Positions 1-32,000 of a stretch of 32,000 bases of DNA are shown here, piece by piece. The DNA comes from Opitutia bacterium KCR 482 (GTDB lineage Bacteria > Verrucomicrobiota > Verrucomicrobiia > Opitutales > Intestinicryptomonadaceae). The position numbers and the translations under genes are program-made. The stretch spans positions 900,001-932,000 of the forward strand of contig CP149973.1 of the NCBI GenBank assembly GCA_029269845.2, read 5' to 3'. The notes under the pieces are model-generated. The model ran no database searches. It had not been told where the DNA came from and saw nothing but the letters and a program-made list of their open reading frames with translations. Every line of letters begins with the position of its first letter. Positions within the stretch are counted from its first letter, which is position 1.

Positions 1-43
1 TATTAAAGATTCTTCATGAAATCACACCTCAACCCTTTGTCAA

Positions 44-66
44 CAAAAAAATAAGGCTAGAGCCTT
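44..66 (-). terminator. Weak terminator-like hairpin; also the 5' boundary palindrome of repeat locus R1
   Basis: aaggctagagcctt (53-66) is preceded on the + strand by an A-run (44-51), so it reads as hairpin plus T-run on the minus strand. The stem is only 5 bp. It is homologous in position to the palindrome taggctgcagccta that starts locus R2. Confidence 0.2.
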
Positions 67-440
67 AACGCCGCAGATGGGGGCTACCGCCCCCATGAGG
101 CGGATTTTGCTTTGCAAAATTTCTCCGCCTCCGCCCCCGCAGGCTGCCTGCACGGCAACAGAGGGGGCTGCCGCCCCTCTCGTCGGAGCTTCGCTCCTTT
201 CGGTGGTTATGCGGCGCGGGTATACCCGCGCCTTTCCCCGATTAGTTCGTATTGACTTCGCCAATTACTGTCATTAGAGAATGCTTTATGTTTGCAAGAA
301 ACAATAAAAAAATAGACGCGCTTTGCGCGGATAAAAATAAAAATCGAAAATCCGCAAACATGGATTCTCCGCCTACCGTTCCACCCTACTTTAATCCCAG
401 CGCATTTTAAAAATCTTCCGCGCCGTGCGCTCACTATTTA

Positions 441-500
441 GGCGCGTTAGAGTGCCGTTCAAACGGTGGCTTTCACGCATGCGCAGGGTGCGTGGCGTAC
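441..500 (+). repeat. X'1: 5'-arm-only half copy of the X hairpin element
   Basis: ggcgcgttagagtgccgttcaaacggtggctttcacgcatgcgcagggtgcgtggcgtac aligns to the 5' arm of X1 (21994-22053). It stops exactly at the apical stem (..gcgtggcgtac) and joins gctacaatccgcaaatat, the same junction as at 22176/22177. Confidence 0.7.
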
Positions 501-597
501 GCTACAATCCGCAAATATGGATTCTCCGCTTACCAATCAACTCCGCTTTTATCCCAAAGCATTTTAAAAATCTTCGTGCGCAAGCACTCACTATTTA

Positions 598-720
598 GGC
601 GCGTCAAAGTGCCAGTATAAGGGCGGCTTTGTGCACGGAACAGGGCGCGTAGCATACTTGGCGTATGTAAGCGGTCTGGAACGTGCGCGAAACGCCCTTA
701 GACTAGTGCTTTCACGCGCC
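598..720 (+). ncRNA. X3: full 123-nt rod-like hairpin element (candidate structured RNA, family unknown)
   Basis: ggcgcgt(598-604) pairs with acgcgcc(714-720). A conserved C-C mismatch (605/713) follows. Further helices are aaagtgc/gtgcttt, taaggg/ccctta, gtgcacg/cgtgcgc and the apical gcatac-ttggc-gtatgt. Compensatory differences relative to X1/X2. Confidence 0.5.
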
Positions 721-731
721 GTTAAGCCCCG

Positions 732-1403
732 TCATCGGCGGTTGTTCGCCGCGGAGATGAGATATAGGAGCCAGCCGAGCGACGACACAAACGCCGCCAC
801 ATACGTGAACGCCGCCGCGTCCAGAACCTCTCCCACGCCTCTGCCTTCCGCTCCGTCAACAAATCCCAAGTTGCGCAGTTGCGCCTTCGCCCTGTTCGAC
901 GCGTCGAATTCCACCGGCAGCGTTATGAGCTGGAACAGCGTCAAAACTATGTAAATTCCGATGCCCGCGTAAATGGTAATCATGCTGTTGAACAGGAAAA
1001 ATCCGCCGAGCATTACGATTGGCAGAAGCGAGCACGCAAAATTTGTTATCGGCACAAGAGCCATGCGCAGATTGAGCGGCGCGTAGGCGCATTTATGCTG
1101 GATTGCGTGTCCCGCCTCGTGCGCGGCGACGCCGAGGGCGGCAATCGACCGCCCGCGGTAGTTTTCGGTGCTGAGGGCGAGCACTTTTTTCGTCGGGTCG
1201 TAGTGGTCGGTTAGGTGCCCCGCGATTTCGACGATTTGCACGTCGTCGATGCCCGCCGACTGCATGACGGCCGCCGCCGCGTCGCGCCCCGTCGCGCCCG
1301 AGCGCGTGGCGACGCGCGAGTATTTTTCGTATGCCGAAGACACCTTTGCCTGCGCGTACATGCCGATGATTATCGGCACTAAAATCAATACGAGAAATTC
1401 CAT
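732..1403 (-). CDS. Membrane zinc metallopeptidase (YpfJ/Zn_peptidase_2-like)
   Basis: 223-aa ORF with an HEAGHAIQH (HExxH) motif and hydrophobic N-terminal and C-terminal segments. Its start lies 1 nt after the folA stop. Confidence 0.85.
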   Translation of the reverse strand: MEFLVLILVPIIIGMYAQAKVSSAYEKYSRVATRSGATGRDAAAAVMQSAGIDDVQIVEIAGHLTDHYDPTKKVLALSTENYRGRSIAALGVAAHEAGHAIQHKCAYAPLNLRMALVPITNFACSLLPIVMLGGFFLFNSMITIYAGIGIYIVLTLFQLITLPVEFDASNRAKAQLRNLGFVDGAEGRGVGEVLDAAAFTYVAAFVSSLGWLLYLISAANNRR

Positions 1404-1404
1404 A

Positions 1405-1881
1405 TTACTTCCTTCTCACATATCTGACAACGTCGAACTGCGGGTGGCTCAAAATAGTTTCGGAAGCCTCGAATTTGCCGTCGAATTTCGGGAAGAACAC
1501 GTCGCCCTGCGGAGACATTTTCACGCGGCTTATGACGAGTTCGGAGCAGAAGTCGAGGGCGGTTTCGTAGAGCTTTGCGCCGCCGATAATCCAGAGCGTG
1601 CGGGGGTCGGCGGCGTAAAACCGCGCGAGTTCGTCGAGCGAGCGGAACGCGCGCGCGCCGCCCGCGATTTCTTCGGGGCGCGAGGTAATCACGACGTTCT
1701 CGCGGTTCGGGAGCGGCTTGCAGCCGAGGCTTTCCCAAGTGCGCCGCCCCATCGCGACAATTCCTCCGAGGGTCGTTTTCTTGAAGTGTTTGAAGTCTTC
1801 GGAAATGTGCCACGGAATGGAGAGTCCGCTGCCAATCACCCCGTTTTCGGCAACCGCCGCTATCGCCTTGAATTCGCTCAT
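1405..1881 (-). CDS. folA: Dihydrofolate reductase
   Basis: 158 aa. [14 protein letters not shown] and GRRTWESLG motifs are typical of DHFR. ATGA start/stop overlap with thyA at 1878-1881. Confidence 0.95.
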
Positions 1882-2675
1882 ACGGCAATGGGGGCTTTGA
1901 TTGTCGGGTGCGGGTCGTAGCCTTCGAGGGTGAAGTCTTCGTATACGAATTCGTCAAGCTCGCGGCGGTCGGGGTTGAGCTTCATTTTGGGAAGCGCGCG
2001 GGGCTCGCGCGAGAGCTGTTCGCGGACTTGGTCGAGGTGGTTTTTGTAAATGTGGAGGTCGCCGAAAGTGTGGACAAACTCGCGCGGTTTCAGCCCGCAG
2101 ACCTGCGCCACCATCATCGTGAGGAGCGCGTAGGAGGCGATGTTGAACGGAACGCCGAGGAAGAGGTCGGCACTGCGCTGGTAGAGCTGGCAGCTCAGCC
2201 CGCCGTCGGGCGAAACGTAGAGCTGGAAGAGCGCGTGGCAGGGGGGAAGCGCCATTTTGTCAAGCTCGCCGGGGTTCCACGCGCTTACGATGTGCCTGCG
2301 CCCGAAGGGGTCTTTGCGGATTCCCTCGACGAGGTTTTTGATTTGGTCGATATGCCTGCCGTCGGGAGCGCGCCAGTCGCGCCACTGGGCGCCGTAAACG
2401 CGGCCGAGGTTGCCGTCTTTGTCGGCCCATTCGTCCCAAATCGAGACGCGGTTTTCGTTCAGAAATTTGATGTTGGTGTCGCCGCGCAGAAACCAGAGCA
2501 GCTCGTAGATAATCGAGCGGGTGTGGAGTTTTTTTGTCGTAAGAAGCGGAAAGGATTCGCGGAGGTCGAAGCGCGCCTGCGCCCCGAACACGCCGATTGT
2601 GCCGACGCCCGTTCTGTCGGAGCGTTCGGAGCCGTTTTCCATTACGAGTTTCAAAAGGTTCAAATATTCTTTCAT
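1878..2675 (-). CDS. thyA: Thymidylate synthase
   Basis: [32 protein letters not shown] (catalytic Cys)..[16 protein letters not shown]. The ORF extends to 2687 (MGSV-), but alignment logic with ThyA N-termini favours the ATG at 2675. Confidence 0.95.
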
Positions 2676-2920
2676 TACCGAACCCATAAAATCGAAACGC
2701 TCCGCCCCTTACAACAAAAAAATCTCGCCAGCCACGCCGAGAAAAGAAAACGCGGACAACGCCCAAACACTACCGCGCGTCAACGACAACTCCACGAACC
2801 GCCCAATGCCAACCAGTCGTATGTGTTTAGGCTCGGTTTCAGATTTCCGTCCAGAACAACATCATATGCCGTCGTTATATCGCAACCGTGGTAGCCCGTA
2901 AGTATGAGCGAAGAATTCAT

Positions 2921-3091
2921 TTATTTGCTTTTCTTCGCCTTCTTACGTTTATCAAGATCTGGGTCGATAGCCCTCAAAAAGGCATCGGTTTTACTCTGGC
3001 TGCGGCGGATAATTCGCGCGGCATCTCTGATAACGCGCACTTGACGTTGGATTTCTTCTTCTGTCTGTGTTGCTATCATTGCCATGCCCAT
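2921..3091 (-). CDS. Small hypothetical protein (56 aa, Lys-rich C-terminus)
   Basis: The internal ATG at 3091 is preceded by aaaaggaagagatt (Shine-Dalgarno-like). Sequence MGMAMIATQTEEEIQRQVRVIRDAARIIRRSQSKTDAFLRAIDPDLDKRKKAKKSK. No family recognised. The longer 86-aa version (3181) overlaps the rpsU terminator region. Confidence 0.4.
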   Translation of the reverse strand: MGMAMIATQTEEEIQRQVRVIRDAARIIRRSQSKTDAFLRAIDPDLDKRKKAKKSK

Positions 3092-3187
3092 AATCTCTTC
3101 CTTTTGTCCGATTTTGTCAACGGTTAGTTTTCTGCAAAATCGGCAAAACTTGGGGATTTTGAATTTCCCGCGCCGCGGCAAACGCGC

Positions 3188-3220
3188 AAAAAAAAAAGAC
3201 TTCGGAAAAATCCGAAGTCT
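3188..3220 (-). terminator. Rho-independent terminator downstream of rpsU
   Basis: 9-bp stem agacttcgg/ccgaagtct (3197-3205 / 3212-3220), followed on the minus strand by a T10 run (A-run 3188-3197 on +, sharing position 3197 with the stem). Confidence 0.75.
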
Positions 3221-3243
3221 TAAAAGAAAGGTTGCTTGCCCGA

Positions 3244-3444
3244 TTAGCGGTTTTCGTAACGCTGGCGGAGCATATTGTTGAAGGCGGCAACTTTGTTCTT
3301 GCGACGTTTGATTTCGCAGGGTTTTTCGTAGTAGCGCTTCTGGCGGACGTCGCGAATGACGCCTTCGCGGTCGAGCTTCTTTTTGAGACGGCGGAGAGCC
3401 TTCTCCATTGCTTCACCCTTGCGCAATTTAACTTCTACTGACAT
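3244..3444 (-). CDS. rpsU: 30S ribosomal protein S21
   Basis: MSVEVKLRKGEAMEKALRRLKKKLDREGVIRDVRQKRYYEKPCEIKRRK.. is S21-like. A strong SD, aaggaggtga, lies upstream. The ATG at 3444 has better SD spacing than the ORF-maximal ATG at 3450. Confidence 0.93.
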   Translation of the reverse strand: MSVEVKLRKGEAMEKALRRLKKKLDREGVIRDVRQKRYYEKPCEIKRRKNKVAAFNNMLRQRYENR

Positions 3445-3479
3445 TACCATTCACCTCCTTCTATGAAAATTCGATTTCG

Positions 3480-3552
<73 letters not shown>

Positions 3553-3716
3553 AAAATCAATATTCAACGCATACTGTACATTCGCGTTCGCTATGCAAGA
3601 AAAAAATTAAAAATTTTTAAACAAACTCCGTTTCCCTCAAAATCGCGCACCGAAACGGCTCGCCGAGTTTGCCGCAAAAATCCGCGCCTCCTCCCCGCGC
3701 CCGCCGTTATTAGTTG

Positions 3717-3746
3717 TTGACGCCGACGCCGCGCTTAAAATACAAT
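3717..3746 (+). promoter_or_regulatory. Sigma70-like promoter TTGACG-18-TACAAT, 6 nt upstream of the ATG (leaderless candidate)
   Basis: TTGACG at 3717-3722 and TACAAT at 3741-3746. The first ATG of the hydrolase is at 3753, with no SD between them. Confidence 0.45.
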
Positions 3747-3752
3747 GTCCTT

Positions 3753-4655
3753 ATGAAAAATACATATCTGAAACCGCTCTTTGCGGCGTTTGCCGCCGCC
3801 CTCGCATGCCTTTCCGCCGACGCCGAAACCGTCGCGCTTTGGGGCGACGGGCAAATGCAGGGACGCTCCGCGCAGACGGACACCCTCAACAAGCGCAACA
3901 TGTTCAACGGCATAAAAACCCCCGCGCTCGAACTCTTTTTGGCGAAGTCCGACAAGCCGAACGGGCTGGTCGTGATTGCTCCTGGGGGCGGATACCAAAT
4001 TCTCGCATACCCGCACGAGGGCGTTCAGATTGCCGAATGGCTCAACAAATGCGGAATTTCCGCGGCGGTTCTCAAATACAGAGTGCCCGACTTCCCCGCT
4101 GAGGCTCTCGCCGACATTCAGCGGGCGATAAGGCTCGTCCGCGCGAACGCGAAAGCGTGGAATGTCGACCCCGACAAAATCGGCGTAATGGGCTTTTCTG
4201 CGGGCGCAAACCTCTGCGCGCGCGTGTCCACAAACTACGGGAAAGACGCCTACGCGCCCGTGGACGACGCCGACAAGCTCTCCGCGCGCCCCGATGCCAC
4301 ATGCCTGATTTACCCTGCATACTGCGACAGGCAGGGCTTCGACAGACGCTGGAACAACGCAAAGTTCGACTTCGACGCCGACATTCAAACCCTCTACTCG
4401 CCCGCCGAAAACCTCGGCGTAGACAAAAACACGCCGCCCGTTTTCATAGCGCAGTCGCTCGACGACAAAAACTACATCAATTCGGGGATAGCGTATTTTC
4501 TCGCGGCAAAACGCGCGGGGATAAAGGCGAACCTGCACGTTTTCGAAGCGGGCGGGCACGGCTACGGGCTTGCGGCGAAAAGCGGAGGACTCCACGCCGA
4601 CTGGCCCATGCTCGCCGAAAAATGGTTCGCCGCGAGGGGATTTTCAAACAAATAA
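3753..4655 (+). CDS. Secreted alpha/beta hydrolase (acetyl-esterase/lipase-like), paralog 1
   Basis: Signal peptide MKNTYLKPLFAAFAAALACLSADA, oxyanion region APGGGY, nucleophile elbow GFSAGA, and C-terminal GGHGY (His). Confidence 0.88.
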   Translation: MKNTYLKPLFAAFAAALACLSADAETVALWGDGQMQGRSAQTDTLNKRNMFNGIKTPALELFLAKSDKPNGLVVIAPGGGYQILAYPHEGVQIAEWLNKCGISAAVLKYRVPDFPAEALADIQRAIRLVRANAKAWNVDPDKIGVMGFSAGANLCARVSTNYGKDAYAPVDDADKLSARPDATCLIYPAYCDRQGFDRRWNNAKFDFDADIQTLYSPAENLGVDKNTPPVFIAQSLDDKNYINSGIAYFLAAKRAGIKANLHVFEAGGHGYGLAAKSGGLHADWPMLAEKWFAARGFSNK

Positions 4656-4670
4656 GCCTGCATGCTGAAT

Positions 4671-5546
4671 ATGAAAAAATATCTTAATACAATAATTTCC
4701 GCGGCACTTGCTTTCGCCGCGGCAAACGCATACGCCGCCCCGCAAAAGACGGTCGAAATCTGGGACGGCGTAAAAATGGCGGGCGAGGCAAAGCCCTACA
4801 AGGGCAAAAAGACAAACGACAACAACGTCTGGTACTCGGTTCAAGCCCCCGTGCTCGACCTCTACCTGCTTGAATCCGACAAGCCCAGAGGCTTTGTAAT
4901 CGTATGCCCGGGGGGCGCGTACTATGCTTTGTGCATAGGGCACGAGGGCGAAAAAATCGCGAAGTTCCTCAACAAAAAAGGCTATTCGGCGGCGGTTTTG
5001 AAATACCGCATTCCGAACAATTTCGACGGCGCTCTAATGGACGCCCAACGCGCGGTAAGAATCGCGAGGGCTAACGCAAAGGCGTGGAACATCAAGCCCG
5101 ACAAAATCGCGATAATGGGTTTTTCGGCGGGCGCAAGCCTCGCCGCGCGCGCGTCCACAAACTACGGCAAAAAGCTCTACGCGCCCGTGGACGACGCCGA
5201 CAGGCTCTCCGCGCGTCCCGACGCAACCTGCCTGATTTACCCCGCCTACTGCTCGCAGCCCGAAAAAGACCGCCGCTTCAAAAAAGGCGGCGCGAAAGAC
5301 GGCGACTCCTACGACGCGCGCTACAAAATTGCCGACTGGAACGTTGTCGACAAAAACACGCCGCCCGCATTCATCACCCAAACGCAGTTCGACCCCTACG
5401 TAGACGCGTCCATCGCCTACTACCTCGCGCTCAAAGAGGCGAAAGTTCCCGCGCAGCTGCACATGCTGCCCGTCGGCAAGCACGGCTATCAGGACAAAAA
5501 AGTTTTCGAAATGTACGCCGATTGGCTGAAATCCAACGGATTTTAA
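4671..5546 (+). CDS. Secreted alpha/beta hydrolase, paralog 2
   Basis: Signal peptide MKKYLNTIISAALAFAAANAYA. It shares the block ANAKAWN..PDKI..MGFSAGA..STNYGK..YAPVDDAD.LSARPDATCLIYPAYC with paralog 1. An alternative start is at 4662. Confidence 0.88.
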   Translation: MKKYLNTIISAALAFAAANAYAAPQKTVEIWDGVKMAGEAKPYKGKKTNDNNVWYSVQAPVLDLYLLESDKPRGFVIVCPGGAYYALCIGHEGEKIAKFLNKKGYSAAVLKYRIPNNFDGALMDAQRAVRIARANAKAWNIKPDKIAIMGFSAGASLAARASTNYGKKLYAPVDDADRLSARPDATCLIYPAYCSQPEKDRRFKKGGAKDGDSYDARYKIADWNVVDKNTPPAFITQTQFDPYVDASIAYYLALKEAKVPAQLHMLPVGKHGYQDKKVFEMYADWLKSNGF

Positions 5547-5561
5547 TTCGACAGAACAAGA

Positions 5562-6203
5562 ATGAACATCACCACATACGAACTCGGTCAGCTGGGCACA
5601 AACAGCTACCTGCTGTACCCCGACAACACCAACCTTGCGATTCTTGTCGACGCGCCGCTCGACGCCGCCGAGGAAATCCCCGCGCGGCTCGACGCCGACG
5701 GCAAAAAGCTTGCGGCAATCCTTTTGACGCACGGGCACTGGGACCATCTTTGGGACGCTGGCGCGCTCCAAAAGCGCACCGACGCAAAGCTCTACGCGGG
5801 CGCAATCGGGCGCGAGCTTGTGGAAAGCCCCGAATTCCAGCAAAAGAACTTCTACGCGCAGTCCGACTTCGACGCCGCGAAAATCGACGTTCCCGTAAAG
5901 GACGGCGACACGCTCGACATCGCGGGGCTTAAAATAAAATGCTTCGAAGCCGAGGGGCACTGCCCTGGGAGCATTGTCTACTACACCGACGACGGCGAGC
6001 ACAAATACCTCTTCGCGGGAGACGTCCTCTTTTCGGGAAGCGTCGGACGCTCCGACCTCTGGGGCGGCGATTTTTCGAAGCTCGAAAAGGCGATAAAAAC
6101 GCGCATCTACACGCTCCCCGACGAAACGATTGTCCTTCCCGGGCACGGAGAGGCTACGACCGTCGAGATTGAAAAACGCTCCAATCCCTACGTTTCCGAA
6201 TAA
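5562..6203 (+). CDS. MBL-fold metallo-hydrolase (glyoxalase II/YcbL-like)
   Basis: 213 aa with the THGHWDH (HxHxDH) motif and downstream EGHCPGS and GDVLF..GRSD motifs. Confidence 0.88.
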   Translation: MNITTYELGQLGTNSYLLYPDNTNLAILVDAPLDAAEEIPARLDADGKKLAAILLTHGHWDHLWDAGALQKRTDAKLYAGAIGRELVESPEFQQKNFYAQSDFDAAKIDVPVKDGDTLDIAGLKIKCFEAEGHCPGSIVYYTDDGEHKYLFAGDVLFSGSVGRSDLWGGDFSKLEKAIKTRIYTLPDETIVLPGHGEATTVEIEKRSNPYVSE

Positions 6204-7324
6204 TGGCGACCTCCGCAAAACCCGACGCATTCTACATGCGCCGCGCCCTCGAACTCGCGAAACGCGCGTGGGGCGACACCGCGCCCAACCCGATGGTGGG
6301 GGCGGTGCTCGTCAAAAACGGCGAAATAATCGGCGAGGGCTGGCACACGCGCGACGGCATGCCGCACGCGGAAATAGAGTGCCTGCGCAACGCAAAAGCC
6401 CCGCCCGACGGCGCAACGCTCTATGTTTCGCTCGAACCGTGCTCCACGCGCGGGCGCACGGGCGCATGCACCGAAGCCATAATCAAAGCGGGAATAGCCG
6501 AAGTGAAAATCGGAACTCTCGATCCCAACCCCGCCCACGCGGGACGCGCCCTGCCCATTCTCCGCGCGGCGGGCATAAAGTGCGAGTCGGGAATTTTGGA
6601 GGGCAAATGCCGCGGGCTAAATTTCATCTTCAACCACGCCATTACGCACTCCGAGCCGCTTGTCGCGCTAAAATACGCGGTGTCGGCGGACGGGAAAATA
6701 GCGGAAAGGCGCGGAGTTCGCACGCAAATTACAAACGAAGCGTCCCGCGCAAACATGATGGTGTGGCGCAGGCTGTTTTCGTCGATTGCCGTGGGGCGCG
6801 GCACGCTCGAATCGGACAATCCGTCGCTTACTGCACGGGGGCTTCCCGACGGCGACCACTGCGCGGAAAGGCTTGTCTTCGACGCGTCGCTCAACATCGC
6901 GCGGCACGCCGACCCTAAAAACTTCGCGCTGTTCTCCGACAAATTCGCAAACAAAACGCGAATCGTCTGCGGCGCGGAGGCGTCGGAGGAACGCGCCGAA
7001 ACGCTCGGAAAACTGGGGCTTCGGATTTTCAAAATAGCCGCGGCGGCGGGAACGCCCAAATTTTGGGAAAAGCTAAAAGAAAAGCTTTTCGCCGAGCGCA
7101 TAACGTCGCTTTACATAGAGGGCGGCGCGGGACTGATTAAGTCGGTCTGCGACGCGCGGGCGGCGGACTTCGCGTTCGAATACCGCGCGACGAAAACAAT
7201 AGGAGACGGCGGGCTGCCCGCTTTCGAAAACGGCGAAAGGCCGTTCGACATCGACGGCAAAACGCTTGCGCTCGACGGCGACACACTCACATTCGGGGAA
7301 ATAAAATGGAAGCGGACGCGGTAA
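6203..7324 (+). CDS. ribD: Bifunctional riboflavin biosynthesis deaminase/reductase
   Basis: CMP/dCMP-type deaminase motifs HAEIECL and PCSTRGRTGACT, plus a C-terminal RibD reductase-like domain. TAATG overlap with the upstream gene. Confidence 0.9.
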   Translation: MATSAKPDAFYMRRALELAKRAWGDTAPNPMVGAVLVKNGEIIGEGWHTRDGMPHAEIECLRNAKAPPDGATLYVSLEPCSTRGRTGACTEAIIKAGIAEVKIGTLDPNPAHAGRALPILRAAGIKCESGILEGKCRGLNFIFNHAITHSEPLVALKYAVSADGKIAERRGVRTQITNEASRANMMVWRRLFSSIAVGRGTLESDNPSLTARGLPDGDHCAERLVFDASLNIARHADPKNFALFSDKFANKTRIVCGAEASEERAETLGKLGLRIFKIAAAAGTPKFWEKLKEKLFAERITSLYIEGGAGLIKSVCDARAADFAFEYRATKTIGDGGLPAFENGERPFDIDGKTLALDGDTLTFGEIKWKRTR

Positions 7325-8058
7325 AATCGTACTTCGAGCGGGCGGAGGTTGTTGCCGACTACGCGCGGGCTGTGGACGAAGTGGGGCTTTGGAAGTCAGA
7401 GGAAGCGGTAATCTGCGCCCTTGTGCCGAAAGACGCCGCCGTGCTCGAACTCGGCTGCGGCGCGGGGCGCATAGGCATAAACCTCGCGCGGCGCGGATAC
7501 ACAAACGTGCTCTCGACCGACTTCTCCGAAAACATGGTGAAAATCGCCGAGGCAATCGGCGCGCGCGACGGGCTGAAAATGTCGTTTGCAGTCTGCGACG
7601 CAACCGCGCCCGCCCTGCCCGACGAATCGTTCGACGCCGCAATTTTCGGCTTCAACGGGCTTATGCAGATTCCGAAATCGGAAAACAGGGAAACCGCCGC
7701 GCGCGAAATTTTCAGGGTTTTGAAGTCGGGCGGAATCTTCGTGTTCACCACGCACGACCGCGAAGTGTCGGCGCACCGCCGCTACTGGGAATCGGAGGAA
7801 AAGCAGTGGGCGCACGGCGTCCAGGACCCGCGCCTCGACGACTTCGGCGACATCTACTACAAGGGGGAGCACGGGAACATTTTCATACATTCGCCGTCAA
7901 AAGACGAAGTGGCTGAAATGCTCGAACGCGCGGGCTTCGAAACGCTCTTCGCAAAACGCCGCTCGGAAATCGCGCAGGAAAACGCTTCCGTGGAGGAGTT
8001 TTCCGACGATTGCATATTCTGGGCGGCGAAAAAACCCGCGCCCCAAAAAATTTTATGA
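7306..8058 (+). CDS. Class I SAM-dependent methyltransferase
   Basis: Motif I VLELGCGAGRIG, an acidic residue in STDFS, and post-I/II motifs. It overlaps ribD by 19 nt and the next gene by ATGA. Confidence 0.85.
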   Translation: MEADAVKSYFERAEVVADYARAVDEVGLWKSEEAVICALVPKDAAVLELGCGAGRIGINLARRGYTNVLSTDFSENMVKIAEAIGARDGLKMSFAVCDATAPALPDESFDAAIFGFNGLMQIPKSENRETAAREIFRVLKSGGIFVFTTHDREVSAHRRYWESEEKQWAHGVQDPRLDDFGDIYYKGEHGNIFIHSPSKDEVAEMLERAGFETLFAKRRSEIAQENASVEEFSDDCIFWAAKKPAPQKIL

Positions 8059-10883
8059 AGAAAACACTAACTTTATTACTGGCAATATCAATGGCACTAT
8101 CGAACATGGCGGCAAAGCCGATTCTCGAACGCGACAAAAATTTGGAGGTCGAAACCCTGCCCAACGGAATGACGGTTGCGGTATTCAAAAACTCCGAACC
8201 GCCGAACAGGGTTTCCATGCGCCTGCTCGTCAAGCGCGGCTCGGCATACGAAACGGAAGGCGAGCGCGGAATAGCGCACTTCGTGGAGCACATGGCGTTC
8301 AACGGCACAAAACACTTTCCGTCGGGCGACATGGTGGAATATTTCCAGAGGCTGGGAATGGCGTTCGGCGCGGACACAAACGCGCACACGGGGTTCTCGG
8401 AAACGGTCTACAAAATCGACATGCCCGAAGTGTCGAAAAAACTCGTGGACGACGGTCTAACGCTTCTGCGCGACTACTGCGACTCCGTCATGTTCGAGCC
8501 GAAATCCATCGAAAGCGAGCGCGGCGTAATCATAGCCGAAAAGGACTCGCGCGACACCCAGGACTACCGCAAGGCGGTCAAGGAAATCGCCCACACATTC
8601 AAAGGCTCGATTTTCGCCGAAAGAATGCCGATAGGGATTGAAGGCGTAATCAATTCGGTAAAACAGCCCGACTTCAAAAAATTCTACGCCGCAAACTACC
8701 GCCCCGAAAACACGGTGCTCGTAGTGGTTGGCGACATCGACCCGCGCGAAATTTTCGCCGCCGCAAAGCGGATTTTCGCCGACTTCAAGGCGAATCCCGC
8801 CGTGCCCGCCCGCGAGGCGGACTTCGGCAAACTCGAAACCTCTAACGTAAAATTCACTTTCGGCAAAACGCCGCTCGACATCGACGCAATCTACGACTCC
8901 ACGCCCAACACGCCGCGCTCGTACGCGTCGGTCGCCGTGGCAAAACAGCCAGAATCGCGGGAGGATACGCTCGAAAGGCGCGTCGAGGACTTCCGCAGGC
9001 GCGCGCTCGCGGCGACGCTCACGGCGAGATTTTTGAGGGTCGCCGACAGACCCGAATCCAAATTCTCGCAGGGCGGCGCGGGAACATTCCAGTTCGACAA
9101 ATACTGCGACGTTTTCATCGTCAACACAGAAGCCCCCGTCGGCGGCGGATTCGACGCTCTCGAAGAGGGTTTCCGCCAGCTTTTCGGCGCGGAGAAAATC
9201 GGCGGGCAGGAGCTTGAAACCGCAAAGAAAAAGATTTTCGAAAACCTCGAAAGCGAAATCAAGGCCGCGCCCACGCGCAAGAGCCGCAGCCTTGCAAACG
9301 ACATCGTTTCGGCGTTCTCCGACGGCGAAACCACCACGTCGCCCGAAAAGGATTTGGAGATTGCCAAATACGCCCTCGGCGGCTTCGGCGCGGACGACGC
9401 CTCCGCGCTTCTCAAAAACATTTTCGACAACGCAAAAATCAAGGTTTTCGTCTCCGACGCAAAGCCCGAACCCGACGCCGCAAGCCTCGACGCCTCCGTA
9501 AAACGCGCTTTCGAAAACGCGGCAAAATCGACCTACCCCGCGGAAACGTTCGCGGCGGCGTCGCTTGTATTTTCGAAATTCGGGGCGGCGGGGAAAGTCG
9601 CCGAACGGCGCGAAATTAAGGAGCTTGGAATCACGCAGGTGAAGTTTGAAAACGGCGCGAGGCTCAACGTAAAACGCACCGACTTCGCCAAGGACGAAGC
9701 GGCTATGAAAATCTCGTTCGGACGCGGACTGCTCGACATTCCCGCCGACAAGCCCGAATATTTTGCGGCAATCTACGCGCTCGTTGCGGGCGGCACAAAA
9801 TTCCAGACTGTCGGGGAAATCAACGCGGCGAAATTCCCGATGAAAATGTCGCTCGGAATTTCGGTTGACGGAAACGCGTTCGCTTTCGGGGCGAGGTCGT
9901 CGGCAAAGCACTTCCCCGACGCGCTAAGGCTCGCCGCGACAATATTCGCCGACGCGGGCTTCCGCGAAGACGGCCGCGAGGCACTCCTGAAATACGGAGA
10001 GGCCTACTACCTCGACTACCGCACCGACCCGATGTCGAAGCTGCGCTTCCTGCCCGTGCGCATGGTGAAATCGGGGCTGGCGGACGTCCCCGGGGATTTC
10101 GAAAACTTCAAGAAAATCGGAATGGACGAAATCGGAAAATGGTTCGCGCCGATTCTGGAAAAATCGTACGCGGAAATTTCGGTCGTGGGCGACGTCGAGG
10201 TCGAAGCCGTAATTTCGCTCGTGGCGGAAACGTTCGGCGCAATGCCGCCGCGCGAAGCCGACAACCCCGAACCCTACGCAAAACTCGAACTTCTGCCGCC
10301 CGCCGACAAAATCGAAATGCGCTACGAAACGACCGACGAGCCGCGCTCCATTGCGGTTAGAATGTGGCGCAGCGCGGGCAGAACCGACATCGAAAAAATG
10401 CGCGCCGACAACGTGCTCGGCGCGGTGCTCGACGACGTTCTCCGCAAGGACGTGCGCGAGGCGCAGGGCAAAGTGTATAGCCCGTTCGCCTACAACAACG
10501 CAAGCACGTGGATTGACGGCGCGGGACTCATGACGGCGGCGACTTTCGTAGTGCCCAAGTTCAACGCGGAGCTTCTCGAAACGCTCGAAAAATGCGGCAA
10601 AAAAGTCGCGGAGTCAATCACGGAGGACGAATTCGAACGCGCGAAAATCCCGCTGATAAAGGGGGTCGAGGCGAACAAGCGCAAGAACTCGTACTGGCTT
10701 GAAGCCGTGCTCGACCGCTCGCAGTGCCGCCCCGTGAACATCGAGCTTGCAAAGAGCATCGACACGGGCTACGCGGGCGTGTCGCTCGAAACGGTCAGAC
10801 GCCGCGCGAAGGAAATTTTCGGCGAAAGCGCGTACTCGGCAAGCGTAATGCCCGAACGCGTCAAAAAAGAGTTGAAAAAATAG
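8055..10883 (+). CDS. Secreted M16 (pitrilysin/insulinase) family zinc peptidase, two-unit type
   Basis: Signal-like N-terminus [17 protein letters not shown] and an inverted zinc motif [10 protein letters not shown] (HxxEH). At about 940 aa it is consistent with fused active plus inactive M16 halves. The ORF-maximal start at 8010 is rejected because it lies inside the methyltransferase. Confidence 0.88.
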
Positions 10884-10912
10884 CGCGATTCCGAGATATT
10901 CGAAATTCGAGA

Positions 10913-11626
10913 ATGAATCCAAAATATAAAAGAATCGTACTGAAACTCAGCGGCGAAGCGTTGAAAGACACCGAAAACGGCGACGCGCTCGACCCGAAAA
11001 TCCTCAAAAACCTCGCCCTCGAACTCAAAGAGGTCTACAATATGGGCGTCCAAATCTGCCTTGTGGTGGGCGGCGGCAACATCTTCCGCGGCCTCGCGGG
11101 GGCGAAGTCGGGCGTGGACAGAACAACGGGAGACTACATGGGCATGCTCGCAACCGTAATCAACGGGCTTGCGCTCATGAACGCGCTCGAAAGCGAGGGT
11201 CTGCCCGTGCGCGTGCAGACGGCAATCCCCATGGAAAAAGTTGCCGAGCCTTTTATTTTGAGACGCGCGGTAAGACACCTCGAAAAGGGAAGAATCGTGA
11301 TTTTCGTTGCGGGAACTGGCAACCCCTACTTCTCGACCGACACAACCGCCGCCCTCCGCGCAAGCGAAATCGGCGCGGACTGCATTCTCAAAGCCACAAA
11401 GGTGGACGGCATCTACGACAAAGACCCCAACAAGTTCGCCGACGCCGTGAAATACGAAACGATAGACTATTTGGAGGCAATCGAAAAACGCCTTGCCGTC
11501 ATGGACTCCACCGCGTTCTCGCTTTGCATGGACAACAAAATTCCGATTATCGTCTTCAACATGAACGACGGCGGCAACATCAAGAAAGCCGTCGAGGGCG
11601 ACAAAATCGGCACACTCGTAAAATAA
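10913..11626 (+). CDS. pyrH: UMP kinase
   Basis: [56 protein letters not shown]. The N-terminal extension of the ORF (from 10724) overlaps the M16 gene and is rejected. Confidence 0.95.
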
Positions 11627-11645
11627 CAAAACAAAAGGAAAATAC

Positions 11646-12206
11646 ATGGACATATCGGCTGAATTAAAGAAGACGGGAGACGCAATGTCGAAAGCCGTTG
11701 ACCACGTCGAACACGAATTCGAAACGGTGCACACGGGCAAGGCAAACCCCGGAATGGTCGAAAACGTCATGGTGGAAGCCTACGGAACGTCCTCGCGACT
11801 GCGCGACATCGCGGCAATCACCACTCCCGACAGCTCCACTATCCGCGTGCAGCCGTGGGACAAAAGCATTCTCAAAGACGTGGAAAAGGCGATTCTTGCC
11901 GCGAACATCGGCTTCACGCCCGCGGTCATGGGCGACGCCGTCCGCTGCCCCATTCCCGCGCTTTCGGGCGAACGCCGCGCGGAACTCGCAAAAATCTGCC
12001 ACGAAATGGCGGAGCTCGGCAGGGTTAGAATCCGCACAATCCGCAGGGAAACGCTCGACGCCGCGAAAAAGATGAAGTCGGCTGGCGCGGCTACGGAGGA
12101 CGACCTCAAAAAATTCGAAAAGGAAGTCCAGAACCTCACCGACAAATTCATAGCCCTCATCAACAAAAGCCTCGAAGCAAAAGAGGCCGACCTTAAAAAA
12201 GTCTAA
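11646..12206 (+). CDS. frr: Ribosome recycling factor
   Basis: 186 aa, located next to pyrH. RRF-like sequence (..TVHTGKANPGMVENVMVEAYG..IRVQPWDKS..IRRE..). Confidence 0.95.
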   Translation: MDISAELKKTGDAMSKAVDHVEHEFETVHTGKANPGMVENVMVEAYGTSSRLRDIAAITTPDSSTIRVQPWDKSILKDVEKAILAANIGFTPAVMGDAVRCPIPALSGERRAELAKICHEMAELGRVRIRTIRRETLDAAKKMKSAGAATEDDLKKFEKEVQNLTDKFIALINKSLEAKEADLKKV

Positions 12207-12212
12207 AACAAA

Positions 12213-13307
12213 ATGTCCACCGATTGCGCAAAGCGCGTCATCGTGAAACTCGGCACGGGGGTGCTTACCTCCGGCGTCGGGCAGCTCGACACGCGGAAGA
12301 TGGAATCCGTCTGCAAGCAGATTGCCGACGCAAAAAAACGCGGCTACGAAATCGTGCTCGTAAGTTCGGGCGCGGTCGGGCTGGGCATGGGGAAACTCGG
12401 TCTGAAAACCCGCCCCAAACAGATTTCGGCGGTGCAGGAATGCGCGGCGGTCGGACAGGGAATCCTGATTCAGACTTGGGGCGAACTCTTCGCGCCGTTC
12501 GGAATCACCGTGGCGCAGATTCTGCTCACGCGCGACGACGTCGATGTGCTCGAACGCCACAAGTCGCTGCGCGGGTTGATAGACAGGCTCCTCGCCGACG
12601 GCATAGTGCCGATTATCAACGAAAACGACTGCATCAGCGCGGCGGGGCTTTACATTAAATTCGGCGACAACGACGTGCTCAGCGCGCTCGTCGCCACGCT
12701 CTCGAAGGCGGACAAACTCCTGATTCTTTCGACGGCAATCGGGCTTATCGACATGAAGGGAACGGGCAAAGTGGTGCCCGTGGTCGAGAGGATAACCTCG
12801 AAAATCCGTGAAATGGCAAGCGGCACGACGAGCGCGACGGCGGTCGGCGGCATGATTACGAAAATCAGGGCGGCGGAAATCGCCACAAGCAGCGGCTGCG
12901 ACGTCTACATAGCAAGCGGTAGCGAGGAAAACATCGTGGGGAAAATCCTCGGCGGCGCGGAGGTCGGTACGCTCTTCCGCGCGCATTCGAACTCGGTAAG
13001 CTCAAAAAAACGCTGGCTTGCGCACTTCGGCAGGACGATAGGCAAAATCTTCGTGGATTCGGGCGCGGTCGCCGCGCTGCGCGGCAGGGGAAGCTCGCTG
13101 CTGCCCGCGGGAATCAAAAGGATTTCGGGCGACTTCAAATGCGGAGATCTCGTGGAAATAGCCGACGAAAAAACGGGCGAGATCGTCGCCCGCGGCCTCG
13201 CCGAAAAGAGCGCGCGGACAATCAAAAAACTGCTCTCCGAAGATTCGCACAAAAAATGCGGACACAAGGACGTCGCAGTCCACCGCGACAATCTGGCAAT
13301 AGTCTAA
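12213..13307 (+). CDS. proB: Glutamate 5-kinase (with C-terminal PUA domain)
   Basis: VIVKLGTGVLT..VLVSSGAVGLG..INENDCIS..FGDNDVLSALVA, plus a C-terminal PUA-like region (IFVDSGAVAAL..GDLVEI). Confidence 0.92.
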   Translation: MSTDCAKRVIVKLGTGVLTSGVGQLDTRKMESVCKQIADAKKRGYEIVLVSSGAVGLGMGKLGLKTRPKQISAVQECAAVGQGILIQTWGELFAPFGITVAQILLTRDDVDVLERHKSLRGLIDRLLADGIVPIINENDCISAAGLYIKFGDNDVLSALVATLSKADKLLILSTAIGLIDMKGTGKVVPVVERITSKIREMASGTTSATAVGGMITKIRAAEIATSSGCDVYIASGSEENIVGKILGGAEVGTLFRAHSNSVSSKKRWLAHFGRTIGKIFVDSGAVAALRGRGSSLLPAGIKRISGDFKCGDLVEIADEKTGEIVARGLAEKSARTIKKLLSEDSHKKCGHKDVAVHRDNLAIV

Positions 13308-13308
13308 A

Positions 13309-13911
13309 ATGGCGGGATACATCAAACTTTCGCGCGACTGCCCCGCAATGCTCATTCCGTCGGGAATGAAGGTGTTGCTCATGGGCGGTTGCGAAGTCAT
13401 AATAACCCACAAGCTCGCGGGAACGTTCACGGTGCTCGGCAACTTCGGAATGGCGCGTATCGACGGCGAAAACGCCGACGCGCTCGGACTCGAAAGCCCG
13501 AAAGCCGACAATCCGGCAGGCGCGGCAAAGCTCTCCGCGTGCGCAACGGCGTCGCAAATAGCCGACGAGCGCAAAACGCCCGCAGAACAGCCCGGACACG
13601 TCTCGGAAGACGACGCATGGGAGGTCGCAAAAACCGTCTACGACCCCGAAATACCCGTGAATATCGTAGACTTGGGGCTGGTTTACAGGCTCGAAGTCTT
13701 CGACGACGGCGGCGGCAAGCGGCGGGTCGAAGCCGACATGACGCTCACCGCCCCCGGCTGCTCGATGGGCCCTGCAATCGCGGAGGACTTGCGCTGCCGC
13801 ATAGAGGCGTTGCCGTCGGTGTCGGAGGCGAAAGTCAACATAGTCTGGGACCCTCCGTGGAACAAGGACATGATGAGCGAGGAAGCCCGCATGATTTTGG
13901 GCTTGGCATAA
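13309..13911 (+). CDS. sufT: Putative Fe-S cluster assembly protein SufT (DUF59/MIP18 family)
   Basis: C-terminal DUF59 signature VYDPEIPVNIVDLGLVY..TLTAPGCSMG, with a SufT-type N-terminal domain (LSRDCPAMLIPSG..). Confidence 0.7.
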   Translation: MAGYIKLSRDCPAMLIPSGMKVLLMGGCEVIITHKLAGTFTVLGNFGMARIDGENADALGLESPKADNPAGAAKLSACATASQIADERKTPAEQPGHVSEDDAWEVAKTVYDPEIPVNIVDLGLVYRLEVFDDGGGKRRVEADMTLTAPGCSMGPAIAEDLRCRIEALPSVSEAKVNIVWDPPWNKDMMSEEARMILGLA

Positions 13912-13952
13912 GCCGCGGACACGCTAACATACAACAAAAAAACAGGCATTTT

Positions 13953-14837
13953 ATGAAGATTCCGAAAATTCCGTTCCTCCTCGCCGCGCTCGCGGCGGCT
14001 CTCGACGCGCACGCGCTTGTCGTCGCGGGAAGCGATTTGATGAAGCAGGTCGTCGGCGACGAAATCAAGGCGATAGCCGCAAAGAACAACATTCAGGCGG
14101 ACATAAAAATGGAGGGCAGCTACGCGGCAATCGACGCTGTCTCCAACGGAAAGGCGGACTTGGCGGTAATCGCAGTCCCGCGCGGGACAAAACTGCCCGC
14201 CGACTTCGTAGCACTCCCGATTGCGTATCAGGCTGCGTTGGTTGCGGTAAATTCGGTAAACCCGATAGAGGAAATCTCCACAAAACAGCTTTTCGAAATC
14301 TACTCGATGGGCGCGACCGCGCACGCCGAAACTTGGGAACAGGTGGGCGTGAAAAACATCGGGCTTCGCAACATCATGCCGATTACGACAAGCCTTTCCG
14401 ACAACGTCGTGGTGGAGCTTTTCAAGTACGAGGCGATAGACGGAACGAACCTCGGCTCGTGGGTGCACGTCGCAAAGAACGCGGCGGAAATCGGAAACCT
14501 GCTGAGGGGAAACAACTCGGCAATCGCGGTAATCGGCAAATTCGAGGGGCGCGACGGCAACCTGATAAAAATCTTGCCCGTCTCGAAAGCCGACAAAGAT
14601 TCTGGCAAATTTTACGCGTTCAAGCCCGACAGGGAAAACATCGCAAACGGAGACTACCCGCTTACACTGCCGTTTTGCATAGTCTACAAGAAGTCGAACG
14701 CCGAAAAAATCAAGGCTCTTGCAAAAATTCTGCTCGGTGATGATATTGCAAATAAGATAGATAAGTCTGACTTCTACTCCGCGCCCGTAAATTCGAGAAA
14801 AAAATCAATTTTTAACCTTGACATTCCGCAACAATAA
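13953..14837 (+). CDS. Periplasmic substrate-binding protein, PstS-like (PBP_like_2)
   Basis: Signal peptide MKIPKIPFLLAALAAALDAHA. Type-2 PBP pattern (GS..G.ADLAVI..PIAYQALVAVNSVNP..ISTKQL..I). The ORF-maximal start at 13389 overlaps sufT out of frame and is rejected. Confidence 0.75.
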   Translation: MKIPKIPFLLAALAAALDAHALVVAGSDLMKQVVGDEIKAIAAKNNIQADIKMEGSYAAIDAVSNGKADLAVIAVPRGTKLPADFVALPIAYQAALVAVNSVNPIEEISTKQLFEIYSMGATAHAETWEQVGVKNIGLRNIMPITTSLSDNVVVELFKYEAIDGTNLGSWVHVAKNAAEIGNLLRGNNSAIAVIGKFEGRDGNLIKILPVSKADKDSGKFYAFKPDRENIANGDYPLTLPFCIVYKKSNAEKIKALAKILLGDDIANKIDKSDFYSAPVNSRKKSIFNLDIPQQ

Positions 14838-14866
14838 GGCACTATCGGAAGCATAATAAATTTTAC

Positions 14867-14942
14867 GCGGGCATAGCTCAATTGGCAGAGCGCGACCTTG
14901 CCAAGGTTGAGGTTGTGAGTTCGAACCTCATTGCCCGCTCCA
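14867..14942 (+). tRNA. tRNA-Gly (anticodon GCC), CCA encoded
   Basis: GCGGGCATAGCTCAATTGGCAGAGCGCGACCTTGCCAAGGTTGAGGTTGTGAGTTCGAACCTCATTGCCCGCTCCA. Acceptor stem GCGGGCA/TGCCCGC, anticodon loop TTGCCAA, T-loop GTTCGAA. Confidence 0.95.
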
Positions 14943-14946
14943 TTTA

Positions 14947-14987
14947 AAAGCCGCAAGTCGGAATTCCGACTTGCGGCTTTCCTTTTT
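14947..14987 (+). terminator. Rho-independent terminator after tRNA-Gly
   Basis: 14-bp stem aagccgcaagtcgg / ccgacttgcggctt with loop aatt, followed by the T-rich tcctttttcc. Confidence 0.8.
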
Positions 14988-15160
14988 CCGAAATCGGGCG
15001 ATATTCTATGCGCCGAACACTCTCCTCACGCCCAGAAGCCCGCATAACGCGCAAGTCGCGCGGCGGCACATTCAAAATGCCACGCCCCTGCCGCAAAAGA
15101 CGCAAAACCGCCAAAACAGCTTGACCGCCCGCCGACTAGCGGCAGAATAGCTGCATAAAA

Positions 15161-15586
15161 ATGACAACCCGCAACAAAAATATCCTGTATTTTCTCTACC
15201 CCGCAACATACGTTCCGCTGGCGCTTGCGGGCACGTTCTACGCGAAGGCGGATTTCTCCAACCCGCTCTACATTCTCTACGCGCTGCTTCCGCTTGCGGT
15301 CTCGGCGATAATTTCGGCGTGCGCAGCGGTTTCGTGCGAAAAATTTGCGGCAAAGAAATTCGCAAACAACTGCACGCTGGCGCGCTTCGCTGTGCTTTCG
15401 TTCGCGACGTACGTTGCGTGCCTTTGCGTTGCAAGCATCATAACGCTTGCTATCCGCGGCAGAACCGACCTTCCGCTTATCCTCGGCGCGTGGACGGTGC
15501 TGCTTACGATTTTCAGCGTCTACCTCTTTTGCTGGCTCTACGCGGTCTACCGCATTTTCTACAAAGACAACCCCGACTTCCTTTAA
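15161..15586 (+). CDS. Hypothetical integral membrane protein (about 4 TM segments)
   Basis: 141 aa with four hydrophobic stretches and genome-typical GC3 codon usage. TTGACC (15121-15126) lies upstream. No family recognised. Confidence 0.65.
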   Translation: MTTRNKNILYFLYPATYVPLALAGTFYAKADFSNPLYILYALLPLAVSAIISACAAVSCEKFAAKKFANNCTLARFAVLSFATYVACLCVASIITLAIRGRTDLPLILGAWTVLLTIFSVYLFCWLYAVYRIFYKDNPDFL

Positions 15587-15603
15587 CCACCTCCCGAAAA
15601 AAG

Positions 15604-15638
15604 CAAAAAGCGCGGGCAGAAAAATCCGCGCTCTTTTT
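15604..15638. terminator. Bidirectional terminator between convergent genes
   Basis: Stem gcgcgg (15610-15615) / ccgcgc (15626-15631), flanked by an A-run on the left and tcttttt on the right. Confidence 0.6.
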
Positions 15639-15654
15639 ATAAATGCCGGCTAAA

Positions 15655-16779
15655 CTACTCGATGCCGAGAGCCTTTTTGAGCGTCGGCAGGGAATTCTTG
15701 AACATCAGATAAAAACCGAGGTCGTTGGGGTGGCAGTTATCGACGGTGAGGTATGAGTAGTCCGCCCCGCTAAAAAGCGTTTTTCCGTCTATAAACCAGA
15801 CTTTTTTGTCGCCCGCCTTGACGGCGTTTTCGTAGGTCGCGCGGACGACGGCGTCGCGCTCTGGCGTTGCGTGGGTAATCTTGCCCAAGATGATTATCGG
15901 GAGGTCGGGGCGCGCATTTCTGACCGCCTTGAAGAACGGCTCGTGGGTCTTTTTGAGGTGCTCGAAATTCGGCGCGTTGTAGTCGTAGTCCATGACGAAC
16001 GCGGCGAGGTCTAGCGAGCCGATAAGCTCGGCAACTTTTATTTCGCCCTTTGCGTTGCCCGAAAAGCCGAGGTTAATCAGCGGAGCGTCAACCGCGCGGC
16101 AGAGCATTGCCGTGTACGCGTTCGACGTTCTTGAAGCGCACGCGCCCTGCGTAATCGACGAGCCGTAGAAAAGGACGGGCTTTTTTATTTTGTGCGGAGT
16201 GGGCGCTTCAAGCTTGGCGTCGGGCGCAAGCCCGATTTCGAGCGAATCGACGCCGTTGTAGAGCGGCATGTAGAGGGTGTAGTCGCGCATTTTTTTTGCG
16301 CCGCCCTTTACAAGCGGGACTTCGAGCGGCACGGGAATCGACTTCTTGTAATGCGCGGGATTCACCGTTTTGACATACTCGTTGCCGTCGCGGAAAAGGT
16401 CGAAGCCCGACGAACCCGTTTCGGGCATGTGCCCCATGCTCTCGTTCGGGTTGGAAATTTTCGCCCTCAGCGTGATGTACGGCGAATCAGTGCGGAAGCG
16501 CACGACGCCGCCCGACGTGTGTTTCGCCAAAGCCATTCGCGCCCCCCTGTTGATGTCTTCGGGCTTGATGTTATGCGGAAGCCTGTAAAGGGGTTTGCCC
16601 TTTTCGAACCACGGAAAGCCCTCCAAGACAAAAGGCGCGGAAAGCGCGTCGCGGTAGACGACATTCAGTCCGTCGCATTTCTCGACGGCGAAATTTTTAT
16701 CGACGCTCGCGATGTCCTGCGCGAATGCGGACACCGACAAAGCCGAAACCAAAACCATTGCCGAAAATATTTTTAACAT
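15655..16779 (-). CDS. Secreted SGNH/GDSL-type hydrolase (carbohydrate esterase-like) with N-terminal beta-sandwich domain
   Basis: Signal peptide MLKIFSAMVLVSALSVSAFA. SGNH block I VLFYGSSITQG, and a C-terminal DNCHPND (Asp/His block V-like). Confidence 0.8.
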   Translation of the reverse strand: MLKIFSAMVLVSALSVSAFAQDIASVDKNFAVEKCDGLNVVYRDALSAPFVLEGFPWFEKGKPLYRLPHNIKPEDINRGARMALAKHTSGGVVRFRTDSPYITLRAKISNPNESMGHMPETGSSGFDLFRDGNEYVKTVNPAHYKKSIPVPLEVPLVKGGAKKMRDYTLYMPLYNGVDSLEIGLAPDAKLEAPTPHKIKKPVLFYGSSITQGACASRTSNAYTAMLCRAVDAPLINLGFSGNAKGEIKVAELIGSLDLAAFVMDYDYNAPNFEHLKKTHEPFFKAVRNARPDLPIIILGKITHATPERDAVVRATYENAVKAGDKKVWFIDGKTLFSGADYSYLTVDNCHPNDLGFYLMFKNSLPTLKKALGIE

Positions 16780-16785
16780 GCAATA

Positions 16786-16814
16786 TTTTTAAAATTCGGC
16801 GTCCCTGCCGGCAA
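16786..16814 (-). promoter_or_regulatory. Sigma70-like promoter TTGCCG-17-TAAAAA, 6 nt upstream of the ATG (leaderless candidate)
   Basis: The minus strand reads cTTGCCGgcagggacgccgaatttTAAAAAtattgcATG. It sits directly after the upstream terminator, and there is no SD. Confidence 0.4.
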
Positions 16815-16815
16815 G

Positions 16816-16851
16816 AAAAAAAACGCCCGAACCGCAAACGGGTTTCGGGCG
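16816..16851 (-). terminator. Rho-independent terminator of the 16914-18695 gene
   Basis: Stem cgcccgaa (16824-16831) / ttcgggcg (16844-16851), with an A8 run at 16816-23 on + (a T-run on the minus strand). Confidence 0.7.
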
Positions 16852-16913
16852 TTTTCCGAGCCGCCGAACACGCAATATATTGCAACGGCGGCGCAAACGG
16901 GCGGCACGCGCAA

Positions 16914-18695
16914 CTATTTTTCGAACACTCTGTAGCCCAGCGACGGCACCGAAACGCCCTTGTGCGCAAAAGGCTTGTCGGAATAGTTTGAAACAATTTC
17001 CGTGCCGTCGGAATAGACGGTGGAATACACGCCGTCGGCAATCTGCTCGTGGCTTTCCATGAATTGGAGTTGCAGGCGGGCAAGCTTCTTGTATTCGTCG
17101 TACGCCTCCTTGATTTTCGACACGTCGTGGACAAGCTTTTCGTCGGTCTCGCAAGTAATGTCGTCGTTGCCCATCCAGTTGCCGCTGTCGCGGAACTTGG
17201 AGTGGAAGTAGAAGCTGGGGCGTCCGCCGAACTCCACGAACTTCAGCCGCGTCTTTGCGTCCTTGATTGAATGGTTGATTGTGTACGGGCCGGGATTGTA
17301 CAACACTATGCCGTGGTAGACAATCTGCCAGACGGGAACCAAATCGTCCCAGTACGAATACAGCTTGTCGCGTCCGAGCGCGAACGAAACGTATAGAACG
17401 GAATCCACAACAGAAAAGCCGTGGTCGTAGCCGCCCTCCGACATCGAGCCGCCGAATGTCTTGTTGCAGTATTCGAAAATCTTGTTCATGTACGCCGACG
17501 CCTCTTCGGGGGTTGTGGGGTGCCTGGGGTCGAAGCATTCGCGGGCGGGAACGCATGTCGAAACGTCTATGTAGTGCATGCCCTTGAAGCCCAAGTCGGC
17601 GACTTTCGCGAGGTCGTGCTCGCCGAAGCGTTCGTAGGCGCGTTTCCAGCAGACGTCGTACATCTCGCCGCCGCTCCACGGAGTCGGATTCTTTTGCAGC
17701 GAGCCGTCGGGCTTCTTGATGATGTACTCTTCGCTCCACACGTCTGCGATTTCGTAGGCGTCGGTGCTGTTTGTGTGGCAGGTAATTTGGTAGCCGTCGG
17801 CAAGCGTGTTTTTGATAAGCTCGCGGAGCTTCGCCTCGCCTCCGAGCTTCGGCTCTACGGGGAACATCTGCGGATAGCGGCCGTCGTGCCCGCTCTTGTT
17901 CCAGCCCACGAGGCAGATTTCAGCCTTGTCCACGCCCTGACGCTTCAGCTCGCGCACGATGTCGCCTACCCTGTCGAATGTGACCACAACCTTCATTTCT
18001 GGCTCGTTTTCGAGGGTCTGGTGGATTACCTTCGGAGGCGCGGGCTTCCAGCCCTGACGCACCCTGATTTCGGGCGCATAAACGCAGTATTCGAGCGCGG
18101 GCCTTTCCTTGATTTTTTCGGACAGCGGCCTTACCGCGCCCGATTCAAGCTTGTATTTGCGGTAGGCGCGCGCCATACCAGAATAGTTTGCGTCGCCGCC
18201 TTCAAGCTTGACGTAGTCAATGAGAACGTCGGCGTAGGGTTTGAGGTGCTTGAAGTCGAAGAAAACGGTCTGCGTGTACGAGTCTCCCTTTTTGACGTTC
18301 TTCGCCGAAAAGAAATACGGCATTGACTTGACTATCGACGCGTACGCGCCCGCAGGGGTTTTCGAGCCTACAAACGCCATGTGCCCGCGCTTGATTTCCA
18401 CCCTGCCGTCCTTGCGGTCGAGAAATTTTGTCATCGCGCCGTTCGGCAGAATGAAATAGCCGTCGTCGCCTACTTTCGCCCGCGCGAAGTCGGGCGTGAG
18501 TTCGAGCCGCTCGACGTCGGACGGAATTTCCGATGCCGCAATTTTGAGTCTGTATGTGTCGGGCGAAATCTTTTCGGGCTTGACCGTCTTGGTCTCCGAT
18601 TTTCCGCCGCCGCGCACAAATGTTATATCGACGCTCTGCGCTGAAAGCGAAACCGCCGCCGAAAGCAAAAGAATAAGTGTGTTTATTTTCCTCAT
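16914..18695 (-). CDS. Secreted hypothetical protein, possible TIM-barrel glycosidase-like fold (family not identified)
   Basis: 593 aa from the ATG at 18695, with signal peptide MRKINTLILLLSAAVSLSAQS. The central block CLVGWNKSGHDGRYPQMFPVEPKLGG..CHTNSTDAY resembles uncharacterised glycosidase-like DUF proteins. That assignment is from memory and not verifiable here. Confidence 0.7.
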   Translation of the reverse strand: MRKINTLILLLSAAVSLSAQSVDITFVRGGGKSETKTVKPEKISPDTYRLKIAASEIPSDVERLELTPDFARAKVGDDGYFILPNGAMTKFLDRKDGRVEIKRGHMAFVGSKTPAGAYASIVKSMPYFFSAKNVKKGDSYTQTVFFDFKHLKPYADVLIDYVKLEGGDANYSGMARAYRKYKLESGAVRPLSEKIKERPALEYCVYAPEIRVRQGWKPAPPKVIHQTLENEPEMKVVVTFDRVGDIVRELKRQGVDKAEICLVGWNKSGHDGRYPQMFPVEPKLGGEAKLRELIKNTLADGYQITCHTNSTDAYEIADVWSEEYIIKKPDGSLQKNPTPWSGGEMYDVCWKRAYERFGEHDLAKVADLGFKGMHYIDVSTCVPARECFDPRHPTTPEEASAYMNKIFEYCNKTFGGSMSEGGYDHGFSVVDSVLYVSFALGRDKLYSYWDDLVPVWQIVYHGIVLYNPGPYTINHSIKDAKTRLKFVEFGGRPSFYFHSKFRDSGNWMGNDDITCETDEKLVHDVSKIKEAYDEYKKLARLQLQFMESHEQIADGVYSTVYSDGTEIVSNYSDKPFAHKGVSVPSLGYRVFEK

Positions 18696-18804
18696 AAATT
18701 TGAAAAAGTAAAACGCTCTAACGTTAGAAACAAGCAAAAAAATCCGCCGCATTTCAAAAATTTGTTGAAAACCCGAACGCGCGGCGGAAAATCGCGGAAT
18801 TTAA

Positions 18805-19536
18805 ATGAAATTCGAAAAAACATATCCCGTAAGAGCCGCCGAAATGTCGCCCGAATACAGGCTGAAAAAGTACTATGTCGGCATGTATTTTCAGGAGTGT
18901 TTTGCCGAATACGCCGCGTCGGTGGGGCTTGCCGCATTCGACACGGCGAAAATCGGGCGCACTTGGCTGACCTCCGACGCGCGGGTCGATTTCACGGGGC
19001 AAATGCCGTTCTGGCGCGAAGACGTGAAAATTTCGACATGGGTCGGGAAAATCACGCCCGCGCGGATTTTCGTGAGCGCGGTCGCCGAATGCGGCGGCGC
19101 GGAAATCGCCTGCGGGGAATCGGTGCACGTCATAGCCGACGCAAAAACCCACAAGCCAGAGCGCAGCGCGGGATTCGCCGAAAAATTCGGAATCGGCGGC
19201 GGCAGGGCTTTCCCCGCCGAAACATTCGGCAAGCCCAAAATCCCCGACGGCGCGTACGGAATTTTCGAAACATCGCAGGTCGTCAGGTTCGACGAGCTTG
19301 ACTTCAACATGCACCTCAACAACGTAAGATACGTTCCGCGCGCGCTCGAAGCCTTGCCCGAAAATTTCCGCGCCGAACACAAACTGCTCTCCTACCGCAT
19401 AAAATTTCTGCGCGAGGCGAAATTCGGCGACACCATTGTCTCGCGGGCTGTCCCCGCCGGGAACGAATGCCTGCACGTTCTCGCCAAAAGCTCCGACGGC
19501 GCGGAACTCTGCCGAATGAAAAGCGTTTGGGCGTAA
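18805..19536 (+). CDS. Acyl-ACP thioesterase (FatA/B-type, double hotdog)
   Basis: 243 aa. The N-terminal part (YPVRAAEMSPEYRLK..YFQE..) and second-half motif DELDFNMHLNNVRYV are typical of PF01643. Confidence 0.8.
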   Translation: MKFEKTYPVRAAEMSPEYRLKKYYVGMYFQECFAEYAASVGLAAFDTAKIGRTWLTSDARVDFTGQMPFWREDVKISTWVGKITPARIFVSAVAECGGAEIACGESVHVIADAKTHKPERSAGFAEKFGIGGGRAFPAETFGKPKIPDGAYGIFETSQVVRFDELDFNMHLNNVRYVPRALEALPENFRAEHKLLSYRIKFLREAKFGDTIVSRAVPAGNECLHVLAKSSDGAELCRMKSVWA

Positions 19537-19587
19537 AAATTTCCTTGCAAAAGGCTTTAACATCTATTCACTTACCGCCCTTACATT

Positions 19588-19956
19588 ATGAAACATACCG
19601 AAGACATTATAGTCAAGCTGCTGCAAATCCGCGAGGCAAGAAAACTTGCGGAGTCGAATGTAATGTCCGACGAAGACACGGAAAAACTCCGCGACCTCAT
19701 CGCGGCGAACCGCAGGCAGATTCCGTCGTTCGCGCTGTCGCATTTCGACAGGCTCGAATCGGACGGCAAAAGCGGTCTCGCGGAAGTCGTTGACGGCAAG
19801 TGCGCGGCTTGCGGCGCGGAAATATCGGCAGACGAGATTGAATATCTCGAAAAAAACAGAAATATCGGCGTTTGCGACAACTGCTTCGCCTTTATCTACA
19901 TGCCCGACGAAAAATACAACGTCGCCGATTCCGTTAAAAAGCTCCTCACAAAATGA
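19588..19956 (+). CDS. Zinc-ribbon domain protein with N-terminal helical region
   Basis: 122 aa with CAAC..(21 aa)..CDNC (C4 zinc ribbon, COG1579/zf-RING_7-like C-terminus). ATGA overlap with the SulP gene. Confidence 0.7.
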   Translation: MKHTEDIIVKLLQIREARKLAESNVMSDEDTEKLRDLIAANRRQIPSFALSHFDRLESDGKSGLAEVVDGKCAACGAEISADEIEYLEKNRNIGVCDNCFAFIYMPDEKYNVADSVKKLLTK

Positions 19957-21653
19957 GTCATTCCAAATTCTCGTTCCGCCCCAAAATGCTCGACTGCATG
20001 AAGGGCTATAACCGTTCCGTTTTCGCCGCCGACCTGTGCGCGGGTTTTAGCGTCGGAATCCTCGCCCTCCCGCTGGCAATGGCGTTCGGCATAGCAAGCG
20101 GCGTCACGCCCGAACAGGGCATCTACACGGCGATTGTCGCGGGCTTTATAATCTCGGTCTTCGGCGGCTCGAAAGTCCAAATCGGCGGCCCGACTGGCGC
20201 GTTCATCGTAATCGTGGCGGGAATCATCGGGCAGTACGGGTATGCGTCGCTTGCGGTGGCGACGCTCCTTGCGGGCGTCTTCCTCATCGTGATGGGCATT
20301 ACGAAAATGGGCAACGCAATCCGCTACATTCCGCGCCCCGTCGTAGTGGGCTTCACAAACGGCATCGCAATCCTCATCATGTCCACGCAGGTGAAGGACT
20401 TTTTCGGGCTGCAAATCGACAAAGTGCCCGAAGACTTCATTCCCAAGTGCGTCGCAATCTGCAAGGCAATCGGCACGACGCACATTCCCACGCTTTTCAT
20501 CGGGCTGCTCTCGATGCTCGTAATCGTCTACTGGCCGCTGTCGTGGCGCAAGCGCATTCCGGGACAAATCGGCGCGATTTTCGTCGGCACCTTCGCCGCG
20601 CTTGCGATGTCGAAGTTCGGCTGGGAAACGGAGACAATCTACACGCGCTTCGGCGACATTCCGAATTCGCTCCCCCAATTCAAATGGATTGACATAGATT
20701 TCGCCAACATCAAAAACCTGCTCATGCCCGCGTTCACCATCGCGCTCTTGGCGGCGATTGAATCGCTCCTTTCGGCGGTCGTTGCCGACGGCATGATTGA
20801 CGACAAGCACGACTCAAATCAGGAGCTTATCGCGCAGGGCATGGCGAACATCGCAGCCCCCTTCTTCCTCGGCATTCCCGCAACGGGCGCGATTGCCCGA
20901 ACCGCAACCAACATCAAAAACGGCGGGCGCACGCCGATTGCGGGCGTCGTGCACTGCGCGGTTCTGCTCTGCATACTCGTGTTCGCCGCGCCCTACGCGC
21001 AATACATTCCGCTTGCGACGCTCTCGGCGGTTCTGTTCGTCGTGGCGTTCAATATGGGCGACTGGTCGGCTTTCCCCGAAATGCGCCTGCTGCCGCGCTC
21101 CGACGACGTCGTATTCGTCTCGACGTTCCTGCTCACCGTGGTTTTCGGTCTGACGCTCGCAATCGAAGTCGGTATGATTCTTGCGGCAATGCTCTTTATT
21201 AGGAGAGTCTCGCAGACGACGCAGGTCATGCTCGTAGACAAAAAGCTCGAAACAGACCTCTCGAAATACTCGCTCGAAGGCAAGGACGTTCCCGAAGGCG
21301 TGATGATTTTCCGAATCTTCGGCGCGCTGATGTTCGGCGCGGCGGACAAGCTTGAAAGCATTTTGACATCGATGGGCGAACGCCCCAAAATCGCAATTTT
21401 GCGCATGCGCACGGTTCTCGCAATGGACGCAACCGCCCTCGACGTGCTCGACAGACTCTACGAAAAATTAAAGGCAAAAGACGTCGTACTCATGATTACG
21501 GGTGCGCACTCCCAGCCCCTCCACATGATGCAAAAATCGGGCTTCCTCAACAAAATCGGCGAAGAATATGTCCTCGAAAATATCGACGCCGCCCTCGAAA
21601 AATCCCGCGAAATCCTTGGGCGCGAGCCGCGCCAGTCGACGGAACTTCGGTAG
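19953..21653 (+). CDS. SulP family inorganic anion transporter with C-terminal STAS domain
   Basis: 566 aa with multiple TM segments. SulP-like motifs (GLLAGITVGILALPLAMAFG-type N-terminus, AQGMANIAAPFFLGIPATGAIARTA), and a STAS-like tail (ILRMRTVLAMDATALDVL). Confidence 0.92.
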   Translation: MSHSKFSFRPKMLDCMKGYNRSVFAADLCAGFSVGILALPLAMAFGIASGVTPEQGIYTAIVAGFIISVFGGSKVQIGGPTGAFIVIVAGIIGQYGYASLAVATLLAGVFLIVMGITKMGNAIRYIPRPVVVGFTNGIAILIMSTQVKDFFGLQIDKVPEDFIPKCVAICKAIGTTHIPTLFIGLLSMLVIVYWPLSWRKRIPGQIGAIFVGTFAALAMSKFGWETETIYTRFGDIPNSLPQFKWIDIDFANIKNLLMPAFTIALLAAIESLLSAVVADGMIDDKHDSNQELIAQGMANIAAPFFLGIPATGAIARTATNIKNGGRTPIAGVVHCAVLLCILVFAAPYAQYIPLATLSAVLFVVAFNMGDWSAFPEMRLLPRSDDVVFVSTFLLTVVFGLTLAIEVGMILAAMLFIRRVSQTTQVMLVDKKLETDLSKYSLEGKDVPEGVMIFRIFGALMFGAADKLESILTSMGERPKIAILRMRTVLAMDATALDVLDRLYEKLKAKDVVLMITGAHSQPLHMMQKSGFLNKIGEEYVLENIDAALEKSREILGREPRQSTELR

Positions 21654-21896
21654 GCTGCAGCCTACACGGCGTCGGAGCTTCGCTCCTTTCGGTGATTATG
21701 CGGCGCGGCTATAACCGCGGGCGCAAGTTGCGCCTCCCTACGGAGCTTCGCTCCTCATAGTGATTACACGCGGCAAGTATACTTGCCGCTTTTCTGTATC
21801 AGTTCGTATTGGCTTCGCCAATTACTCGTGTTGGGACTGCCGAACAGTAGAGAGAAACAGTTTAAAATAGACGCGCATTGCGCGAAAAAATAAAAA

Positions 21897-21934
21897 GCGG
21901 AAATTCCAAGACTTGGAATCTCCGCTTACTTTTT
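21897..21934 (+). terminator. Terminator-like hairpin inside R2 (possible end of the SulP transcript)
   Basis: gcggaaattccaag-a-cttggaatctccgc (one A-C mismatch) followed by ttacttttt and preceded by an A-rich tract. The R1 counterpart (346-369) keeps the hairpin but lacks the T-run. Confidence 0.45.
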
Positions 21935-21993
21935 AACTAAACTTTTATCCCAACGCATTCTAAAAAACTTCGTGCGTTAGCACACATTTGTTA

Positions 21994-22115
21994 GGGGCGT
22001 CAAAGTGCCGTTCAGGCGGTGGCTTTCACGCACAGGCAGGACGCGTGGCGTACTTCTGTACGCGAGCGGTCTGACTGCGCGGGGAAACGCCGCATCAACG
22101 GTGCTTTCACGCCCC
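21994..22115 (+). ncRNA. X1: full 122-nt rod-like hairpin element (candidate structured RNA)
   Basis: ggggcgt/acgcccc, a C-C mismatch, aaagtgccgtt/aacggtgcttt (two G-U pairs), gcgg/ccgc, and the apical gcgtac-ttct-gtacgc. The conserved 3'-arm string agcggtctg is present. Confidence 0.5.
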
Positions 22116-22116
22116 G

Positions 22117-22176
22117 TGCGCGTCAAAGTGCCTTTATAAGGGTGGCTTTCCTGTGCTCGCAGGGCGCGTGGCGTAC
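22117..22176 (+). repeat. X'2: 5'-arm-only half copy of X
   Basis: Its 41-nt 3' stretch is identical to the 5' arm of X2 (ataagggtggctttcctgtgctcgcagggcgcgtggcgtac). It is truncated at the same apical position as X'1. Confidence 0.7.
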
Positions 22177-22274
22177 GCGACTATCCGCAAATATAAGTCG
22201 GCTCACCAACCTAACAACTCCACTTTTATCCCAACGCAACCTAAAAATCTTCCGCGCCGTGCGCTGTAATTTTA

Positions 22275-22397
22275 GGGGCGTCAAAGTGCTTTCATAAGGG
22301 TGGCTTTCCTGTGCTCGCAGGGCGCGTGGCGTACTTGTCGTACGCGAGCGGTCTGCGGGTACAGGGAAACGCCCTTAGGGAAGTACTTTCACGCCCC
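22275..22397 (+). ncRNA. X2: full 123-nt rod-like hairpin element (candidate structured RNA)
   Basis: ggggcgt/acgcccc, a C-C mismatch, aaagtgctttc/ggaagtacttt, taaggg/ccctta, cctgtgctcg/cgggtacagg, and the apical gcgtac-ttgtc-gtacgc. Confidence 0.5.
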
Positions 22398-22404
22398 GTG
22401 CCGC

Positions 22405-23787
22405 TTAGAAGAGACGTATGCGCGAGGGCAGGAACTCGCTGCGGTAGGCGTAGAGCGACTTTATGTACTTGTCCGCCTTCGGATAGTTCAGGAACGACAT
22501 CGTCTTCGGGTCGTACACCAGCGGAATGTTCGGTTCGCAGAGCGCGACCATTCCCAGCAACGCCATTTCCGTGAACGGAGCCGCGTAGTCGAAATTGCCA
22601 ACCGACTGCCTGCCTTCCAAGCAGCAGATTGCCCATTCCTTGTGCGGATTGTTCGGGGCAACCGAGCGGGGAATCGTCTTCTTCGGGAGCGCGCCCGATT
22701 TCGCCAAATCCTTCATGCGCGAAGCCGGCCAAATGCGCGAGCCTACGCCGTATTCGTTGGTGTAGACTGTTTCCTTTGTGCCCACGATGAATGTCGCGTT
22801 GTTGTTGCGCGGGTCGTCGAGGAACGACTTGTCCACGCGCTTAATCGCCTTCGGCTTTCTGCCGCCGTCGTACCAGTGCAGGCGGATTTTTCCGCCGACG
22901 CCGCGCTCGTTTGCGAACGTCATAACCGACGACGCCTGACTCGGCCAGCTGTAATCGTTGAAAGGTGTGGAATTGCCGACAACCTCCTGCGGGAAGCCGA
23001 GGTCGAACGCCGAATACGGAACGTCGAGGAAGTGGCACGCCATGTCGCCCGCAGCTCCCGTACCGTAGTTGCGCAGACCGCGCCAGTTGAACGGAACGAA
23101 CGCCTTGTTGTAGGGCTGGTAGGGCGCGACGCCGAGCCACAGGTTGTAGTCGAGCGTGGCGGGCACGGGCTGACCCGCAGGCATTTTGAGGTCGCCCTGC
23201 GGCCAAATCGGGCGGTTTGTCCAAATGTGGATGTCTTCGATTTCACCGAGGATTCCGGCTTCGTACCATTCGCGGATTACGCGCCAGCCCTCGTTGGTGT
23301 GCCCCTGATTGCCCATTTGCGTGATGACGCCAGCCTTTTTGGCGAGACGCTTCAATTCTTCCGCTTCCCAAATTGTGCGGGTAAGTGGCTTTTCGCAGAA
23401 GACGTGCTTGCCGTTGGCAATTGCCCACGCGGCAATCGGGTAGTGCATGTGGTCGGGAGTGCAGACGGCGACGGCGTCGATGGAATCGCCGAGCTTGTCG
23501 AACATCACGCGGTAGTCGCGGAAGCGGGGAACTGCGGGGAAATCCTTGTAGGCCTTTGCCGCGCGGACGTCGTCAACGTCGCAGAACGCGGTGAGCTTGA
23601 CCCTTTCGAACGCGCCGAGCGACTTGACCGCCGCATAGCCGCGGCCGCCGCAACCGACAACCGCCACGCGGAGCAGTTCGTTTGCGCCGAATTTTTTGGT
23701 TTCGCCGAACGCGGAACGTCCGCCGAGGAACATAGCGGCACTGCCGAGCAACGCCGAATTTTTGAGGAACTCTCTTCTGTTGAACAT
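22405..23787 (-). CDS. Gfo/Idh/MocA family oxidoreductase with Tat-type signal
   Basis: N-terminus MFNRREFLKNSALLGSAAMF (twin-arginine-like), Rossmann motif LRVAVVGCGGRG, and the typical EKP (CEKPLT) motif. Confidence 0.92.
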   Translation of the reverse strand: MFNRREFLKNSALLGSAAMFLGGRSAFGETKKFGANELLRVAVVGCGGRGYAAVKSLGAFERVKLTAFCDVDDVRAAKAYKDFPAVPRFRDYRVMFDKLGDSIDAVAVCTPDHMHYPIAAWAIANGKHVFCEKPLTRTIWEAEELKRLAKKAGVITQMGNQGHTNEGWRVIREWYEAGILGEIEDIHIWTNRPIWPQGDLKMPAGQPVPATLDYNLWLGVAPYQPYNKAFVPFNWRGLRNYGTGAAGDMACHFLDVPYSAFDLGFPQEVVGNSTPFNDYSWPSQASSVMTFANERGVGGKIRLHWYDGGRKPKAIKRVDKSFLDDPRNNNATFIVGTKETVYTNEYGVGSRIWPASRMKDLAKSGALPKKTIPRSVAPNNPHKEWAICCLEGRQSVGNFDYAAPFTEMALLGMVALCEPNIPLVYDPKTMSFLNYPKADKYIKSLYAYRSEFLPSRIRLF

Positions 23788-24110
23788 GTTTTAGTCTTTG
23801 TAGTTAAGTAAAATCGGGGGAAAGCCCGCGCGGAGGCGGCATTTTCGAAAGGACGTACGCCTTGCGGCGGGCGAGGCTCGCGACTCCCCTTAAACATGTA
23901 AAATTCAAAAAGAAGTGCCAAAATAGTCAACAATTTTTTGCGTCCAAAAGCCGCGCCGAGCATGCTGCGGCGCAATTTTTCGAAATTCCGTTAAAAAATT
24001 TAAAGAAAACGCTTGATTTGTCCGAAAAAAGAATAGAGTATTATGACGGTTCGCGAGAGATTTGCCGCGGCAAGTGTCGCCCGAACCGTCAACCTCAATA
24101 GAGGCGTTCT

Positions 24111-24305
24111 ATGAAATACCGAAAAGAAAACGTCGCCGTGTTCGACTACGAACTGCGCGACGGAAACAAATTCGGCGCAACAAAATACCGCTGCCGCCCG
24201 TCGGCCTCGCTGGAAGAATACATTGAGCGGGAGTTAAAGCTCGACGGATTTTTCCGCAACAACCGCGAAATTACGGGCGCGCAAAGGGCGTTTGCGCTGA
24301 ATTAG
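24111..24305 (+). CDS. Small hypothetical protein (64 aa)
   Basis: SD tagagg lies 6 nt before the ATG. Codon usage is genome-like. It has its own terminator downstream and a hairpin leader upstream. No family recognised. Confidence 0.5.
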   Translation: MKYRKENVAVFDYELRDGNKFGATKYRCRPSASLEEYIERELKLDGFFRNNREITGAQRAFALN

Positions 24306-24365
24306 TCGCAATCGCGACGCGGGTGCGGCGAAAACTCGAACGGGCAACGACGCACTCATAAAAAA

Positions 24366-24400
24366 GGGGCGACCGCTATCAAGCAGGTCGCCCTTTTTTT
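24366..24400 (+). terminator. Rho-independent terminator of the 64-aa gene
   Basis: Stem gggcgacc (24367-24374) / ggtcgccc (24386-24393), followed by a T7 run. Confidence 0.8.
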
Positions 24401-24521
24401 GTGCGGACGGGAAATTGCAAGCCAAAATCCCGCGCCTTTTTTGCTCCGGATATTTGCGCGGCGGGGGAAGGCGTCCGAAAAAAACTTGCCTTGAAAATCC
24501 GCCTACATAGAACATTGCGCC

Positions 24522-27227
24522 ATGACACATGCGAAATTTATTTTTGCCGCAGGCGCGGCGTTCGTGCTCGCGTCGGCCGCCGCAACTGCGAAAAACTACG
24601 GCGCGCTCGAAATAGAGCCGAAAGGCACGGCGGTTTCGAACGGGACGAAAATGTCGGTTGTGTGGCGTTTCGTAAGGCAGGAGGAAGCCGTAAAAATAGG
24701 CTCGGAAAAATCGAGTGAAAAGCTCTACGAGTTGTCGGGCGCGATTTCGACGAAAAAAATCGGCGAAATGAAAATCGCCCAAAGGGTAGAAAAAATTTCG
24801 GACTCGCGGACACGCTTCGAGGCGGAAACCGAAATAGTGGGCACGCCGCCGCGCGGCTCGAAGCTCCGCCCGTCGTTCCAGTTCCACCTGCCCGCCGACG
24901 TCTTCGACGGCAGGATTTTCGCCGACGGCAAAAGCGTCGCGCCGGAGACAAAACAATTTTCGGCGTCGGAGCTTTCCATACAGTCGGAAAACGGCGAGCT
25001 TAAAATAAGCGGGAAGCTCGACGTAGCGATAAAGGAGAGTGTGCGGCAGAAAGTGCTGAAATACCGCTCGATTTCGATAATGTTCGACGAGCTTGGCGGC
25101 GGAAAATACAAGACGGCTCTCGACTTCTCGTTCGACAAGAACAAAAAGCCCGTCCCGCTCGCGAACGAGTACACAGTGGGGGAATCGCGCGACTACATGC
25201 CGATGCCGAACCCGCGCAAAACAAAAAAGAACAGCGCGCTCGACTTCTCCTTCCTGCTCGACGCCCCCGCGGGTAAATACGGCTTCGTCAGGGCTGCCGG
25301 CGACTCTTTCGTGTTCGAAAAACGCCCCGACCGCAAGGCGCGGTTTTTCGGCGCAAACGTCTGCCAGACCGCAACCATTCCGTCGGGAGAGTCGGCAACC
25401 GCGCTCGCCGAAGAGTTCGCTGCGTCGGGCTACAACACCGCCCGCCTCCACCAGTTCTCGCCAATTCTGCGCGGCAAAAAGGGCGACTTCGCCGAGCTGA
25501 ACCAAAAGAACATGGACAAGTTCGACTTCCTCTTCGCCGAGCTTAAAAAGCGCGGAATCTACATCACTACCGACTTCTACGCCTCGGGCAGGCTCTTCCC
25601 CGAAGAATTCGACGACGTACCCTACCGCGGCGACAACATGAAGGCGCTGTTTTTCGTCTCAGACAAGGCTCGCGCGGCGTTGAAGCGGTTTATCGCAAAC
25701 TTTCTCAACCACGTCAACCCCTACACGGGCTTGGCGTACAAGGACGAGCCTGCGCTGGTTTTCGCGAGCGTCGTCAACGAAGACTGCATCGAAAACGCGC
25801 GGAATTTCGTAATCCGCACGCACCTCGACTACGACATCGCAAAGCCGCTTTACGAAAAGTGGCTCGCGGGAAAGCCCGCCCTCCCCGACGGAATCGACGA
25901 GAACGAAAAATTCCAAATCTTCCTCGTCGAGCGCTACGAAAGCTTCTACCGCGAAATGTCCGCCTATATAAAGTCAATCGCGCCCAACATGCTGCTCACC
26001 GACCAGACAAACGGCGGCAAGCTCCTCGCGACGGTCATGGCGGAACGCTACGACGTCTACGACACCCACCTCTACAACGGGCACCCGCTGTTCTACGAAA
26101 ACCGCTTCACAACCCCCATGTATGTAGACCCCGCAGACCCGCTCGAAAAGCGCGGCGGCGCGTTCATGAAAATCGGCGCAACGCGCCTGCTGACAAAGCC
26201 CACGGCGATTACCGAGTGGGACTACGTGCGCCCCAATCCCCGCGCGGCGGTCGGCGGGCTGCTCGTCGGCGCGTACTCGGCGCTGAACGGCGTCGACGGG
26301 CTTTGGCAGTTCTGCTACACGCACCACGAAAAGAACATCTGCGGGAATCCGCCGCTGGGAATTTTCGAGACAGCAGGCGACGCCGCGAGAACGCTCGCCA
26401 ACAAAATAGGCTCGCTGATGTTCCTGCGCGGCGACATCGCCGAAAGCGGAAAAACCGTGGCGCTTGCCGTCTCCGACAAGCCGTTCGACAAATGCAAAAA
26501 CGGCGACGCGTACAAATTCTGCGACGCCCTCGCGGAGCTTGCTCTTGTGGCGAAGTCGGGAGTCGTTGCGGCGGCGGACATGCCCTCGCTCGAAAAAAAG
26601 CTCCCCAAAGACACCGCCGCCGTGCTCTACACCGACGCCGCGTTTGCGCCGAAAGACCGCAAGACTTTCGGGACGTCGGAAAGCGCGGAAAAAATCGCGA
26701 ACAGGGTTTTCCTCGACGACGGCGGAATCAAAAACGGCGTCTACACAAGCTCGACGGGAGAGCTGAAACTCGATTCGGCAAAAGCCCGCTGGAAGGCGGT
26801 CGCGCCGCGAATCGAAGCGTTTGCGCAAAACGGATGCTCGGCGCAAAAGGGGAAATTCGCGCGGGTCGAAAACACGGACGGCTGGTCGATTGTCGCGCTG
26901 TGCTCGCTCGACGACGCGGAGCTTGGGAAGTCGAAGCGCATTCTCGCCGCGCACATAAGCAACATCATGAACGGCGGCGACAGATTCGGCGGGCGCAACT
27001 TTGCGACCCTCCTCGAAAAGGGAAGCGGCGGCTACCTGCTCGCGCGGGCGGAGTCGAAAATCGAGTTCGCAAAAAGGCTCGACGGCTTCAAATGCTTCGC
27101 GCTCGACGCAACGGGCAAACGCATTGCGGAAATCCCGATTGAAAGAACCGAAAACGGCGCAAAACTCGCCCTTTCCACCCACAACAAGTTCGGCGCGACA
27201 ATCGCCTACGAGCTTTCCGCCGAATAG
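24522..27227 (+). CDS. Large secreted protein with central clan GH-A-like (beta/alpha)8 glycoside hydrolase domain (family not assigned)
   Basis: Signal peptide MTHAKFIFAAGAAFVLASAAATA. The central region (FFGANV..GYNTARLHQF..ASVVNED..ITEWDY) has the NE acid/base and later E-nucleophile pattern of GH-A enzymes. The flanking roughly 250-aa N-terminal and 250-aa C-terminal regions are unassigned. Confidence 0.75.
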   Translation: MTHAKFIFAAGAAFVLASAAATAKNYGALEIEPKGTAVSNGTKMSVVWRFVRQEEAVKIGSEKSSEKLYELSGAISTKKIGEMKIAQRVEKISDSRTRFEAETEIVGTPPRGSKLRPSFQFHLPADVFDGRIFADGKSVAPETKQFSASELSIQSENGELKISGKLDVAIKESVRQKVLKYRSISIMFDELGGGKYKTALDFSFDKNKKPVPLANEYTVGESRDYMPMPNPRKTKKNSALDFSFLLDAPAGKYGFVRAAGDSFVFEKRPDRKARFFGANVCQTATIPSGESATALAEEFAASGYNTARLHQFSPILRGKKGDFAELNQKNMDKFDFLFAELKKRGIYITTDFYASGRLFPEEFDDVPYRGDNMKALFFVSDKARAALKRFIANFLNHVNPYTGLAYKDEPALVFASVVNEDCIENARNFVIRTHLDYDIAKPLYEKWLAGKPALPDGIDENEKFQIFLVERYESFYREMSAYIKSIAPNMLLTDQTNGGKLLATVMAERYDVYDTHLYNGHPLFYENRFTTPMYVDPADPLEKRGGAFMKIGATRLLTKPTAITEWDYVRPNPRAAVGGLLVGAYSALNGVDGLWQFCYTHHEKNICGNPPLGIFETAGDAARTLANKIGSLMFLRGDIAESGKTVALAVSDKPFDKCKNGDAYKFCDALAELALVAKSGVVAAADMPSLEKKLPKDTAAVLYTDAAFAPKDRKTFGTSESAEKIANRVFLDDGGIKNGVYTSSTGELKLDSAKARWKAVAPRIEAFAQNGCSAQKGKFARVENTDGWSIVALCSLDDAELGKSKRILAAHISNIMNGGDRFGGRNFATLLEKGSGGYLLARAESKIEFAKRLDGFKCFALDATGKRIAEIPIERTENGAKLALSTHNKFGATIAYELSAE

Positions 27228-27257
27228 CAAAAAACGCCCCCAAGACGACCTCCCCCG

Positions 27258-27298
27258 CGCCCCGACGGCGCAAGCGCCTTTCGGGGCGTCATTTTTTT
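27258..27298 (+). terminator. Rho-independent terminator
   Basis: cgccccga(27258-65)...tcggggcg(27281-88) with the inner hairpin ggcgc-aa-gcgcc, followed by tcattttttt. Confidence 0.8.
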
Positions 27299-27364
27299 GT
27301 GGAAATCCGCGCCGAAAAGTGTTTTAGTAGCCCGATTTTATGGAATTTTAAAAATAGAAATATT

Positions 27365-28462
27365 ATGTCTACATTCAAATTCGCAGTTTTGCCCGGCGAC
27401 GGTATCGGGCCGGAAGTAATGGACGCGGCACTCGAAGTTCTCGACGCCGCATGCAAAAAACACGGGCACTCGCTCGACTACAAAATCTGCGCCGTAGGCG
27501 GCGCGGGCATAGACCAGTTCGGCAAGGCGCTGCCCGACTCGACGGTCGAAACCTGCAAGAATTCCGACGCAATCCTGTTCGGCTCGGTCGGCGGCCCGAA
27601 GTGGGAACACCTCCCCCCCGCGGAACAGCCCGAACGCGCCGCGCTTCTGCCTATCCGCAAAATCTTCAAGCTCTTTGCGAACATCAGACCCGGACTGCTC
27701 TACCCGCAGCTTACCGACGCCTCGCCGCTTAAATCGGAGCGCATTCCCGACGGCATCGACATCGTCTGCATACGCGAGCTTACGGGCGGCATCTACTTCG
27801 GCGAGAAGAAGACGTGGACGGAACCCAGCGGCGAGCTTGCCGCGTGCGACACCATGATGTACCGCGTAAGCGAAATCGAACGCATCGCCGAGGTTGCGGG
27901 CAACACGGCGATGGCGCGCAACAAGAAAATCTGCTCAATCGACAAGGCGAACGTCCTCGAAACGTCTGTGCTCTGGCGCAAGACGGTAACGGAATACTTC
28001 AAGAAGCACTTCCCCGAAATCCAGCTGACCTACATGTATGTAGACAACGCCGCAATGCAGCTTGCGCGCGACCCCAACCAGTTCGACGTCTTCTTCACCG
28101 AAAACATGTTCGGCGACATTCTTTCCGACGAAATGGCGGTAATCTGCGGCTCGCTCGGCATGCTTTGCAGCGCGTCGCTTGGCGACATCAAGAACTCGCT
28201 CGGCTTGAAGTTCGGCCTGTACGAACCCGCGGGCGGCACCGCTCCCGACATCGCGGGCAAGGGCATAGCAAACCCCTGCGCCCAGATTCTGTCGGCGGCG
28301 TTGATGCTCCGCTACTCGTTCGGACAGGACGAAATCGCGGCGGAAATCGAAAAGGCGGTGCGCGGCGCGGTATGCTCCGGCGTGCGCACGGGCGACATCG
28401 CGTTCGGCATGAAAGCCGTCTCCACCGACGAGATGAAACGCGCCATCATCGAAAGACTCTAA
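27365..28462 (+). CDS. leuB: 3-isopropylmalate dehydrogenase
   Basis: MSTFKFAVLPGDGIGPEV..NMFGDILSDE..GSLGMLCSASLG. The ORF-maximal start at 27299 is rejected. Confidence 0.95.
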   Translation: MSTFKFAVLPGDGIGPEVMDAALEVLDAACKKHGHSLDYKICAVGGAGIDQFGKALPDSTVETCKNSDAILFGSVGGPKWEHLPPAEQPERAALLPIRKIFKLFANIRPGLLYPQLTDASPLKSERIPDGIDIVCIRELTGGIYFGEKKTWTEPSGELAACDTMMYRVSEIERIAEVAGNTAMARNKKICSIDKANVLETSVLWRKTVTEYFKKHFPEIQLTYMYVDNAAMQLARDPNQFDVFFTENMFGDILSDEMAVICGSLGMLCSASLGDIKNSLGLKFGLYEPAGGTAPDIAGKGIANPCAQILSAALMLRYSFGQDEIAAEIEKAVRGAVCSGVRTGDIAFGMKAVSTDEMKRAIIERL

Positions 28463-28480
28463 TAAACACAAAATATCCAT

Positions 28481-31153
28481 ATGGAATCCGCAGAAATTAG
28501 AAAAAGTTTTCTGGAATTTTTCAAATCGAAGGGACACACGATAGTTCCGTCGGCGCCGCTGTTGCCGACATCGCCCAACCTGCTCTTCACGAACGCGGGC
28601 ATGAACCAGTTCGTTCCGTACTTTCTGGGCGAGGAAAAAAATCCGTTTCTGCGCGCCGCCGACACGCAAAAGTGCATTCGCGCGGGCGGCAAACACAACG
28701 ACCTCGAAGACGTGGGCTTCGACACATACCACCACACGTTCTTCGAAATGCTCGGCAACTGGTCTTTCGGAGACTACTTCAAGAAAGAGGCAATCAACTG
28801 GGCTTGGGAGCTTCTGATGGACGTGTGGAAATTCCCCAAGGAACGCCTGTACGCGACGGTCTACAACCCGTCGGAGGGAGAGCCCGCGGAGTTCGACGAA
28901 GAGGCGTACGGCTACTGGGTCGAAGTGTTCGAAAAGTACGGGCTTGACCCGAAAGTCCACATCAAAAAATGCGGCAAGAAAGACAACTTCTGGATGATGG
29001 GAGAAACCGGCCCCTGCGGCCCCTGCTCCGAAATCCATATGGATTTGACCCCAAAGGGCGACACCGAGGGCGCGCTCGTAAACGCAGGCTCGCCGCTTTG
29101 CATAGAAATCTGGAATCTGGTTTTCATGCAGTTCAACGCGCAGCCCGACGGCACGTTCGTTCCGCTTAAAAGCAAGAATATCGACACGGGCATGGGCTTC
29201 GAGCGCGTCGCGGGAATCATGGCGACTACAAAGAATTTCGCCGACTTCTCGCAGCTCGCCTCGAACTACAACAGCGACCTCTTTACCGACATCTTCAAAT
29301 ACATCTCGCACATGTCGGGCAAAGTATACAGGGGAACGCTCCCAAAAGACCCGCGCGACATGTCCGCGCAGGAGCTTACCGACTGCGTTTTCCGCGTGCT
29401 CGCCGACCACGTCAGAACACTCACGTTCTCTATTGCCGACGGAATTATCCCCGGAAACGAGGGCAGGAACTACGTTCTGCGCCGCATTCTCCGCCGCGCG
29501 GTGATGTACGGAAAGCGCCTCGGGCTCGAACGCGGCTTCTTCACAAAGCTCACCGAGCCCGTCATCGAAAAAATGTCGCCGTTCTTCCCAGAGCTTAAAG
29601 AGCAGCGCAAGATGATTGTAAAGACAATCGAGGCCGAGGAAACGAGCTTTGCGCGAACCCTCGACAGGGGCTTGGAGCTTCTCGACAGAATCACGACGAC
29701 CGACGGCAAAATCAGCGGCGAACAGGCGTTCGCGCTCTACGACACATTCGGATTCCCCATCGACCTCACAGAGCTTATCGCCAGAGAACGCAACATGCCC
29801 GTAGATACCGAGGGCTTCGAGCGCGAAATGGAAAAGCAGCGCAAGCGCGCCCGCGACGCGCAGACGCGCAAGGTCATCAGCGTATCAGACCTCTCTGAGG
29901 CTGGGCACGCTACGCAGTTCATAGGGTACAGCTCCGACAACCTCGCGAATTTCACGACGACAATCAGCGCGATTCTCGAAGACGAAGACGCCGACTACAT
30001 CATTCTGCCCCAGACCCCGTTCTATGCGGAAAAGGGCGGACAGGTCGGCGACACGGGCTTCATCGAAATCGACGGCGTGGCGCACGAAGTAATAGACACA
30101 AAGGCGGACAAGGCAGACCACATTCTCCACAAAGTCCGCAAGGGCGTGTTCAAAAGCGGAATGGTCGGGCGCGAAGTCGTGGTGTCGGTGGACTGCCTGC
30201 GCAGACGCGCAATCCAGCGCCACCACACGGCGACGCACATTCTGCACTGGGCGATGAGGCAGGTTCTGGGAACGCATATCAGACAGGCGGGCTCGTACGT
30301 AGACGCCGAACGCCTGCGCTTCGACTTTACCCACTACGAAGCCCCGACGCCCGAACAGCTCGAAGAAATCGAAAGGCTCGCCAACGCGAAAATCCTCATG
30401 AACGAGCCGGTCAAGTGGCGCGTGCTGCCCCGCAACGAAGTCCCGCCCGAATGCATGGCGCTCTTCTCGGAAAAATACGGCGCGGTTGTGCGCATGGTGG
30501 AAGTGGGCACTTTCAGCAAGGAGCTTTGCGGCGGCACGCACGTTGCGGCTCTCGGCGAAATCGGCTTCATAAAAATCCTCGGCGAGGGCGCGATTTCCGC
30601 GGGAACGCGCCGCATAGAGGCGGTTGCGGGCGTGGCGGCGCTGAACCGCGTGGACAAAATGCAGTCGACGCTCGGCGAAGTCTCCCGCGCGCTCTCGTGC
30701 AAGCCCGAAGAGGCGTCGGCAAGGCTCAAAAAGCTCGTCGAAGCAAAGAACGAGCTTGAAAGGGAGCTTAAAAATTTCAGAAAGGAAAGCGCGGGCAAGC
30801 TCGCAAAGAGCCTCGCAAACGACGCTATCCTCAAAGACGGAAAAACTCCGTTCATGGTGAGAATCGTCGAAGCGGAAAACCCAGCGGAGATGCGCCAGCT
30901 TGCGGTTGACGCAATCAGGGAGCGTCCCGACGGCGTGGCGGTGCTGGGGGCGGCTTTCGGCGAAAAGGCGACGGTGCTCGTGCTCTGCTCTCCCGACGCG
31001 GTCGCGGCGGGAATCAAGGCGGGCGACATCGTGCGAGAGCTCGCGGGCAAGCTCGGCGGCAAGGGCGGCGGCAAGCCCGACTTCGCGCAGGGCGGCGGCT
31101 CGGCGAAGGACATCGCAAAAATCTTCGACGAATACAAAGCCGAAATAAAATAA
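28481..31153 (+). CDS. alaS: Alanine--tRNA ligase
   Basis: 890 aa. FTNAGMNQF, HHTFFEMLGNWSFGDYFK, editing-domain HTATHIL..CGGTH, and a C-terminal DHHA1-like GGKGGGKPDFAQGGG. Confidence 0.97.
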   Translation: MESAEIRKSFLEFFKSKGHTIVPSAPLLPTSPNLLFTNAGMNQFVPYFLGEEKNPFLRAADTQKCIRAGGKHNDLEDVGFDTYHHTFFEMLGNWSFGDYFKKEAINWAWELLMDVWKFPKERLYATVYNPSEGEPAEFDEEAYGYWVEVFEKYGLDPKVHIKKCGKKDNFWMMGETGPCGPCSEIHMDLTPKGDTEGALVNAGSPLCIEIWNLVFMQFNAQPDGTFVPLKSKNIDTGMGFERVAGIMATTKNFADFSQLASNYNSDLFTDIFKYISHMSGKVYRGTLPKDPRDMSAQELTDCVFRVLADHVRTLTFSIADGIIPGNEGRNYVLRRILRRAVMYGKRLGLERGFFTKLTEPVIEKMSPFFPELKEQRKMIVKTIEAEETSFARTLDRGLELLDRITTTDGKISGEQAFALYDTFGFPIDLTELIARERNMPVDTEGFEREMEKQRKRARDAQTRKVISVSDLSEAGHATQFIGYSSDNLANFTTTISAILEDEDADYIILPQTPFYAEKGGQVGDTGFIEIDGVAHEVIDTKADKADHILHKVRKGVFKSGMVGREVVVSVDCLRRRAIQRHHTATHILHWAMRQVLGTHIRQAGSYVDAERLRFDFTHYEAPTPEQLEEIERLANAKILMNEPVKWRVLPRNEVPPECMALFSEKYGAVVRMVEVGTFSKELCGGTHVAALGEIGFIKILGEGAISAGTRRIEAVAGVAALNRVDKMQSTLGEVSRALSCKPEEASARLKKLVEAKNELERELKNFRKESAGKLAKSLANDAILKDGKTPFMVRIVEAENPAEMRQLAVDAIRERPDGVAVLGAAFGEKATVLVLCSPDAVAAGIKAGDIVRELAGKLGGKGGGKPDFAQGGGSAKDIAKIFDEYKAEIK

Positions 31154-31157
31154 CGCC

Positions 31158-32000
31158 ATGTATTTAAAGCAGCTGACAATCAACGGGTTCAAGAGCTTCG
31201 CCGACAGGACGGAGCTACCCCTTACCCCCGGCATTACCTGCATTGTCGGCCCCAACGGCTGCGGCAAAAGCAACATTGTAGACTCAATTCGCTGGGTGTT
31301 GGGCGAGCAGAGCGCAAAGGCGCTGCGCGGCGGAAAAATGCAGGACGTCATTTTTCAGGGCACGGAAACGCGCAAGCCGCTGCAATTCTGCGAAGTCAGC
31401 CTGCTTTTTTCGGACTGCGAAGGCCAGCTTGGCACAAACTTCAACGAAGTGGAAATCACGCGGCGCGTCGGGCGCGACGAAGGCAGCGAATACTTCATCA
31501 ACGGCAAGGCGGCGCGCCTTAAAGACATTCAGACGCTGTTTATGGACACGGGCGTCGGGCGGGTGTCGTACTCGTTCATGGTGCAGGGGCAAATCGACCA
31601 GATTCTGTCTTCGAACCCCGGCGAGAGACGCTCGATTTTCGAAGAGGCGGCGGGCATTACAAAATACAAAACGCAACGCCGCGAAGCCCTCAACAAGCTC
31701 GCGCTCGTAGACCAAAACCTCGCGCGGGCGACGGACAGAATCGAGGAAATCGGGCGGCAAATCGGCACGCTGAAACGTCAGGCGTCGAAAGCGCTGCGCT
31801 ACAAGCGGGCGAGTTTCAGGCTGAAGCACCTCGACCTCGCGCTGAACGCAAAAAACTACGCTGACCGCTCCGAGCAGCTCAAAGCCGACGAGGAAACGCT
31901 GAAAAAAATTTCGTCCGACATTTTCGAGCTTGACCGCAAGCTCGCGGCGGCGGAGGAAACCCTCGCCCGCATGCGCGCCGAGCGCGGCGAATGCGCCGCC
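31158..32000 (+). CDS. smc: Chromosome segregation protein SMC (5' part, runs off the window)
   Basis: MYLKQLTINGFKSFADRTELPLTPGITCIVGPNGCGKSNIVDSIRWVLGEQSAK (Walker A), then coiled-coil sequence. The frame is open from the ATG at 31158 to 32000. It is absent from the ORF track because there is no stop. Confidence 0.93.
   Translation, partial: MYLKQLTINGFKSFADRTELPLTPGITCIVGPNGCGKSNIVDSIRWVLGEQSAKALRGGKMQDVIFQGTETRKPLQFCEVSLLFSDCEGQLGTNFNEVEITRRVGRDEGSEYFINGKAARLKDIQTLFMDTGVGRVSYSFMVQGQIDQILSSNPGERRSIFEEAAGITKYKTQRREALNKLALVDQNLARATDRIEEIGRQIGTLKRQASKALRYKRASFRLKHLDLALNAKNYADRSEQLKADEETLKKISSDIFELDRKLAAAEETLARMRAERGECAA

Follow-up and report, generated by a model that had tools for sequence, protein, structure and literature searches.

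A 32,000-nt stretch of DNA from Opitutia bacterium KCR 482 (contig CP149973.1, positions 900,001 to 932,000, forward strand; referred to here as the window, with coordinates counted from its first letter) carries several copies of a long, irregular hairpin, X. This locus raises the question of what kind of element X is, and in which molecule its fold is used. An earlier note, made from the sequence alone, presented X as a candidate structured RNA with three copies. X is instead the largest hairpin module of a cassette-built intergenic repeat family of Opitutia-type Verrucomicrobiota, and the picture of a lone RNA gene gives way to that of a high-copy interspersed repeat module, with truncated copies.

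X Copies in the Window

Three full copies of X are found on the plus strand: X1 (21994-22115, 122 nt), X2 (22275-22397, 123 nt), which is the terminal unit of array 2, and X3 (598-720, 123 nt), the terminal unit of array 1. All three adopt one common rod of 49 bp (z -8 to -12), with minimum free energies (MFE) of -75.7 kcal/mol for X1 (z -8.2), -89.2 for X2 (z -11.8) and -73.0 for X3 (z -8.3), and none of 200 shuffled versions of each copy matched the native MFE of the plus-strand RNA fold. The positions of these copies and the rod-like hairpin that they were said to share are thus borne out. With CM R1, X1 scores 113.6 bits on the sense strand versus 53.7 on the antisense strand, and X2 and X3 score 135.2 and 129.8 bits, respectively. 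The compensatory changes that had been read from these copies are real in the closing helix (GGGGCGT/ACGCCCC versus GGCGCGT/ACGCGCC), in the apical stem (GCGTAC/GTACGC versus GCATAC/GTATGT) and in the variable middle helix. The excess of G-U pairs over A-C mismatches also stands, with a recount of 17 versus 2 replacing the earlier figure of about 12 versus 2.

A filter-free CM scan detected no further full copies in the window. The 5' motif of X occurs five times (0.05 expected), and two 5'-arm-only copies, overlooked in the earlier note, are present on the plus strand. One of them (441-502, motif match) is of the GTTAGAG subtype and was aligned with the orthologous unit in L096. The other (22118-22178; repeat family D3, 81% to the reference, motif match) covers columns 2 to about 72, with a collapsed apical loop and no 3' arm, and lies directly 3' of X1 and its GT.

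Leader, H2 and REP-Like Mosaic

The minimal unit consists of CTTC, a small hairpin (H2), about 10 nt ending in TTTA, X and GT; in most cases, a conserved leader and REP-like modules lie in front of it. The leader and H2, which stand ahead of every X, had been missed along with the half copies. The X1 leader (21897-21993, plus strand; leader alignment of 35 units and terminator scan) begins with a hairpin, H1 (21897-21925), which forms a minus-strand intrinsic terminator with the upstream A-run, 15 bp being followed by TTTATTTTTT. Two boxes, CTTTTATCCC (21942-21951) and CTAAAAAACTTC (21960-21971), lead to H2 (GTGC-GTTA-GCAC, 21972-21983) and a linker ending in TTA (21984-21993). In the X2 leader (22179-22274, plus strand; repeat family D1, leader alignment), H1 is degenerate, the boxes lie at 22223-22232 and 22241-22252, H2 (CGCGCC-GT-GCGC) at 22253-22264 and the linker, TGTAATTTTA, at 22265-22274. 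The leader of the first unit of array 1 (346-440, plus strand) has a minus-strand terminator-like H1 (346-369), boxes at 389-398 and 407-418, H2 at 419-430 and a linker at 431-440. The X3 leader (503-597, plus strand) has an H1-like hairpin, boxes at 546-555 and 564-575, H2 (GTGC-GCAA-GCAC) at 576-587 and the linker TCACTATTTA at 588-597. H1 is more stable on the minus strand in 25 of the 35 leader units, the plus-strand loops of H2 are all GNNA, and the leader boxes are found solely before X. RNAalifold, run on 30 extended units, predicts the X rod alone, with no joint structure of leader and X.

REP-type hairpins surround X in a BIME-like mosaic. Upstream of array 2, this mosaic (21611-21896, plus strand; repeat families D5 and D6, module survey, comparison with the orthologue L056) contains the small hairpins GGGCGCGAGCCGCGCC and GGCTGCAGCC, the CGTC/CTAC-tagged GGAGCTTCGCTCC (twice), the hairpin CGCGCATTGCGCG and a palindrome, GCGGCAAGTATACTTGCCGC, which is followed by TTTTC and makes a plus-strand terminator-like site. 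Its first modules encode the last 13 or so codons and the stop codon of a SulP gene. The mosaic upstream of array 1 (54-345, plus strand) has the same module order, which recurs at at least 20 UBA4654 loci.

Covariation Across the Family

In the family alignment, X is 117–124 nt long with 49 bp. A 23-copy alignment is 96.4% paired, with double changes at 26 of the 49 pairs, a result reached by none of 500 shuffles. A larger set of 56 distinct copies, drawn from related contigs as well as the window, is paired in 95.6% of pair cells, with double changes at 35 of the 49 pairs (0/500 shuffles), versus only 30–52% paired in slid controls. The compensatory changes read from the window copies extend to both sets. 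These 35 covarying pairs place the covariation record of X among the richest for a bacterial hairpin motif.

The supposedly invariant features fared less well. The C-C mismatch is C.C in most of the 56 copies only, the 5' base being C in 39, T in 16 and A in one; it becomes T.A or T.G in the GTTAGAG/CTATAAC subfamily, with G.A two pairs further in, and A.A in one distant lineage. The agcggtctg of the 3' arm is AGCRGTCYG across the family and has diverged in distant lineages. The truly invariant features of the 56-copy alignment are a G-C bulge opposite A and the apical GC.UAC/GUA.G stem, and a UUU/GAA step with a U.G wobble is present in 55 copies. Together with a G.G mismatch, the GC bulge opposite A and the U.G wobble make up an invariant, asymmetric core that resembles a surface for protein recognition and is an obvious candidate for a protein-binding core. 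Two G.U-rich copies, L037 and L108, were considered as evidence for RNA and rejected: both are arm-swapped chimeras that fold poorly as RNA, and L108 only also folds poorly as DNA.

Polarity of the Fold

Across the 56 copies, the plus strand has 315 G.U cells versus 17 A.C cells, G.U being common to at least two copies at 15 columns versus 4 columns for A.C. Toggling between G.U and Watson-Crick pairs is seen on the plus strand only, and most of the A.C cells are singletons. All 56 copies fold more stably as the plus strand (-77.7 versus -62.2 kcal/mol), as do 55 of them with DNA parameters. Polarity is kept in L112, a distant AT-rich relative with X inside an operon (-49.4 for the plus strand versus -29.8 for the sense strand). 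The rod fold is maintained by selection, with the plus strand folding as a single strand. The argument that a strand-neutral palindrome is an inadequate description is upheld by this clear polarity and by the invariant asymmetric loops. The further claim, that the plus strand is the functional RNA strand, is right as to the folded strand (315 versus 17) and goes too far as to RNA; polarity tells which strand folds but not in which kind of molecule, since DNA hairpins likewise tolerate G.T better than any other mismatch.

The X-oriented strand is the template strand of the abutting gene, and has a negative GC skew at 32 of 40 loci, a figure confounded by gene orientation. Under the established rules of strand asymmetry, a mutation bias arising in replication or transcription would yield the opposite polarity. 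A replication-strand explanation was rejected, the sign of the skew (32/40 negative) being opposite to that needed by either lagging-template single-stranded DNA or mutation bias.

Placement at Stop Codons

In about 45 of 47 cases, the final X of an array has its end within -12 to +23 nt of a stop codon, that of a convergent housekeeping gene, and at times X itself provides this stop codon; some copies are inserted into the last codons of genes. X2 ends 7 nt ahead of the stop codon (TAA, 22405-22407) of a convergent GFO/IDH/MocA oxidoreductase gene (Pfam match), and X3 ends 11 nt ahead of that (TGA, 732-734) of a convergent Zn-peptidase gene. The neighbours of X are real housekeeping genes, with Pfam domains in 10 of 10, and the adjoining genes include rho, hemB, ahcY, pyrD, gpsA and H+-PPase. 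The gene whose stop codon X abuts lies on the opposite strand, and the strand that folds is therefore antisense to it.

Arrays and Exchange Between Strains

The family is present on at least 26 contigs of one MAG (UBA4654), and dozens more copies occur in metagenome contigs. The same gene end keeps its X in species that are about 80–85% identical, and X is shuffled or replaced between close strains: in eight of ten pairs, X is only 62–77% identical beside genes that are 90–99.9% identical. Site occupancy is stable across species; what changes is the X copy at the site, as recombination in the conserved apical core replaces one subtype by another. An exact-protein look-up found no strain variants beyond the source contig.

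Units in the arrays are 130–280 nt apart, with no ORFs between them, and the arrays show slippage-type rearrangements. Cassettes are gained and lost with sharp ends, the one clean event being bounded by CTTC, and X-GT is found fused to linkers of varying truncation or to X copies with a truncated 5' end. An origin of the half copies by nesting, leader and X having been inserted in the apical loop of a pre-existing X, was rejected, because the terminal X has no orphan 3' arm behind it; the junction of half copy and leader is itself an inherited unit. No repeated ORF-bearing element was found in same-assembly flanks of 190 kb and 127 kb, and a tblastn search of about 525 kb of flanks with RAYT, IS608 and IS200 TnpA sequences gave no Y1/RAYT match at E < 0.3. 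A transposase linked to X within these flanks was discarded on these grounds. A phage or plasmid origin was also discarded: the core pattern is absent from viral contigs, and blastn with the leader and X2 gave no match in plasmids or phages.

Transcription and Termination

The tRNA promoters of this genome have the form TTGACA/TTGCAT, N19, TATCGG/TATGCG. A promoter scan of the leader for a plus-strand sigma70 promoter came back empty, with no -35 of the tRNA type. Plus-strand transcription of X is only inferred: no convincing plus-strand promoter was found, and the only canonical terminator of the unit faces the opposite way. H1 and its T-run, the sole strong terminator beside X, serve the minus strand, and the likeliest transcript is therefore the gene mRNA, in which X is present as its weaker reverse complement. 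Upstream of X, the REP-like mosaic has its terminators for the plus strand. On the plus strand of the window lineage, GT and a stop codon come after X, and on the minus strand TAAA and H2 do, with no U-tract on either side; X is thus not a canonical plus-strand terminator. In the distant lineages L088, L098 and L115, A-run/T-run flanks do fit a bidirectional terminator.

The statement that X belongs to no known RNA family agrees with Rfam 15: at family gathering thresholds, the only matches in the whole window are two tRNAs. With region 21600-22450 also searched at E ≤ 10, the best match was a plant miRNA precursor, MIR3440 (38.6 bits versus a gathering threshold of 105), which was rejected as generic hairpin likeness.

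Relation to Known Repeat Families

X is a variant of the REP/BIME/ERIC kind, and literature searches found no description of this family. ERIC/IRU elements of Enterobacteriaceae are imperfect palindromes of about 127 bp, classed as MITEs, with a structure kept by paired changes (PMC3184786 and work cited there). They resemble X in their near-equal size, long imperfect hairpin, many copies per genome, and truncated and interrupted copies; both lie between genes, frequently at 3' gene ends, and ERIC is co-transcribed (PMC3184786). X has no sequence relation to ERIC (no Rfam or BLAST match) and has TTA on the left and GT on the right, whereas ERIC has TA flanks. ERIC occurs in both orientations, whereas X has one strict orientation relative to the abutting gene, an antisense fold polarity and cassette arrays with a leader and H2. 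X has the make-up of a MITE, with a 7-bp GC clamp, complementary arms, a foldback within the MITE range of about 100–160 bp, no coding sequence and many copies. A TA-targeting MITE was rejected: TA is on the left in 50 of the 56 copies but is part of the leader, the right flank is GT in 47 and TA in 2, and TGA stop codons are also abutted. In a comparison with IS200/IS605-type PATEs and TnpB omega-RNA scaffolds, the flanks gave no TnpA match, and TTTA precedes X in 39 of 56 copies in one lineage but not in distant lineages.

REPs are defined as palindromes of 20–40 nt with a terminal GTAG or CGTC tag, and Opitutus terrae is rich in them (PMC3733652). Like REP/BIME, the X mosaics contain small hairpin modules in fixed order after genes, with CGTC/CTAC-tagged 13-nt palindromes here, and X shares their placement, being extragenic, downstream of genes and clustered in mosaics. 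It differs from REPs (20–40 nt) and REPINs (doublets of small palindromes) in being a single 49-bp rod, with arms that are not palindromic and a strict antisense polarity; its CGTC lies within the closing helix (GGCGCGTC) rather than forming an unpaired REP tag. SPRITE of S. pneumoniae, TRIT of M. tuberculosis and Correia elements are, like X, hairpins of conserved sequence dispersed at gene ends (PMC3184786; TRIT, PMC3993855), and Correia elements also carry promoters (PMC3184786). X differs from terminator-like repeats in having no U-tract in the window lineage, in being far longer than a terminator stem and in having a sequence-invariant asymmetric upper core, which termination does not explain. 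Within the window lineage, it is H1 that has the form of a canonical (minus-strand) intrinsic terminator, and X does not.

Possible Roles of X

The favoured reading, which is held tentatively, is that the active form of X is a plus-strand RNA hairpin, serving as an orientation-specific barrier or end protector. Such an RNA might arise from the leader, where a TAAAA(A/T) box lies 4–5 nt before H2, or from transcription converging on the gene. The 49-bp hairpin, probably protein-bound, would then act as an orientation-specific barrier or end protection at the 3' border of the convergent gene, where it could restrict the entry of antisense transcription into the gene or pair stably, as an antisense partner, with the 3' UTR. 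Recombination or gene conversion, rather than a linked transposase, would have spread and homogenised the family. It counts against this model that an insulator needs no tight contact with a stop codon, and that G.T wobbles and the GNNA and GCGAAGC loops suit single-stranded DNA too. A bolder version, which seems rather improbable, would make the H2-X cassette a portable antisense RNA gene: a plus-strand RNA of about 160 nt, transcribed from the leader and complementary throughout to the abutting gene's 3' UTR, would be recognised by a dedicated protein at the GC/A bulge, U.G and G.G core, so that dozens of housekeeping genes would come under one shared control or insulation system spread by recombination.

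Two rivals of the plus-strand RNA stay in play: mobilisation as single-stranded DNA and a role in the sense 3' UTR. It is possible, if doubtful, that X is the structured end of a non-autonomous single-stranded-DNA mobile element, cut at its base (TTA|GG, CC|GT) by a trans-acting, strand-specific enzyme of the HUH type (RAYT, IS200/IS605-like) or another hairpin-directed enzyme, with the polarity reflecting the transposition intermediate. This would fit a many-copy family with no TIR-independent coding capacity, its sharp boundaries (TTA before X in 50/56, GT after X in 47/56), the joining of X-GT to truncated linkers or 5'-truncated X, the cassette difference bounded by CTTC, the copies in last gene codons and the preference for the plus strand with DNA parameters (55/56). 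H2 also holds the very stable DNA mini-hairpin GCGAAGC, together with GNNA loops, GTAG/CGTC-tagged REPs occur in the same mosaics, and Opitutus terrae is REP-rich (PMC3733652). However, the RAYT and TnpA probes found no Y1/RAYT homologue in about 525 kb of flanks, which contain no repeated ORF; the flank motifs are replaced by A-runs/T-runs in distant lineages; X is oriented by its neighbouring gene (about 45/47) and not simply by DNA strand; the least exposed strand, the template for both leading-strand synthesis and transcription, appears to be the plus strand; site occupancy is kept between species; and known HUH hairpin substrates are 20–40 nt, versus a 49-bp rod. Integron attC sites would be another DNA-level parallel, in which a tyrosine recombinase would act on the folded bottom strand of X as a recombination site located behind an ORF. 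The repeats of Vibrio cholerae (VCRs), which are attC sites, are about 123 nt long, and attC hairpins share with X their length of about 120 nt, a structure more conserved than the sequence, conserved unpaired bases, contact or overlap with the stop codon and a folded strand antisense to the ORF, which is a resemblance in the way of working only. X lacks the R''/R' core sites (of 56 copies, 3 have GTTRRRY behind them and none has RYYYAAC in front), it lies beside syntenic housekeeping genes rather than cassettes, copies are dispersed at dozens of loci, units 130–280 nt apart hold no cassette ORFs, and a non-exhaustive inspection of flanks found no integrase. With the R'/R'' consensus test failed, membership of attC is largely refuted and this explanation is very improbable.

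In the sense 3'-UTR reading, which is unlikely, the gene mRNA would carry the reverse complement of X after its stop codon as a decay barrier, partial terminator or ribosome-proximal hairpin, and the polarity would be a by-product. X is strictly placed 0–12 nt past the stop codon, or overlapping it, in a single orientation, and its reverse complement is almost certainly transcribed, because a canonical minus-strand terminator (H1 and U-tract) lies downstream. The fold of this transcript is still strong (-61 to -66 kcal/mol, z -6.5 to -8.5), and a T-run follows it in distant lineages. REPs act as 3'-UTR terminators or stabilisers (bioRxiv 10.64898/2026.03.23.713779), and ERIC and other 3'-end MITEs are co-transcribed and affect mRNA stability (PMC3184786). 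Selection on a sense fold would nevertheless predict A.C on the plus strand, and the reverse is seen (315 versus 17, with toggling on the plus strand only); the sense hairpin is also the weaker in 56 of 56 copies, and in L112 it reaches only -29.8 versus -49.4. A plain DNA palindrome with no single-strand function, its arms kept complementary by intramolecular template switching (quasi-palindrome correction), could draw on a known mutational process that is able to create apparent compensation (PMC3820800), and on the slippage-type rearrangements of the arrays. It predicts perfect Watson-Crick arms and no polarity, both of which are contradicted by the 315:17 ratio and by mismatches and bulges that are invariant in 56 of 56 copies, and it can hardly be credited.

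If plus-strand X is an RNA, it would constitute a genome-wide family of structured antisense elements bordering core genes on their 3' side, in a phylum that has been little studied. The alternative, a new hairpin-directed single-stranded-DNA mobility system aimed at stop codons, would point to a so far unrecognised means of mobilisation or recombination by which 120-nt hairpins are put precisely there. The family is a clean test case for RNA-level versus DNA-level selection on repeats and, whichever reading holds, it breaks contigs and drives local rearrangement in Opitutia MAGs.

Structure and strand polarity of X

Each of the three full copies of X, a rod-like element of about 123 nt with 49 base pairs, present on the plus strand at 21994–22115 (X1), 22275–22397 (X2) and 598–720 (X3), folds into a long irregular hairpin, as the earlier note had proposed. 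The minimum free energies (RNA, plus strand) are –75.7, –89.2 and –73.0 kcal/mol, respectively, with z-scores of –8.2, –11.8 and –8.3 against dinucleotide shuffles, none of which equalled any copy; the minus strands give a similar fold, weaker by 10–25 kcal/mol. The 5' motif of X, GCGTCAAAGTGC-N12-GGCTTT, is found five times in the window, always on the plus strand, for an expectation of 0.05, and reveals two previously unlisted copies reduced to the 5' arm (441–502 and 22118–22178, both plus strand). A filter-free covariance-model scan detected no further full copies in the window.

The compensatory changes first noted in these copies carry over to the wider family. Across 23 copies, standard pairs fill 96.4% of pair cells, and both sides have changed in 26 of the 49 pairs; no shuffle in 500 matched these values, and structures slid along the sequence pair at 29–52%. 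In a set of 56 distinct copies, which takes in three divergent lineages, the corresponding values are 95.6% and 35 of 49, again with none of 500 shuffles as good. Outer helices can be wholly unlike in sequence and still complementary (AAGGCGT/ACGCCTT, ACCGTTG/CAACGGT). A G-C bulge facing a single A and four pairs of the apical stem are present in all 56 copies (a fifth pair in 55), the UUU/GAA step is present throughout, with its U·G wobble in 55, and a G·G mismatch is near-invariant (G at its two positions in 50 and 52 copies). The C-C mismatch initially described as invariant varies across the family.

The wobble pairs are strongly asymmetric, with 315 G·U cells on the plus strand versus 17 A·C cells; for states seen in at least two copies, the column counts are 15 and 4. 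Several columns toggle between G·U and Watson-Crick pairs, and the A·C cells are largely singletons. With RNA parameters, the plus strand of X is the stabler in all 56 copies (–77.7 vs –62.2 kcal/mol), and with DNA parameters in 55 of them. Mutation bias does not account for this polarity. Under established strand-asymmetry rules, on which the argument rests, C-to-T changes in a strand exposed by replication or by transcription would instead favour the opposite strand; the X-oriented strand serves as template for the neighbouring gene, and its GC skew is negative at 32 of 40 loci.

Contact with genes and stop codons

For about 45 of 47 terminal copies (the terminal X being the last of its array), the end of X falls –12 to +23 nt from a stop codon that belongs to a long opposite-strand ORF. 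In the window, this spacing is 7 nt for a GFO/IDH/MocA oxidoreductase gene and 11 nt for the Zn peptidase gene of a thyA-folA operon. All ten neighbours sampled proved to be genuine housekeeping genes (AdoHcy hydrolase, DHODH, Rho, GpsA, PFK, Nth, HemB and others). At the transcription termination factor Rho gene (L009/L078; L numbers denote X-bearing loci on related MAG or metagenome contigs), an X array lies right after the stop codon. About 13 gene ends have their stop codon within X, the reverse complement of which encodes the closing residues (GA*, GAL*, GAS*) and the stop; protein C-termini have therefore been rewritten by the repeat. Junctions of this Gly-Ala(-Leu/Ser) type are seen at L035, L016, L013, L110, L095, L093 and L089, and the genes ended in this way include those for HemB, a PLP decarboxylase and a transporter.

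Upstream from X, each copy in the window lineage has a conserved leader, in the order H1 hairpin, box CTTTTATCCC, box CTAAAAA(A/T)CTTC, H2 hairpin, about 10 nt with a TTTA end, and X; a GT directly follows X in 47 of 56 copies. H2 has a stem of 4–5 bp, and its plus-strand loops all read GNNA or form GCGAAGC. H1 is polarized the other way from X: its minus strand is the stabler in 25 of 35 units, and the minus strand of the first-unit H1, with the T-run that follows, is a canonical intrinsic terminator. Ahead of the leader, small REP-like hairpins, among them CGTC/CTAC-tagged 13-nt palindromes, form a mosaic whose module order is fixed, and the whole composite of 450–660 nt (mosaic, leader and X units) occupies at least 20 loci per genome. 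This mosaic is similar to BIME mosaics and to the GTAG/CGTC REP superfamilies, the latter known to be plentiful in Opitutus terrae (PMC3733652). Where a plus-strand gene lies upstream, the left end of the composite abuts the end of that gene or even encodes it: REP-like modules, GGGCGCGAGCCGCGCC followed by GGAACTTCGG-TAG, make up the last 13 or so codons of the SulP transporter gene and its stop (21611–21653), and the orthologue in the MAG 'Opitutia bacterium UBA4654' (L056 690–890, minus strand) contains an additional module of about 190 nt there, resulting in another C-terminus. In a second species (L109 1–830; L063 3147–3393; L111 2030–2273), internal array units carry an insert of about 105 nt built of hairpins (GGGGGC..GCCCCC, CACCTTTG..CAAAGGTCG), located after the first 8 nt of X and before the remaining 5' arm; these units have no 3' arm and a tandem period of 272 nt.

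Distribution and dynamics

A scan of one genome per species placed the 5' motif on 26 contigs of UBA4654 and in three other Verrucomicrobiota/Opitutales MAGs, the remaining matches looking like chance, and a core-pattern scan of metagenomes yielded 40 more loci. A covariance model built from 14 copies scores 100–137 bits on the sense strand and 45–70 bits on the antisense strand. The window comes from ENA ERZ24778160 NODE_122, and its orthologous genes share 94.7% identity with UBA4654 and 98.6% with an OGFM01 metagenome contig. Viral contigs, phages and plasmids gave no matches. The family may extend past the GC-rich Opitutia lineage, because a distant hairpin on the AT-rich contig ERZ808035 NODE-2 (L112 7118–7236, minus strand) keeps the core of X (GGCTTTTG, GCATAC, GTATG, AAGAAACGC). 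This hairpin is placed antisense to a uxaC-kdgK-eda-HAD operon, between kdgK and eda, and its polarity is stronger still (–49.4 vs –29.8 kcal/mol).

At orthologous loci, flanking genes are 90–99.9% identical, with terminal X copies just 62–77% identical in eight of ten pairs, a copy of another subtype having taken the place of the terminal X. Set against L096, whose flanks are about 94% identical, the window differs by the clean gain or loss of one 151-nt cassette (H2, 10 nt, X, GT, CTTC) with CTTC as its boundary, a single case on a low-coverage contig and thus subject to an assembly caveat; the terminal H2-X cassettes of the two are of different subtypes. Comparison of L116 with L090 shows a new X and GT fused to an older, 5'-truncated X, and several loci have short GCGCCGT remnants in the space separating X-GT from the stop codon. 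The arm-swapped chimeras L037 and L108 have lost the fold, and their orthologues still fold, which places the crossovers within the conserved apical core. Occupancy of gene ends is nevertheless kept between species with genes just 80–85% identical, and searches of about 525 kb of flanks turned up neither a repeated ORF nor a Y1-transposase homologue. MAG and metagenome contigs very often end within X or the composite, and flanks joined in one assembly are split or joined otherwise in another (L013, L035 vs L089; L025 vs L106, L113; L102, L056, L061); the repeat therefore fragments assemblies, and it may mediate rearrangements.

Nature of the element

X, about 120 nt long, is demonstrably a module that folds strand-specifically, part of a dispersed, recombinationally active repeat system, and fixed at 3' gene borders with its fold-competent strand antisense to the abutting gene. 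It belongs among dispersed hairpin repeats and is not a unique ncRNA gene. The earlier view that it matches no known RNA family holds: the window contains only two tRNAs at Rfam gathering thresholds, the best match to X at E ≤ 10 is a plant miRNA precursor far below threshold, and no description of X was found in Rfam or in the literature searched. Its nearest known counterparts are ERIC, REP/BIME and terminator-like repeats such as SPRITE and TRIT (PMC3184786, PMC3733652, PMC3993855, 10.64898/2026.03.23.713779), chromosomal attC sites being alike in logic only; X differs from all of these in combining its size with an invariant asymmetric core, in its one strict orientation at stop codons, in the antisense polarity of its fold and in its H2-X cassette arrays. 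X fails the consensus test for attC sites, and quasi-palindrome correction is unable to yield either its polarity or its invariant loops. As a structure, X is exceptionally well supported.

We tentatively favour, as a possibility that is still doubtful, a plus-strand RNA as the active form, the hairpin of which would serve as a barrier or as end protection at the gene border. This preference comes from the long-term retention of sites, the lack of a linked mobilization gene in the flanks searched and an invariant core that resembles a protein-recognition surface. The fold polarity upholds the strand assigned in the earlier note; the RNA itself is something that we infer. This reading has serious weaknesses: no promoter is recognizable, X has no U-tract on its 3' side in the window lineage, and the adjoining canonical terminator acts for the minus strand. 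A single-stranded-DNA element, a rather unlikely alternative, would account for the abrupt boundaries of X at TTA|GG and CC|GT and for the way the cassettes behave, but not for the gene-tied orientation or the stable site occupancy. A role as a sense 3'-UTR element, which is quite improbable, would explain the placement of X and is contradicted by its polarity.

Other features of the window

At 14800–14866 and 3553–3610 (minus strand), both tRNA genes (Gly-GCC, Lys-CTT) have an A/T-rich stretch upstream, with a TTGACA or TTGCAT box followed 19 nt on by TATCGG or TATGCG; promoters of this genome may typically be built in this way. A 300-nt direct repeat (4013–4312 and 4940–5239, 75% identity, spacing 927 nt) sits inside both of the adjacent plus-strand ORFs 3714–4655 and 4662–5546, which are therefore probably tandem paralogous genes. 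A near-perfect 48-nt palindrome (24044–24091; overlapping 29-nt arms, 86% complementary) occupies a divergent intergenic region flanked by the oxidoreductase gene (ending at 23787, minus strand) and a 901-aa ORF (24522–27227) with no Pfam match, and could be an operator or a terminator.
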